Assembly (NCBI GenBank): GCA_963727805.1
Contig: CAVSHF010000003.1
Coordinates: 640,001-704,000 of the forward strand
DNA length: 64,000 nt
Source of the DNA: an uncultured Nitrospiraceae bacterium
GTDB taxonomy: Bacteria > Nitrospirota > Thermodesulfovibrionia > Thermodesulfovibrionales > Dissulfurispiraceae
Reading direction: 5' to 3'
Shown: piece after piece, positions 1-64,000 of the stretch
How positions within the stretch are numbered: position 1 is the stretch's first letter
Layout: each line of letters opens with the position of its first letter
Translations under genes and position numbers: made by a program
The notes under the pieces: model-generated
The model's database searches: none
Told to the model about the DNA's origin: nothing
The model's input: only the letters and a program-made list of their open reading frames with translations

Positions 1-2
1 TG

Positions 3-1700
3 GGCGTTGCCCTTAAAAGCTCTTTTTTCGAAGAAGCCGTTACTGACCTCTCAGCCGTAAAGAAAAGAGCGCGGTCAAGAGCGACACCCCCTGTCTGTCA
101 TGAGACATTTTTGGAACCGGCCGGGATAATCTTCCCTTCAGTGGTCGCCCGTGTGCTCGAAGGTATAAAAGAGCACGTCTATTCCTCCCTGTTGTATCAC
201 TCCCCTGACCTCGCTTCCGAATATTCCTCGCTCTTTGAAGTCCTGAAACGCATGCCTGATGATGTCCGCGGTATCATCGTCCTTGTACCTGAGACCGGAT
301 TTATCAGCAAGATTGCGCCATTTCTTACAGAGCTCTTCGGGGAGCGTCTTAGCATACTGCATAGCAAACTCGGCAAAAAAGAACGTGCGGAATCAATCAA
401 GAAAATTCTTTCGGGGAAATCTGACGTGATTCTCGGCACCCGGTCGGCAGTGCTCGCACCTTTGCCGCATTCTGCTTTTATCGCTGTCATCGAGGAGCAG
501 AGTCCGTCGTATAAAGGAGAAGAAGGCCTGCGCTACAACATGCGCGATCTTGCTGTAATGAGAGGGTATATCGATAAATCCTGTGTGCTCCTTTCATCCA
601 TCTGCCCTTCGATCGAGACAGCATTCAATGCTCGCAGAGGTAAATATATTCAGTTGAATAAAATCACCTTGCAGTCTGTCGAAAAGCGTCCGCGCGTAAA
701 AATCGTCACCTTCAAGTCGAAGAAGCAGAGTGAACTGTCTCTATCATCAGAAGTCATTAGTGATGCCAGGGGCCTTCTCCTGAAAAAAGAACAAATACTC
801 TTCCTTGTTGGAAGAAAGGGATATTCCCTTATACGCTGCGAGGAATGCGGCCATATCGAATCATGCGGCAAATGCTCCATTCCCATGATCTTTTATAAAA
901 GCAGTGGGATGCTGAAATGCCATCACTGCGGACATGAGCGTCGCGATCCCGAACGTTGCGACGAATGCGGGGGACCTCATCTGAAACCCTTTTCTGCCGG
1001 CACTGAAAGGGTTCGGGAAGAAGTCGAAGAGTTGCTGAAGAGCCCCTCGCTGCTGATCGAGAAGGCCAAGGTATCTTCGCCACCAAAAACGGAATTCGGA
1101 TCAAACAACCCCGACCTCTCGGATTTTGTTCCCTTCGTGATCGGGACCTCCCTGACTAAAAGAAAAATCTGTCGTGGTAAAAAATATTCTGCAGTGGTGC
1201 TGATGAATATCGATCTACTCCTCGCACAACCGGACTTCAGGGCTTATGAGCGCGCCTTTCAGGAAATCATCGAGGTTTCACAGATGGTAAAGGCAGAAGG
1301 ATCGCTGCTCATTCAGACAAAATCACCTGGGAGCAAAGTTCTTAAATGCATAAAGTATTACGATTTCGAAGCTTTTACGGATCTGGAATTGTCGCAAAGA
1401 AAGGACCTCGATTACCCTCCCTATACGCGACTGATACTCTTTACAATCTTCGGGAAAGCTGGAGATATTCTGTCAGCAGATATATGGCGGGCAGTCCGCA
1501 CCCTCAAAGACTATGCCGTTACCGTCCTGGGACCTATCGAAGTGCCTTCAACATCAAAATCTTACGAACAGTCCCACCATATCCTTTTGAAATCGAAGGA
1601 CAGCAGAAAGCTTCACGAAATGGCAAAAACGCTTCTGTTGCAATTAGAGGGGAACAGAAAAATCCAAATCGCCGTCGATGTCGATCCCATTAAAATTTGA
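3..1700 (+). CDS. priA: Primosomal protein N' (PriA), 5'-truncated by the window edge; helicase motifs degenerate
   Basis: The frame is open from position 3. It has the PriA Cys-rich region (CEECG..CGKC..CHHC..CDEC), GTRSAV, GTERV, LDYPPY and a C-terminal VDVDP. No recognisable Walker A. Confidence 0.85.
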   Translation, partial: GVALKSSFFEEAVTDLSAVKKRARSRATPPVCHETFLEPAGIIFPSVVARVLEGIKEHVYSSLLYHSPDLASEYSSLFEVLKRMPDDVRGIIVLVPETGFISKIAPFLTELFGERLSILHSKLGKKERAESIKKILSGKSDVILGTRSAVLAPLPHSAFIAVIEEQSPSYKGEEGLRYNMRDLAVMRGYIDKSCVLLSSICPSIETAFNARRGKYIQLNKITLQSVEKRPRVKIVTFKSKKQSELSLSSEVISDARGLLLKKEQILFLVGRKGYSLIRCEECGHIESCGKCSIPMIFYKSSGMLKCHHCGHERRDPERCDECGGPHLKPFSAGTERVREEVEELLKSPSLLIEKAKVSSPPKTEFGSNNPDLSDFVPFVIGTSLTKRKICRGKKYSAVVLMNIDLLLAQPDFRAYERAFQEIIEVSQMVKAEGSLLIQTKSPGSKVLKCIKYYDFEAFTDLELSQRKDLDYPPYTRLILFTIFGKAGDILSADIWRAVRTLKDYAVTVLGPIEVPSTSKSYEQSHHILLKSKDSRKLHEMAKTLLLQLEGNRKIQIAVDVDPIKI

Positions 1701-1706
1701 TACGCA

Positions 1707-2651
1707 CTAAATAGAAAGCACCATCTGTCTCTTTTTAAGGATCTGTCTGGCTGTCTCGATGTCTTTCATTATATGCTCGAAAAGTTCTTCTATACAGGAG
1801 AATTTTTTTTCGTCTCTTATCCTTCCGATAAAGTGGACTCTGAGTTTACGGCCAAGCAAGTTCCTATGAAAATCGAAGATGTGGACTTCATAGCTGAGCT
1901 TGCCCTCTTTGAAGGTCGGGTTCTTTCCTATATTCGCCACACCGTCATAAACACGCCCTTCCATTGTAACTCTGACAGCATAGACGCCTTCTTTTGGTAT
2001 CAGTTCATTATTGGTTTCAAGATTCGCCGTAGGCGTTTTGAGCAGCGACGTTCCTCTTCCTGCCCCTTTGATCACAATGCCGTCGATATGGTACGCCCTG
2101 CCCAGCATTTGGGATACCTCACCGACCTTTCCGCTCAGTACCGCATGTCTCACCCTGCTGCTACTGACAATACTGCCTCCAACCTTCGCGTATCGAACGA
2201 CACTAACGCCAAAACCATACTTTTTCCCTCGGCGTCTCAAAAGCGCAGCATTGCCCTTTTTGGCGCGGCCAAATGTATAATTGTGTCCCACAATGATCCA
2301 TTTAGCCTTGAGTCGTTCTACAAGAAATTCTTTTATAAAATCTTCGGCATCGGTATGGGCAAAGGTCCGATCGAAATCGACGCAAATGATAGCCTTGATG
2401 CCAGTATCGAAGATGAGCCTGGTCTTATCCTCGGAGGAGGTGATAAGCTTCAGTCCACGTTCCGGCGACAATACACGCACCGGATGGGGCTCAAAGGTCA
2501 TCGCCACGGCTGTCCCTTTTATCTTTTTCGCTTTTTCTACAACTGCCTTAAATATCTTCTGATGCCCGATATGGACTCCATCAAAGTTCCCGATTGTAAT
2601 AACTTTCTTAGAATCCAAAAAACGTTCCGGTGATCCTTTAATTATTCCCAT
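1707..2651 (-). CDS. ribF: Bifunctional riboflavin kinase / FMN adenylyltransferase
   Basis: IGNFDGVHIGH, VSSSRVR, PTANL, GVY, YEVHIFDF and IRDEKKF motifs; 314 aa. Confidence 0.95.
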   Translation of the reverse strand: MGIIKGSPERFLDSKKVITIGNFDGVHIGHQKIFKAVVEKAKKIKGTAVAMTFEPHPVRVLSPERGLKLITSSEDKTRLIFDTGIKAIICVDFDRTFAHTDAEDFIKEFLVERLKAKWIIVGHNYTFGRAKKGNAALLRRRGKKYGFGVSVVRYAKVGGSIVSSSRVRHAVLSGKVGEVSQMLGRAYHIDGIVIKGAGRGTSLLKTPTANLETNNELIPKEGVYAVRVTMEGRVYDGVANIGKNPTFKEGKLSYEVHIFDFHRNLLGRKLRVHFIGRIRDEKKFSCIEELFEHIMKDIETARQILKKRQMVLSI

Positions 2652-2654
2652 TCT

Positions 2655-3263
2655 TCAATTATTTCCATTTCTTTTTTCTGATGACAGTAATTCCTGATAT
2701 ATCGTTCTTACCTGCTCCCTCGTACTTTCAATGCCCTTACTGTTGTCGATGACGAAATCGGAACCTCTCATCTTTATTTCAGCTGGCAATTGACTAACGA
2801 GGCGCTGCCTCGCATCTGCTTCGGTAATGCCCTTCTCTTTGAGGCGGTCAAAGGCAATTTCCTCCGGAGTATACACGGTGACAATCTTATCGAACCTTCC
2901 CTGATGCCCTCTCTCAAAAATAACCGTAGCCTCGACAATAGCAATACACTCTCCATCACAAGATATTCCTGACAGTTTTTCTTCCATCTTTCGGAAAACT
3001 CTCGGATGGAGAATATCTTCCAGCGTCACTCTCGCATGGGCATCGCGGAATACCCATTCGGCAAGCCATTTCTTGTCGACTGTACCGGCTGAGACGGCTT
3101 CTTCACCGAAAGCCTCCCGAATCTCCTGGATCACTTCCCCTTCCTCAAGGAGCCTCCGCACGATCTCATCAGTATCGATGGTCATTGCGCCGAGGTCCCT
3201 GAACATTCGAACCACTGTACTCTTGCCCGCGCCGTAATTGCCAGTGAGGCCCACGACAATCAT
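2655..3263 (-). CDS. coaE: Dephospho-CoA kinase
   Basis: VGLTGNYGAGKSTV P-loop, LEDILHP and DFVIDN; 202 aa; overlaps the mutS stop codon. Confidence 0.93.
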   Translation of the reverse strand: MIVVGLTGNYGAGKSTVVRMFRDLGAMTIDTDEIVRRLLEEGEVIQEIREAFGEEAVSAGTVDKKWLAEWVFRDAHARVTLEDILHPRVFRKMEEKLSGISCDGECIAIVEATVIFERGHQGRFDKIVTVYTPEEIAFDRLKEKGITEADARQRLVSQLPAEIKMRGSDFVIDNSKGIESTREQVRTIYQELLSSEKRNGNN

Positions 3264-5827
3264 GTCTTTTGTTCGACTTTCTTCTTCAATTCCCTAAGCT
3301 TCCGTAAGGCATCCTGCGGCTTCATGGCACTGACGTCAAGATTCATCAGTTCCACGGTTACGGGGTCTCCTGTGGAGAAAAGATCCATTTGGGCAAGTTT
3401 CGGCACAAGGGCACTCGTCTCCTTCTTTTCGAGCTTTTCAAGCACGAGCTTCGATTTCTCAATCACCTCTTCAGGAAGTCCCGCGAGACGGGCCACCTGT
3501 ATCCCGTAACTCTTGTCAGCGGGGCCCTTCTCGATCTTCCGCAGAAATATTACCTCGTCGCCCCACTCTTTGACGACAACATTATAATTCTTGATCCCTT
3601 CCATATTCATTACCAGGTTCGTGAGTTCGTGATAATGGGTCGCAAAAAGAGTCCTCGCCCTTACTTTCTCTATTATATATTCAGCTACCGCCCACGCAAT
3701 GCTAATACCGTCAAAAGTGCTCGTCCCCCTGCCCACTTCATCAAGCAGGATCAGGCTTTTTGCGGTTGCGTTATTAAGAATATTCGCTGTCTCGATCATT
3801 TCCACCATGAATGTGCTTTGGCCTTTTGCGATAAAATCCGAGGCTCCTATGCGCGTGAATATTCTGTCAACTACCCCAATCTTTGCCCGGAGAGCCGGGA
3901 CAAATGAACCCATCTGGGCCATCAGGATAATGAGCGAGACTTGCCTCATATAGGTCGATTTTCCGGCCATATTGGGTCCTGTGATGACCAGGAGTCTGTT
4001 CTCCGACGCGTCAAGGTACGCATTGTTGGGGATGAATTTCTCGTCCATCAAAGATATCCCGTGTGCACTGATGAGTCTTTCAATGACAGGATGACGCCCG
4101 TCGGTGATTTCGATGACGTCGCCGTCCGATACCACCGGCCGCACATAATCATATTTTTTTGCAATTGCTGAGAGGGCCGAAAAGAAATCAATCAGTGCAA
4201 TCAGTCCTGCGGTATCGAGAAGTTTGTCGGTATAGCGCTGCATCTTCTCAAGTATCCCCTGGAAAAGCTCCGATTCAAGTTCCTTCAACTTGTCTTCGGC
4301 CCCGAGCACCTTGGTCTCATACTCTTTCAGATCGGATGTGATGAAGCGCTCGCAGTTTGCAAGCGTCTGCTTACGCATATAATCCGGCGGTGCCAGGTGA
4401 AGGTTCGCTTTCGTGATTTCAATATAGTAGCCGAATACCTTGTTGAACCCTATTTTTAGAGATGAAATGCCGGTCTTTTGTCGTTCTTCTGTTTCGAGAC
4501 GGGCGATATAATCCTTGCCGTGGGTCGATATGTCCCGCAGATCATCCACTTCTTTATTAAAGCCTTTCCGAATGAATCCGCCTTCCTTTGAACTTATGGG
4601 AGGAGTGTCTGCGATGCTCGATGCAATCATATGTTCGAGTTCCGAGAATTCAACCATCCTCTTGCCGATACTGCTTATGCTGTCAACGGGCGAATTTGAG
4701 AGGGCTTTCTTTATCGTCGGGATGAGTTCAAGAGAATTCTTCAGGGCGATAAGGTCGCGCGGGCCGGCGGACCTCGATACTATCTTCGAGGTGAGACGTT
4801 CGATATCCTGGATCTTTCGCAGCGTGAATCGCAGTTCCTCAAAAAGTTCGAAATCCTCGATGATTGCCTCAATCGCCCTCTGCCTCTCAATGATCTCCGC
4901 CGGTTTGATCAACGGATTTGCGATGGCGTTCCTCATGAACCTCCCGCCCATCGGGGTAAGCGTTTCGTCAAGAACCCACAGCAGAGAGCCTTCGATAGTG
5001 CAATCCTTGATGTTATGGAGCAGTTCAAGGTTCCGCTTGGTCGCAGCATCCAAAAACATGTATGAGGTTGTGCTGGGTACCGTGATCTTTTTGAAGGTTA
5101 ATATCCGCTGCGTGTCCTCAAGATAGCTGATGAGACCGCCTGCAGCAGAGATGCCAGCCTGCATGCCTTCGCACCCGTATCCGTCGAGTGAGGCGACCTT
5201 AAAGTGCTTAAGGAGAGTCCTGTAGGCATCGGTGAAATCAAAGTAGATATCTCCATAGTAGGTCACATAGTGTCCGAGAAAAGCCTCCTTGTAATAGAGG
5301 TTGTCTTTCATGCTGGCCGGGCAGAGAATCTCACGCGGCTCATACCGGCTAATTTCATCTTCAACGGGCTTATCCGTCTCATAGACAACAAACTCCCCAG
5401 TCGAAACATCGGCTACTGTTATCCCGCTTGCTTTCTGGTAGGGGAAGATGCTCATGATATAGGCATTCTCTTTAGGCTGATCAGGTTGGTGTGTTCCCGG
5501 CGTGACGACCCTGATGACTTCCCTCTGGACGATCCCCTTGGCAAGCTTTGGGTCTTCCATCTGCTCGCAAATGGCAACCTTATGGCCCGCCCTGATCAGC
5601 TTCGTGATATAGGAATCGGCAGAAAAATATGGAATCCCGCACATGGGTATCTGGTCTTCCTTGCTCTTGTCCCTGCTCGTCAGGGCTATCTGGAGCACGC
5701 GGGAGGCTATCTTCGCGTCTTCCCCGAACATCTCGTAGAAGTCACCGAGCCTGAAAAAGACGATCGCGTCGGGATACTGTTCTTTGACGCCGAAATATTG
5801 TTTCATTAACGGGGTAAGCTCAGACAT
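3260..5827 (-). CDS. mutS: DNA mismatch repair protein MutS (MutS1)
   Basis: TPLMKQY..GDFYEMF N-terminus, GPNMAGKST Walker A, LDEVGRGT, FATHYHEL and SYGIQVARLAG. Confidence 0.97.
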   Translation of the reverse strand: MSELTPLMKQYFGVKEQYPDAIVFFRLGDFYEMFGEDAKIASRVLQIALTSRDKSKEDQIPMCGIPYFSADSYITKLIRAGHKVAICEQMEDPKLAKGIVQREVIRVVTPGTHQPDQPKENAYIMSIFPYQKASGITVADVSTGEFVVYETDKPVEDEISRYEPREILCPASMKDNLYYKEAFLGHYVTYYGDIYFDFTDAYRTLLKHFKVASLDGYGCEGMQAGISAAGGLISYLEDTQRILTFKKITVPSTTSYMFLDAATKRNLELLHNIKDCTIEGSLLWVLDETLTPMGGRFMRNAIANPLIKPAEIIERQRAIEAIIEDFELFEELRFTLRKIQDIERLTSKIVSRSAGPRDLIALKNSLELIPTIKKALSNSPVDSISSIGKRMVEFSELEHMIASSIADTPPISSKEGGFIRKGFNKEVDDLRDISTHGKDYIARLETEERQKTGISSLKIGFNKVFGYYIEITKANLHLAPPDYMRKQTLANCERFITSDLKEYETKVLGAEDKLKELESELFQGILEKMQRYTDKLLDTAGLIALIDFFSALSAIAKKYDYVRPVVSDGDVIEITDGRHPVIERLISAHGISLMDEKFIPNNAYLDASENRLLVITGPNMAGKSTYMRQVSLIILMAQMGSFVPALRAKIGVVDRIFTRIGASDFIAKGQSTFMVEMIETANILNNATAKSLILLDEVGRGTSTFDGISIAWAVAEYIIEKVRARTLFATHYHELTNLVMNMEGIKNYNVVVKEWGDEVIFLRKIEKGPADKSYGIQVARLAGLPEEVIEKSKLVLEKLEKKETSALVPKLAQMDLFSTGDPVTVELMNLDVSAMKPQDALRKLRELKKKVEQKT

Positions 5828-6123
5828 TACCTCGACCTTTCATCAGAAATTTAATTTAGAATTATACTACAGACAGCAGGAAGTATGCTCAGATGTGATA
5901 TGCATAGCTTTCGTAACTACCTGATTTATTTCAAAGTTAGATATACGTACCATCCCGACTTTTCATTTGCCGGTCCTGAAGACACGACATGGTCAAAATG
6001 TCAGTGACCGAACCGACGAAGCACAAGAACATGTCACATTGGCTGTCATTCCAACAGCTCCGCTTCTTTCATTATTTTGGCCGCAATCAATTTGATGAAG
6101 CAAAGGATTTAATCCGTCTTACT

Positions 6124-6504
6124 CTAATGCGATCCCTCATTAAGCTTAGTCGGGCGATTTGTTTTGATCATGTCTACAACTTTCACAATCTCTTTTCTCA
6201 CATCCTCATCTATGACAAACTCCACAGCTATCTGGAAACTATCGTTCTTCGGGATGACCCTGACGACTCGTGCGGAAGAGAAGAAATGCACATTGGCGAA
6301 AGAGCCTGACTTGGCCTGGAGTATAAATTGGAGGGCCAGGAAATCCCCGACTTTCAATTGCCGTTTTGACTCAAAGAAGAGACCTCCGGCGCTGACATTG
6401 GATGTACTGCATTCGGTCCATGCAGTGTCGCCAGGCAATTTCACCTTAGCATTAGCTTCGACTCTTTCGTAGCGTCTCTTGTTCTCCCCGGTCATAATCA
6501 ACAC
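6124..6504 (-). CDS. PilZ-domain protein (putative c-di-GMP receptor); true start may be the internal Met near 6495
   Basis: RRYER (RxxxR) and NVSAGG ([D/N]xSxxG) motifs, plus ARVVRV. Confidence 0.85.
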   Translation of the reverse strand: MLIMTGENKRRYERVEANAKVKLPGDTAWTECSTSNVSAGGLFFESKRQLKVGDFLALQFILQAKSGSFANVHFFSSARVVRVIPKNDSFQIAVEFVIDEDVRKEIVKVVDMIKTNRPTKLNEGSH

Positions 6505-7037
6505 TCCATCGCGCTAGGCCTTATAGCTGTTACCGATGCCGAAAAAAATAAGGAGATATGACGGAGCCAAGTATTTTGTCTAACGTGATCACATGAGAGC
6601 AAAACGCTACGTGAGAAAGGATAACATCCACCGACACGAGCTACAATGTCTGCCGGGGGCGACAGATCAGAGGAAAGAGAATGGCACAAACCATCTCGTT
6701 CCACATTGACGTCGAAAGGCAAAACATCGAGAGCAGACGAAAGATATTCATTGCCTTGCTTATTGTGTCCTTTGGGGCACAGATTATTTATAAGATGCAC
6801 GTTGGTATCTGATCGACCCGTTTTGAGCTCCACAATATCTTTTAAAGCAAACAGCTGGGGTATCGGTTTAATCGATGTATCATCACAAAGCAGGTCGTGG
6901 AGGAATTCAAAATGGTCATGTCCGGGATAATCATGGCAAATAATTACAAATCCGACACTGATGATTGATAGGAACAATATGATCCCCATCGCTTTGTACA
7001 TGACTCTGAGATGGGTTGAGGGATTGTGCTTAATCAT
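6498..7037 (-). CDS. Hypothetical protein with an N-terminal hydrophobic segment
   Basis: 179-aa ORF overlapping the PilZ start; no recognisable motif; may be spurious. Confidence 0.25.
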   Translation of the reverse strand: MIKHNPSTHLRVMYKAMGIILFLSIISVGFVIICHDYPGHDHFEFLHDLLCDDTSIKPIPQLFALKDIVELKTGRSDTNVHLINNLCPKGHNKQGNEYLSSALDVLPFDVNVERDGLCHSLSSDLSPPADIVARVGGCYPFSRSVLLSCDHVRQNTWLRHISLFFSASVTAIRPSAMEC

Positions 7038-7296
7038 ATAATATGTTTGTCATAATGTTTAGAGATGGGTTCGATGAACCATCATTGGTCGGCAGTTCGA
7101 TATCATTCCTGTTTCCCATGCTCAACCTGCAACTGGAATTCATCATAACATTATTAATTTATCATAACATTATTGTAGAACTGAACTAGGGTAGTTATAT
7201 CCTACCCCTCCGATATTATATTTATTCATATTATAGATCTGTTGAAATCATAAATAAAGAAGAAAATGATGAATATTTGGATATTCCGGGCAGGTT

Positions 7297-9424
7297 TCCG
7301 GGTAGGAGCAGCGATTGCTCGCCACTCCCCCCACAGACCCGGACGAGCCCGATTAAGGCATCCGGTTCGTCAGTAACAAGAGGCATACAGCCTCTGGCTA
7401 ACTAAACGGATTCGACCCGTTTAGCGCATAACTTTGCTGACCTGCATGGTTTAGATATCATGGACTATTCGGGGCGACGGCAGTGGGAACAGCCGCTCCA
7501 GCTTTGGGAATTCATCCTCCCAATTCATCGATCCCTTATTGCTGCGACGACTCAACCAGTAGTGCCACGCCTTCCGTACATGCCTGTAGACAAGCAGCAA
7601 CTTACGGTAATTGCCTCTGATGCCGTAATATTGGTAGTGACCTTTTAACTTAAGGGTTAGAACACGACATTGTTCCTTAAGCGGCTCATGTCGGTGTTCC
7701 CGACACCACTCCCAAGCGCGCTTCATGGCCCGGCGCAGCCTTTTCTTGGCTGTTTGCCGCTTTACTATCCAGTACCCCCGCCGCGTCTTCGCCCAGTAGT
7801 GCGTAAAACCCAAAAAGTCAATGCTCCCATTTTCCTCAGGGTCGCTCTTGCCTTTTGGCCTTCCGAACCTAACCAGCTTCGTCTTTGTCGGGTGTATCGT
7901 TAGCCCGTACTGTTGGAGTCTCTCAGTCAGAACGGGCAATATCCATTGTGCATCAGATTCGTGTTCGCATCCGATTAGAAAGTCATCGGCAAAACGAATC
8001 AGAAAGCTCTGTCCCTTAATGCTGGGCTTCACTTCCTTGACATACCACTCATCCAGCACATGGTGTAGGAATATATTGGCCAGAATCGGCGATATGACTC
8101 CGCCCTGCGGCGTGCCCTTCTCTGGGTATGTCAGAGTTTCCCCTTCTATTACCCCGGCATTCAGCCATTTGCCGATTAGCCGTATTATTCCTCCATCGTT
8201 GACCCTTTGCCTGATTATTTCCAACAGCCTGCCGTGATCGATATTATCGAAATAGCCTTTGACATCCGCATCCACTATCCAGCCGATGTTCCCTTTCACG
8301 CATTTCTGTTGAAGCTCGCTTAACGCCTGATGCTGGCTATGGCCGCGTCTGAAGCCGTGAGAGAAGGCGAAAAAGTCGCTCTCATACACTGCCTCAAGGA
8401 GCATCGCTACCGCACGTTGAACTACTTTGTCTTCAAACGTCGGAAGTCCTAACGGCCTTTCCCCTCCGTCATCCTTAGGTATCCACACCCGGTTTACAGG
8501 CGGAGCATGATACCGTCCTCCCTTGAGTCGTGTGTGCAGCTCCCGTAGATTTTCTTCGAGGTTTGATGCGTATTCTTCTGCTGTGACCCGGTCTATACCG
8601 GGCGCAGCGTCTTTTCGGGTCAGCCTGTAGGCTTCCCGCAAGAATTCCACATCTACGTGGTGCGCCAGCGTAGTGAACACCATCTCCGGATACCGGATGG
8701 CCTGCGCTGCAATCCACCGAAGTTTCGTTGATACGGTTTGTGAGTTCGAAGCCTCTCCCATATTTCCTCTCGGTGAAACGTTATACCCGGCCTCGCCTTC
8801 CCTTCAGTGGGTCCCTTGGTCCTCGGTTCCCCACCTTCCCGGCCCGCTGGGGCCTTCGGTACTATGCTCGGCTAAGACTGCCTCATGTCCATCCCTAGTC
8901 TCTTCGTTTGTCACTCGATTCCCGGTACCACGTTTGCTCTCTGTCTTCGTTCGTCGATGTGCGAGAGCCCTCACCGACGCCTGGGGCTTTTGTTCTTCCG
9001 GTCGCCCTCTTCCCTTCCGGTTCTCAACGTGGAGACATGCGGCCCTCCCAAGTTCCCGATCTATCCCTTTGAATGTATGCCCTGCTCTCAGACCCCGGTG
9101 GTGTTCTGATGCTCGCCATTGCGCATTCAGAACTGCTGTCTTCCAGTTGTCCGAGACTGTCGACTTTCCCTCCAATGCCCTGAAGGTTATCTTACTGACC
9201 ACAATGTCAACGATTTCGGGGCTCACTAACACGGCCTACATTCTCGCTACACCCAGCTCCGCACCTCCCCTCGCGAGGACGCACGCGGGTTCGCTTCCGA
9301 CCTGTTGGCTAAGCTTTGGCCGGATGGGACTTGAGGTTTTCCGCCTCTCACCCATTGGATAGCAACAGCAAATTTCATCTCCTTTTCGCGAGATTCCCGA
9401 TGCCTCGGATTTACCTTGGCGCGA
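7297..9424 (-). mobile_element. Group II intron (RT-encoding, IIB-like, no endonuclease domain) with non-canonical termini 5'-UCGCG...ACCCGGA-3'
   Basis: Domain V hairpin at 7336-7368 (GAACCGGAUGCC...GUCCGGGUC), then domain VI with a bulged A. The EBS1 loop CGGACA (9148-9153) is complementary to the 5' exon end UGUCCG (9425-9430). Removing the intron exactly restores the terminal inverted repeat. Confidence 0.9.
7451..8761 (-). CDS. ltrA: Group II intron reverse transcriptase/maturase
   Basis: APGID, RPLGLPTFEDKVVQ, GTPQGGVISPILANIFL, RFADD, DFLGF and a maturase X-domain region; 436 aa with no HNH domain. Confidence 0.95.
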   Translation of the reverse strand: MGEASNSQTVSTKLRWIAAQAIRYPEMVFTTLAHHVDVEFLREAYRLTRKDAAPGIDRVTAEEYASNLEENLRELHTRLKGGRYHAPPVNRVWIPKDDGGERPLGLPTFEDKVVQRAVAMLLEAVYESDFFAFSHGFRRGHSQHQALSELQQKCVKGNIGWIVDADVKGYFDNIDHGRLLEIIRQRVNDGGIIRLIGKWLNAGVIEGETLTYPEKGTPQGGVISPILANIFLHHVLDEWYVKEVKPSIKGQSFLIRFADDFLIGCEHESDAQWILPVLTERLQQYGLTIHPTKTKLVRFGRPKGKSDPEENGSIDFLGFTHYWAKTRRGYWIVKRQTAKKRLRRAMKRAWEWCREHRHEPLKEQCRVLTLKLKGHYQYYGIRGNYRKLLLVYRHVRKAWHYWLSRRSNKGSMNWEDEFPKLERLFPLPSPRIVHDI

Positions 9425-9498
9425 CGGACACCTATTACGATCTACTTCGGACACTATTCCAATTTAGTTCGGACAGCAATTCAAAATAGTTCGGATAG
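9425..9498. repeat. Left-end array of ~22-23 bp subterminal repeats (consensus ATTCCaattTAGTTCGGACAc), putative transposase-binding sites
   Basis: Units ..CGGACACCT, ATTACGATCTACTTCGGACACT, ATTCCAATTTAGTTCGGACAGCA and ATTCAAAATAGTTCGGATAG. Confidence 0.85.
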
Positions 9499-9768
9499 AT
9501 CATCAGAGCCGTGGTTCCAAAAAGTTCAGTATCAACTTCTTCCTGAATTCTGCAGCTATTTAATGATCTGATAACTGTTTCTTTTATTTCGTACCGCGCA
9601 AAATTGAGAGGACTCTATCGGCGAGAAGTGCTCCATCTTCCAAACTAAGCAAAAAAACATTATTCCGAACACTGAAGCTTAACTTGCATAAGGAAATAGT
9701 ATTTGTTACTATTCAGTTCAACAACAGCTTAAATTGCGTCCAACTAATTTATAACGAAGGATAAAAGA

Positions 9769-10311
9769 ATGAAATTGTTTGCGAAAACCACGAGTATTTT
9801 ATTTCTAATATTATTCGCAGTATTTTCATGGGGCTGTGCTCATGTTGTTGAACCTCATGGACCTTGTGAAATCGGGACTGGCATACGGCCCCTTCAGACG
9901 GGGTATTCGGTCCAGCTTATTAATAATCAGCCCGATACAACACGCGTGTCATTTGCGAGTGCCGGTATACATACATATTTGGCGAATTATAATGAGTGGA
10001 CTCAATACTACATCGATCAACTATCCAATGAACTCACAAAGCGCAATGTCGTGGTATCTAATAAAAGTCCGAACGCTATAAGGATCACTTTGAGTCAGTT
10101 TTTAATGGCGAGATGGACGGGAAGAGGCACTATGACTATTAAATTGGAGACTGCTGACGGTAGGTGGTTTAAAGTTTATGAGGAATCTGAGACATCGGCG
10201 TGGGTCATAGAAACCGCATTTAACGGCGACGTGTGCCATTCAATAGAAATGATATCGAATGATCCAGAGGTGCTTGAAAAGATGCATGAGAGTGCGGCGG
10301 AGAAGAAATAA
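9769..10311 (+). CDS. Hypothetical lipoprotein (passenger gene)
   Basis: Signal peptide with lipobox-like SWGC; AAGGA RBS-like sequence upstream. Confidence 0.7.
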   Translation: MKLFAKTTSILFLILFAVFSWGCAHVVEPHGPCEIGTGIRPLQTGYSVQLINNQPDTTRVSFASAGIHTYLANYNEWTQYYIDQLSNELTKRNVVVSNKSPNAIRITLSQFLMARWTGRGTMTIKLETADGRWFKVYEESETSAWVIETAFNGDVCHSIEMISNDPEVLEKMHESAAEKK

Positions 10312-10611
10312 CTCACTATCTGCGTATCATCTCTACATCTCCGGATTTACTAAATTACCGTCCGGTACAGGCGATAAGTGCGATACGCCGAGGTCTCGAA
10401 GTTCTGCTTAAATCTCGGTTAATTGGTGGGGATAAGAGGTATGAGTCCTTCCTGAAATCCCTGCTTATCAACATATTGGGCAAAGTGCAAATTATTATCG
10501 CAAATCAACTGCGTGGCTATTCCACGCAGAAATAAGGCAACCCGATGAGATTAGGCAAGTATGAAGTCTAACCCTCATCGATGACGCGCTGTAGAATTAT
10601 CCCTTGATAGT

Positions 10612-11148
10612 TTATTTCAGTGTCTTTAGCCTCTCTATATTCTGTCTAATAGCTTTTGCATTAGGCACATTCGGATTAAGGAGGAGCACCTTTTCAAACT
10701 CGCTCACTGCAGTCTTATAATCTTTCTTATCTTCTGAGAGGACAACCCCCATATTCATATGAGCATATAAGTGGTTTGGATTTATGGTTAGGGCTTTTTT
10801 GTATTCCTTGATGGCGAGATCTGGGTTCCCAGAATTTTTAAAGCATGTGCCCATATCCACACGAACATCCACGTTATTCGGATCAAGTTCAAGAGCCTTT
10901 TCGTAAGCACCTACCGCCTCGTTGAATCTTGCCGAGTCCATCATCATGTCTCCAAGCTGTATCAAAGCATTCAAATTCTTCGGGTCTTTAGCGAGCACAT
11001 CTCTAAGGAGTTTTTCTTGTTCTAATGTCTTGCTAGTCAGAGAGCTACTCGGACTACCTGGTTGCGGTTGCTGAGGTTTTGCTTCTTCCTTCTGTTTGCA
11101 TGCGAAAACCACAAAAAACAATAATAAAATAACCAGTATCCTTTTCAT
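10612..11148 (-). CDS. TPR-repeat lipoprotein (passenger gene)
   Basis: Lipobox VFAC, a Gln/Pro/Ser linker and three to four TPR units (e.g. AYEKALELDPNN); GAGGTG RBS. Confidence 0.88.
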   Translation of the reverse strand: MKRILVILLLFFVVFACKQKEEAKPQQPQPGSPSSSLTSKTLEQEKLLRDVLAKDPKNLNALIQLGDMMMDSARFNEAVGAYEKALELDPNNVDVRVDMGTCFKNSGNPDLAIKEYKKALTINPNHLYAHMNMGVVLSEDKKDYKTAVSEFEKVLLLNPNVPNAKAIRQNIERLKTLK

Positions 11149-11415
11149 CTCATCACCTCTAAATAATTTGTAGTATTATAACAGGATATTGTTCGTCATT
11201 TATGTTCTATCAATTGGACTTAAGTCAGCGCTATTCGGATGTGTCTCCAATTAAGAAAAGGGAATATGCACGATGAGTTCTTCCTATAATCTTCGCTCTT
11301 GCAATACATTGGAGCACGTTTGTTAGATAATCATATAGAGGGGACCTCCCCGAGCATATCGGTTAGCGGTATGCTTGAGGTAAGAGAAACAATCTTAACC
11401 TTAAGGAGGTGCTGT

Positions 11416-11548
11416 ATGAGACTGTACACAGGTTTTGATCTTCATTCAAACAATTCATATGTGGGGATCATCGATGAGGATGGGCGAAGGCTATGGAAGA
11501 AGAAACTCCGGAACGATCCTAGTCTGATTTTAGAGACGCTCAGACCGG
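11416..11548 (+). pseudogene. IS110-family transposase N-terminal fragment
   Basis: MRLYTGFDLHSNNSYVGIIDEDG follows an AAGGAGG RBS and resembles the N-terminus of the intact IS110 at 55890. Similarity stops after ~44 codons. Confidence 0.8.
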
Positions 11549-11617
11549 TGTACTTGAGATCAGAAAGGTCGTATTTTTTGGGGCATAATGTCATCGCTAT
11601 GTTAAATCATCCCGTCT

Positions 11618-11713
11618 GGCGTCCGAACTAACTTGGAATAGGTGCCCGAACTGTATTGGAATGTGTATCCGAACTAAATCGGAACGGCTCTCCGAACCTG
11701 CCCGGAATTCCCA
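11618..11713. repeat. Right-end array of four 23-bp subterminal repeats, inverted relative to the left array
   Basis: CCGAAC core every 23 bp (gtccgaactaacttggaat, gcccgaactgtattggaat, atccgaactaaatcggaac, ctccgaacctgcccggaat), ending in CCCA. Confidence 0.87.
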
Positions 11714-11931
11714 ATATTCTAGCCTGTTCACAAAGGTGTTGATTTTTGATGTTCAAAAGACTTATATCCCTTATCAATAAATTGGTAGGGGATTTTTAGA
11801 CAGGTCGGCCTGCCGCGATGGGCCGAGATAATTATACAGTAAGCCCGATTAACTCTACCAGCGACTCCAAATAAGAAAATGTGGTATACTGAAATACATA
11901 GTATTGCTCTGTATTGCAAAAGGAGGTATTC

Positions 11932-12360
11932 ATGAAAAGCCATCAGAAAAGCTGGCGTATTAAAGACCCTATCATCAAGGGGATGGACATTGTACGCAAA
12001 ACCGACCAACCGGAAAACGCGCTTGCTAATGAGCTGCTTGACGAGGCCCTAAGGATGCGAATGCACCTTGGAATAGTCTTCGCCGAAGGGGTCACAGGAA
12101 GACGCGCTCGGATTGCGGGCACCGGAATAGAAGTATGGGAAGTTGTTGATGAGTATAAGGAAGCTGAGTGTGAGGAGGATTTGAAAGAGGCGTTTCCGCA
12201 TTTGACGGACAGGCAGCTCATTGCGGTCTACAAATATTACCGTGCATACCCTGAAGAGATTGACGAGTTGATAAAAATCAACGAGAATATCACTGCCGAA
12301 TCCGTCGCCGGGCTTTTTGCTTTTCGGAAGGAAGGACTTGGGGATGTTTCTGATCGATGA
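11932..12360 (+). CDS. DUF433-domain antitoxin (VapB45-like)
   Basis: GRRARIAGTGIEVWEVV and FPHLTDRQL..YYRAYPEEID; ATG at 11932 follows AGGAGG. Confidence 0.85.
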   Translation: MKSHQKSWRIKDPIIKGMDIVRKTDQPENALANELLDEALRMRMHLGIVFAEGVTGRRARIAGTGIEVWEVVDEYKEAECEEDLKEAFPHLTDRQLIAVYKYYRAYPEEIDELIKINENITAESVAGLFAFRKEGLGDVSDR

Positions 12361-12694
12361 GAACCTAAATGTGGGGATAGCCGAAGTCCTTAAGTCGAAT
12401 GGTATCGATGCAATTCATGTAAACACGCTAGGGCTGGCCGGTGCGTCAGATAGAGAAGTTCTCGATGAAGCCGCCCAGCAAAAGCGATGCGTTGTGACCC
12501 GCAACAGGAATGACTTCCTTGAGCTAACTAAACGTTTCTTCGGCGAGGGGCGTCCTCACCATGGTGTGCTTCTAGTCCCCAAGTCATACCGCCTCAAGGA
12601 TTATGCCAGAATAGCCCACGCCATCGCATGGATGGTCCACAATAACCCTCATGCCTTCCAGCAGTACGCCTTTCTGTTTCTGCCTCCACAGTAA
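12344..12694 (+). CDS. DUF5615 PIN-like toxin (VapC45-like)
   Basis: FLIDENL, GASDREVL, VVTRNRNDF and HHGV; overlaps the antitoxin stop codon. Confidence 0.85.
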   Translation: MFLIDENLNVGIAEVLKSNGIDAIHVNTLGLAGASDREVLDEAAQQKRCVVTRNRNDFLELTKRFFGEGRPHHGVLLVPKSYRLKDYARIAHAIAWMVHNNPHAFQQYAFLFLPPQ

Positions 12695-13722
12695 AACCAC
12701 AATTAAAGAATAATATTACAGGCTGAGGCTTTACGGTTATTTTTCTGCCAGCATCAACACCTTTGTGAACGGGCTAGGATGAATATTAGTACATATGATA
12801 TATTTTGGGTGATCGGATTACGTGTTGATTCAGACTTATTGCACTTTCGATTGCCCCCTCGGGCCATAAATGGTTCCCCAAACACTCTGGGATATAGAAG
12901 CCCAATGAATTCTGGCTGCAACAATAAAAGAAGTAGGCATTTTACAATTCCCAGTGTCAAAACGAATGGGACAGATTCCCCGAATATCCGTACTTCTTCG
13001 TCTTGCTCATATCGGTGACTCTCCCGTCAATCGTATATTTTAACCCTTGATAGTACTATTCATTATCTGGGTCAACCTCTGTATTCTGTGATGTTTGTCA
13101 CCAAATCTCCACATTCATAGTTTCGATGCTAATTTATATCTAGTAAACAACATAAAAAGTGGTATACTGATAGCATACTGAAAGTAGCAAACTACTACTA
13201 AATTGTATGATCTGTATAGATTTGGCTTTATTTAGAGATTCTCATTATATCGATTAGTGAAGAACATGCTGAGGCTGATTAAAGCACAGATAGAAACTCT
13301 ATGCCAATTAGACCTATTGGCTGCTCGCTTTCAGCATCTTATGTGATCATCAGAGAATTCTGATGTACAGGCACAGTTGGAATAGGGATATGTCCTTTTT
13401 CCTCTTCTTGATCGGATTTTAACTCTGATGTAATAGTATTGTAACAGCAAAGTGATATTGTCCTGACGTAATAGTCTCGATTTGCAACATTGGAACCTTC
13501 TCAGTTATCACTGATGTAACTGAGAGAGCGGAGCATTGCCTGAGATTGCGTTTATTATATCAATTGCGTTTAGGTTCATCGGCAAACCTTCAGATAACGA
13601 TGCACTTTCACTTTGCCTCTGATCATCATCAAATTATATTCACAACTATGCTATTTATGCATAATTCCCCGTTTATACGATTGCTCATAATTCCAATATT
13701 ATGTCTTTGAGGGAGAAAGCAG

Positions 13723-16497
13723 ATGCTTCGCAATAATATCTTGATAGTAGTATGTGTTCTTTTGCTAATCTCATGCTCGGGGAAGTCGAAAGATGAGTTG
13801 CTTTCCGAAGGGATCAAACTCTTAAACGCAAATAATCCGTCGGGTGCAATCGTCCTCCTTAAGAATGCCCTGGAGAAAGACCAGAACTTTCTTGAAGCCC
13901 GACATCAGCTGGCAAAGGCGTACATGGCTGCCGGCAAATTCGAACAAGCCGGCCAGGAATTCCAGAAACTCATGCGAATGGATCCTTCCCGGTCAGAGTT
14001 TCACCTCGCACTGGCCAGGTCTTATCTTTTCTCGAATAAAGCGAAAGATGCTCTCAGAGAAGTGAATCTCTATATCGAGACTCATCAGGCGAGTTCCGAG
14101 GCCCTTGAGATTCGTGGCTCTGCTTATACGGCAAACGGCAATCCTGCTGCCGGCGAAGAGGACCTTCTGCAGGCTCTCAGGATAGACCCCGCAAGGGCAT
14201 CAGCCAAGCTCGGGCTGGCATCCATCTATGAGCAGAGAGGGAAAACCGCTGATGCGGAATCCCTGCTTAATGAAGTAATAAGAAGCAATGAAAAGAACAT
14301 CAAAGCCTATTACATGCTTGCTGCTCTTCAGTCTTCGCTGACAAAGAGAGAACAGGCACTGCTGACCTATAAGAAGATTTTGCAGCTCGCCCCTGCTGAT
14401 AGCGAGCCACTTTACCGCTCCGGGCTGGTTTATGTCGACGGAAAAGAATATGAAAAGGCTAATCAGACAGCTGATGAACTTACTACAAAGTTTCCTCATG
14501 CACCCTCCGGAAGTCTTCTGAAGGGAATAATCGCCTTTTACAAGAATGACTTCAATGGATCGATAGTAGCACTCCGGCAGAGTATAGCCATCCGCCCCAC
14601 GATCGGGGCTTTCTATTTTTCAGGCATGGCCTTCTACAAACAGGGCCAGGATGAACTTGCCCTGAGCCAGTTTCAAAAGGTCCTTGATAACAGCCCCTCA
14701 AACATCGAGTCCCGGCTTTTCCTGGCACTGATTCATCTCAGGCAAAAACGCCCTGACAATGCTGTCTCCGAACTCAAAAAGATCCTGCAAGAGCATCCCG
14801 ATCATGCCATTGCCCACAACCTTCTCGGGAGTGCCTATTTGCAAAGCGGCATGAATGAGGAGGGCATGAAAGAGCTTAGTAAGGCATTAGAACTCGATCC
14901 CAAGCTGGCAGAAGCCCATATAAAGAAAGGCATGCTTAACCTGTCAAGCGGGAATTTCAAAGAAGCGGAAACGGAACTCAGAACCGCTGTTAGCGTGGCG
15001 CCTGAAGTCACTAATACGCGTCTTCTTCTTGCCTCTTATTACATGAAACAGCATGACTATTCCAGGGCATTCTCCACACTCAAAGAGGGCCTGTCGGGCA
15101 AGAAAAGCGACGCCCTGCTTTATAACAACATGGCTGCAGTGCTAACCATGCAGAAGAAGAGCTCCGAAGCTCTCTCCCTGCTGCAAAAGGCAAAGGAAAC
15201 AGACCCTGATTTCTTCGATACTTACTTCAATATCGCCCTTTACTACACGGTCACGGGTGACAATGACAAGGCCCTTAACGAATACCTGGAAGTATTGAAA
15301 CGGGATGCCCGTAATGTGCGCGCAATGTTAAGTATAGCTATGCTATTGGAGATACAGGGAAAGGAAAGCGAATCCGCTTCATATTTCGCCAAGGCAAAAG
15401 AAACAAAAGATTCCGCCGCCTACCTCGCCCACTCCTACCATTATGTCAGGAAACATGACACCCAAAATGCGCTTGCCGTACTCGACGACCTCCTCAAGCA
15501 GCAGCCTTCCCTGGCAGCAGCGCTGGAACTAAAAGGCAAAATCCTCTTTGGAGCACACAGATATAAAGAGGCTCTTGCCGTCTTCGACCAGCTCGAAGCA
15601 GCAACCCCCGACAAGGGCTTACCCGGGATCATCGATTCCTATATCGCAATGAAGGATTACGGCACGGCACTAAGGAAAATAGAGAGCAAGCTGGCGTCGA
15701 ATCCTGAAAATATGTGGCTTAGAGCACAAATGGCTCGTATCTATGTGCTCATGGGTGACGAAAATAAGGCCGTAGATAGCGCCAACAGGATTATCGGACC
15801 ATGGCGGAACTCGGCCTCAGGCTATATGGTCCTTGCATCCGTCTATGATCAGCTGAACAAACCGGACAGTGCTATAGAGGCATTGAAAAAAGGAATACAG
15901 GTAGATGGGAAGAATATCGAAGCACGCCTTAACCTCGGGCACATCTATGAGAAGAAGAAAGATTACTCATCGGCCATTGAGATGTATAGATCTGTATCAA
16001 AGATGAGACCGGATGCGGTACAAGCCTTTTTGGCGGAGGCTGCCGTTTATGAAAAGATGGGCAAAAATAATGAGGCTGTGAAAGAATACAATCATATACT
16101 CGAAAAGGCCGAGGATTACATTCCCGCGATGAATAATCTCGCATTTCTCTATCTGCAAGGATACGGCGGCAAGGAAAAGGCCCTCGAACTTGCCATAAGG
16201 GCCTACCGTGCAGCTCCCGAGACACCGCAGATAATGGACACCCTCGGGTACGCGCTCCTGAAGAACAACAGGCCCAAGGAGGCTTTCGAAATGCTCCGGA
16301 ATGCAAACATGTCGCTACCGGATGACCCTTCAGTGCAGTATCATCTGGCCCTGCTCTATAAGGAAAGCGGCGATGCCGGTCACGCTCGGGAATACGCTTC
16401 CCGGGCATTGAAATCGGGCGATTTCCCCGAAGCCAAAGAAGCTCGGCTTCTGCTTGACAGTCTTAACGGTGCCAATATAGGATTTAAAGCAAGGTGA
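13723..16497 (+). CDS. prsT: PEP-CTERM system TPR-repeat lipoprotein PrsT
   Basis: Lipobox LISC, 924 aa of TPRs and a C-terminal NNLAFL..DTLGY..YHLA..FPEAKEA; lies in an exosortase/prsKR context. Confidence 0.88.
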   Translation: MLRNNILIVVCVLLLISCSGKSKDELLSEGIKLLNANNPSGAIVLLKNALEKDQNFLEARHQLAKAYMAAGKFEQAGQEFQKLMRMDPSRSEFHLALARSYLFSNKAKDALREVNLYIETHQASSEALEIRGSAYTANGNPAAGEEDLLQALRIDPARASAKLGLASIYEQRGKTADAESLLNEVIRSNEKNIKAYYMLAALQSSLTKREQALLTYKKILQLAPADSEPLYRSGLVYVDGKEYEKANQTADELTTKFPHAPSGSLLKGIIAFYKNDFNGSIVALRQSIAIRPTIGAFYFSGMAFYKQGQDELALSQFQKVLDNSPSNIESRLFLALIHLRQKRPDNAVSELKKILQEHPDHAIAHNLLGSAYLQSGMNEEGMKELSKALELDPKLAEAHIKKGMLNLSSGNFKEAETELRTAVSVAPEVTNTRLLLASYYMKQHDYSRAFSTLKEGLSGKKSDALLYNNMAAVLTMQKKSSEALSLLQKAKETDPDFFDTYFNIALYYTVTGDNDKALNEYLEVLKRDARNVRAMLSIAMLLEIQGKESESASYFAKAKETKDSAAYLAHSYHYVRKHDTQNALAVLDDLLKQQPSLAAALELKGKILFGAHRYKEALAVFDQLEAATPDKGLPGIIDSYIAMKDYGTALRKIESKLASNPENMWLRAQMARIYVLMGDENKAVDSANRIIGPWRNSASGYMVLASVYDQLNKPDSAIEALKKGIQVDGKNIEARLNLGHIYEKKKDYSSAIEMYRSVSKMRPDAVQAFLAEAAVYEKMGKNNEAVKEYNHILEKAEDYIPAMNNLAFLYLQGYGGKEKALELAIRAYRAAPETPQIMDTLGYALLKNNRPKEAFEMLRNANMSLPDDPSVQYHLALLYKESGDAGHAREYASRALKSGDFPEAKEARLLLDSLNGANIGFKAR

Positions 16498-16652
16498 AGT
16501 TTTTCTTCATACATTTACGCTCATTCCTTGACCTTTTCAATACGGAGGAGGCATGAGAGTACTGCTTCTTTTTTTAACACCCGTATTGCTCTTTAGTCTG
16601 TCTATATTGTGAGCGTTGAATCAGGATTTATTAAGGAGGGAAGGACTGCAGC

Positions 16653-18203
16653 ATGACCTTATTTGAGATAAAACGATTTTGTGGGTTGATCCTCGGAAGA
16701 AAATATCTTGCCCTATCAGTCAGCCTCATTGTAATTTCCATTTTCACCTGGGGCGGTTATATATGGCCAAAAACGTATGAGGCCAATTCGACGGTTTTCA
16801 TACAACGCAGTACCATGATGGACCCACTGATGAAGGATATCGGCAAGGAAAACAGCATGGAGGAGCGTCTCAAAACCCTGCAGAACGGCCTGACAAGCCG
16901 TAATATTATGGAACGAGTAATAAAAAAACTTGATCTGGACGCAGAGGCAAAGACACCCACCAAGCTCCAAGGTCTTGTAGAAGGCATGCAAAAGGCGGTA
17001 ACGGTCACTGTCAAGAGTGGCAAAGGCAGCCGGGATGCCACCGATCTATTCATCATAGCCTACCAGGGATCGGATCCCAAAAGGGCAAGAGATGTCGTAA
17101 ATACCCTTGTCGAGGAATATATTTCAGAAAACCTTGGGTTCAGCAGGTCCGACGCTTATGGCGCCTATGAATTCATTCAGAACCAGCTCGTCGAATACAA
17201 AGCAAAGCTTGACCAGTCTGATAAAGACATAAGGGCATTCAGGGAGAAGAATCCCAATATATTGCCACAGAGCGAAACCGATTCGCAGTCGCGGGTGGAA
17301 GCCTATCAGATACAGAAAATAGATTCGGACATAAAGATCAAAGAGCTGACACGCAAAAGGGACTATCTCAAGAAGCAACTATCGGGAGAGAAAGATGTCC
17401 CAGCCGCCGCTACGAACGACAATGGATCACCTCAGGGCCGATTGAATTATCTTAAAAGGATGCTGGTCGTTCTGACGACTAAATATACGGCACAGCACCC
17501 TGAGGTCATAAAGACCAAGGCAGAGATCGAAGATCTGAAGCAACAGATCGCAAGCGCGAAAAAGGCCCCTGCCGGAACGGCCGAAGATGAAACCTCTACA
17601 ATGAACCCGGGACTGATGGAAAAGCTGGCCGAGACCGATGCGGAAATTGACGCATTAAAAACACGCTCTGATGAACTCATGAAGCAGCAACAGAAAGCAA
17701 AGGATGTTCGGGGCGGTATGCCCAAGGAACAGGAAGAGTGGACGAAACTGCAGAGGGACCGCAATGTGTACCAGAGCATCTATGACGACCTTCTTAAAAA
17801 ATTGGAAAACGCCAAGGTTTCCAAAGACCTGGAACTTACTGACAAGGTGTCAAACTTCAAGGTTGTGGACCCGGCGATCATACCGTTCGCACCGATAAAG
17901 CCCAATCGCGTAGCTCTTATCATTGCCGGGATATTTGTTGGGATAGCTGCCGGTATCGGATCCGTTTTGCTAGTCGGAAAACTTAAGCCTTTCTTCAAGG
18001 ACGCAAACGCGATCCAGGAGAGTCTGGGGCTGCGTGTGCTGGTCTCCGTTCCTTCAGTCATCGATAAAGGTGCGAATGCGGCAAAAAGAAAACTCGACAA
18101 TAAGATACTGATTGCATCAGCGGCATATTTAGGACTTATTCTTTTAGTGTTGATAAGGGAAGTGCTTTTCAAATATATGCGCATCAATCTTATCAGTTTT
18201 TAG
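16653..18203 (+). CDS. Polysaccharide chain-length determinant (Wzz/Wzc transmembrane activator, PEP-CTERM locus type)
   Basis: N- and C-terminal TM segments, coiled coil, KYTAQHPEVI and FKVVDPAIIP..PIKPNR. Confidence 0.88.
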   Translation: MTLFEIKRFCGLILGRKYLALSVSLIVISIFTWGGYIWPKTYEANSTVFIQRSTMMDPLMKDIGKENSMEERLKTLQNGLTSRNIMERVIKKLDLDAEAKTPTKLQGLVEGMQKAVTVTVKSGKGSRDATDLFIIAYQGSDPKRARDVVNTLVEEYISENLGFSRSDAYGAYEFIQNQLVEYKAKLDQSDKDIRAFREKNPNILPQSETDSQSRVEAYQIQKIDSDIKIKELTRKRDYLKKQLSGEKDVPAAATNDNGSPQGRLNYLKRMLVVLTTKYTAQHPEVIKTKAEIEDLKQQIASAKKAPAGTAEDETSTMNPGLMEKLAETDAEIDALKTRSDELMKQQQKAKDVRGGMPKEQEEWTKLQRDRNVYQSIYDDLLKKLENAKVSKDLELTDKVSNFKVVDPAIIPFAPIKPNRVALIIAGIFVGIAAGIGSVLLVGKLKPFFKDANAIQESLGLRVLVSVPSVIDKGANAAKRKLDNKILIASAAYLGLILLVLIREVLFKYMRINLISF

Positions 18204-18213
18204 GGGGTAAAGA

Positions 18214-19083
18214 GTGAGCAAGGTGGCAGAAGCACTTGAATTTGAGAAGCTATTGAGGGGATCGGACAAGAAGCCTGCAGCACCCTCCGGCGCTGTCATA
18301 AGACTTGCGCGAGAAACTGCGCAATTACCTGAAGTTCAAACCTCAAAACCAACCATTGATCCGGCAAAAGTGGATCGAAGTATAGTATGTATTACAGATC
18401 CAGACTCTCCCGGGGCTGAACAGTATCGCAAACTTAGGGCACAGATTCTCCCGGCGATGCGTCAGACTGCCAAGAGCACCCTCATGGTGACAAGCGCCGA
18501 TGTGGGGGAAGGCAAATCGATAACAGCTGTCAACCTTGCTATAGCCCTCGCTATGGAAATCGACCACACCGTTTTACTCGTCGACGCCGACTTGAGAAAA
18601 CCCTCGATACATACTTACCTTGGAATCAGGGTTGATTGGGGCCTGAGCGAATATCTCCAGGGCCTCGTCAGCATATCGGATTGCCTTATCAAGACCGGGA
18701 TTGGCAGGCTTGTCTTGCTGCCGGCCGGTAAACCACCACCCAATTCAGCTGAGCTTCTGTCGTCAAACAGGATGAAGAAACTTGCGCAGGAGATGAAGCA
18801 CCGGTATAACGACCGGCATATCATCTACGACTCACCGCCTATACTGGCATGCGCCGACACCATCTCGTTATGCAGCCATGCCGACGGAATCCTTCTGGTC
18901 ATACAGGCGGCGCGGACTTCCGAAAAAACTGTGAAAGAGGCCCTTGCTCTACTGCCTGGCAAACCCATCTTGGGCGTCGTTTACAATAATGTCCCAGATT
19001 TTATGTGCACAAGCCCCTATCCGCACGACTACTATCGTTACGGCAAGTGCACCGCATCTACCACGTCCGCTAACGGCGGATGA
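18214..19083 (+). CDS. Polysaccharide biosynthesis tyrosine autokinase (stand-alone BY-kinase)
   Basis: EQYRKLR, GEGKS, LLVDADLRKP, YDSPP and a C-terminal Tyr cluster PYPHDYYRY. Confidence 0.92.
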   Translation: MSKVAEALEFEKLLRGSDKKPAAPSGAVIRLARETAQLPEVQTSKPTIDPAKVDRSIVCITDPDSPGAEQYRKLRAQILPAMRQTAKSTLMVTSADVGEGKSITAVNLAIALAMEIDHTVLLVDADLRKPSIHTYLGIRVDWGLSEYLQGLVSISDCLIKTGIGRLVLLPAGKPPPNSAELLSSNRMKKLAQEMKHRYNDRHIIYDSPPILACADTISLCSHADGILLVIQAARTSEKTVKEALALLPGKPILGVVYNNVPDFMCTSPYPHDYYRYGKCTASTTSANGG

Positions 19084-19439
19084 AATCAGTAATACAAAAA
19101 CCTTTTTTTGCACCGAGCATTCTCCAACGGCTCCTCTTGCGGGGAAAACTGTAAAGAGAAACCTTAGAAATGCTTGCCGTCATGGATAGCATCCGGAAGG
19201 ATGCCCCTGGCCACATTTCGAAGGCTAAGCATACGGAAGCGACACATTCGAACAACAACTCGATGTCACATGACCAAAGAAGTGGAAAAGATGTTCTGCA
19301 GGCCCATCACCACAGAAAACCGCCGGACAGTGGATCACATGTACAGGTTTGGCAATAAAAAATAGGTATTTTGGAAAAAGATTATTCAGTTGATACTTCG
19401 ATAGAAAACATCAAACAACAGTTCTGAACAACGCACATC

Positions 19440-20558
19440 ATGGAACATCGCAAGTCACTTCCCCATCTATTCGACGGGCACACGACCCTTTATAAAGAGG
19501 ACTATTTCAGGCACTTGCTGTCCCTGGAGAGAAAGAGGGCTGAGCGCACAAAAAAGCATTTCCTTCTGATGAAGCTGCACGTCGAAAAGGTCCTTGAGAA
19601 TGATAGCCACAATGAAAAAAAGAGAGATATCGCAGCAGCCCTTGCCAAGGCAACCCGGGACATCGACGTGAAGGGCTGGTTCGAGCACGGCTCCAAAATA
19701 GGCGTCATCTTCACAGACGCGGGGGCAGCAGACATGGATCTACTAAGGCGAAAGGTCCGGCACAGTTTAACGGCGATGCCCAGCCTCATGGATGCTGGGA
19801 CTATACGCATTACCTTCCGGGTTTTCCCTGATGACATTTCCATTACCGGCGACAATGAATCGGCGAATATTGTTTTTTATTCGGCCTGCCGGAAGCAGCC
19901 CCTATTAACAATGCTTGCGCTCATATTTAAAAGGGCAGTTGACCTCATCGGCAGCATTGCAGCCTTTATCATCTTTTGGCCCTTATTCCTTATTGTTGCC
20001 GTCTTGATTAAGCTGACCTCAAAGGGGCCGGTTTTGTTCAAACAGTACCGCTTGGGGCAATATGGGAAAAAATTCACTTTTTATAAATTCAGGACAATGT
20101 TCATCAATAACAATCCGAAGATCCATCAGGACTACATCAAGAAACTCATAAGCGAAAAAAAGGCTTCATCTATCGAAGACGGTAAGAATGGCAAGAAATG
20201 CGTTTACAAGATAAAGAACGATCCCCGGGTCACCCCCATTGGGCACTTTTTGCGCAAAACCAGCCTGGATGAATTACCACAATTCATAAACGTACTGAAA
20301 GGGGAAATGTCCCTCGTTGGACCCCGGCCCCCAATTCCCTATGAACTTGACAATTATGACTTGTGGCACCTGCGAAGGGTTATGAAGGTCAAACCAGGAA
20401 TAACCGGGCTTTGGCAGGTCAAGGGCAGAAGCAGGACAACATTCGATGAAATGGTCAGAATGGATATTCAATATGTATCCAGCTGGTCGCCGTGGTTCGA
20501 TATAAAACTCCTTTTCCAGACAGTATGGGTCATCTTAACCGGAAAAGGCGGATACTGA
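19440..20558 (+). CDS. Priming polyprenyl glycosylphosphotransferase (sugar transferase) with an N-terminal degenerate GGDEF-like domain
   Basis: [29 protein letters not shown] and [10 protein letters not shown], preceded by an extra ~150-aa N-terminal domain. Confidence 0.92.
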
Positions 20559-20589
20559 TTATTAATTTCCTATTTTTGCGGAGGAATCC

Positions 20590-21660
20590 ATGGAATGCAA
20601 TACGATAAAGGATGATACTCATACAGAGCCTGAAGAAGGCAATGGCAAGGGGCGAGACATTCTTAATGTAGGAGTAATCGGATACGGTTACTGGGGCCCT
20701 AATATCGTGCGCAACTTCAGCGGCATAGATCATGCCTGCGTCTCCATGGTCTGCGACGCCAACCATGCCTCTTTGGCGAGGGTGAGTAAAAGCTATCCTC
20801 ATATGGCTGTTACCTCCGACAGCGACGATATCCTGTTGTCTTCCGAAATCGATGCCGTCGCCGTAATCACCCCGGTTTCATCGCACTTCGCCCTCGCCAA
20901 AAAGGCCCTTCTCAACGGGAAGCACGTATTCGTTGAAAAGCCCTTTACCGGGACGACGGCGCAGGCCGAGGAATTGATCGAACTGGCCGAACAGAAAGGC
21001 CTCAAGATCATGGTCGACCATACCTTCATCTTCACTGGTGCCGTCAGAAAGATGAAGCAGCTCGTCGATGACGGCGTGCTCGGTTCGATTTATTACTACG
21101 ACTCGATCAGGGTAAATCTCGGTCTGTTTCAGCATGACTGCAACGTGATTTGGGACCTTGCCCCGCACGACTTTGCGATTATGGATTACCTCATAAGCGA
21201 AAAGCCTATAGCCGTCTCCGCCAGCGGAAAATCACACTTCAATTGCAAGGAAAATATCGCCTTTGTTACAGCCCATTTCGCCGAAAACATAGTAGCACAT
21301 TTCAATGTAAACTGGCTTTCGCCCGTGAAAGTCCGATTGACCATGCTTGGCGGAGAGAAAAAGATGGTCGTCTGGAACGACGCGGTAGCTGATGAAAAGA
21401 TAAAGATTTACGATAAAGGGGTCGAAGTCTCTACAAAAGATGGCATTTATGATCTTCTTGTAAGCTACCGGTCCGGGGACATGTTAGTCCCCAGAGTCGA
21501 ACAGACCGAGGCCTTAAGGATGGAGGCTGACTATTTCGTCCGCTGTATCCGTGACAATGAAACACCTATTAATGACGGCCATGCCGGCCTGAGGATTGTA
21601 AAGATGCTCGAGGCATGTGACAAGTCATTGAAAAAACAAGGAGAGATCGCATATCTATGA
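20590..21660 (+). CDS. Gfo/Idh/MocA NAD-dependent oxidoreductase (nucleotide-sugar dehydrogenase, WbpB-like role)
   Basis: GVIGYGYWG, HVFVEKP and WDLAPHD. Confidence 0.9.
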   Translation: MECNTIKDDTHTEPEEGNGKGRDILNVGVIGYGYWGPNIVRNFSGIDHACVSMVCDANHASLARVSKSYPHMAVTSDSDDILLSSEIDAVAVITPVSSHFALAKKALLNGKHVFVEKPFTGTTAQAEELIELAEQKGLKIMVDHTFIFTGAVRKMKQLVDDGVLGSIYYYDSIRVNLGLFQHDCNVIWDLAPHDFAIMDYLISEKPIAVSASGKSHFNCKENIAFVTAHFAENIVAHFNVNWLSPVKVRLTMLGGEKKMVVWNDAVADEKIKIYDKGVEVSTKDGIYDLLVSYRSGDMLVPRVEQTEALRMEADYFVRCIRDNETPINDGHAGLRIVKMLEACDKSLKKQGEIAYL

Positions 21661-22136
21661 AATATCTTTCAATAGCCGATGACGTCAAACTCGGCAAGGA
21701 TGTAAAGCTTGCCAATTTCATCAACCTTTACGGCTGCTCCATCGGAGATAACACAAAGATCGGCACGTTCGTGGAAGTCCAGAAGAATGCTTCAATAGGC
21801 AGGAACTGCAAGATTCAGAGTCATACTTTTATATGCGAAGGCGTGACAATAGAGGACGACTGTTTTATCGGCCACAGCGTTACTTTCATAAATGACACCT
21901 ATCCCCGCGCCACGAATACCAGCGGCTCATTGCAGAGCGAGGCTGACTGGAAAGTGGAACCCACGATCGTTAAAAAAGGGGCCACGATCGGCTCGGGTTC
22001 GACGATACTGAGCAACGTGACAATCGGCAAAAACGCGATAGTCGGCGCCGGAAGCGTGGTAACGAAAGATGTAGCTGCTAATACGATTGTGGCCGGCAAT
22101 CCGGCTAAATTCATCCGTGAGATAATTTATGAGTGA
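21657..22136 (+). CDS. Hexapeptide-repeat N-acyltransferase (WbpD/FdtC-like)
   Basis: Left-handed beta-helix repeats, FINDTYPR and VGAGSVVTKDV..GNPA. Confidence 0.9.
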   Translation: MKYLSIADDVKLGKDVKLANFINLYGCSIGDNTKIGTFVEVQKNASIGRNCKIQSHTFICEGVTIEDDCFIGHSVTFINDTYPRATNTSGSLQSEADWKVEPTIVKKGATIGSGSTILSNVTIGKNAIVGAGSVVTKDVAANTIVAGNPAKFIREIIYE

Positions 22137-23307
22137 AATGAAAGTGCCCTTCATCGACCTTATTACTCCGCACGCTGAAATGGAGGAAGAACTTTTGGCG
22201 GTCTATAAACAAGCACTTGGGACAGCGGGCTTTATAGGCGGACCGATGGTCCAGAAATTTGAAGAAGAATTCGCAAGCGTTTGCGATGCGAAGTATTGCG
22301 TCGGAGTTGGAAGCGGCACCGATGCCCTCAGATTTACGCTGATAGCCGCAGGAGTTAAGCGGAGGACCACAGTCGTAACCGTTCCGAACACGTTCATCGC
22401 GACTACTGAAGCTATCTCACAAGCCGGCGCCCTGATCGACTTCGTGGATGTCGATGATAAGACCTGCAATATGGACGTATCAAAACTGCGCGCCTATCTC
22501 GAAACAAAATGTTTCGTTGACCGCGAGACAGGGGTGCTCGTCAATATAAAAACATTATGCCCCGTCACCGCGATAGTCCCGGTCCATTTGTATGGCCAGC
22601 CGGCCGATATGGACCCGATAATGGAACTTGCAAATAAATATAGGCTGATAGTAATTGAAGACGCATGCCAGGCGCACGGCGCAGAATATTTTTCTAAGAG
22701 GGAGAACCGTTGGCAGAAAGCCGGTTCAATCGGCCATGCCGCTGCCTTTAGCTTCTATCCCGGGAAGAATCTCGGAGCCTGCGGCGAAGCTGGCGCAGTG
22801 ACGACGAATGATGAGTCCATTGCTCGCAAAATTCGCATGATACGAGATCACGGGCAAGCCAAGAAATATTATCATGATATCGAAGGTTATAACGGCAGGC
22901 TCGATGCGATACAGGCCGGCGTCTTGAGCGTGAAACTCAAACAACTCGCAAAGTGGAACGAACTGAGGCAGGCAAACGCACGGCGATACAATGAACTGCT
23001 CTCCGGCATAGACGGAGTAACTATACCATATGAACCGTCATGGTCCAAAGGTGTATATCACCTCTATGTTATCAGGACTAAACAGAGGGACGAGCTTCAA
23101 GCCTTCCTTGCTAAAAACAATATATTTACCGGCCTTCATTATCCCGTACCGCTGCATCTCCAGAAAGCATACGTCTTAAGGGGCTACAGCCAGGGCGACT
23201 TCCCGATAGCCGAAAAGGCAGCTACAGAGATCATCTCTCTCCCCATGTTCCCAGGTCTAAAGGAATCGCAGATTCAGTACGTTGTAGAAAATATAAGACT
23301 AGGATGA
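22129..23307 (+). CDS. DegT/DnrJ/EryC1/StrS sugar aminotransferase
   Basis: PVHLYGQ, IEDACQAHG, SFYPGKNLGA (PLP Lys) and GYNGRLD. Confidence 0.95.
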   Translation: MSEMKVPFIDLITPHAEMEEELLAVYKQALGTAGFIGGPMVQKFEEEFASVCDAKYCVGVGSGTDALRFTLIAAGVKRRTTVVTVPNTFIATTEAISQAGALIDFVDVDDKTCNMDVSKLRAYLETKCFVDRETGVLVNIKTLCPVTAIVPVHLYGQPADMDPIMELANKYRLIVIEDACQAHGAEYFSKRENRWQKAGSIGHAAAFSFYPGKNLGACGEAGAVTTNDESIARKIRMIRDHGQAKKYYHDIEGYNGRLDAIQAGVLSVKLKQLAKWNELRQANARRYNELLSGIDGVTIPYEPSWSKGVYHLYVIRTKQRDELQAFLAKNNIFTGLHYPVPLHLQKAYVLRGYSQGDFPIAEKAATEIISLPMFPGLKESQIQYVVENIRLG

Positions 23308-23328
23308 AGTGCTTGCCTGTCCCACTTT

Positions 23329-24360
23329 ATGTTTGAGATCATTGATCCATTAACAACAGTCAATTATGACGACACGCTTCTATCCACACCAGGAGCATCT
23401 TTTTTTCATACATCTGCATGGGCGCGAGTTCTTGCTGAATCATTTGGCTACGCACCGCATTACTTCGCAAAAAAAACAGGTGAAAGATTTTCAGTCCTTG
23501 TTCCATTCATGGAGATTAACAGTTTCCTAACAGGAAAAAGGGGCATCTCACTCCCTTTCTCGGACCACTGTGATCCGATTATGCCGAACGATAATTCGCT
23601 TTTTGCCTTCTTCAATCATGCTATTGGTTACGGCAATCGACGGGGTTGGAAATACTTAGAACTCCGGCCATCAAATGCACTCCCAGAGGGCATACAGGCG
23701 TCTCAGGTCTTTCTTTCCCACACTATTGACCTTTCAATAAATAGTAAAGAAATTCTGTCTGGTTTTCGGTCTAACACACGCAGCGACATCAAGAAAGCCA
23801 TCAGGTCAGATGTAACGGTCGCGTTCGGCGGGAATGCCGAATTCATGGAGCAGTATTACCGGCTTCATTCTCTTACGCGCAAACACCATGGCATTCCTCC
23901 ACAACCACTCTCTTTCTTCAGAAAACTATTAGAACACGTTGTAAGCAGTGGTAACGGGCAGATCGGACTGGCATACCACGGACAGCACATCATCGCGGGC
24001 GCCGTTTTCTGCAGCTTCGGCAAGCAGGCGCTTTACAAATATGCCGCCTCCGACAAGAACTTCCAGAATGCCAAGCCCAACAACCTGATTTTATGGGAAG
24101 CTGTGCAGAAATATTCATCCATGGGATATGATTCACTCTGCCTTGGTCGCACCGACACTGAAAACAAAGGTCTCATCCATTTTAAGCGAGGATGGGCAGG
24201 GAGGGAAAGCACGAGCGAGTACTGCAAGTACGACCTGAAGCAGAGCATATATATGAAACAAAATTCAAAACTCCATGGATTTCATAATAAATTATTCTCC
24301 AACATGCCGCTTCCTCTTTTGAGATTGGCAGGGGATCTTTTATATAAACACATTGGCTAA
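23329..24360 (+). CDS. FemAB-related GNAT-fold protein
   Basis: SLPFSD, YLELR, HGIPPQP, NNLILWE and LGRT..GLIHFKRGW, typical of PEP-CTERM-locus FemAB-like proteins. Confidence 0.82.
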   Translation: MFEIIDPLTTVNYDDTLLSTPGASFFHTSAWARVLAESFGYAPHYFAKKTGERFSVLVPFMEINSFLTGKRGISLPFSDHCDPIMPNDNSLFAFFNHAIGYGNRRGWKYLELRPSNALPEGIQASQVFLSHTIDLSINSKEILSGFRSNTRSDIKKAIRSDVTVAFGGNAEFMEQYYRLHSLTRKHHGIPPQPLSFFRKLLEHVVSSGNGQIGLAYHGQHIIAGAVFCSFGKQALYKYAASDKNFQNAKPNNLILWEAVQKYSSMGYDSLCLGRTDTENKGLIHFKRGWAGRESTSEYCKYDLKQSIYMKQNSKLHGFHNKLFSNMPLPLLRLAGDLLYKHIG

Positions 24361-24686
24361 GAATAAAATATCTTTTCCTTTGTCATTGTTTCTATCCTGG
24401 GGGATTAACTTCATTCTCTGACCACTTAAATTATTTTTATGCTTTGAACTTTAGCTATCACAAGCATTTAACTAATCTAAAAGGTTCTTTTTCGTCTATT
24501 TTTAATACGAGACTTATCTAATGTTATAGCGGAAGATGACGATATAAAGTATGTTATTCACTGATAATCATAAATTTAATAAAAGGGTGCACTCGGATCT
24601 CCAACACAACGTTTTACAGAAGAAATCCAGTGGAACTAACTCCGTATTTTAGAGTAGTAAATAAGTAAACTAGGGGGATTTTCGAA

Positions 24687-26891
24687 TTGTATAGGCATTG
24701 GAATAGTCTCTATTACATAATTAAACCATTTATTCCGAGGCGCTTGCAGATAGCACTGCGGCGCCAGCTTATCCTTCACAAGAGAGCGTCCTGCAAGAAC
24801 ATCTGGCCTATCGACGAAAATGCTGGGAATGCTCCACAGGGGTGGTCCGGATGGCCGGGCGGCAAAAAGTTTGCACTTGTGCTAACCCACGATGTCGAGG
24901 CCGCAAAAGGACAAGACAAATGCAGCCAGCTAATGGAGCTTGAAAAGACCCTGGGCTTTCGTTCCTCCTTCAATTTTGTCCCGAGACGATATCCTGTATC
25001 TGCGAATCTCCGCAAGAGTCTCGTAAGTGAGGGATTCGAGGTCGGGGTCCACGGGCTTTATCATGATGGCAAGTATTATCATTCGCAGGATCTATTTCGT
25101 GAGCGGGCTAAGGAAATCAATAAATATCTGAAATCCTGGGGTGCAGTAGGATTCCGCTCACCGGCTATGCTTCACAATCTAGATTGGATACGCGATTTAA
25201 ACATCGAATATGACGCTTCGACATTCGATTCAGACCCCTTCGAGCCACAGCCAGATGGGATGGGAACCATTTTCCCCTTCTATGTAAATGGTGATTCCAG
25301 TCGCAAGGGGTATATCGAATTGCCCTACACTCTGCCCCAAGACTTCACATTGTTCAATCTGATGAAAGAAAATGACATAGACATCTGGAAGAAAAAACTT
25401 GACTGGATCGCGGATAAAGGTGGCATGGGACTTGTCAACGTACATCCGGATTATATGAACTTTGATGAATCATCTCTCGGGGTTGAAGAATATCCGGCGA
25501 GATTCTACAAAGACTTCCTCGAATATATAAAGGAGAAGTATGCGGGACAGTACTGGCATGTGTTGCCCAGAGAGATGGCAGAATTTTGTAACAGCTTACG
25601 CCAGAACTCTGATGGTGGCCTCAAACGTTATATCTCATCGGCAGAAACAGTCAAACCGAGAATTCTGATGATTGTGGAATACAGTTATCCATCTGATACG
25701 CGCGTGAGAAAGGAAGCAACCACACTAAAAGACTCATTCGACGTTACCGTTATATCTTTAAAGAGACACTATAAAAAATGGCATGAACATGTCGATGGGG
25801 TCGAGGTATTCAGAATCCCCGAGATAGTACTTCCAATGAATTCCAGTCGAAATCGCCTTATCAGGCTTCTTGTAAGCATCATGAACTATACCCTGCAGTA
25901 TTCATTCTTCACGTCAGTATCCTTAGGCCTTTTTTTATTGACCCACATCAGACGACGGTATAAGGTAATACATGCCCATAACCCACCCGACACCCTATTT
26001 CTGGTTGGCCTTATCGGAAAACTCTTTTCGGTCAAGTTTGTTTACGACCATCATGACCTGGCACCGGACCTTTACCTATCGCGTTATATGGGTAAAACGG
26101 ACATTGCCCATAAGATTCTTCTGCTATGCGAGAAATTATCCTGCAAGCTTGCGGATGTCGTTATAGCTACCAATGCATCTTACAAAGAGATTGAGATAAC
26201 TAGACATGGGATAGAACCCGACAAAATACGTATAGTGAGGAATGATCCTATAATTAAAGAGTTTTCCGGCAACTCCGACAAAACAAAAAGGGAAAACAAT
26301 AGGAAAATAACTATCCTCTACATCGGAAGCATCAACCCACAAGACGGAGTTGAAATCCTGCTAGATGTACTTAATTACCTTGTAAACCATTTAAGTGAGA
26401 AGAATATCTTATGTCGTATTGTTGGCAACGGGGACTCTCTTGAGGACCTCAAGACGAGAGCCGTGGAGCTCGATCTCATGGATTATCTGGAATTTACCGG
26501 GTATATTTACGAAAGAGAAAAGATAAAATACTACCTAGAAACGTCGGACATTTGTGTAGAGCCGGCACCGAGTAGCGCACTCAATGATCACTCAACGTTC
26601 ATAAAAATCATGGAGTATATGGCGGTAAGTAAACCCATAGTTGCTTTTGACTTGAAAGAATCGCGTTACTCTGCTGATGGATGTGCAATACTTGTTAGAC
26701 CAGGAGATATCGAGGGTTTTGCCCTTGCCATTAAGAATCTGCTTGATGATGACTTATTGAGACATAGGCTCGGGAAAGCCGGCTTTACAAGAATTCAAAA
26801 TGAGTTGAACTGGTCTAATGCGTCTATAGATCTAATAGAAGCGTATAAGACAATGTTTCCTTCTGCAGGCTCCACCGCTCATGATGACTAG
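24687..26891 (+). CDS. Fusion of a polysaccharide deacetylase-like domain and a family 4 glycosyltransferase
   Basis: The N-terminal half has LTHDVE, GVHG..H, GFRSP, LPQD and HPDY. The C-terminal half has HAHNPPD, YDHHDL and KIMEYMA..KPIVAFDL. Confidence 0.85.
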   Translation: MYRHWNSLYYIIKPFIPRRLQIALRRQLILHKRASCKNIWPIDENAGNAPQGWSGWPGGKKFALVLTHDVEAAKGQDKCSQLMELEKTLGFRSSFNFVPRRYPVSANLRKSLVSEGFEVGVHGLYHDGKYYHSQDLFRERAKEINKYLKSWGAVGFRSPAMLHNLDWIRDLNIEYDASTFDSDPFEPQPDGMGTIFPFYVNGDSSRKGYIELPYTLPQDFTLFNLMKENDIDIWKKKLDWIADKGGMGLVNVHPDYMNFDESSLGVEEYPARFYKDFLEYIKEKYAGQYWHVLPREMAEFCNSLRQNSDGGLKRYISSAETVKPRILMIVEYSYPSDTRVRKEATTLKDSFDVTVISLKRHYKKWHEHVDGVEVFRIPEIVLPMNSSRNRLIRLLVSIMNYTLQYSFFTSVSLGLFLLTHIRRRYKVIHAHNPPDTLFLVGLIGKLFSVKFVYDHHDLAPDLYLSRYMGKTDIAHKILLLCEKLSCKLADVVIATNASYKEIEITRHGIEPDKIRIVRNDPIIKEFSGNSDKTKRENNRKITILYIGSINPQDGVEILLDVLNYLVNHLSEKNILCRIVGNGDSLEDLKTRAVELDLMDYLEFTGYIYEREKIKYYLETSDICVEPAPSSALNDHSTFIKIMEYMAVSKPIVAFDLKESRYSADGCAILVRPGDIEGFALAIKNLLDDDLLRHRLGKAGFTRIQNELNWSNASIDLIEAYKTMFPSAGSTAHDD

Positions 26892-27193
26892 ATGATCTCC
26901 AATTTAAAAGTAACAAACCTCTTCGAGAATATAGCGTAAACACCTTTGCCAAAATGCCCAAAACCCTTTTTTCGGCTGATGCCAGCATGATTCTCGTTCG
27001 GAACCTGTCGGCAAATGATTATGTCGTAGTGGAACTTGCCGCCATATTTATCGATTCCCCGGCCAGATTTATCGACACTGGGATTGATGACTCAGTAGTA
27101 CCAAAAGACCGATTAGATATCGCAGAGTTACAAGCGGTATACAAATGTACCTGTGCATAGTTCGAACCCTTTCAAGATAAGTCACAGCCTAAT

Positions 27194-28066
27194 ATGAGTC
27201 TGACAATAAATTATGTTGTAATAACCCCGGTAAGAGATGAGGAGCGTCACATAGAAAAAACAATTCTTTCTATGGCTTCTCAGCGAGTGCTTCCTCAAGA
27301 GTGGGTTGTGATTGATGATGGTTCTACTGACAGGACAGGGACGATCCTAGACCAGTGCAGTAAGAATTATGCATGGATGCGTGTTTTTCATCGTGAGAAT
27401 AGAGGCTTTCGGAAGTCGGGCGGCGGTGTGATCGAAGCTTTTTACTATGGCTTGAGCAATTTGTCAACTCTTGACTGGGACTATATCGTAAAGCTGGATG
27501 GAGATCTTTCCTTTAGCCCCGACTATTTTGAGAAGTGTTTTGATCACTTTGCCGCTGAACCGAGACTAGGAATCGGCGGAGGCGATATTTACAATGATGT
27601 CTATGGCAAGCTTATCTCGGAGAAAACAACAACATTCCATGTCAGGGGAGCCACTAAGATATATCGAAAGGCCTGTTGGGATGCTCTAGGCGGCCTTATT
27701 AAGGCACCCGGATGGGACACTCTAGATGAAGTTAAGGCAAATATGCTGGGTTGGCAGACACGTTCTTTTACAGACCTATCACTAATACATCACAAAATGA
27801 CCGGTTCAGCTGATGGAACGTGGGGTGGATGGGTAAAGAACGGCAGAGCGAATTATATTTCCGGATATCATCCGCTTTTTATGCTACTGAAATGCGCCAA
27901 AAGAGTTTACAGGAAACCCTATCTGGTTTGTGCTTTTGGATTATTGTATGGTTTTATGTCGGGGTATATTCAAAAAGTGCCCCAGGTCGAAGACAAGCAT
28001 CTGATAGCCTATCTCAGGAAACAGCAACTTAATAGGCTTTTCATGAGAGAGAGTATTTGGAAGTAG
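27194..28066 (+). CDS. Glycosyltransferase family 2
   Basis: ITPVRDE, DDGSTD, KLDGD and GWDTLDE. Confidence 0.9.
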   Translation: MSLTINYVVITPVRDEERHIEKTILSMASQRVLPQEWVVIDDGSTDRTGTILDQCSKNYAWMRVFHRENRGFRKSGGGVIEAFYYGLSNLSTLDWDYIVKLDGDLSFSPDYFEKCFDHFAAEPRLGIGGGDIYNDVYGKLISEKTTTFHVRGATKIYRKACWDALGGLIKAPGWDTLDEVKANMLGWQTRSFTDLSLIHHKMTGSADGTWGGWVKNGRANYISGYHPLFMLLKCAKRVYRKPYLVCAFGLLYGFMSGYIQKVPQVEDKHLIAYLRKQQLNRLFMRESIWK

Positions 28067-28504
28067 CATGGCATTATAGATTATTATAGTGAATTGAAAC
28101 TCTGCCGAGGCCTCATTTGCAAAATGAACAAGCATTACCCGATAGTACTGGTGAGTGTAAAGTCGATAAGATAATTAGGCATGTAACGTCGACTTCGCAT
28201 AGAGAGAAGTTAGGGACCGGCTATTTATGTTTGGTATATACGGAAAGATGTTTATCAATGATAATCAAAAAAGTCGATCCGATGATCAGTGGAAGAATGT
28301 GTGGCATGATGAGCCATAAGGCCCTGATGATCACGATAGGTCTATCTAGAATCAGACACGGACATCGGCAGACTACCTGTTATTAACTTGCAGACGGGTT
28401 ATTCGCGAAAGTTATTTATCTTTCCATGCACATTGACGCGATCATCATTAAACATGACACCTTGGGGAATGCGGACATTCCCAATTAATTGAGAGGTAAT
28501 AAAA

Positions 28505-29365
28505 ATGGAGTACAAATTAATCAAGGCCTTAGGGTTTTTGAACTTCGTTTTCACATGTGTAAAGCCGCCCAGTAAGGCGTGGCGTTTGCTGATAAGTAAA
28601 GTCCGGCAAAAATACCTGGGTCATGATTGTCAAAATATTGACTTTACTCTATCAGTAAAAGAATTAGATGCAAATGTATTCGTTAATGACATCGAACAGT
28701 TCAGTTATCTATTCAATGTTTTTTTCACTGAGCCGTTTCGCGTGTCAAATAAAGTCGCCGACAACGCGGTGATAATTGATGGCGGAGCAAATATTGGAAT
28801 GACGTCTTTGTATTATGCCTCTTTATATCCGAATGCTAAAATCTATGCCTTTGAACCCTCTAAGCAAAATGTCGAATATTACAAAAAGAATCTAGCAAGT
28901 GTGAATGCAGCTATTGAACAAAAGGCTTTGTGGGATGAGCCATGCGTGTTAAATTTCAATTTCTCAAACTGCTCACGATACCATTCGGCATTTGGAACGG
29001 CGGAATCTACACATAATGAAGAGATCCACGCCATTAGACTAGATGACTGGATACGAAGTAGCAACATAGATCGTATTGATATCCTCAAATTGAATGTTGA
29101 GGGAGCGGAGTTAAAAGTAATTAAGAGTTTGGGTCAAGAAGCCGAAAAAATCTCCACGATAGTGGGTGAACTTCACCCTGAGTTTGTGTCACAAATCGAG
29201 ATAACTGAAGCACTCGGGAATATTGGTTTTGACATTGTTAGACTTGAACGTACAGGCAAAACTGTATCAATTTTTGAGGCTCACAGACGAAAATACAATG
29301 GGTTACATGACCTCAAGAAAAGTCTATGGGATGTACACAAAGTATCCCATGAAAAAGGCAGTTGA
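28505..29365 (+). CDS. FkbM-family methyltransferase
   Basis: IDGGANIG, YAFEP and IDILKLNVEGAE. Confidence 0.9.
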   Translation: MEYKLIKALGFLNFVFTCVKPPSKAWRLLISKVRQKYLGHDCQNIDFTLSVKELDANVFVNDIEQFSYLFNVFFTEPFRVSNKVADNAVIIDGGANIGMTSLYYASLYPNAKIYAFEPSKQNVEYYKKNLASVNAAIEQKALWDEPCVLNFNFSNCSRYHSAFGTAESTHNEEIHAIRLDDWIRSSNIDRIDILKLNVEGAELKVIKSLGQEAEKISTIVGELHPEFVSQIEITEALGNIGFDIVRLERTGKTVSIFEAHRRKYNGLHDLKKSLWDVHKVSHEKGS

Positions 29366-29750
29366 GGGAAGGATGCCAATCGAAATATTTTACGACACAA
29401 GGGTTTCAGGAACCGTACGACGCTGAATTCCAGAAACTGAACGAGTATGTTATACCATTCTTCTCGGTGAGCGCTCTACAAACAGAGGATACTTTGAACG
29501 GGGCGTAATCACAAGTATGCTTGCCACCAATAGCTAATAAGTGGCGAGCCTGGCGGTTATTTCTAAAATGCAAACTCTTGGGCTGTGGCGCCGGTGTTTT
29601 ATTGATCAGTGTTCGTCTCTGGTGAATTGATTAGAATGTTATTCAATTGCCTCGCTAACAGCTAGGGGAAATATTTGTGGCCGCACAAGTCAAATTGCGA
29701 TTAATGAAACAAACTTTTTCACACAGTTTAAACGGAATAACTTTGTAAGT

Positions 29751-31115
29751 ATGGAACAAAACACAAATACGATTACCGCAATTGGTCTTTTTTTCCTCTT
29801 GTTTATGGGAACTCTCTTGCTGGCGCTGCCACGCAGATACGCTCTATTGCCCTTGTTTATAAGCGGCTGCTACATGACACTTGGTCAGGTCCTTATGATA
29901 GGCCCCCTACACTTTTCCATACTGCGAATTTTATTATTTATCGGCTGGATCAGGATAATTTGCAAAGGTGAACTGTCGGCAATCAAATTTACTGCTATTG
30001 ATAAACTCTTTGTAGCCTGGCTTATGATAGGTGTTATTCTGTTTGCATTATCCAGAGGACTTGTCCAAGATTTGGTCGGCCGGCTTGGTCAGACATATAC
30101 TATAATTGGTATTTACTTCTTCATACGTGCGGTTATACGTGACTTCGACGATATTGTACGTGCAGTCAAGATTCTTGCCGTCATTATACTTCCTTTGGCT
30201 CTGCTTTTTGCTGTGGAGTATAGCACCGGAAGAAACCCTTTTTCCGTTTTAGGCGGAGTCCCCGAAATAACTGAAATTCGCGAGGGCCACTTGCGGTGTC
30301 AAGGGCCCTTCTTGCATCCTATCCTTGCCGGAACTATGGGGGCAACTGCGATGCCTCTTTTTGTGGGATTGTGGTCATTCAATAGCAAAAACCGTTGGCT
30401 CGCCGCGGCCGCTATCATGGTAGCTACTGCAATTGTGATTGCATCTTCATCGAGCGGCCCATTTATTGCGTATATCTCAGGCGTGATCGGATTGTTCGTC
30501 TGGACGTACAAGTCTAAATTGAAGTTTATTCTTAGTGGAATTGTAGTGTCATTATTGATCCTGCATTTGATAATGAAAGCCCCGGTGTGGTTTATTATTG
30601 CACGCCTAAGTGATTTAATAGGCGGCGGCGGATGGTACCGTGCAGCCCTGATCGATGCGGCCCTCAATCATTTCGATGAATGGTGGCTCGTTGGCACTGC
30701 ATACACCTCACACTGGATGCCGACCGGTCTTTCTGTCAACATAAACAGTGCAGATATAACGAACCAATTCATTGCTGAGGGCGTTAGTGGGGGCATCGTT
30801 CAATTATTTTTATTTATATGGTTGCTCGTCACATGTTTCAAGAGAATCGCCTTGACAAGCCGTAATGAGAACAAGACATCTGCCACCGAACGCTTCCTAA
30901 TCTGGTCTGTAGGCTGTGCATTACTTGGCCATGTAGCATCCTTCTTCTCAGTATCGTATTTCGATCAAATAATGATCTTCTTCCTCATGATCGTAGCTAT
31001 AACAGCGACTCTAATTGAACTTGATCTATCAAATTCTAAGGTCCGTATTGGCTTATCTGTCGGACCATATCAGCCCCCTAACATATTTTTCCCTATAAAA
31101 AGGAATTTCTTTTAG
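29751..31115 (+). CDS. O-antigen ligase/Wzy-like polymerase membrane protein
   Basis: About 11-12 hydrophobic segments, RCQGPFLHPILAG and SSSSG; EPS cluster context. Confidence 0.78.
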   Translation: MEQNTNTITAIGLFFLLFMGTLLLALPRRYALLPLFISGCYMTLGQVLMIGPLHFSILRILLFIGWIRIICKGELSAIKFTAIDKLFVAWLMIGVILFALSRGLVQDLVGRLGQTYTIIGIYFFIRAVIRDFDDIVRAVKILAVIILPLALLFAVEYSTGRNPFSVLGGVPEITEIREGHLRCQGPFLHPILAGTMGATAMPLFVGLWSFNSKNRWLAAAAIMVATAIVIASSSSGPFIAYISGVIGLFVWTYKSKLKFILSGIVVSLLILHLIMKAPVWFIIARLSDLIGGGGWYRAALIDAALNHFDEWWLVGTAYTSHWMPTGLSVNINSADITNQFIAEGVSGGIVQLFLFIWLLVTCFKRIALTSRNENKTSATERFLIWSVGCALLGHVASFFSVSYFDQIMIFFLMIVAITATLIELDLSNSKVRIGLSVGPYQPPNIFFPIKRNFF

Positions 31116-31795
31116 ATAGAGCTGGCATGAGAGCTAGTAATTAGCTTTTTGAATACCTACATTCCCTACCGTGGGGACAGGGGCGCAGTGATATATACTG
31201 CCGCAGTGCTACCCAAATCACACAATAGTTCACGTGATTTAAGCATAGGTAATGCAGCGAAGTGCTCCGTTAGGTACTGGCTAATCTTGCCAATATGTTG
31301 CGCGAGCCAGGTGAAATTGATGAATCTGCGTTTTTTATTCAAGCTTCGACTGCAGCTGCTAAAAACGGAGGCTAAGAATGCAGCAAAAAGGAACCTGTCA
31401 AGGTGTTATAATAATAAGCTTTGTTAAGGTTAAGTTGATCCAACTTAACCTTTGAACTTTGCATAATATAAGAGCAGCCTGAGAAGCTTAAATAACTATA
31501 ATTCGTATGACAGCTACGATTTGGATGACTACTTTCGTAAACAAGGAATCGATATGATCGTGCTTTATCTAACAAACGTGCAGAAGGAGAAAGACACGAG
31601 ATAACGTAAGCTTCGAAGCGATCAAGGTCGAGTTGTTCGAACGCTTCTGTGCATAGCAATAGTATCGTAGACTCCTTTTCACTGTTAATGCCATGCTGGG
31701 AAATATTTCGGATTTATACAACTCTCTGTACAACTACTCAAACGATTTTGAAATAGATTCTACATATTAAACACAAAAAGAGATAGTCTCGTCGC

Positions 31796-32443
31796 GTGGA
31801 AAATAAGTCCATTCTTAATAAAGACGATATTTATTACAACCAAGACAAGATCATGATCGTTTCCTATTTGCCGGAAGGCAAGCATGTGATATTGGACTTG
31901 GGCTGTGCGACAGGACGTTTGGGGCAGAGTCTCAGAAATGCTAACAAAGCTGCGGAACTTGTTGGTGTTGAAATATTCGGCCCAGCCGCAGAAGAAGCGG
32001 CTAAGCGCTATGACAAAGTCTACACGATTGACATTGAGACTTTCGACCTGCCCTATAAAGAATATTTTGATTTTGTAGTTTGCGGTGATATCCTTGAGCA
32101 CCTGAAAGACCCATGGGAAGCGACCCAAAAAATTCACGGCTGGCTAAAAAAAGGTGGAACGCTTATAGCTACGATTCCCAATATACGCTATTGGCGTGTC
32201 ATTCGCGATCTGTTTTTTTACGGTAAATGGGAATACGTCGAATCCGGCATCCTTGACAACACCCATTTAAGATTTTTTACAAGAAAAGATTTCTTAAATC
32301 TCCTGGAAAAGAAGAACTTGTCAACTGTGCGGCACGATATGTTAATAGATGGTATTAAACAGAATTTATTCAATAAATGCACCTTTGGAATTTTCGAGGA
32401 ATTTATGGGTTCCCAGATAATTGTCGAGGCAAAAAAAAGATAA
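31796..32443 (+). CDS. Class I SAM-dependent methyltransferase
   Basis: ILDLGCATG, DILEHLKDP and GILDNTHLRFFT. Confidence 0.9.
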   Translation: MENKSILNKDDIYYNQDKIMIVSYLPEGKHVILDLGCATGRLGQSLRNANKAAELVGVEIFGPAAEEAAKRYDKVYTIDIETFDLPYKEYFDFVVCGDILEHLKDPWEATQKIHGWLKKGGTLIATIPNIRYWRVIRDLFFYGKWEYVESGILDNTHLRFFTRKDFLNLLEKKNLSTVRHDMLIDGIKQNLFNKCTFGIFEEFMGSQIIVEAKKR

Positions 32444-32445
32444 AC

Positions 32446-33075
32446 ATGACCAGTAATCTGCTTGTGAAAAAAATACTGTACTTGATAGAATATTTTTTTC
32501 ACCTTCTGCAGCGAATACGGTCAAAAATCTACACGTTACTGTTAAGACCCCTTTTTTTTAAAGTAGGAATTAAAGTGACTATTTCCCCGCCGTTCAGGTA
32601 TTTTAATCTTTCACAGATACAGATCGGCAGTTACGTTACCATTCATTCTAATTGTTGGATTCATGTGCTTAAAGGTGATGACGGTCAGACATCTCCTAAG
32701 TTGATAATCGGTGATTGCGCTGCAATTGGAATGGATGCAACCATATCAGCAGCGGAAGAGATAATTATAGAGGAACATGTCATTATAGCGCGAAACGTTT
32801 ACATTTCGGATCATGGGCACGAATTTCATGATATATCCATCCCGGTAGCATGCCAGGGGATAAGGAAAAAAGCTCCTGTCACGATTGGAAGACATAGCTG
32901 GATCGGGCAAAACGTCGTGATACTCCCGGGCGTTACCATAGGCAGGCATTGTGTAGTCGGCGCCAATTCAGTTGTTACAAAAGACATTCCTGATTATTCA
33001 GTCTCAGCGGGTTCGCCTGCACAAATTATCGAACGATATAATCCGGCTTCAGGAACCTGGGAAAAAGTTCGATAG
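32446..33075 (+). CDS. Hexapeptide-repeat O-acyltransferase
   Basis: ISDHGH and WIGQNVVILPGVTIGRHCVVGANSVVTKD; ATG at 32446 lies just after the upstream stop. Confidence 0.88.
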   Translation: MTSNLLVKKILYLIEYFFHLLQRIRSKIYTLLLRPLFFKVGIKVTISPPFRYFNLSQIQIGSYVTIHSNCWIHVLKGDDGQTSPKLIIGDCAAIGMDATISAAEEIIIEEHVIIARNVYISDHGHEFHDISIPVACQGIRKKAPVTIGRHSWIGQNVVILPGVTIGRHCVVGANSVVTKDIPDYSVSAGSPAQIIERYNPASGTWEKVR

Positions 33076-33076
33076 T

Positions 33077-34600
33077 ATGAACAGGACAGTCCGTAATATT
33101 TTATTTTTCTTTTTTGCGGTCGTTGTGGGGAAATTTGTGGGATCCTTGACATCTTCATTGGTCGCTAAATACCTGCTACCAGCGAATTATGGCGTGTGGA
33201 TTACACTATTGCTCATCTGTACTTTTTCACCGATTATCTGTTTTGGTACTGTCGAAACATTGTTAAAAGAAGTACCTTACTACAAAGGCAATAATGATGC
33301 ACAAAAGGTCAAGGAAATAGAGGACGGCGTTTTTAGCTCGATAATAATATCTGCCATTCTTCTGGTTTTAATAGGTCTCAATTTTTACGGGTTCATGCCA
33401 AATCTGCTTTATGGCATAAAGATATGGCAGATCAGCGTCATGTTCCTTGCAGCAGCACTCGGTCTTTTTTCTGCATATTTCTATCAACGCTTTGCATCGT
33501 ATCAAAACTTTAAAATGGTTAGCACGCTTGATTCAGTAAGAGCTATAACGTCGTTTTTTTTTCTTATAACAGGAGCAAGATACTGGGGACTTCCTGGGTT
33601 AGTAGTAGGATATTTCTTGAATGAACTATTACTTTGTACCTTCTCAGCTGTTCTAAACATTCGCCTCTGCGGCAAGATAGGCTATAATTTCAATTGGAAA
33701 TTACAGAGAGATCTCATTAAAATCGGATTCCCTATCACTATCATATGGTGGGTATTCATCGTGCAGGCCGGAGCTGGGCGTATTATTTCGATGTCCATTC
33801 TCGGCGAAACGGCTACCGGTTTTTTAGGCCTTGGAACAAGCATTGTATCTATCATAATGTTAATACCGCAAACGGTTGGGATAGTGCTCTATCCGAAGAT
33901 AGGAGAGAAGCTTGGCAAAGGCGCAACTAAAGATGAGCTGAATATGCTTGTCATGGTGCCGGCAAGATTTTTTGCTATTGTCACCCCGTTGCTCATCGGT
34001 GTCTTATTGATCCTTTCACCTTTTATCTACACAAGAATATTTCCGCAATACAGCCCTGGGCTATCTGCTGTGCAGATCCTTCTCCTTGGAGTTTATTTCC
34101 TGTGCATCCTGCGCTCTGGCGTCAATTATATTATCGGTATTAACAGACAGAACACACTTCTCAAATATTTTCTTTTCAGCTTGATCGTGAACGTCATAGC
34201 CAGCATAGTATTGGTTAAATTAAATCTTAATATTAACGGAATAGCCTTGGGGCAGTCGATTTCGGCTGCAGTTCTGTCGACCTTAATCTGGCGCTCAGTG
34301 TTTGCCAACATGGGTTATGTTGCTTCAGCACAATTCAAAGCCCTTGCTTTTCTTTATCTTCCGTTTCTTATATTGACTGTTTTGGGGGGTATAGTAAAAG
34401 CTTTGACTCCTCAAATCCTAAATCAATTTACTATTTTGTCATATTATTCTGCCGTAATCTTTGTCGTTTTATTTAGTACGTTGATTATTAGTATTCCCCA
34501 TACGCGCAAATGGATTAAAGATATCTATACTATGGTCAGAAGTCGAAGCAAGAAGCCTTATAAAAGCCAAGGATTCGTCGAACATCCCGAGGTGAGCTAA
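33077..34600 (+). CDS. wzx: Oligosaccharide flippase (Wzx/MOP family)
   Basis: About 14 hydrophobic segments, LLPANYG and VLYPK; ATG at 33077 directly follows the upstream stop. Confidence 0.82.
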   Translation: MNRTVRNILFFFFAVVVGKFVGSLTSSLVAKYLLPANYGVWITLLLICTFSPIICFGTVETLLKEVPYYKGNNDAQKVKEIEDGVFSSIIISAILLVLIGLNFYGFMPNLLYGIKIWQISVMFLAAALGLFSAYFYQRFASYQNFKMVSTLDSVRAITSFFFLITGARYWGLPGLVVGYFLNELLLCTFSAVLNIRLCGKIGYNFNWKLQRDLIKIGFPITIIWWVFIVQAGAGRIISMSILGETATGFLGLGTSIVSIIMLIPQTVGIVLYPKIGEKLGKGATKDELNMLVMVPARFFAIVTPLLIGVLLILSPFIYTRIFPQYSPGLSAVQILLLGVYFLCILRSGVNYIIGINRQNTLLKYFLFSLIVNVIASIVLVKLNLNINGIALGQSISAAVLSTLIWRSVFANMGYVASAQFKALAFLYLPFLILTVLGGIVKALTPQILNQFTILSYYSAVIFVVLFSTLIISIPHTRKWIKDIYTMVRSRSKKPYKSQGFVEHPEVS

Positions 34601-34786
34601 AAGGCCACGACACTTCTTCTTGTCACCTCTGGTAACTATTTATGCGAGTCAATTCGCGATATTGATAACTGATTGCTATACCGATATAAATACTTTTGCC
34701 ATGACCGATATAATTTTAATTGTTTAGAATATATAATGGTGTCATTGATATCACAGATAACTGATCATTTATGTTCTAAAATTTAA

Positions 34787-36346
34787 ATGAAAATAGAATT
34801 AGTTGTCAGGAAGGTGGTAAGCATGCTAAAGCAATATCTGATCATGATTGGTGTGATTCTATTGCCGTGTTGTTGTTTCGCTCAGGATATTTATATCGCT
34901 CAATCTTCGGCGGGATCTAACAACGGAGCTGATTGTGCTAATGCTTATGCCATATCGTGGTTTAATACTTCCAGTAATTGGGCTAATCCAAAACGGATTG
35001 GTAAGATTGGCCCCGGAGATACGGTGCACCTCTGCGGCACATTCACTGCCTTCGCGGGTGCAAGCGGTTACCTGACTTTTGCCGCAGGGGGTACAAGCGA
35101 CAGCCCTATCACTCTCCTCTTTCAAAGCGGAGCCATATTGACGGCTCCATTTTGGGGGACAAATGGAGCTATTTACAGCAACGGTAATTCTTACGTGATA
35201 GTGGATGGAGGAACTAATGGCGCTATAACAGCTACCGCTAATGGCACATACTTGGCCAATCAGCAGGACGGAAGTGGAGTATTAATTATTAATGGAAATA
35301 ACTGTACCGTAAAGAATTTAACTGTCTCCAACATGTATGTACATTCTAGCACTTCCGATGCACATGGGCAACTTGTCTATGGGATACAGGTCGGCTCAGG
35401 AAACAATGACTCGATATACGGGAATACAATACATGACACTAAATTTGCAATTCTCTTTAGCTATCCTGGGGGCGGCTCAAACTCTAATGTGAATATATAC
35501 AACAATACTATCTATAACATCGATCATGGAATAGTTGTTGGTGACGGCGATGTTAATGCAACAATGACGACGGCCAATATCTATAATAATGTCATTCACG
35601 ATTTTTCTAATTGGGATGACACAGAACTCAATAATCATCATGATGGTATTCATGTATGGTCTATGCACTCTGGCTCATTGATAACTGGCCTTAACATCTA
35701 CAATAATTATATCTATGGGTCTTGCGGTACTGGATTTAATGCCTCCATTTACATACAAGGAGGCATGGCTAACGTAAACATATTTAATAACCTATTGGTA
35801 GCTACTTCTCCGCCAACATCTGGATATGGGTACTTAGGTCTTGCTGGTTTCGGATATCACATTACAACAGCAGGTTGTTATAACAATACCATTATAGGAA
35901 CAGGAACTAATGTTACAAGCGTAATAAGCATTGAGGATGTTCAAGGAATTACTATTAAAAATAATATCGGGTCAACGGCTGCTGGCATGTTATACATTCC
36001 ATCTGGCTATGGAACAACAATCAAAGAGATTAATAATAATCTTTGGTATAATTGGGGCAGTTCAGGGTTTAACGTCAATGGAGTCATTTACAATACTTTT
36101 TCTGGTGCTAGGTCTTACCAATCATCTACTCTATACGATGCTAACGGCATAAGTGCCAATCCAAATCTCAGCGCTAATTTCAACCTTTATGCGCCTTCCC
36201 CGGCCATTGGCGCAGGAGCCAACCTCACCAGCCTCGGCATCACACCGCTTGATTTTGATCGTATAGGCAATCTACGCGCCGCCACAGGAGCTTGGGACAT
36301 TGGGGCTTATCTCTTCAAGCGGCCATTTCCACCCACGGTATATTGA
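34787..36346 (+). CDS. Secreted right-handed parallel beta-helix protein
   Basis: Signal peptide, PGDTVHL, many IYNNxI repeats and a C-terminal SPAIGAG..WDIGAY. Confidence 0.82.
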   Translation: MKIELVVRKVVSMLKQYLIMIGVILLPCCCFAQDIYIAQSSAGSNNGADCANAYAISWFNTSSNWANPKRIGKIGPGDTVHLCGTFTAFAGASGYLTFAAGGTSDSPITLLFQSGAILTAPFWGTNGAIYSNGNSYVIVDGGTNGAITATANGTYLANQQDGSGVLIINGNNCTVKNLTVSNMYVHSSTSDAHGQLVYGIQVGSGNNDSIYGNTIHDTKFAILFSYPGGGSNSNVNIYNNTIYNIDHGIVVGDGDVNATMTTANIYNNVIHDFSNWDDTELNNHHDGIHVWSMHSGSLITGLNIYNNYIYGSCGTGFNASIYIQGGMANVNIFNNLLVATSPPTSGYGYLGLAGFGYHITTAGCYNNTIIGTGTNVTSVISIEDVQGITIKNNIGSTAAGMLYIPSGYGTTIKEINNNLWYNWGSSGFNVNGVIYNTFSGARSYQSSTLYDANGISANPNLSANFNLYAPSPAIGAGANLTSLGITPLDFDRIGNLRAATGAWDIGAYLFKRPFPPTVY

Positions 36347-36774
36347 TTCTTTTTGAAGAGAGCATCAATGCTATATTTATACACTGTCATAAGACTCTGA
36401 CTTTAATACCTGAAAGCAAGGATTAAGCCTGGGCAGCGCAGGAGACTCTTATCGCATTCTGGATGCGCCAAAGATCACTGCCGAGGGTCAAGAAACCTGC
36501 CCCCTGGGCTGTATAGACTATCTGACAATTCAGGATTGTGAATCGGGAAAGTATGTATACCAGATAAGACCACAAGCGAGGGTAGATGACAGCATTGAAG
36601 ATTTAACCCAAGAACATCATGTTTGCTTTTTTATAGAAAGCCTAATCAGCTGCATTGAATTATGGTTCATTTAATCGCCGAGCAGCCTGTTTAGGCGGGT
36701 GAGCGGGTTCATTATATCTTGCATCATAAATAATCACAATATGATATATTGATGTTCACCCTGTACAACTTAAT

Positions 36775-37422
36775 ATGAGACAGTCTATCATCATCCTCAA
36801 TTTCCACAAAATTGGCGCATCAGTTCATACGGTCACGTCAGTTCATACGCGATTGTTTTACGATATCTTAGATTTAGTCGCTGAGCGCGATGATACGCAA
36901 CTGACCTTCGATGATGGCAACGCCTCGGATATTGAAATTGCCATTCCTGCATTGAAGAGTCGAGGGTTGAGAGGCAAGTTTTTCGTTTCCATAGGACTGC
37001 TTGGTCGAAAAGGATATATGACACGACAGCAAGTTCGAGAAGTCGTTGATGAAGGAATGATAATTGGGAATCACGGCTGGCTACACTCCGATTGGAGACG
37101 GCTCAACAACCTTGAACTCGAGAAAGAACTGATCACTGCTCGCGATGATCTGGAAGAGTGCTGTGGTTGTGCAATTAAATCTGCTGCCATCCCTTATGGA
37201 AGTTACGACCAGCGCGTGCTACGAAAGCTCAAATCTTCTGGGTATGAGCTAGTATATACTAGCGATGGGGGCCCTGCAAATCCTTCGGCTTGGCTTCAAC
37301 CTCGCAATTCTCTGCGGAAAGATTACACGCCGGAAAAAATTGTCGATCTTCTTATGATGTCACAAAAGGGTCGTGCAAATATAATGCACGAATTAAAGCG
37401 GTTTATTAAAAGATTGCGATGA
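36775..37422 (+). CDS. Polysaccharide deacetylase (CE4/NodB)
   Basis: LTFDDG, IGNHGWLH and IPYG. Confidence 0.9.
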   Translation: MRQSIIILNFHKIGASVHTVTSVHTRLFYDILDLVAERDDTQLTFDDGNASDIEIAIPALKSRGLRGKFFVSIGLLGRKGYMTRQQVREVVDEGMIIGNHGWLHSDWRRLNNLELEKELITARDDLEECCGCAIKSAAIPYGSYDQRVLRKLKSSGYELVYTSDGGPANPSAWLQPRNSLRKDYTPEKIVDLLMMSQKGRANIMHELKRFIKRLR

Positions 37423-37471
37423 AAGTACTACCTTTGCCTGGGATTTGTTGTTGGTCTTATTTAATTCTCCC

Positions 37472-38677
37472 ATGATAGGAACGATTTTAGTTGGTTTCGC
37501 TGAGGCCCTGGCGGCCCCTGAAGTTGTCTGGAGCTTGGTTGATGCAGGGCACCGTGTAGTAGCTTTCACCAGAAAGGGGCTGCGTTGCGCTCTTCGGGCG
37601 AGCCGTCATGTGCAGCTCCTTGATATCACACCGCCAGAGGTGAGCCTAGATATAGCCTTATCTGAGCTGAAAGAAATCATTGTACGCGTTCAAGATTGCG
37701 ATCTTGCACGACCGATCATTGTTATGCCACTGGATGATGTAGCATTGTGGCTTGTAAACCAACTTAGTATGGGACCTACGATTTCAATTGCAGGTCCCAT
37801 TGACATTTGTGCGGATTTCTCATTCGACAAGAGTAGGCAAATTCAGTTGGCAACGGAAGCAGGGTTCCAGACGCCTCACACCGTTTGCCTGATGAATATG
37901 GGGCAAGCATCTGAGGTTGAACCGAGATTTCCAGCTATATTGAAACCGATGTTTGCTGTAAGAGAGTGTGAGGGTAAACTAGTGAAGATGCGCAGCTGGA
38001 TTTGTGGTACCAATCAGGAGTGGCAGGCGGCAATTAAAGCTTGGGGAGGGCAAGAACACTTACTTTTGCAGCCTTACATTCGAGGAACTGGTGTTGGCCT
38101 ATTTGGTCTGGCATTGACTAGCGGGTGCACGGTGTGGTCGGCTCATGAACGAATTAGAATGATGAATCCTCACGGATCTGGATCCAGCGCTTGTCGGTCT
38201 ATTTCGTGCGATGAAAACCTAAAGGCTATAGGAGAAAAACTTCTAAATATGATACGGTGGCGGGGAATCTTCATGATCGAGTTGCTGCGTGACGAACAAG
38301 GGACATATTGGTTCATTGAGCTAAATGGACGTTCTTGGGGGAGTATGGCATTAGCTAGGAGAATGGGATTCGATTACCCTGCTTGGGCTATACACATGCT
38401 AACTGATCCTAATTGGCACCCACTCCCTCCGGATACATCCACTCGTAGTGTGGTTTGTAGACATTTAGGGAGGGAACTTATACATTTAGCGTTCGTCGCG
38501 CGTGGCCCAAGATCTTCCGCCTTAACTAATTGGCCACGATTAGGACAGACCCTGCAATCTGTATTGTCATTCCACAAGGAAGATACTTGGTACAATTGGC
38601 GACGCGACGATTGGCGCGTTTTCATATTAGATGTAGTGTTGTTAATGAGAGAACAGCTGTCTAAAATATGGCGATGA
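37472..38677 (+). CDS. ATP-grasp fold protein (putative carboxylate-amine ligase)
   Basis: FPAILKP, LLQPYIRGTGVG, GIFMIE and FIELNGRSWGS. Confidence 0.82.
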   Translation: MIGTILVGFAEALAAPEVVWSLVDAGHRVVAFTRKGLRCALRASRHVQLLDITPPEVSLDIALSELKEIIVRVQDCDLARPIIVMPLDDVALWLVNQLSMGPTISIAGPIDICADFSFDKSRQIQLATEAGFQTPHTVCLMNMGQASEVEPRFPAILKPMFAVRECEGKLVKMRSWICGTNQEWQAAIKAWGGQEHLLLQPYIRGTGVGLFGLALTSGCTVWSAHERIRMMNPHGSGSSACRSISCDENLKAIGEKLLNMIRWRGIFMIELLRDEQGTYWFIELNGRSWGSMALARRMGFDYPAWAIHMLTDPNWHPLPPDTSTRSVVCRHLGRELIHLAFVARGPRSSALTNWPRLGQTLQSVLSFHKEDTWYNWRRDDWRVFILDVVLLMREQLSKIWR

Positions 38678-39444
38678 GCGGGATGCGTGTTCGAGCCGCT
38701 CTACATGTACACTCAAATTGGTCATACGACGGCCATTGGTTCTTGGAGGATCTTGCTGTTACCTTTCGTAGGCTAGGGCTACAAGTTATAATGCTTGCTG
38801 AACATGATCGAGGATTTAATGAAAAACGCTTTCAGTCCCTCCGCGCTGCATGTCTCAAGGCTAGTTCAGCTAATTTGCTTCTGATACCTGGAATTGAGTA
38901 CAGTGATCCTGAGAACATTGTTCACATTCTTGTATGGGGTAACATACCGTTCTTAGGCTCAGGCTTACGTACAAGTGAATTACTAAAGCAGGTAGCAGAA
39001 AGAGATGGAGTGGCCGTTTTGAGCCATCCGACACGTAAGGAGGCTTGGCGATCATTCAATCCGATGTGGCATCAACATTTGTCTGGAATTGAATATTGGA
39101 ACCGGAAAACTGATGGATGTCAGCCTAGCAAGAATGCCACTGCGCTCATTGCACAAACACAGCTGAAAGCTTACGTCGGACTGGATTTCCATAGCAGTAG
39201 ACAGTTGTTTCCGCTTTGGATGGACATTTATATAAGAGGGATACTCTCAGAGATTGAAGTACTTACTGCACTGCGATCGGGATCTTGTGAGTCACGTGCT
39301 TTTGGTTTGCCACTTTCGGCAATTTCCAAGCAACCCTGTCAAAGCTTATTGCAGGCAGCTGATAGCTTTCGCAGGCTCATTGCCAAGCCATATCGGCTTA
39401 TACGCGGTGAACAAAATCATAACGACACAACGAGGCCCTTTTAA
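38668..39444 (+). CDS. PHP-domain metal-dependent phosphoesterase
   Basis: LHVHSNWSYDG, AEHD, PGIEYS, LSHP and GLDFH. Confidence 0.85.
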   Translation: MAMSGMRVRAALHVHSNWSYDGHWFLEDLAVTFRRLGLQVIMLAEHDRGFNEKRFQSLRAACLKASSANLLLIPGIEYSDPENIVHILVWGNIPFLGSGLRTSELLKQVAERDGVAVLSHPTRKEAWRSFNPMWHQHLSGIEYWNRKTDGCQPSKNATALIAQTQLKAYVGLDFHSSRQLFPLWMDIYIRGILSEIEVLTALRSGSCESRAFGLPLSAISKQPCQSLLQAADSFRRLIAKPYRLIRGEQNHNDTTRPF

Positions 39445-39586
39445 TGAGGTGCTGTCCGGAAATAATCCTTATGTTTCATGTCCAATCGAGGCAGTTTATC
39501 AAGACATCGAAGCTGCAGACAACCCTGCTTATAAAGGGTGGGGTAGTCCTCGAGGCTGGTGACCTAAAATACACTATAGAAAGGAT

Positions 39587-40558
39587 TTGACAGTGTCTAA
39601 TAAATGTAAGGACCTATCCATTATTATTGTAAATTGGAATACTAAGGATATATTACTTAAGTGCTTAAATTCCATTGATAACCAGGACAAATATATCAGT
39701 GAAGACGTTATTGTTGTCGACAATGGATCTACTGATGGATCGGTAGAGGCCGTTCATAAATTATTCGCGAATGTTATTGTTATTGAAAATAATGCTAACC
39801 TTGGATTTGCCCGCGCAAACAATATCGGAATCAATAAGAGTTCGGGTAGATACGTTTGTCTTATAAATTCAGATGTGGAGATTCTCGATGACTGCCTGAT
39901 ACGCCTTATCAAATTTATGGACGCTAATCCAAAAATAGGCATTGCGGGCCCCAAAATCCTATACCCCGATTTATCTTTGCAAAATTCATGCAGAAAGTTT
40001 CCTTCTCTATGGAATAAACTAAGCCCGGCTCTTGGACTTGATAAGATATTCAGAAATTCGTCTCATTTCTCCGGTGAACATATGCAGTTTTTCGCGCATA
40101 ATAATAGATTAAATGTCGATTATCTAGCCGGCTGCTTTCTAATGGTGCGTAGAGAAGCTATTGATGAAGTTGGCCTGCTAGATGAACGCTTTTTTATTTA
40201 TGCCGAAGAGGTGGACTGGTGCAAACGATTTCGTCATCACGGATGGGAAATATCTTTTTACCCCGGAGCCACAGCAATTCATCATCAGTGTGCTAGTTCT
40301 TCTAAGGATCCAAAGCGATTTGCCATAGCGCAGCAAAAGGCTACTCTTCAGTATTGGGAAAAGCACCACAGCACCGTCAGCGGTTTGGCGATTCGGATTA
40401 TTCTATTTCTGCGCCATACCCTCAGGCTCTTTTCTAGGGCAGTGCTTTATTGTATAAACAAAACAGACCGTTACAGACTCGGAGAAAAAATAAGGATGGA
40501 CCTCGCTTGTATATTGGCATTAACTGTGAATAAAAGTATGAACAAAAATAAAAGGTAA
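39587..40558 (+). CDS. Glycosyltransferase family 2 (WbbL-like)
   Basis: IIIVNWNT, VDNGSTD, NLGFARANN, INSD and YAEEVDWC. Confidence 0.9.
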   Translation: MTVSNKCKDLSIIIVNWNTKDILLKCLNSIDNQDKYISEDVIVVDNGSTDGSVEAVHKLFANVIVIENNANLGFARANNIGINKSSGRYVCLINSDVEILDDCLIRLIKFMDANPKIGIAGPKILYPDLSLQNSCRKFPSLWNKLSPALGLDKIFRNSSHFSGEHMQFFAHNNRLNVDYLAGCFLMVRREAIDEVGLLDERFFIYAEEVDWCKRFRHHGWEISFYPGATAIHHQCASSSKDPKRFAIAQQKATLQYWEKHHSTVSGLAIRIILFLRHTLRLFSRAVLYCINKTDRYRLGEKIRMDLACILALTVNKSMNKNKR

Positions 40559-41337
40559 GTTTATAATTACCGCCATACATCGAACGTATTATCAAAATAA
40601 TTCACTAATGTGACATATCGCGGTTAGAGCACGACATGAAACAAAATCTCAAATCTATATGGACGGCGTGATAGGTTTCTACAATAAAGTCTGGTTGAAA
40701 GAGGTAATTTGAGATAATCACACTATGGGTGTCTATAGAAACCGCAGCAGCGGAGTCTATATGTAAAGACCAATGTTGATGAGGTGTATAAATAGAAACA
40801 AAGTTGGACTGAAAATGCTCGATGAACAAGGGGCAATGTCGTCAGGTTGGGATGATTTAAATGCTGCTCAGATAGAATTTAAAGAATTTATTCCGCTGAA
40901 ATTGCGGTAAAATTAGCTCCATAATGTTGTAGTATATCATCAAAAACAGAGCCGTTTGACGATCCGGACAAGAGCATCAGGAAGCTTGGGATACTAACTA
41001 GGGCTTTAATATGGAAGATATCACGAGTTTCCGGCCCTGATGATGATCAAACTCGTAGAGTATCGACTGCGCCGTAGTCGATTAGATCGATCCCCATATC
41101 CCGAGGACTTACAGGAGGAGAAATACAATCTGGGAATGACGTCAGTAACTGACGCCTGAAACACTCAGCAGTTATTATCGCGCAATCACTCGTTACAACA
41201 TTCGGAACATATTCCCCACATTTATGGTGGAACATTCTTCAATTGGTGTGATTACCATAGACAGTGAGAAAAAATTAGAAAGGGCATAACAAAAACGCAG
41301 TAAATAGGACAAAGGATAGAGGAACTTTATTAAGAGT

Positions 41338-42201
41338 ATGCAAACCAGGCACATATTCTTTATTGTTTTCAGTATGGCGACGCTGGCGATCTTCTTTCCG
41401 CCCCTGCGGGATCTTTTCCTTTCCTCGTTCCACAACGAACTTTACTCGCACATTATCCTGATACCCTTTATCAGCGGATATTTTCTGTATGAAAAGAGGA
41501 AGGAGCTGTTCAGAAATATCGGCTATTCGTGCGTCCCAGGGATTGTTGCCGTAATCACCGGAATCGTCCTCTTCTTAATCGGCAGGTCCAAGGCCATTAG
41601 CCTCAACCCGAATGATTATTTCTCACTGATGGCCTTCACTGCCCTGGTCTTCTGGTTGGGCGGGATCATCCTTTTTTATGGATTGAAAACTTTCAGGACC
41701 GCACTCTTCCCTTTATTATTCCTGTTCCTGATGGTCCCGGTCCCGGAATTTATTATGGACAAGCTCATCTATTCCCTGCAGGTGTGCTCCGCCGAGGCGA
41801 CTTATGTCTTCTTCAAGATAGCGGGCATCTCGCTGATACGTGAGGGGTTTGTCTTCAACCTGCCGGGCATCAGCATCGAAGTCGCTAAAGAGTGCAGCGG
41901 CATACGTTCCACGTTGTCGCTTTTCATTGTAGGCATATTGTCATGCCATCTTTTTCTCAAAACTTGGCGTTCCAGAGGCTTGCTTCTGCTCCTTCTTTTC
42001 CCTCTCGCCATCTTCAAGAACGGGTTAAGGATCATTACGCTTTCCCTGCTTGGCCTGTATGTCGATGAATCATGGCTCACGAACAGCAGATTGCACCATG
42101 AAGGAGGATTCGTCTTCTTTTTGGCGGCGCTAACGGTTTTCGGCGGAATTATATGGCTGCTAAGAAAATGGGAAGCGAAGACCGATAAGCGCAATGCATA
42201 G
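41338..42201 (+). CDS. Exosortase (EpsH family), no fused EpsI domain
   Basis: About 8 TM segments; catalytic Cys (ECSGIRS), Arg (NGLRI) and His (LHHEGG); YSHIILIP. Confidence 0.92.
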   Translation: MQTRHIFFIVFSMATLAIFFPPLRDLFLSSFHNELYSHIILIPFISGYFLYEKRKELFRNIGYSCVPGIVAVITGIVLFLIGRSKAISLNPNDYFSLMAFTALVFWLGGIILFYGLKTFRTALFPLLFLFLMVPVPEFIMDKLIYSLQVCSAEATYVFFKIAGISLIREGFVFNLPGISIEVAKECSGIRSTLSLFIVGILSCHLFLKTWRSRGLLLLLLFPLAIFKNGLRIITLSLLGLYVDESWLTNSRLHHEGGFVFFLAALTVFGGIIWLLRKWEAKTDKRNA

Positions 42202-42263
42202 TTTCTCAAACCGGTATGCTATTATTCTGAAGTACACTTGAGACTCCGTTAGAATATATTGCC

Positions 42264-44327
42264 ATGCTTGAACCCGCACTGTCGATCATAGCTATATTGC
42301 TTCTCCTTAGCGTGGCCGTTTACACGCTCAAAAGGGAGATTACCTTTGCTAACGCCGGGCTTAGTGCGGTCTGCGTACTCTGCGCGTTGATCGAGGCAGC
42401 CGATTCGCTATCATTAAGGCTCACCGCAAACTCATCCGCATACTTTGTGTCGGGGCTCGCCCTTCAGTCTCTGCTGCCTGCCACGCTGCTTTTCTGCAGT
42501 CTCACACTACATCGTCAGTCCCCGCTGCGATCGCTCTCGCCATTTTGGTGGGGAATACTGTTACTTACTGTGCTGTTCCCCCTGAGTGTTATTCTCTATG
42601 CGCCGGACAGCTTTTTCTTTGCACCTGACATCGGGTCGGAAAAAATGCTTTTTCTCGGCCGGCTCGGTTACTGGTTTTACACGGGCATTATGCTTACTTC
42701 CATTGTCGCGCTTATGAACCTTGAGGCGGTCTTTGTGAGAGTGGTGGGAAAAGATCTGTGGAGAACGAAGTTCGAGTTCATAGGTATATTCTGCATACTG
42801 GCATTTCTCGTCTTCTATTACAGTCAGGGGCTTCTATATAGGACCGTCAACATGAACCTCCTTGGCGTAAGATCGGCGGTACTGATTCTTTCCTCGTTGT
42901 CGATCGGCTACTCGAGACTTTTCAGGGGTGGCGATGTCAGGGTTGCGGTCTCGCGGTTCGTCCTTTATCGATCCCTGTCGGTTATTTTAGTAGGCATCTA
43001 TCTCATCGTGCTTGCGGTGATAGGTGAAGGCATGAGGTATTTCGGAGACTCCTTCGGCAGGGGCATTGCCATATTTTTTGCCTTTGCCGCTGGCGGCTTC
43101 CTAATGGCGGTCCTATTGTCGGAGCGGCTAAGACGAAGGGTAAAAGTCTTCATCAACAAGAACTTCTATGCTCAGAAATTCGATTACAGGGCTGAGTGGA
43201 TCAAATTCACCGGTAAGCTTGCGACATGCAGGAACATCCTTAATGTCGAAGAGGCCATTATGACGACTTTCGCCGATACTTTCGAGCTGGATGGGGTCGC
43301 CCTATACCTCCGCATCCAAAATAGCGAAAGTTTCCGTATTGCGGCAAGCCGTTCGATGCCCGAAACCCAGACACATCTGAAGCTTTCATCCGCTTTGATA
43401 TCATATTTCATAGACAGAGGTAGGGCGCTGAACCCTAATGATGGTGAGTATAAATGTACCGAGGAAGAGTTATCTTTCGTTGTACAGTCGGGGGCCTGCA
43501 TTGTAGTGCCACTTATCGCTAACAGAACCATCGAAGGACTTGCCGTATTCGGCAGGCAGCTTTCTGGGGAGGACTATATCTACGAGGATTATGACCTGAT
43601 GAAAATGATCTCCCAGCAGGCCGCCCTCTCGATTGTCAATTTTCGCCTTTCCGAAGAGCTTGCGGAAACCAGAGAGATCGCTGCGGTCGCAAAGGTATCA
43701 TCATTTATTATCCACGATCTCAAGAACCATGCTTATACCCTCTCCCTCCTTTTGGAGAATTCGGAGACACATATTGAAGATTCTTCTTTTCAGCGGGATA
43801 TGATCGATACGGTAAGAAACACAGTCGAATCGATGAAAGATATCATAGAGCGACTCAAGGGCATACCGGAGAAGGACAGTCTCGATACTGCGTTGATCGA
43901 CATCAGCGGGCTTGCGAGAGAGACCGCCATTGAGATGAAGAAGTATCACGGTGAGTCCGTGTTAGTTGTCGACAGCCCACCTGTTTATGCCATGGTTGAC
44001 GTCGAGGAGATCAGGAAGGTCATTTTAAATATGATCCTGAATGCCGCTGATGCCACCTCCGGGAAAGGTTCGATTACCGTTTCATCGGGAATGAATGGTC
44101 ATTACGGTTATGTTAGTGTTGAAGACAACGGCTGCGGCATGACCGAAGAATTTGTTGCCGCGTCTCTTTTTAAGCCTTTTAGATCTACAAAGAAAAAGGG
44201 ACTTGGGATCGGCCTATACCAGTGTAAGCAAATAGTAGAAGCACATAGCGGCAGGATCGAGGTCCAGAGCGCTTTCGGAAAGGGCTCAATATTTACTATA
44301 CACCTGCCAAAGTCAGCTGCTCCATAA
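42264..44327 (+). CDS. prsK: PEP-CTERM system sensor histidine kinase PrsK
   Basis: Multi-TM N-terminus, FDYRAEW, GAF region, FIIHDLKN H-box and DNGCGM..FKPFRSTKKKGLGIGLYQ. Confidence 0.92.
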   Translation: MLEPALSIIAILLLLSVAVYTLKREITFANAGLSAVCVLCALIEAADSLSLRLTANSSAYFVSGLALQSLLPATLLFCSLTLHRQSPLRSLSPFWWGILLLTVLFPLSVILYAPDSFFFAPDIGSEKMLFLGRLGYWFYTGIMLTSIVALMNLEAVFVRVVGKDLWRTKFEFIGIFCILAFLVFYYSQGLLYRTVNMNLLGVRSAVLILSSLSIGYSRLFRGGDVRVAVSRFVLYRSLSVILVGIYLIVLAVIGEGMRYFGDSFGRGIAIFFAFAAGGFLMAVLLSERLRRRVKVFINKNFYAQKFDYRAEWIKFTGKLATCRNILNVEEAIMTTFADTFELDGVALYLRIQNSESFRIAASRSMPETQTHLKLSSALISYFIDRGRALNPNDGEYKCTEEELSFVVQSGACIVVPLIANRTIEGLAVFGRQLSGEDYIYEDYDLMKMISQQAALSIVNFRLSEELAETREIAAVAKVSSFIIHDLKNHAYTLSLLLENSETHIEDSSFQRDMIDTVRNTVESMKDIIERLKGIPEKDSLDTALIDISGLARETAIEMKKYHGESVLVVDSPPVYAMVDVEEIRKVILNMILNAADATSGKGSITVSSGMNGHYGYVSVEDNGCGMTEEFVAASLFKPFRSTKKKGLGIGLYQCKQIVEAHSGRIEVQSAFGKGSIFTIHLPKSAAP

Positions 44328-44416
44328 AAGCCTCGCTGGTTATCCTATATTCTCCTGAAATGTTATATAATCCTTTATATTTGCATCCATACGGCTAGTT
44401 CCGTCGCATCTGATAA

Positions 44417-45796
44417 ATGGAAGAAATTTTAATCATTGATGACAGTAAGGATATCCTCAAGCAGCTGAAATGGGGGCTGAGCTCAGACTATTCCGTCCAT
44501 AGCTCGGACAACTCATCCGAAGGCCTTTCCCTCTGCAGCAGGCACGTTCCAAAGGTGGTAATACTTGACCTTGGGCTCCCTCCACATGAAGACAGTACTG
44601 AAGAAGGCTTCAGGTGTTTGAAGGACATTCTAAGTGCAAATCCTTTGGCAAAAGTGATAGTCGTGACCGGTCAGGCTGATCGCGAAAACGCGCTTAAAGC
44701 CATCCAGCTTGGCGCCTACGATTTTTACCAGAAACCAATCAACCTCAAGGAATTGAAGGTCATCATCCAGAGGGCCTTGTACCTTCGCAGCATCGAAGAC
44801 GAGAATAGAAATCTGCTCAGTTCTTCTGATGCCGGGGTTTCGCGGATGGGCGGCATCATCGGGCAGTGCCAAGCTATGATGAAGGTCTTCTCAACAGTTG
44901 AGAGGGTGTCGTCAACCGATGTTCCCATATTGATCATGGGCGAAAGTGGTACCGGCAAAGAAATGATAGCACGAGCCGTGCACAAGCTCAGCCTCAGGGC
45001 AAAAGGCCCCTTTATTCCTATCAATTGCGGGGCGATACCCGAAAATCTGCTCGAATCAGAGCTTTTCGGATACGAAAGGGGAGCCTTCACGGGCGCTCAC
45101 ACACAAGTGCTCGGTAAGGTGGAGTATGCTCACAATGGCACTCTTTTCCTGGATGAGATCGCCGAACTTTCCCCAAGTCTGCAGGCCAAGCTCCTTAGGT
45201 TTCTCCAGGACAAGACTATACAGCGAGTCGGAGGCAGGGAAGATATTAACGTAAATGCGCGCATCGTTGCCGCGTCCAATGTGGACATTCAAAAGGCTAT
45301 CAAAGATGGCAAGTTCAGGGAGGATCTCTATTACAGGATAGGCGTTATTTCGCTGCATTTGCCCCCGCTTCGTGACCGCAACGAGGACATATTGCTCATT
45401 GCCAACTACTTTCTGAAAAAATTCAACGAGAGTCTGTCAAGAAAGGCAAAAGACTTCAGCCTCGCTTCAATCGAATACCTCAAACATTATGATTGGCCAG
45501 GTAATGTTCGTGAGATGGAAAACAAGGTGCAGAGCGCGGTTATCATGTCCGATGCCGCTTTTATAGAACCGCATGACCTCGGCTTCTCAGAGAAACCTGT
45601 GGGTACCAAAAGATCGTTTTCTGGATTGAACCTGAAATCCGCGAAAGATATGGTCGAAAAAGAGGTCCTCTCTGCCGCCATGGGTCAGTATAATGGGAAT
45701 ATGTCAAAGATTGCCGAAGCGCTCGGGATAAGCAGACCCACTCTTTATGACTTACTCAAAAAACATGGCTTGCAGGATAAAGCTATAGGACATTGA
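44417..45796 (+). CDS. prsR: PEP-CTERM-box sigma54-dependent response regulator PrsR
   Basis: Receiver domain (LDLGLPP), GESGTGKE, GAFTGA, WPGNVRE and a Fis-type HTH (LGISRPTLY). Confidence 0.93.
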   Translation: MEEILIIDDSKDILKQLKWGLSSDYSVHSSDNSSEGLSLCSRHVPKVVILDLGLPPHEDSTEEGFRCLKDILSANPLAKVIVVTGQADRENALKAIQLGAYDFYQKPINLKELKVIIQRALYLRSIEDENRNLLSSSDAGVSRMGGIIGQCQAMMKVFSTVERVSSTDVPILIMGESGTGKEMIARAVHKLSLRAKGPFIPINCGAIPENLLESELFGYERGAFTGAHTQVLGKVEYAHNGTLFLDEIAELSPSLQAKLLRFLQDKTIQRVGGREDINVNARIVAASNVDIQKAIKDGKFREDLYYRIGVISLHLPPLRDRNEDILLIANYFLKKFNESLSRKAKDFSLASIEYLKHYDWPGNVREMENKVQSAVIMSDAAFIEPHDLGFSEKPVGTKRSFSGLNLKSAKDMVEKEVLSAAMGQYNGNMSKIAEALGISRPTLYDLLKKHGLQDKAIGH

Positions 45797-45840
45797 CCCC
45801 TCCAATTGAATAAAAATGCTTAAAGCCGCGCTAGCTCCTT

Positions 45841-46788
45841 ATGCTCACTCTTGAAGATAAATTTAATTTAGTCCGATGGGCTTTTATCCTGATTTCGGTA
45901 GCTTACATTATCAGGGTGTTCGTCTCTTATATCCGGACGAAAGGGGTACCAATTCTCCTCAAGTTGACCTCCATCCCGGTTGTTTTTGGAATGGCCTCAC
46001 TACTAGATATGTACTGGATCGAACCGAACTGGATCAGGACGGAACGGGTGGTGATCAAAGATTCGGCGCTTGCTTCGGTCCTTGCCGGAATAAAAGTGCT
46101 CCAGATTTCCGATATTCATATCGGTAACAGCATCGGGTACCGCGAACAACAGCTTATAGAGACGGTAAATCAACTAAAACCAGATATCCTGTTCATCACG
46201 GGGGACTTTTTTAGTCTTCAGAAGGGGCCTGATGCGGCTGCCCAGCTCAAGGCCATATCGGGTCTGATTAGCAGCCTTAAGACATCTATCGGCATCTTTG
46301 GCGTACTAGGCAATTATGACGGATATCTGGCTAATAATTCAGGGCGTATGATGGAAATGAAGCAAGCCGGTATCGATATCCTCGTGAATGAGAGCAGAAT
46401 GATGCCGCTTCCCAATGGTCAGATTCTCTGGATAGCCGGACTCATGGATTCATCGAACCAAGACACGAGTGACACGCGGTCTATAGGCCAGGCACTTAAG
46501 ATGGTACCCAACAATTCACCGGTTATTTTGTTGAACCACTACCCCGATATTTTCGCCAAAGCCTACAAAGCCGGTGTCAACCTAGTACTGACCGGGCATA
46601 CTCATGGAGGGCAGATAGGCATACCGTTTCTTGTCCATCTATCCAACTCAGCCAACAAATCTCCATACATGCAAGGGTTGTTCATTGCCGGCAGGACCAA
46701 GATGTATGTCAATCGCGGCATCGGTACTACAAACATTCCTGTCCGTTATTTATGTAGTCCCGAAATAACCGTATGCGAAGTGGTTTAA
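45841..46788 (+). CDS. Membrane-anchored calcineurin-like metallophosphoesterase (YkuE-like)
   Basis: SDIH, TGD, GNYD, LNH and GHTHGGQ; N-terminal TM segments. Confidence 0.88.
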   Translation: MLTLEDKFNLVRWAFILISVAYIIRVFVSYIRTKGVPILLKLTSIPVVFGMASLLDMYWIEPNWIRTERVVIKDSALASVLAGIKVLQISDIHIGNSIGYREQQLIETVNQLKPDILFITGDFFSLQKGPDAAAQLKAISGLISSLKTSIGIFGVLGNYDGYLANNSGRMMEMKQAGIDILVNESRMMPLPNGQILWIAGLMDSSNQDTSDTRSIGQALKMVPNNSPVILLNHYPDIFAKAYKAGVNLVLTGHTHGGQIGIPFLVHLSNSANKSPYMQGLFIAGRTKMYVNRGIGTTNIPVRYLCSPEITVCEVV

Positions 46789-47148
46789 ATAGCTGTAGGT
46801 TATAATGCCGGATAATTCTTGGTAATTTCTTGAATTCAAGACCCTTCATAAACTACCGGTTGAAATATCGTGATTGCCTCCTCGAATGCGCAGCTCTTAC
46901 TGTATTGAGGAAGTTTGGGGGTAAGCAGTCCTCGTGCGTAAAAAAGTTGAAGTTTTATGTCTTTGGGACTTCGGCATGAAATATTTTTACACCACGGAAA
47001 TAGCAATATTAATTCTGATGCTCCTTTTCAATCCGTTTGTCGTATTCCGGCATCAGATTGTTAGACAAAGAGACAACATAGAGAGATCAAAACTCTTGGT
47101 ACAAGCCTTATCCCTCTCGACAGTATGCTTTGTCTTCTAAGCTAGAAG

Positions 47149-47165
47149 TGTAAGTAATCCCGACA
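47149..47165. promoter_or_regulatory. Putative PrsR enhancer box TGTAAGTAATCCCGACA
   Basis: TGT-N11-ACA about 100 bp upstream of a sigma54 promoter; matches the boxes at 49408 and 50722. Confidence 0.72.
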
Positions 47166-47248
47166 ATGAGACGATTTATTTTACAGATTCTTATAGTCTG
47201 AGACCTGATCTGTTTCAATATTCCCTTTATATTCAGTTAGTACAGTAA

Positions 47249-47264
47249 TGGCACATCATTTGCA
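47249..47264 (+). promoter_or_regulatory. Sigma54 -24/-12 promoter
   Basis: TGGCACATCATTTGCA matches TGGCAC-N5-TTGCA upstream of a PEP-CTERM gene. Confidence 0.85.
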
Positions 47265-47327
47265 AGCATATTAACAACTCATTAAGTTGAGTATATTAGT
47301 TTAAATTAATCATGATAGGAGGAACGA

Positions 47328-47906
47328 ATGAAAAGATTTTCTTTGGCTATTATCATAGTGGCAGCATTCTTTGTAATCTCAATAGTAGCTACATCTGAGG
47401 TTAGCGCAACAAATCTTATCAACAACGGTGGCTTCGAAACTGGAGATTTTACTGATTGGATTTCAATAGCAGCATCGGCTGGCTCAGTTTTCGGTGTCAG
47501 TACCACTGATCCACACTGGGGTACATATGCTGCATATTTTGGCGCCGTAGGTACCTCGAATGACTCCATCTTTCAATATTCGACTAGCACGCAGGTTGGC
47601 CGACTTTATACTTTCAGTTTCTGGCTGGCTCATCCTTATGGTGTTAGTTCAAACAACTTCACAGCATATTGGAATGGAACTCCCGTCTTGACCCTGACCA
47701 ATACAGGTGCGTTCGGTTATACCGAATATTCGTTCTCTGAGCAGGCAACTTCCCCTTTGACAACAATTGGTTTTGGAGCACTTGAAGTCCCTGCTTACTT
47801 CTATCTGGACGACGTTAACGTCTCAGTCCCAGAGCCTGCAACATTGCTCTATCTCGGCTCCGGTCTTCTTGGAGTTGCTATTTTCGCAAGGCGCAGAAAA
47901 AAGTAA
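47328..47906 (+). CDS. PEP-CTERM sorting-domain protein (carbohydrate-binding-like domain)
   Basis: Signal peptide, NLINNGGFETG..LDDVNV and a C-terminal VPEPAT + TM + RRRKK. Confidence 0.93.
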   Translation: MKRFSLAIIIVAAFFVISIVATSEVSATNLINNGGFETGDFTDWISIAASAGSVFGVSTTDPHWGTYAAYFGAVGTSNDSIFQYSTSTQVGRLYTFSFWLAHPYGVSSNNFTAYWNGTPVLTLTNTGAFGYTEYSFSEQATSPLTTIGFGALEVPAYFYLDDVNVSVPEPATLLYLGSGLLGVAIFARRRKK

Positions 47907-47926
47907 ATTTTTTTTAAATAGACGTT

Positions 47927-47962
47927 AAAAGAGGCGATTGCCGTGCGATCGCCTCTTTTTTT
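47927..47962 (+). terminator. Rho-independent terminator
   Basis: AAAAGAGGCGATTGC-cgt-GCGATCGCCTCTTTT followed by a T-run. Confidence 0.85.
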
Positions 47963-48160
47963 CTCTTACTTCCCGTAAAGATATATCTGCATTATAATTC
48001 TGCTTCTAGGACATTGCATCGTAAGCTCATTTATCCGTCGTCGGGAGACTAAGAAACTTCAAGACGCGGTGGTTGAGTAATAAGCTTGTATCCGAGTCGT
48101 TTGCTTTTTTTTTAGATTTATTATCACACGGTTACAGGATTGGTTCTCATAGTATGCAAC

Positions 48161-48352
48161 TCATCGTTCGACATAGAAACCGCCGTGCTTCATCGAGGAA
48201 TAGAAGAGAATGGCAAGCTTTCTTGTCGTGGCTATAGCCGCCTTATCCCTGCCGTCTCTGGCTGCCAGTCTCCCATAGCAAGCTCCCAATGCAGGATCGG
48301 GTATCCCTATATTAACGGCGGCTCTCCTCAACAGTGTGCTCGCCAACCTCAA
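48161..48352 (-). pseudogene. IS110-family transposase C-terminal remnant
   Basis: ALGACYGRLAARDGRDKAAIATTRKLAILFY..G..YVE resembles the IS110 C-terminal 'A.ARKLA' region. Confidence 0.65.
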
Positions 48353-48558
48353 GCCTCCCGGAGTCTACTACACTTTTCTCGTTGGCGCAGGTTTTGCAGG
48401 GTGGGGACGTTCAGGTTTGAAAAATAAAGTCATATCTGTATCTTGATTTGAAAAAGGATGCCTTCTGGGTTCATCCTTTGCTGTCGCATTTTTTGTAACA
48501 AACCGACAAGCTGCAGTGATGCTTTACAGAAGACTCATATGCGTTGGTGATAGGTGTT

Positions 48559-49236
48559 TTATTTTCCTCTACGTGCCAATACCAGTGCACTGACACCGAA
48601 CCCCAGAAGCAACAGGCTTGAAGGTTCAGGGACTTGATTGTACAGCTGGTTCTGAATGTCTGGCCCGCTGAAGCTTCCAGTCCCATCCATTGAAGAGGCA
48701 ATGTTGATTACTTTCGTACCCCACGACTTCTGCTGCATCCAAAGGGTGTTGTTATAAGTATCCAGATCTGAGTCCCATAGATATCCATTTGCATAGCTAT
48801 AGGAAGATCCTGAGCCCTGTAAGCTCCAAAGTACCCGTTGAAAATCATTCTCAGTTGCATCCGATGTCATTATTTTGTCATAGGCTCCACTCTTGAACCG
48901 ATAAAAGAGATAGTCGACAGCGCCATTAAGCTGACCCGTACCGGACGGCAGAGGAGAATCTTTGAGACCAACTTGATTCGAGACACTCGCCACAGGATAC
49001 CATGTATTTGGATAGATGTACACATTATCCTGGATACAAAACGTATCATAAGTAAATGCAGTGTTTGCGCCTCCATTGTGCGATACAGCATAGGTCATTA
49101 TACCGGCGTTATCGGCCAAGTTGTAATCGATGAGCTTAACATAATCGCCGCTGCTTATTGTGTCCGCCATAGCTACTGGCGCGATCATCATGATAAAAAC
49201 CACCACCAAGAAAATAACGCATCTTAATCTTTTCAC
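48559..49236 (-). CDS. PEP-CTERM sorting-domain protein
   Basis: Signal peptide (..AMA), TFCI, and C-terminal QNQL..VPEPSS + TM + RRGK. Confidence 0.92.
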   Translation of the reverse strand: MKRLRCVIFLVVVFIMMIAPVAMADTISSGDYVKLIDYNLADNAGIMTYAVSHNGGANTAFTYDTFCIQDNVYIYPNTWYPVASVSNQVGLKDSPLPSGTGQLNGAVDYLFYRFKSGAYDKIMTSDATENDFQRVLWSLQGSGSSYSYANGYLWDSDLDTYNNTLWMQQKSWGTKVINIASSMDGTGSFSGPDIQNQLYNQVPEPSSLLLLGFGVSALVLARRGK

Positions 49237-49272
49237 TTATTTCTCCAGTACTACTTGAGTACCTTAGAATAG

Positions 49273-49288
49273 TGCAATATTGATACCA
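49273..49288 (-). promoter_or_regulatory. Sigma54 -24/-12 promoter
   Basis: The minus strand reads TGGTATCAATATTGCA (GG-N10-GC). Confidence 0.78.
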
Positions 49289-49407
49289 ACAAGGAGACTT
49301 TATTATGTTTAATGTCGTAATTTTAGCTTAAGTTTTTGTTTTTACTACTTTTTTATTGATATAATAATGTGGCGGCACCTATGTGTAAATAATCTATAAA
49401 TGTAGTT

Positions 49408-49424
49408 TGTAAAGTTTACCGACA
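49408..49424. promoter_or_regulatory. Putative PrsR enhancer box TGTAAAGTTTACCGACA
   Basis: TGTAA-N7-CGACA, about 120 bp upstream of the sigma54 site of the minus-strand PEP-CTERM gene. Confidence 0.72.
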
Positions 49425-49719
49425 GTGGCTGTAAATTGAGCTAACACAATCTAATTATCTGCGGAATCAATATAAATAGACGTCGATTTAAGCAAAATAT
49501 GTCGCGAATTGGCCTACTTAATGCTTTCCCATACAATGATTTTAAGCATATAACGCAAGAGAAAAAAGCACAGAGGTTGTCAGAAGAAGTCGAACAAAGA
49601 AGAGGTTAGGACAGATGGCTTTCAATGGGCAGTTTTTAGCAGTTGGCTTTAGATAATTGTCGGACAGCTGTTGAGTTCACCTCCAACCTCCAGTGTCGTC
49701 AGTGACATGAATGTGATGA

Positions 49720-50343
49720 GGAGAGTAGCGCGGGGGAATCGCACCCCCACGCCCTCGCAGAACCGGACATGAACCTCTCGACTCATCCGGCTCCCATTAT
49801 CCGACCGTTATAAAACGGCGTTGTTTTATCCGACAGTTCCTCCCATCTCTGGTTGACTATCAAATAAAACTGGATAACGCAACCCCTTCACTCGGTTCCC
49901 ATTACAGAACCTTCGTCGCTACTACGGGTTGCTCCGCCACTGTGCCCCGCATCGGTACTCTCATCCTCGTGGGGCCTCCACTTGGACTTCTCCTTTAACA
50001 TCGGGACGACAGCTTCCCGCGTTCCACACAGAAGCCTGAACCAGATTCATGCCACCTTTATGCCGGACACCATCCAGACAGTAAACAGGTCGTCTCCTGG
50101 ACTTTTCCTGGCGTTCGGAAAGCCGCCAGTTTTGATGTCGTCTGATTTTTTTTCGACACCTCATCAGTGGTTCGTTTGCACTCATCTCTCTGGTTCATAC
50201 CTGACACGATCAATGTCGTGCCTTTTCCTTAACGCTCACCACAATGGCTCTTTACCAATGCAGCTTAAGGTGGGTTGAAGCCTGCACCTGTATGCCGGCT
50301 TCGAGGGGCCTCCCCTCATCTCCTGTGCAGCCTCGTGGCGCAC
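49720..50343 (-). ncRNA. ORF-less group II intron (IIB, resembling bacterial class D), ~624 nt
   Basis: 5' GUGCG at 50343. Domain V (GAGCCGGAUGAG..CAUGUCCGGUUC) lies at 49760-49793 and domain VI ends CUACUCUCC. EBS1 UUUCCGAA (50114-50121) is complementary to the 5' exon UUCGGAAA (50344-50351). The 3' end is uncertain by about 1 nt. Confidence 0.88.
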
Positions 50344-50721
50344 TTTCCGAAATAATCTATCGTGGCGGCTGCGTAGAGTGTCTCTTGCACCACACCTCAA
50401 TCTGAACTGCTGAGAAATGCGATGTTCCATCAAGAAGTCGATACCCTAACGGTTATCTAAATAATGAGGATTTTAAGAATAATCCAGTATTGGGGAAGGT
50501 CTGCTGGCCAAGACACAGTATACAAAATAATATCGAAACTTTAATGCTCTCTGGAGTCTTGCCGATTTCCCGTCCACTCGTTTATCGCATTTCTACTGAT
50601 CGAAGAGGACGTCCTTTTTATAGCAGAGTTAATTAACACTTAGTTCAATGCTCATACGTAATCTATCTTAACAATCTTGACTGGTGGTGTCCCTCTTCCC
50701 TGCCACAGACGTTTGACTGGA

Positions 50722-50738
50722 GGTCGGGTTTTCTTACA
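50722..50738. promoter_or_regulatory. Putative PrsR enhancer box (reverse complement TGTAAGAAAACCCGACC)
   Basis: Same motif as at 47149 and 49408, about 100 bp upstream of a sigma54 site. Confidence 0.68.
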
Positions 50739-50830
50739 CATATTTCGGAAAACTTAACACTTTCCATTAAAATCTTCTCAGACTGAATATTATCTCATTG
50801 TAAAACTGACATTTATTTATTGACGGACAA

Positions 50831-50846
50831 TGGTATATATATTGCA
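50831..50846 (+). promoter_or_regulatory. Sigma54 -24/-12 promoter
   Basis: TGGTATATATATTGCA (GG-N10-GC) upstream of the third PEP-CTERM gene. Confidence 0.75.
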
Positions 50847-51000
50847 AGAAATCTATTATTGAGGATATTTACCCATGTAATAATCTTCCCAGCGGCGAGC
50901 GGTTTGGTATATCGAAAGAAGAATGAAGGGAGGAAACCTATAATACCTCGGTAAATTCGAGCTTATGCCTAATTAATAAATATAAAGGGAGGTTTATTTT

Positions 51001-51567
51001 ATGAAGCGAAAACTGATTTTGTTGAGTTTCTTATTATGTGTAGCAATTGTCTCACAAGCCAATGCGAGTACCATCGTTACCTTTGATGATACTTACGCCA
51101 ATAGCATCTTGGATAACGGCCAACAATCGTTCTCCGATGGGGGGCTGACTTTCACCAATAAAGGGTCATTTTTGTATGTCTGGGATCCGAGCAGCCCTAA
51201 CAGCAACGGGACCAATAACTTGATCTTTGCGGGATTTGCATCAGGTGATTATATTGCTATTACGAAAACTGGTGGAGGCGCGTTCAATCTGAACAGCATT
51301 GATATGAGCATATCTTGGTATGATAATAACCCGAATGAGACTATTTTTATCAATGGTTCGCCAGTCGCCCTTATCCAAGGTATTCAAAATTACACCCTCA
51401 ACCTCCAGAATATCACGGAGGTGGATATCACAGGAGTTCCTAGCAACGGAGGTTACTGGCTAGCCGACAACGTGAATTACACAGCGGTTCCCGAACCCGC
51501 CACGCTATGGCTTCTGGGGCTTGGGTTATCTGGACTTATTTCGCTCAGGAAGAAGTTTTTTCGTTAA
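51001..51567 (+). CDS. PEP-CTERM sorting-domain protein
   Basis: GGGAGG RBS, signal peptide (..ANA) and a C-terminal AVPEPAT + TM + RKK. Confidence 0.93.
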   Translation: MKRKLILLSFLLCVAIVSQANASTIVTFDDTYANSILDNGQQSFSDGGLTFTNKGSFLYVWDPSSPNSNGTNNLIFAGFASGDYIAITKTGGGAFNLNSIDMSISWYDNNPNETIFINGSPVALIQGIQNYTLNLQNITEVDITGVPSNGGYWLADNVNYTAVPEPATLWLLGLGLSGLISLRKKFFR

Positions 51568-51590
51568 GAGCACCCAAATGTAGTTAAATC

Positions 51591-51634
51591 GAATAGGAGG
51601 CGGGTGTTTATTTTAGCCTGCTTCCTATTCTTTT
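51591..51634 (+). terminator. Terminator hairpin between convergent genes
   Basis: GAATAGGAGGCGGG...CCTGCTTCCTATTC followed by TTTT. Confidence 0.7.
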
Positions 51635-51773
51635 ATCTTGACTCGGACAGAATATTGTCAACAAAGACGCTGCTACTGGAGATCAAGTGCAACTGGAGAT
51701 TGACTGACCGTGGTTTATGTATGCTTAACTCCGACTTTGCTTTTTCGTCAATGCTGTAAGGGGTTTCAGAATT

Positions 51774-53081
51774 TTACTGCTTATCATCTGCGCTTTTCCC
51801 GTTAGCCGGCTCAGGGAAAATTAATCGTTCCCCGGTCTGGATCTTACCGTCTTTTCCGATCCGCTTATTCTGCTTTTTTACCAGTGCGATCAGCTCATTA
51901 GTACTTGTCCCATAGACCTCTCGAACCAGTGAGTATAGAGTGTCTCCCTTAGTAACAACTTTCTTAATTGGAAATTTACTCTTTGCAGGTATAGACTTAT
52001 CTTCTTCGGATTTTGACGTATTTTCTGCAGGCTTTGAGGTTTCCTTTTCAGCAGGCTGAGCAATTTCTATTTTCATTGGAGGCGGTTGAGTTGGCTCTGT
52101 AACGACTACAGTTTCGGGCTTAGTTTTCCTGGTTTCAGGGCTCTGGTAACTGAATAATTCGCGAGCTCTTGATAACACATGACCTTGATGCTGATATATC
52201 ACAGCGATGCCGCTTATGATCAAAGCTAATGAGATTGCGACCAGCAGCCACTTCAAAGGATTCATTTTTTTTGTCCCTTCAAAATCGGCGATTACTTCCC
52301 TTGCGGTGCGGGCAGTAATCTGCTTTTCCTGGTAGCCGAATCCCGTGACAAGAGCATTTCCACAGAGAACGCTGAGTATTCTGGGGATACCCCGGGCATG
52401 CCTGATAATGTGCCTGAGTGCTGATTTTGTGAAGATGTTGATGTCTTTTCGACCTGCCTTTGACAGTCGATACTGGATATATTCCACGCTCTCTCGACGG
52501 GAAAATGGTTTAATATGGGCACGCATGACAATACGCTGATTGAGCTGCCTTAGTTCCTTCAGCTGAAGTTTCTCTTCGAATTCTGGCTGACCGACAAGCA
52601 CTATCTGAATGAGCTTGTCCTTAGAGGTCTCAAGATTGGAGAGCATACGGAGATTTTCCAGTGTTTCTATCGGCAAATTCTGGGCCTCATCTATGATAAG
52701 TACGACCGTGTGACCCTGCTTGTATTCATCGATCAGCAAAAAGTGCAGCCGGTCCACCAGTTCAGACACATCACCCGTTTCAGGGACAACAATCTCAAGC
52801 TCCCGATAAATAGCCTGAAGAAGTCCTCCGAACGAGACATCCGGATTTAAGATGTATATTGCTTTCAATGCTTGTTTATCGGCTTGCTCCAGATAGGACC
52901 GGATTATGGTCGTCTTACCCAGACCGACCTCACCGAACATGGCAATGAACCCCTTGCGCTGCTGCACCCCATAGATTAGTACTGCCAAAGCCTCCTTGTG
53001 CATGGGACTTGCAAACAAGAATTCCGGATCTGGAGTGATGTGGAAAGGCTCTTTTTCTAGGTCATAAAATTTAAAATACAT
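51774..53081 (-). CDS. ExeA/GspA-like AAA ATPase with a TM segment and C-terminal LysM-like domain
   Basis: PFHITPDP, GEVGLGKT, IIDEAQ, LVGQPE and GIPR; TM helix; VTKGDTLYSL..YG..IQTGERLIFP. Confidence 0.88.
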   Translation of the reverse strand: MYFKFYDLEKEPFHITPDPEFLFASPMHKEALAVLIYGVQQRKGFIAMFGEVGLGKTTIIRSYLEQADKQALKAIYILNPDVSFGGLLQAIYRELEIVVPETGDVSELVDRLHFLLIDEYKQGHTVVLIIDEAQNLPIETLENLRMLSNLETSKDKLIQIVLVGQPEFEEKLQLKELRQLNQRIVMRAHIKPFSRRESVEYIQYRLSKAGRKDINIFTKSALRHIIRHARGIPRILSVLCGNALVTGFGYQEKQITARTAREVIADFEGTKKMNPLKWLLVAISLALIISGIAVIYQHQGHVLSRARELFSYQSPETRKTKPETVVVTEPTQPPPMKIEIAQPAEKETSKPAENTSKSEEDKSIPAKSKFPIKKVVTKGDTLYSLVREVYGTSTNELIALVKKQNKRIGKDGKIQTGERLIFPEPANGKSADDKQ

Positions 53082-53586
53082 TTTCCCCTCAGAATCTGAG
53101 TTGCAGCTTAAGTGTGCTCCACCTTTTCAAATATACTGATACATTATCTGAGTCTCAAGATTTGATACAGTGAGAATATCCAGTGCGCCAGTGCAACGTG
53201 CATACGAAATTATACCTTATTTGGGCCTTCGCAGACGAGTATATTTCAAAAGCCAATTGACTCACATAAGATGCTGCCTGGGGTGAGTGAATAATTATCA
53301 TCCACCTAATAAGCAGAAACGCCAAAGCGATGAGGGCAACGGGATCTATCACCAGTAATTGTGCCTCTAAGAATTAGAATATGTAAGCATAGGTTCTTGT
53401 TGCAGGCTGCACTCATTTGGAGTCAGATTTTCCAGCTAAGTATACTCCCTCCAATTGCTCGATAGGCGGACAGCAGGAAGCAATAACCGATTGGGAGTTC
53501 CCCCAAAAGGGTAATTTTGATTGATGGTTAATTTTTATGTGCGAAAAGATATAGAATGTGATATAGTTATATGGGGGTATGTGAGT

Positions 53587-54414
53587 ATGTTTCAGTATAA
53601 GACAGAATGGTCAAACGCAGAAAGGTTCCTTGGAAAAGCGCTGCATGCTGCTGTGGTGGCTAACGATATCACCAAAGTGAAAGAACTGCTAAAGAATCCA
53701 GAGCTTGATATGAGCTTTATCTGGGAGCCTTTGCCCTATGAATTGAAAGAGAAACCTGAAAAAGAAATCCTGCTTTTAGTTAGACAGGCACCCGTGCTAT
53801 TCAAGACAAAAAGCATTGAGGTTTTTCGGGAGTTGCTGAAACACCCGAATGCCTTTAGAAGTTCAGGTGAGGATGTTCATTCAAGTTTCTATACGGATCA
53901 GAATGGCGACACTATATTTCATGCAGAAATCCAACGGCCGGCAAACAGAGGGATTGGCAGGTTTAAAGAGCTTCTAAATGTCTATCCCGAAGCGTATGCG
54001 GTAGAGAACAATATGGCTGTGCCGGTATACCAGAAGGTGATCAGCAATGACCGTCTTGACCTGCTAGAAGAGATGCTTAAACGCAACATGGCACAAATTA
54101 TGGGTAATGACATATTATGGGCAATTGTGACCTTTGCACCGCGTGAACCCGATAAGATGGAAATGACCAACAAGATGCTCGACCTTTTAGTGAAGCACAA
54201 CTGGGATATCAATGCCAAAGACTCCAGGGACGGGACGCCGCTGCACTGGGCTGCCCGGATGGGCAATGAGGCGATGATTGAAATCCTGTTAGCCCGTGGA
54301 GTAGACAGCCAAAGAAAGGACAGCCGAGGCTTGACCTACGCAGAGGAATTGACGATACAGCGCGGCGAGGGATATAGCGCATCAAAATTACCCTCAGATG
54401 TATCACTTTCCTGA
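53587..54414 (+). CDS. Ankyrin-repeat protein
   Basis: ALHAAV..VKELLK, NGDTIFH and DINAKDSRDGTPLHWAARMGNEAMIEILLARG; start codon uncertain. Confidence 0.8.
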   Translation: MFQYKTEWSNAERFLGKALHAAVVANDITKVKELLKNPELDMSFIWEPLPYELKEKPEKEILLLVRQAPVLFKTKSIEVFRELLKHPNAFRSSGEDVHSSFYTDQNGDTIFHAEIQRPANRGIGRFKELLNVYPEAYAVENNMAVPVYQKVISNDRLDLLEEMLKRNMAQIMGNDILWAIVTFAPREPDKMEMTNKMLDLLVKHNWDINAKDSRDGTPLHWAARMGNEAMIEILLARGVDSQRKDSRGLTYAEELTIQRGEGYSASKLPSDVSLS

Positions 54415-54478
54415 AAAGTCTGCTATTTATAGTCAGACTTGCTGCATTTCTTCCCTATAACATCCATTGAGAGCGACC

Positions 54479-54864
54479 GTGTCAAGAGAAAAAAGTATGC
54501 CGACAGTCTTTTATTCCTAAGACCGTATATCATTAGAAGTCCTTTGACATGAATAATCTGTCTCGTCTTTCTGAAAACGATGCAGAACCATTATCTGCAT
54601 CAAACATCCATACGGGCTCTGTGGGATTACTCCCTTGCAGGGCAATGAAGCTTGCTCTGCGGCACCAGAAAGTTATCGGTTCCTGACCAGCCTCATTCAG
54701 CAAATGCAGTCGATGTCTGCACAGGGCAGCATCAGTTATCGTGGAGCTACCGGCCAGGGCAGACAATGTCAAAACACCTCCATTTTTTTAAAGACAGATG
54801 GCGGCTACCAATCAAACACTCGGGCTTATGAGCCCACTTATCAGGCGGGTATTACCGCCACCCA
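54479..54864 (-). ncRNA. Putative bridge/seek RNA region of the IS1111-type element
   Basis: Long 3' non-coding region containing 7-nt matches to the target flank (54813-54819) and to the element end (54605-54611). RNA boundaries are unknown. Confidence 0.6.
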
Positions 54865-55890
54865 TCAGCCGAAAAGCTTTGCCTCGTCAAAAGGGACCCC
54901 TTCCTTCAACATATGAAACGTAGCGTTGGCTATTTTGTGAGCCAGAATGCAGTTGGCCACCATCGTAGCCGCACTGCCCTTCCTTCTGTTGGCATGTTTG
55001 TCCCTGAACTTTCTGAGCTTCGGATAATACCTGACCGCAATATTGGCGGCTTGGGTAAATGCAAACTTCAAATAATGATTCCCCTGCTTCTTTCCCTTCC
55101 CTCTCTTTACTGTGTCGGAGGACTGAGATACACCCGGCACCAAACGACAATAGGATGCAAACTGCCTGACATCTCTGAATCTGCTGATGTCTCCTATCTC
55201 GTAATAGATCGTCAATCCAAGCACGTACATTACGCCGGGCAACGTTAACAGAAGCTTGAATCTGGGATCTTCTAACGTGATGTCTTTTAACCCAGTATCG
55301 AGCTTGTCAATCTGGTTGGATAGCAGGTCGATTCTCTCCAGTATCATGACGCAGTAATCCTTCACTTGCTGAGGGATCGGCATAATATGAAGATCTGCAG
55401 GTAAGAGCTTCTTCAACTCGCTACCGCTCATGGTGTTCAGGTTATACTTTATGAACTGTACCCTCAAGCTCGAATAGCATTCGGCACGCTCATGAACAAG
55501 GCCTGCCCTTCTCCTTAAGAGGTCTCTCAATGGTCTTTTCTCCTTGGGATAAATATACGCCTCCGGGAGTTCACCCATCCTGAGAAGTTTTGCCAACTTA
55601 AATGCGTCTCTTCTGTCAGTCTTTACCTTCGCCCCTGTTATCATGTACAGACCCAATGTATGTGCAAGCCTTACGTCATAGCCCTTGTCCTTAAGTCCAT
55701 CCACAATCCAATACCAATTTATGGTGCATTCAATCGCAATATGTACATCCCTACCGAAGGGTTCTAGAAATTCAAAAATGACCGAAAGATCATTGTTGAG
55801 ATTACCCTCCTTTACCTTTTTCCCGTCCTTGTCAATAATCCAGAGTTGGGATTTCTTGGTATGCAAATCGATTCCACAGTAAAATGTCAT
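54865..55890 (-). CDS. IS110-family DEDD transposase/recombinase
   Basis: MTFYCGIDLH, IECT, KTDRRDA, LPGV, LVPGVSQSS and GNHYLK; ATG at 55890 follows AAGGAGG. Confidence 0.95.
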   Translation of the reverse strand: MTFYCGIDLHTKKSQLWIIDKDGKKVKEGNLNNDLSVIFEFLEPFGRDVHIAIECTINWYWIVDGLKDKGYDVRLAHTLGLYMITGAKVKTDRRDAFKLAKLLRMGELPEAYIYPKEKRPLRDLLRRRAGLVHERAECYSSLRVQFIKYNLNTMSGSELKKLLPADLHIMPIPQQVKDYCVMILERIDLLSNQIDKLDTGLKDITLEDPRFKLLLTLPGVMYVLGLTIYYEIGDISRFRDVRQFASYCRLVPGVSQSSDTVKRGKGKKQGNHYLKFAFTQAANIAVRYYPKLRKFRDKHANRRKGSAATMVANCILAHKIANATFHMLKEGVPFDEAKLFG

Positions 55891-56133
55891 AGCGGCCTCC
55901 TTCCAGTTTTTGAATGCAATACAATTATCACATCCAACGGAGGTCGCTCTCAATAATTATCAAACACCGTCAATTCTTCGCAGAGGGCGTTTCTTTTTCT
56001 TGGTATTCAACAAAAATCATGCTTTGCAATATTGCGTCTTTCGTGTAGTAATATGCACATCCGTCAAGTGAAATAATTCGCACCCCCGAACAATAGACCC
56101 AGCGCTGGTTATCCCAGTCTCTGAGAGATGAGA

Positions 56134-56167
56134 AAGGCTAAGTCTCCCTGATAGGAGACTTAGCCTT
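56134..56167 (-). terminator. Terminator hairpin downstream of the S53 protease gene
   Basis: Perfect 14-bp stem AAGGCTAAGTCTCC / GGAGACTTAGCCTT. Confidence 0.78.
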
Positions 56168-56177
56168 GATACTATTT

Positions 56178-59100
56178 TTACTTTGTGACTACTGATATAT
56201 CACCGGCCGTACCGTAGGTTATGCAGGCCTCTTTCGTGGGATCCGCAGGCGCTCCGCAGCCAGCCCATGTTCCCGTGGCAAGGTATGCGCCAGAATAGTC
56301 AAGATACCACGTCCCATTTCTGAATACTCCAATCTTGATTTTTCCGTCACCATTCCAGTCGCCGACAACGGGGATATCACCGGCCGTACCGTAAGTTATG
56401 CAGGCCTCTTTCGTAGGATCCGCAGGCGCTCCGCAGCCAGCCCATGTTCCCGTGGCAAGGTATGCGCCAGAATAGTCAAGATACCACGTCCCGCTTCTGA
56501 AGACTCCGATCTTGGACTGGCCGTCTACACTGCTGTTCCAGTTGCCCACAACGGGGATATCGCCGGCCGTACCGTAGGTTATGCAGGCCTCTTTCGTGGG
56601 GTCCGCAGGCGCTCCGCAGCCAGCCCACGTTCCCGTGGCAAGGTACGCGCCAGAATAGTCAAGATACCACGTCCCGCTTCTGAAGACGCCGATCTTCGAC
56701 TGGCCATCTACACTGCTGTTCCAGTTGCCCGCAACGGGGATATCGCCGGCCGTACCGTAGGTTATGCAGGCCTCTTTCGTGGGATCCGCAGGCGCTCCGC
56801 AGCCAGCCCACGTTCCCGTGGCAAGGTATGCGCCAGAATAGTCAAGATACCACGTCCCGCTTCTGAAGACGCCGATCTTCGACTGGCCATCTACACTGCT
56901 GTTCCAGTTGCCCGCAATGGGGACATCGCCGGCCGTACCGTAGGTTATGCAGGCCTCTTTCGTGGGATCCGCAGGCGCTCCGCAGCCAGCCCACGTTCCC
57001 GTGGCAAGGTATGCGCCAGAATAGTCAAGATACCACGTCCCGTTTCTGAATACTCCGATCTTATCGTGGTCGTTCGTAGTAAACTGAACATCAGCCCCAT
57101 ATGTTGTTGTCACTGAGTTTGTCGCATAGGCTCTTATATGATACAGTTGATTTGGGGTCAGGTTTGTCAGGGGACTGACAAATGTCCCTAAGCCTGTTCC
57201 GTTATTTGTGCAGTTTCCCCCTAAGGCAGGATTAGCCGTGGTAGCCCAACAGACCCCCCTGGCCGTGACCGTTGCACCTCCATCCGCAGTCACAGTACCG
57301 CCTGAAGTTGCCGTTGTGGAAGTTATCGCAGTGACCGCTGTCGTGGTGACCGTTGGTGCGATCGCCAAGGCCGTAAACTGGACGTCTGCACCATAACCGG
57401 TAGCCAAAGCTGAGTTTGTCGCATACGCTCTTACATGATAAGTCTGCCCTGGGGCGAGGCCCGTGATGGTGCTGACAAATGGGGTGGCTGTTCCATTGTC
57501 GGTGCAGGTGCCCCCGACCGCAGGATTAGCCGTGGCAGCCCAGCAGACTCCCTCGTGGGTGACCGGCGCTCCTCCATTGGCAGTCACAGTGCCACCTGAA
57601 GTTGCCGTTGTGGAGGTTATCGCAGTGACCGCTGTCGTGGTGACCGTTGGTGCGATCGCCAAGGCCGTAAACTGGACGTCTGCACCATAACCGGTAGCCA
57701 AAGCTGAGTTTGTCGCATACGCTCTTACATGATAAGTCTGCCCTGGGGCGAGGCCCGTGATGGTGCTGACAAATGGGGTGGCTGTTCCATTGTCGGTGCA
57801 GGTGCCCCCGACCGCAGGATTAGCCGTGGCAGCCCAGCAGACTCCCTCGTGGGTGACCGGCGCTCCTCCATTGGCAGTCACAGTGCCACCTGAAGTTGCC
57901 GTTGTGGAGGTTATCGCAGTGACCGCTGTCGTGGTGACCGTTGGTGCGATCGCCAAAGCCGTAAACTGGACGTCTGCACCATAACCGGTAGCCAAAGCTG
58001 AGTTTGTCGCATACGCTCTTACATGATAAGTCTGCCCTGGGGTGAGGCCCGTGATGGAGCTGACAAATGGGGTGGCTGTTCCATTGTCGGTGCAGGTGCC
58101 CCCGACCGCAGGATTCGCCGTGGTAGCCCAGCAGACTCCCTCGTGGGTGACCGGCGCTCCTCCATTGGCAGTCACAGTGCCACCTGAAGTTGCCGTTGTG
58201 GAAGTTATCGCAGTGACCGCTGTCGTGGTGACCGTTGGTGCGATCGCCAAAGCCGTAAACTGGACGTCTGCACCATAACCGGTAGCCAAAGCTGAGTTTG
58301 TCGCATACGCTCTTACATGATAAGTCTGCCCTGGTGTGAGGCCCGTGATGGAGCTGACATATGGGGTGGCTGTTCCATTGTCGGTGCAGGTGCCCCCGAT
58401 CGCAGGATTAGCCGTGGTAGCCCAGCAGACTCCCTCGTGGGTGACCGGCGCTCCTCCATTGGCAGTCACAGTGCCACCTGAAGTTGCCGTTGTGGAGGTT
58501 ATCGCAGTGACCGCTGTCGTGGTGACCGTTGGTGCGATCGCCAAAGCCGTAAACTGGACGTCTGCACCATAACCGGTAGCCAAAGCTGAGTTTGTCGCAT
58601 ACGCTCTTACATGATAAGTCTGCCCTGGGGTGAGGCCCGTGATGGAGCTGACAAATGGGGTGGCTGTTCCATTGTCGGTGCAGGTGCCCCCGACCGCAGG
58701 ATTCGCCGTGGTAGCCCAGCAGACTCCCTCGTGGGTGACCGGCGCTCCTCCATTGGCAGTCACAGTGCCACCTGAAGTTGCCGTTGTGGAAGTTATCGCA
58801 GTGACCGCTGTCGTGGTGACCGTTGGTGCGATCGCCAAAGCCGTAAACTGGACGTCTGCACCATAACCGGTAGCCAAAGCTGAGTTTGTCGCATACGCTC
58901 TTACATGATAAGTCTGCCCTGGGGTGAGGCCCGTGATGGAGCTGACAAATGGGGTGGCTGTTCCATTGTCGGTGCAGGTGCCCCCGATCGCAGGATTCGC
59001 CGTGGTAGCCCAGCAGACTCCCTCGTGGGTGACCGGCGCTCCTCCATTGGCAGTCACAGTGCCGCCTGAAGTTGCCGTTGTGGAGGTTATCTCAGTGACC

Positions 59101-60926
59101 GCTGTCGTGGTGACTACCGGTACCAATTGCGGTGTCCAGTTGGTGACGAGTGCGTTTGCATCTACCGAACCGAGGCCTGTGCAGAGGTCATAGCCTGTTG
59201 TACTAGAGTAGCCCGTAACGCCGGGAACACTGTTATTCCCTGAAGTGGTGTCGTGGAACACCGCTGCTCCACCGGCACCGTACTGGGCACTGCCTAGTTG
59301 GTAGAGACGTGTGTTGGCGTTTCCCTGACGCTGGCCAGTCTTCTGGACGATCAGTGCCATGAGGCCGGCGAATGAGGGGGAGGAGGCCGAAGTTCCGCCG
59401 ACTACATAGAGGACCCCCTGCGACTCCACCAGATAGCCATCGTGACCTGCTGCGGTGAGAGAGACGTCAGGTATGTCGCGTTTGCCGTCAGCCGGCACGC
59501 CTGGCGCAACCTGCCACGAAGGCTTGCTGTAAATCGAAGAGGCGCCACCGCTAGTAGACCAAAGGTCGGAGCCGCCGGCAACAGTACCGCTCTCGTTCCA
59601 AGCCACTTCAGGGATGTAACTTATGACGGAGGTATACCCGGAGTTGACGGTGTTCCAGTAACTACCCGAACCTTCTTTGAACTCGGTTCCCCCCACAGCA
59701 ACGTTGTAAGGAGTTGAAGCAAGCCCGTTGACCCCAAGCCCCGTGCCGACGGAGGCGTTGCCAGCGTCGCAGCCCGCAGCCCCCGAGTCACCCGTGGAGA
59801 CGAATGGCATAATGCCCTGCGAAGCGGCTTGCGCCCAGAGGTTATTGACGAATGCATTAGCTGCACCCAGTTGCGACTCACACTCACCGAAGCTGGTGCT
59901 CATCACTGGCGCCAGGTTATTGTTGACAATGTACTGCGCTGACAAAAAAATGCCATCCGTAGTAAAGGTGGTCGCGGATGTCACAAAATAAACAGTTGCG
60001 TTTTTTGCTACCGCGCCCGACCACTCGACGTCAAGATCAGCTTCAATGTCCTCGTCACCGCCGAGGTCCCCCGGATCGGTTCCGTTTACTATTACTACCG
60101 GAGGATTTGCAGGGAGTCCCATTAAACTGCGAAAGGTTGCCCAGTTAGTACTTGAGGGATGGGTTCGTCCGACAATGGCAATGGATTGTCCCGTACCATT
60201 AATTCCTGCGGTATACAGTGCATTGATATTGTAGATAATTGAAAAATCGCCGGGAGACATGTAATGGGTGCTGCCAGAAGTGTAATTGGGCTGCAAATTC
60301 ACCTCCGGCAGGGGCCTAATGCCGGTGTTCATTGCCTTCAGCGGGAAGTCGTTTAAAGATACTGGGCCCGCCACAAGATTAATTAATGCACGAGGGATCG
60401 ACGGTTCACTGGAGTTGGCTTGGTGCCTCTTGTTATTAATGAAGTACTTATGGATCTTAGTCTGGAATGCTTGTTCAACGTTGGCTACTGTGCCGGAAAA
60501 GTTGATCCAGGTGTGCCCTTTAGCCACTTCCTCAACTGCGAAACCCTGTGAGGTCAGCCACTGGGTTATCGTATTGATATCTTCATCAGTTGGACCAAAC
60601 CGTTGGCCGAATTCCTCCGGAGTGAGCCATCGGTGGAAGTTAGGAGAAGCCGGATCCTGCTGTTCGGAAAGGAGTCCTTCCAACTCAGCCTGCTTGTCGG
60701 GTGCTAGTCGCAAAGCGAGGATCATCCGCTCCATCGGCGCAGAGGGATCTGCCGCTCCCATGTCAAACTCGGGCCGGGCAAGAGGATGCACATTGCCATT
60801 CAACACGACCTTATCAGACATGGCTTGCTCAAGTGGTTTGTCAACAGCCATTGAAGCAGTATAAGCTGCAAGCTGTAAACAAAAAACTAACAAAAGCCCT
60901 GCCAACCACTTAAGAGAGTTTTTCAT
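56178..60926 (-). CDS. Large secreted S53 (sedolisin/kumamolisin) protease: prodomain + catalytic domain + 7 FN3-like repeats + 5 C-terminal repeats
   Basis: Signal peptide from MKNSLKW; prodomain (WLTPEEFGQRFG); catalytic EADLD, STGDSG and GGTSASSP; GYDLCTGLGS. Confidence 0.92.
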   Translation of the reverse strand: MKNSLKWLAGLLLVFCLQLAAYTASMAVDKPLEQAMSDKVVLNGNVHPLARPEFDMGAADPSAPMERMILALRLAPDKQAELEGLLSEQQDPASPNFHRWLTPEEFGQRFGPTDEDINTITQWLTSQGFAVEEVAKGHTWINFSGTVANVEQAFQTKIHKYFINNKRHQANSSEPSIPRALINLVAGPVSLNDFPLKAMNTGIRPLPEVNLQPNYTSGSTHYMSPGDFSIIYNINALYTAGINGTGQSIAIVGRTHPSSTNWATFRSLMGLPANPPVVIVNGTDPGDLGGDEDIEADLDVEWSGAVAKNATVYFVTSATTFTTDGIFLSAQYIVNNNLAPVMSTSFGECESQLGAANAFVNNLWAQAASQGIMPFVSTGDSGAAGCDAGNASVGTGLGVNGLASTPYNVAVGGTEFKEGSGSYWNTVNSGYTSVISYIPEVAWNESGTVAGGSDLWSTSGGASSIYSKPSWQVAPGVPADGKRDIPDVSLTAAGHDGYLVESQGVLYVVGGTSASSPSFAGLMALIVQKTGQRQGNANTRLYQLGSAQYGAGGAAVFHDTTSGNNSVPGVTGYSSTTGYDLCTGLGSVDANALVTNWTPQLVPVVTTTAVTEITSTTATSGGTVTANGGAPVTHEGVCWATTANPAIGGTCTDNGTATPFVSSITGLTPGQTYHVRAYATNSALATGYGADVQFTALAIAPTVTTTAVTAITSTTATSGGTVTANGGAPVTHEGVCWATTANPAVGGTCTDNGTATPFVSSITGLTPGQTYHVRAYATNSALATGYGADVQFTALAIAPTVTTTAVTAITSTTATSGGTVTANGGAPVTHEGVCWATTANPAIGGTCTDNGTATPYVSSITGLTPGQTYHVRAYATNSALATGYGADVQFTALAIAPTVTTTAVTAITSTTATSGGTVTANGGAPVTHEGVCWATTANPAVGGTCTDNGTATPFVSSITGLTPGQTYHVRAYATNSALATGYGADVQFTALAIAPTVTTTAVTAITSTTATSGGTVTANGGAPVTHEGVCWAATANPAVGGTCTDNGTATPFVSTITGLAPGQTYHVRAYATNSALATGYGADVQFTALAIAPTVTTTAVTAITSTTATSGGTVTANGGAPVTHEGVCWAATANPAVGGTCTDNGTATPFVSTITGLAPGQTYHVRAYATNSALATGYGADVQFTALAIAPTVTTTAVTAITSTTATSGGTVTADGGATVTARGVCWATTANPALGGNCTNNGTGLGTFVSPLTNLTPNQLYHIRAYATNSVTTTYGADVQFTTNDHDKIGVFRNGTWYLDYSGAYLATGTWAGCGAPADPTKEACITYGTAGDVPIAGNWNSSVDGQSKIGVFRSGTWYLDYSGAYLATGTWAGCGAPADPTKEACITYGTAGDIPVAGNWNSSVDGQSKIGVFRSGTWYLDYSGAYLATGTWAGCGAPADPTKEACITYGTAGDIPVVGNWNSSVDGQSKIGVFRSGTWYLDYSGAYLATGTWAGCGAPADPTKEACITYGTAGDIPVVGDWNGDGKIKIGVFRNGTWYLDYSGAYLATGTWAGCGAPADPTKEACITYGTAGDISVVTK
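56181..57063 (-). repeat. Five near-identical intragenic repeats of 183 bp (61 aa; one unit 177 bp, the last truncated)
   Basis: KIGVFR(S/N)GTWYLDYSGAYLATGTWAGCGAPADPTKEACITYGTAGD repeated five times. Confidence 0.95.
57075..59120 (-). repeat. Seven tandem intragenic repeats of 294 bp (98 aa, FN3-like); six near-identical and one diverged
   Basis: PTVTTTAVTAITSTTATSGG..GVCW..LTPGQTYHVRAYATNS..YG units recur with 294-bp periodicity. Confidence 0.95.
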
Positions 60927-61377
60927 GGCTTGTTCCCCTTTTAATAGCCCTTGATCTTTCCTCGATTCAGTGGACACCGAATTAGCTTAGGCTGTTAAGG
61001 CATCCATTTCGAAGGATACCAGAGACCGATTTCCCAGGCATGAATTTCTCCTTTGACGATTATAAACTATTTCGATATATTTGAAAAATGCTCTGCATCG
61101 CCTCTGCCCTCCTCGTATACCTGCCACTCATTCCGATTCTTTCATGCCGCCTGTTCCGATTTATTCCTGTCACCCCGGGCAAAGAGCATTCCTTCGTTAG
61201 AAAAGAGACCAGCACAGGATGGTTCGCAGCGCACACAAACTGCTCCTCAAAGGTGAAACAGTTCGAGGCTAATATGGCGCGGTGGCTTGATAAAGTGATA
61301 ACGATATGACGCTGATTGCACCCGCGGCTTTCAATATGTTATCATACATACATAAGTGTAATCTTGGAGGTATATAC

Positions 61378-61623
61378 ATGATTCGAACTCAGGTGCAGTT
61401 GACAGCAAAGCAAGTAGAACGGATCAAAGCCATCGCCGCAATCAAGAGGCAATCTATGGCCGAGGTAGTTCGAGAGGCGATAGACGCAATGCTTGAGGGC
61501 GACAATGTGCCTGATCCGGGCGAGCGTCGTCAACGGGCCCTGGCACTAGCCGGTAAATATCAAGGCAAGGAGGACCTCTCAGTCCGTCATGACGATTATC
61601 TATCCGAGGATTTCGCGCGATGA
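61378..61623 (+). CDS. CopG/ribbon-helix-helix antitoxin
   Basis: MIRTQVQLT..SMAEVVREAID and DLSVRHDDYL; GGAGG RBS. Confidence 0.88.
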   Translation: MIRTQVQLTAKQVERIKAIAAIKRQSMAEVVREAIDAMLEGDNVPDPGERRQRALALAGKYQGKEDLSVRHDDYLSEDFAR

Positions 61624-62054
61624 TGGTTTTTGTAGATACGTCGTTTTTTTTGGCTTACCTGAACGGAGAAGATATTAATCAGGCAGCAGCAAAAACAGCT
61701 TTCGAAAGGGCCATCGCGCAAAATGTGTCTTTTGTTACTACCAACTACGTACTCGTGGAAAGCTTTGCTCTCATACAAAACAGATTGGGCGTCAAAGCAC
61801 TTCGGGATTTCCAGGAAACCATGGTGCCAGTTCTCAGCGTAGAATTTGCAGGTCAGAACGCCCATAATGCAGGTGTTAGTGCCGTCCTCACTGCGTCGAG
61901 GCGGGGACTGAGTTTGGTTGATTGCGTCAGCTTTGAAATTATGCGCACACTTGGAGTTGTGGCCGTGCTCGCTTTTGATAGCCATTTTGAAGAACAGGGA
62001 TTTGCCCAGTTTGTCGAAGAGGAAAACAGTCCGCAGGGTCCCCATTCACGCTGA
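61620..62054 (+). CDS. vapC: PIN-domain toxin (VapC family)
   Basis: VFVDTS, TTNYVLVE, SLVDCVSF and AFDSHF; overlaps the antitoxin stop codon. Confidence 0.9.
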   Translation: MMVFVDTSFFLAYLNGEDINQAAAKTAFERAIAQNVSFVTTNYVLVESFALIQNRLGVKALRDFQETMVPVLSVEFAGQNAHNAGVSAVLTASRRGLSLVDCVSFEIMRTLGVVAVLAFDSHFEEQGFAQFVEEENSPQGPHSR

Positions 62055-62607
62055 AAAGTGTCCCGCATGTATTCATCCCGGGGGCCACAGGCCGTCGCAC
62101 CCGCGCCTTGAAATGCATGCCGGACTGCATCGTCCTCGATAGTGCCAATGAGTGCTGCTACGCAGCATCCATCCAGTGTCGTTGTCGCCTTGGCAGAAGG
62201 ATTGCATTGCAATGAGGCGTAGCTTGGCAGTGGATTTGGTGGAAGGTGTAACCGCAATACTCACTTTACCGAAATCAGTATATTTTTGAGGCCGGTTGAC
62301 TTTTCTTTCTTTGAGTACTATATGTATTTATGATTAAGACAATATTTATCACATTTATAACTTTATGGGCCTCATTGGATCTTCCAACCCTCGCAGGAAT
62401 GTTGATTTTTTCCTCTGGCCTGCTCCTGGCCGCATACATTTGGAAGAGATGGGGAAGCAGCGAGGGGTTTCAAACTATCTAGTTTGTTCCCCTTGGTGGT
62501 CCAGCTGCTGCGTTGCTGAGTTTCATTGCTAACACATTATTTTGGCGTTGGGCAATGATCTGTACTCATCCTGATGTCTCAGGTGAGGGACTAGCCATGT
62601 TGTCCTA

Positions 62608-63402
62608 CTATCTTAATTTCATTCGGATGTAGCGTTTGATGCAGTCCAAACAAAACCGAAGCGTAGGGTGATCTATTTTATTCCTGTACAAATTAACTTC
62701 ATTTTCGCTTGAACTGAGTTTGGTTTCATAGAAATGGACTTTATTTTCATAGGTTATTGGATGCGCAATATCTGATATGGGTTTCTCCAGAGCCCTCAGC
62801 GCTTCCAAGTTTAAGACCGAATTATTTGGCCCAACAAAAAGAAAGGTATTTTGTCTATACCAATATTCAACTGACTTGTTTTTCCAAAGTGCTCCCCTGA
62901 ACAAATCCAAACATTCGTAGCCATTAGATTTGAATAAATCAACCCAGTAAGATTGCCACTGCTCGTTGATATGATTCATTCCACCTTGGTACTTAATCGC
63001 GGCACTAAAAAGCACCGTGTCTGATGCTTCACATAGAAGATTGATGAATTTTTTGGCATTTGCTTCTGAAATGTGTTCGGCAACTTCAAGAGAAATACAT
63101 AGATCATATTTCTCATTTAACTTTGGCATGGCCGCATCAAAGTCAACAGCCGTAAAATTAATATTTTGGCTTAGCAGGGCTTCTTTCTTAACCCATTGTC
63201 CATCCATGCCTTTTAGCATTTTACTTCCAAGAGCCTCGGCCGCTGCTAACCATGCTCCTTGACCACAACCTATGTCAATCACTGTCTGAGGTTTGTAATG
63301 CTCATAAAGCAAACCAAGAACTATCGCTGCGGACTTAGACATCCCTTCGGCAAGTTTCCCATAAAAATCCTCATCATAGATTTCACTAAGGTTCTTATTC
63401 AT
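62608..63402 (-). CDS. Class I SAM-dependent methyltransferase (glycan-associated type)
   Basis: IDIGCGQG, SLEVAEH, FSAA..QGG..HINEQ and WYRQN. Confidence 0.88.
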   Translation of the reverse strand: MNKNLSEIYDEDFYGKLAEGMSKSAAIVLGLLYEHYKPQTVIDIGCGQGAWLAAAEALGSKMLKGMDGQWVKKEALLSQNINFTAVDFDAAMPKLNEKYDLCISLEVAEHISEANAKKFINLLCEASDTVLFSAAIKYQGGMNHINEQWQSYWVDLFKSNGYECLDLFRGALWKNKSVEYWYRQNTFLFVGPNNSVLNLEALRALEKPISDIAHPITYENKVHFYETKLSSSENEVNLYRNKIDHPTLRFCLDCIKRYIRMKLR

Positions 63403-63954
63403 ATTTCTGCACTCCTAATATTCTATCTATCCGAGTTCAGCCACCCCTCATTATAGCAAGATGGACAGTCCATGCGTAAGTTAGGGCAATCACTCATTCT
63501 CAAATAATCTCTGGGACGCGGAAAACTCAGCTTAACGACGAAGATCATCTCATCGCCATGACATGCCGCTACAGTCTTTTTCCTATTTATTATTGGACTT
63601 TCTCAATAGTCCTCGATATCCTTCGCAGAGAAAATCCCTCCCGTGGAAATTCCGTGTCAGTGCGTACGACCGATCCGACTTAGCTCGAACAGTCAGTCCC
63701 GCAAGGCCTATCCAGCCTTATAGACATAAAGCCACGCGCAGCAACGGATTCCTGGGGCTCTCTTCAAAAGACTCTTTATCTAGCAATCAGCAATCGCAGT
63801 CATGCTTGCAAAATATCATCAAATTGCTAACCAAAGACGTCGCGTTCTGGTGATATTACCAAAATGTAAGAAATTATTTGCAACCATGAGAATTAAACGG
63901 TTTGAACAATCATCAAAACATCGAATTATCAATATGTTATTTTGTTACATATAT

Positions 63955-63970
63955 TGGCATATTATATGCT
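63955..63970 (+). promoter_or_regulatory. Possible sigma54 promoter for a gene beyond the window
   Basis: TGGCATATTATATGCT (GG-N10-GC); a partial box TGTAAGAAAT lies at 63865. Confidence 0.45.
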
Positions 63971-64000
63971 TTTAGTTTTATGGATATAGGGTTACTATTA

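Follow-up and report, generated by a model that had tools for sequence, protein, structure and literature searches.

In a window of 64,000 nucleotides (the whole stretch of DNA analysed here), a class E-like group II intron sits within an end repeat of an IS21-type element, and we consider it probable that this intron homes to one position in IS21-type end repeats by means of its EBS1, EBS2 and EBS3 and on the lagging-strand template. The genome carries three copies of the intron, which are 99.9-100% identical (0 and 3 nt differences), and all three lie exactly 19 nt inside the TG end, each in a different IS21-type end. The only informative copy among those 99% identical in metagenomes (L100, also 99% at the amino acid level) likewise has a repeat array as its 5' exon, at repeat 2 of a four-repeat end; a second such copy (L110) has no junctions. 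Every genome copy (3 of 3) and the one informative metagenome copy (1 of 1) thus lie in end repeats, far above chance; on this point the preliminary description is supported, and the insertion is no one-off. What is new here is the addition of a class E intron and of the IS21 family to a strategy already known from RmInt2.

The intron comprises the following parts (positions are those of the window):
7297-9424, minus strand: group II intron, 2,128 nt, ends UCGCG...CCCGGA
7297-7335, minus strand: domain VI, with a bulged branch-point A at 7303 (DV-DVI fold, z -5.1)
7336-7368, minus strand: domain V, beginning GAACCG
7451-8761, minus strand: intact RT/maturase ORF, 436 aa, with FADD motif (TIGR04416, 349 bits; cut-off 300)
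8875, minus strand: gamma nucleotide (U), whose partner is the final A of the intron
9090, minus strand: EBS3 (U), whose partner is the +1 A (from +1-base pairing among relatives)
9153-9148, minus strand: EBS1, CGGACA, in the loop of a CAGT/ACTG hairpin at 9159-9144
9213-9209, minus strand: EBS2, UCGUU, overlooked in the preliminary description
9425-9436, minus strand: 5' exon, with IBS1 at 9430-9425 (6/6 pairs) and IBS2 at 9436-9432 (score 3/5)

The host element at 7278-11713 is made up as follows:
7273-7277: left target-site duplication, ATATT, 5 bp
7278-7296, plus strand: outermost 19 bp at the left IS21-type end, consisting of the terminal TG and first half of repeat 1; this is also the 3' exon of the intron, with IBS3 the A at 7296 on the minus strand
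9425-9498, plus strand: remainder of the left end, with the inner half of repeat 1 followed by repeats 2, 3 and 4, spaced 22-23 nt
9769-10311, plus strand: passenger ORF, 180 aa, without a Pfam or NCBIfam family
10612-11148, minus strand: passenger ORF, 178 aa, a TPR protein
11324-11550, plus strand: fragment of another repeated element, with 82-99% matches elsewhere in the genome
11620-11713, minus strand: IS21-type right end, four repeats, empty, its target on the leading-strand template
11714-11718: right target-site duplication

Domains I, V and VI, the branch-point A and the RT/maturase ORF are all present, as are the EBS1/IBS1, EBS2/IBS2, EBS3/IBS3 and gamma-gamma' pairings, and together these make this a group II intron. 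Rfam matches domain I at 9083-9333, and domain V has no match to RF00029 at the gathering score. The branch-point A is bulged in the DV-DVI fold, seven bases from the intron end; an energy fold of the whole of domain I gives a z of only -0.7. An alpha' at the tip of a domain I stem-loop and a 5-nt domain V loop can be fitted by hand, and the computed fold has another domain V register with a 6-nt loop. The Pfam scan of the RT returned RVT_1 only, with no endonuclease domain found. No promoter-like site was found directly upstream of the intron.

The intron begins and ends with UCGCG...GGA rather than the canonical GUGYG...AY; boundary variants of group II introns are known, for instance UUGCG...GU (PMC7923331). 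We regard these non-canonical boundaries as firm, since the same ends (UCGYG with GGA or GGC) recur in relatives that have other exons and since the gamma-gamma' pair covaries with the last intron base (U-A at 34 and G-C at 7 of 41 loci, and nothing else). The last 10 nt of the intron are repeated, with one change, 12 nt further on in the 3' exon (within 7285-7306). In the empty end at position 890,102 of contig C3 of this genome (C3:890,102) this match to the intron end is exact, and in the exon of copy 3 it has 3 changes, so that it is not required.

As to the host element, the preliminary description had placed the intron 19 bp inside an element end, and this distance, counted from the terminal TG at 7278, is correct. 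Excision of the intron does restore the end, giving 18 consecutive letters in common with the right end when the latter is followed inward from 11713. The EBS1 hairpin was likewise found where it had been placed, and the core motif, as the 8-mer TTCGGACA with 0-1 change, is present in each of the eight repeats, of which one is interrupted by the intron, three begin the list of intact ones at 9446, 9468 and 9490, and four lie at 11620-11696. By itself this 8-mer shows no enrichment across the window (56 matches; 49.8 +/- 8.0 expected); it is the 22-23-nt spacing and the inverted arrangement that mark the repeats. The element has TG...CA termini, four repeats per end and two passenger genes, is flanked on both sides by the 5-bp direct repeat ATATT, and contains no transposase and neither istA nor istB. 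Its ends are assigned to IS21 because ends about 75% identical flank istA/istB in another genome, G289 (a modest match, E 8e-7 and 7e-5), and we class the element as a non-autonomous IS21-type derivative. In the autonomous IS21 of G289 with these similar ends (L182/L186, on its contig C198), the passenger ORF after istB is presumably DinB-like. The start of the ORF in the fragment at 11324-11550 resembles an IS110 transposase; no HMM family matched the fragment. A plasmid search with the right end gave no match. The terminal TG/CA, the 23-bp repeat spacing, the two conserved blocks and the 5-bp duplication are all shared with IS5376 and its IstA (PMC10122671), whereas the element in the window differs from IS21/IS5376 in having no istA/istB, four repeats per end and two passenger genes. 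Abutting its right end is a second element (11716-12780) with 28-bp inverted repeats, which carries a DUF433 and DUF5615/PIN gene pair, likely a toxin-antitoxin system.

We listed 13 ends or end remnants of the host-element family in the genome, none of them beside istA/istB, and the invaded ends are relics without a transposase. The genome also has nine istAB-coding IS21 copies, of three other types and with other repeat cores, and none of these is invaded. In one of these types, a 4-copy istAB family, six repeats have an IBS1 score of 5.5/6, 0/6 have an A at +1, and none is invaded. Uninterrupted ends of the host-element family exist in related genomes, and the flanks that were fetched contain no RT or IS21 genes.

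The relatives of the RT were drawn from 169 loci: the best 80 of 122 in genomes, the best 80 of 498 in metagenomes and 9 from a family search, these 9 including the three copies of this genome. By its RT, the intron is class E-like and not class D: it is 45% identical to the RT of the disrupted class E intron of pRmeGR4b and groups with it (support 0.90), this being the single class E reference, taken as S.me.I4 (PMC5894124), in a comparison that took in no class F or g-group reference. Identity to the class D introns RmInt1 and RmInt2 is 34-35%, and the class D C-terminal motif, present in RmInt2, is absent from this RT. Among RTs of at least 47% identity within these sets (the two best-80 sets and the 9), there are 37 distinct 5' exons, 4 of which are IS21-type repeats (two labelled by the exon classifier, and L096 and L100 assigned by eye), and all 4 belong to a lineage that is 99-100% identical. 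The preliminary description had expected homologues to share the IS21-end target, and this expectation was not supported, as the 33 other distinct exons, all at 77% identity or less, comprise 14 attC-like sites (pattern matches only, 7-10 nt after a TAAC-type box), 7 after a GCAAG motif, 12 others and 0 IS21 ends; a periodicity test agrees. IS21 genes adjoin only two of the 169 RT loci (L083 and L056), both with distant RTs, and L083 proved to be a case of an IS21-like insertion inside the RT region. Together with its nearest sisters (75-83%), the RT in the window makes up a well-supported group, and those sisters in which EBS1 can be read (77% and 79%) have an EBS1 different from that of our intron. 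Targeting of IS21 ends would appear to be a recent retargeting and not a trait of the family.

It is possible, though we incline against it, that this is simply an ordinary homing site within a repeated relic: the intron would have drifted ectopically onto an IS end and its EBS adapted, with no selective benefit and no live transposon harmed. The sisters at 71-79% identity with other EBS1 sequences and targets, the lack of a transposase at the invaded ends, the 0/9 istAB-coding copies invaded and the absence of any clade-wide enrichment for IS21 ends are all in keeping with such an origin. Yet this account departs from ours in why the intron is there, not in how it came there, and the repeat does give two orientations and several sites per end, a benefit argued for RmInt2 (PMC4615759).

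Several of these relatives deserve a note of their own. The 14 attC-like loci (L142, L154, L166, L159, L146, L137, L138, L135, L151, L103, L023, L156, L157 and L167) are class E-like, apparent attC top-strand insertions with UCGYG...GGA/GGC ends and EBS pairing, and on this pattern match they are possibly an under-described attC-targeting lineage. Another lineage (L014, L015, L016, L124, L128, L129 and L131) inserts 7-8 nt after the GCAAG motif, at AT-rich and apparently intergenic sites, with EBS2 matches. At L123 two intron copies stand head to tail with no exon between them, whether as a tandem insertion, a circle or an assembly effect. Two sisters were considered as candidates for insertion in IS ends. 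At L118 (2028-2113) the 79%-identical sister has its end 85 nt upstream of a gene of the IS110 family, perhaps in the non-coding end of that element, a single case; at L011 a sister is placed some 27 nt beyond the edge of a multicopy element, between two transposase genes. At L093/L231 (contig C93 of genome G021; 76% identical) the EBS1 loop does not pair with its own 5' exon, which resembles a repeat present twice, and empty, in this genome. The window itself holds a second group II intron at about 49720-50317, with Rfam matches to D1D4-2 and DV-DVI about 600 nt apart; it is likely without an ORF and has about ten related copies in the genome.

Recognition of the site can be judged from pairing among the relatives, which the preliminary description had proposed to examine for IS21 exons and for covariation of EBS1 with the repeat core: the former were confined to the 99-100% lineage, and covariation with the exons was borne out for EBS1-3. 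EBS1 scores at least 5 with its own exon at 24 of 29 distinct loci, versus 6.5% for swapped pairs; EBS2 scores at least 4 at 19 of 29, versus 32%; and EBS3 forms a Watson-Crick pair with the +1 base at 18 of 20 distinct loci, including 4 of the 6 at which +1 is not A. At the occupied sites, copy 3 has one EBS1 mismatch, and copy 2 has an IBS2 score of 4.5; EBS2 pairing is weak at 2 of 4 sites (2.5 and 3 of 5). With introns removed, the genome has 1,257 sites whose pairing equals or exceeds that of the weakest occupied one, and 16 of these are end repeats (of 33 units). That all three occupied sites should be end repeats has a probability of about 2e-6 by chance, with the threshold set afterwards and the copies treated as independent. 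The use of the outermost repeat by all three genome copies (chance 0.1) is not significant.

By GC skew, with the origin placed near dnaA (C3:2.38 Mb), each of the three occupied ends is on the lagging-strand template. Counting only ends with an outer repeat that passes the threshold, 3 of 3 on the lagging template are occupied versus 0 of 5 on the leading (Fisher p 0.018), and among all 13 ends 3 of 5 versus 0 of 8 (p 0.035), the orientation calls being uncertain for one end near the origin and for the end on contig C4 (near-zero skew). A preference for the lagging template would explain why the right end at 11713 is empty, and likewise the near-perfect end at C3:890,102. As every element presents the target in both orientations, the system amounts to a compact natural test for a bias towards the lagging strand.

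Pairing and orientation are not sufficient for occupation. Five IS3-type left ends have a perfect IBS1, an IBS2 score of 4 and A at +1, and thus pair as well or better; local skew puts four of them on the lagging template (though it is near zero for one), and none of the five is occupied. Because these well-pairing, favourably oriented ends are empty, it is probable that the RT protein also reads distal target bases, as has been reported for RmInt1-type proteins (PMC4615759). The preliminary description, which took EBS1 alone as the address, was too narrow in this respect: EBS2, EBS3 and strand orientation matter too, and probably distal bases. The same empty IS3-type sites, together with the outermost position of all three genome copies, would also suit recognition of the end through bound transposase or end structure and not mainly through base pairing. 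We find this improbable, as EBS1-3 covary with the exons throughout the clade, no cognate istA was found in the genome, and the strand bias fits access at the replication fork.

Under the explanation we favor, EBS1, EBS2 and EBS3 would pair with the end repeat, the intron would reverse splice into the single-stranded lagging-strand template while its protein probably reads further bases, the three copies would have arisen by retrohoming, and the EBS set would have been retargeted recently, the other members of the lineage being at other sites. It is hardly credible, despite the identical offset in all three copies, that one insertion was carried to new sites when the host element transposed or was duplicated: to either side of the intron the three host ends have different sequences, the neighbouring genes are different too, the introns themselves are 99.9-100% identical, and L100 lies at yet another repeat. 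Copy 1 is in a left-type end and copies 2 and 3 are in right-type ends, so that both end types are usable. The intron was likely active recently, given that its copies differ by 0 and 3 nt and that the ORF is intact. The favored explanation draws on three events in the genome and one or two from metagenomes. In a search of the 68 genomes of the family with the RT (E 1e-80), 4 of the 67 others matched, and in one of 301 genomes of the order with the 5' DNA of the intron, 5 of the 300 others matched; neither gave a copy closer than about 80%.

Contigs from RNA runs, which show presence only, cover parts of the intron. In run X2, from another study, the 3' junction of the copy in the window recurs with its flank unchanged, so that this is the same insertion; run X1, which may be the source, was left out of the counts, as were parts of runs without cover and runs with small word shares. 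In run X7 one contig (depth 7.1, a single contig aligned at 90% likeness) joins the 5' junction of the intron to its 3' junction through one 23-nt repeat unit. This joint might come from a pair of introns in neighbouring repeats or from an RNA circle whose cut lies at the following repeat; a circle of comparable kind has been described for Ll.LtrB (PMC6248898). Together with the position of L100 at repeat 2, this contig hints that inner repeats are also used. No intron-free joint, spliced or empty, was listed in the four runs, whose contigs again show presence only. The 76%-identical relative at L093/L231, and not the window's intron, accounts for a loose end at 9426 in run X3, and a scan of viral contigs for the 5' junction gave 41 matches with no RT nearby, all judged to be chance.

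The preliminary description took the targeting of end repeats to be undescribed, but in Sinorhizobium meliloti GR4 the intron RmInt2 homes into the inverted repeats at both ends of ISRm17 (PMC4615759). Like our intron, RmInt2 is reported to lack an endonuclease and to have all its copies in non-coding IS ends, with relaxed EBS2 pairing and a U-A EBS3/IBS3 pair (PMC4615759, PMC5894124), and in both cases two inverted ends yield one target on the lagging-strand template (PMC4615759). On pSymA, three of the four RmInt2 copies adjoin the same transposase gene, in either orientation, and lie roughly 20 nt inside the shared IS end. RmInt2 differs in being of class D, 34% identical to the window's RT, and in that the ISRm17 transposase scores as ISNCY family, not IS21; the target in the window, in turn, is a tandem 22-23-nt transposase-binding repeat in non-autonomous relic ends.

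RmInt1, also of class D, inserts inside an IS and not in an end repeat. Like our intron, RmInt1 in ISRm2011-2 combines homing to an IS with a preference for the lagging-strand template, and it is reported to block the spread of its host IS (PMC5894124). The class E/IIE introns S.me.I4 (with whose RT ours groups, as noted above) and Cl.be.I2 are similarly described as lacking an endonuclease and having EBS1-3, but have GUGYG...AY ends where ours has UCGCG...GGA, and the accessible text on them describes no IS-end target (PMC3753933, PMC3552965). As for attC introns (IIC-attC and IIB/class E), many of the RT relatives are similarly placed after a TAAC-type box, apparently in cassette orientation, whereas attC is not the target of the window's intron; the IIC-attC introns are described as using the bottom strand and having no EBS2 (PMC7923331). 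In the openly accessible literature on group II introns and IS21 or transposon ends, supplements aside, we found no case of an intron in an IS21 end.

For the host, the insertion pushes the conserved blocks of repeat 1 apart by 2.1 kb. Two complete repeats at a spacing of 23 bp are required by IstA, which generates 5-bp duplications (PMC10122671); it is plausible, therefore, that the intron immobilizes its host end, as by separating repeat 1 from repeat 2 the insertion would block assembly of the IstA tetramer there. Splicing acts on RNA and so does not repair the DNA end, and no co-transposed intron copies were seen in the genome. Silencing of a live transposon is not indicated in this genome, where the invaded ends are relics; since the targets are transposase-free, what the intron mainly gains here is probably a set of safe, multicopy landing sites.

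A bolder reading, which we consider unlikely, is that IS21 repeats are a recurrent niche for unrelated introns and that the two are engaged in an arms race: with several repeats per end, introns might stack with a 23-nt repeat as a micro-exon, and live IS21 families might survive by altering the one base, at +1, that EBS3 reads. On this reading the uninvaded 4-copy istAB family, whose six well-pairing repeats all lack A at +1, would be an instance of such escape. If that were true, introns would be one of the forces that shape and silence transposon ends. Intron targets evidently change fast, with relatives at 71-79% identity already using other sites, and the UCGCG...GGA clade with its apparent attC top-strand insertions may merit more attention than the copy in the window.
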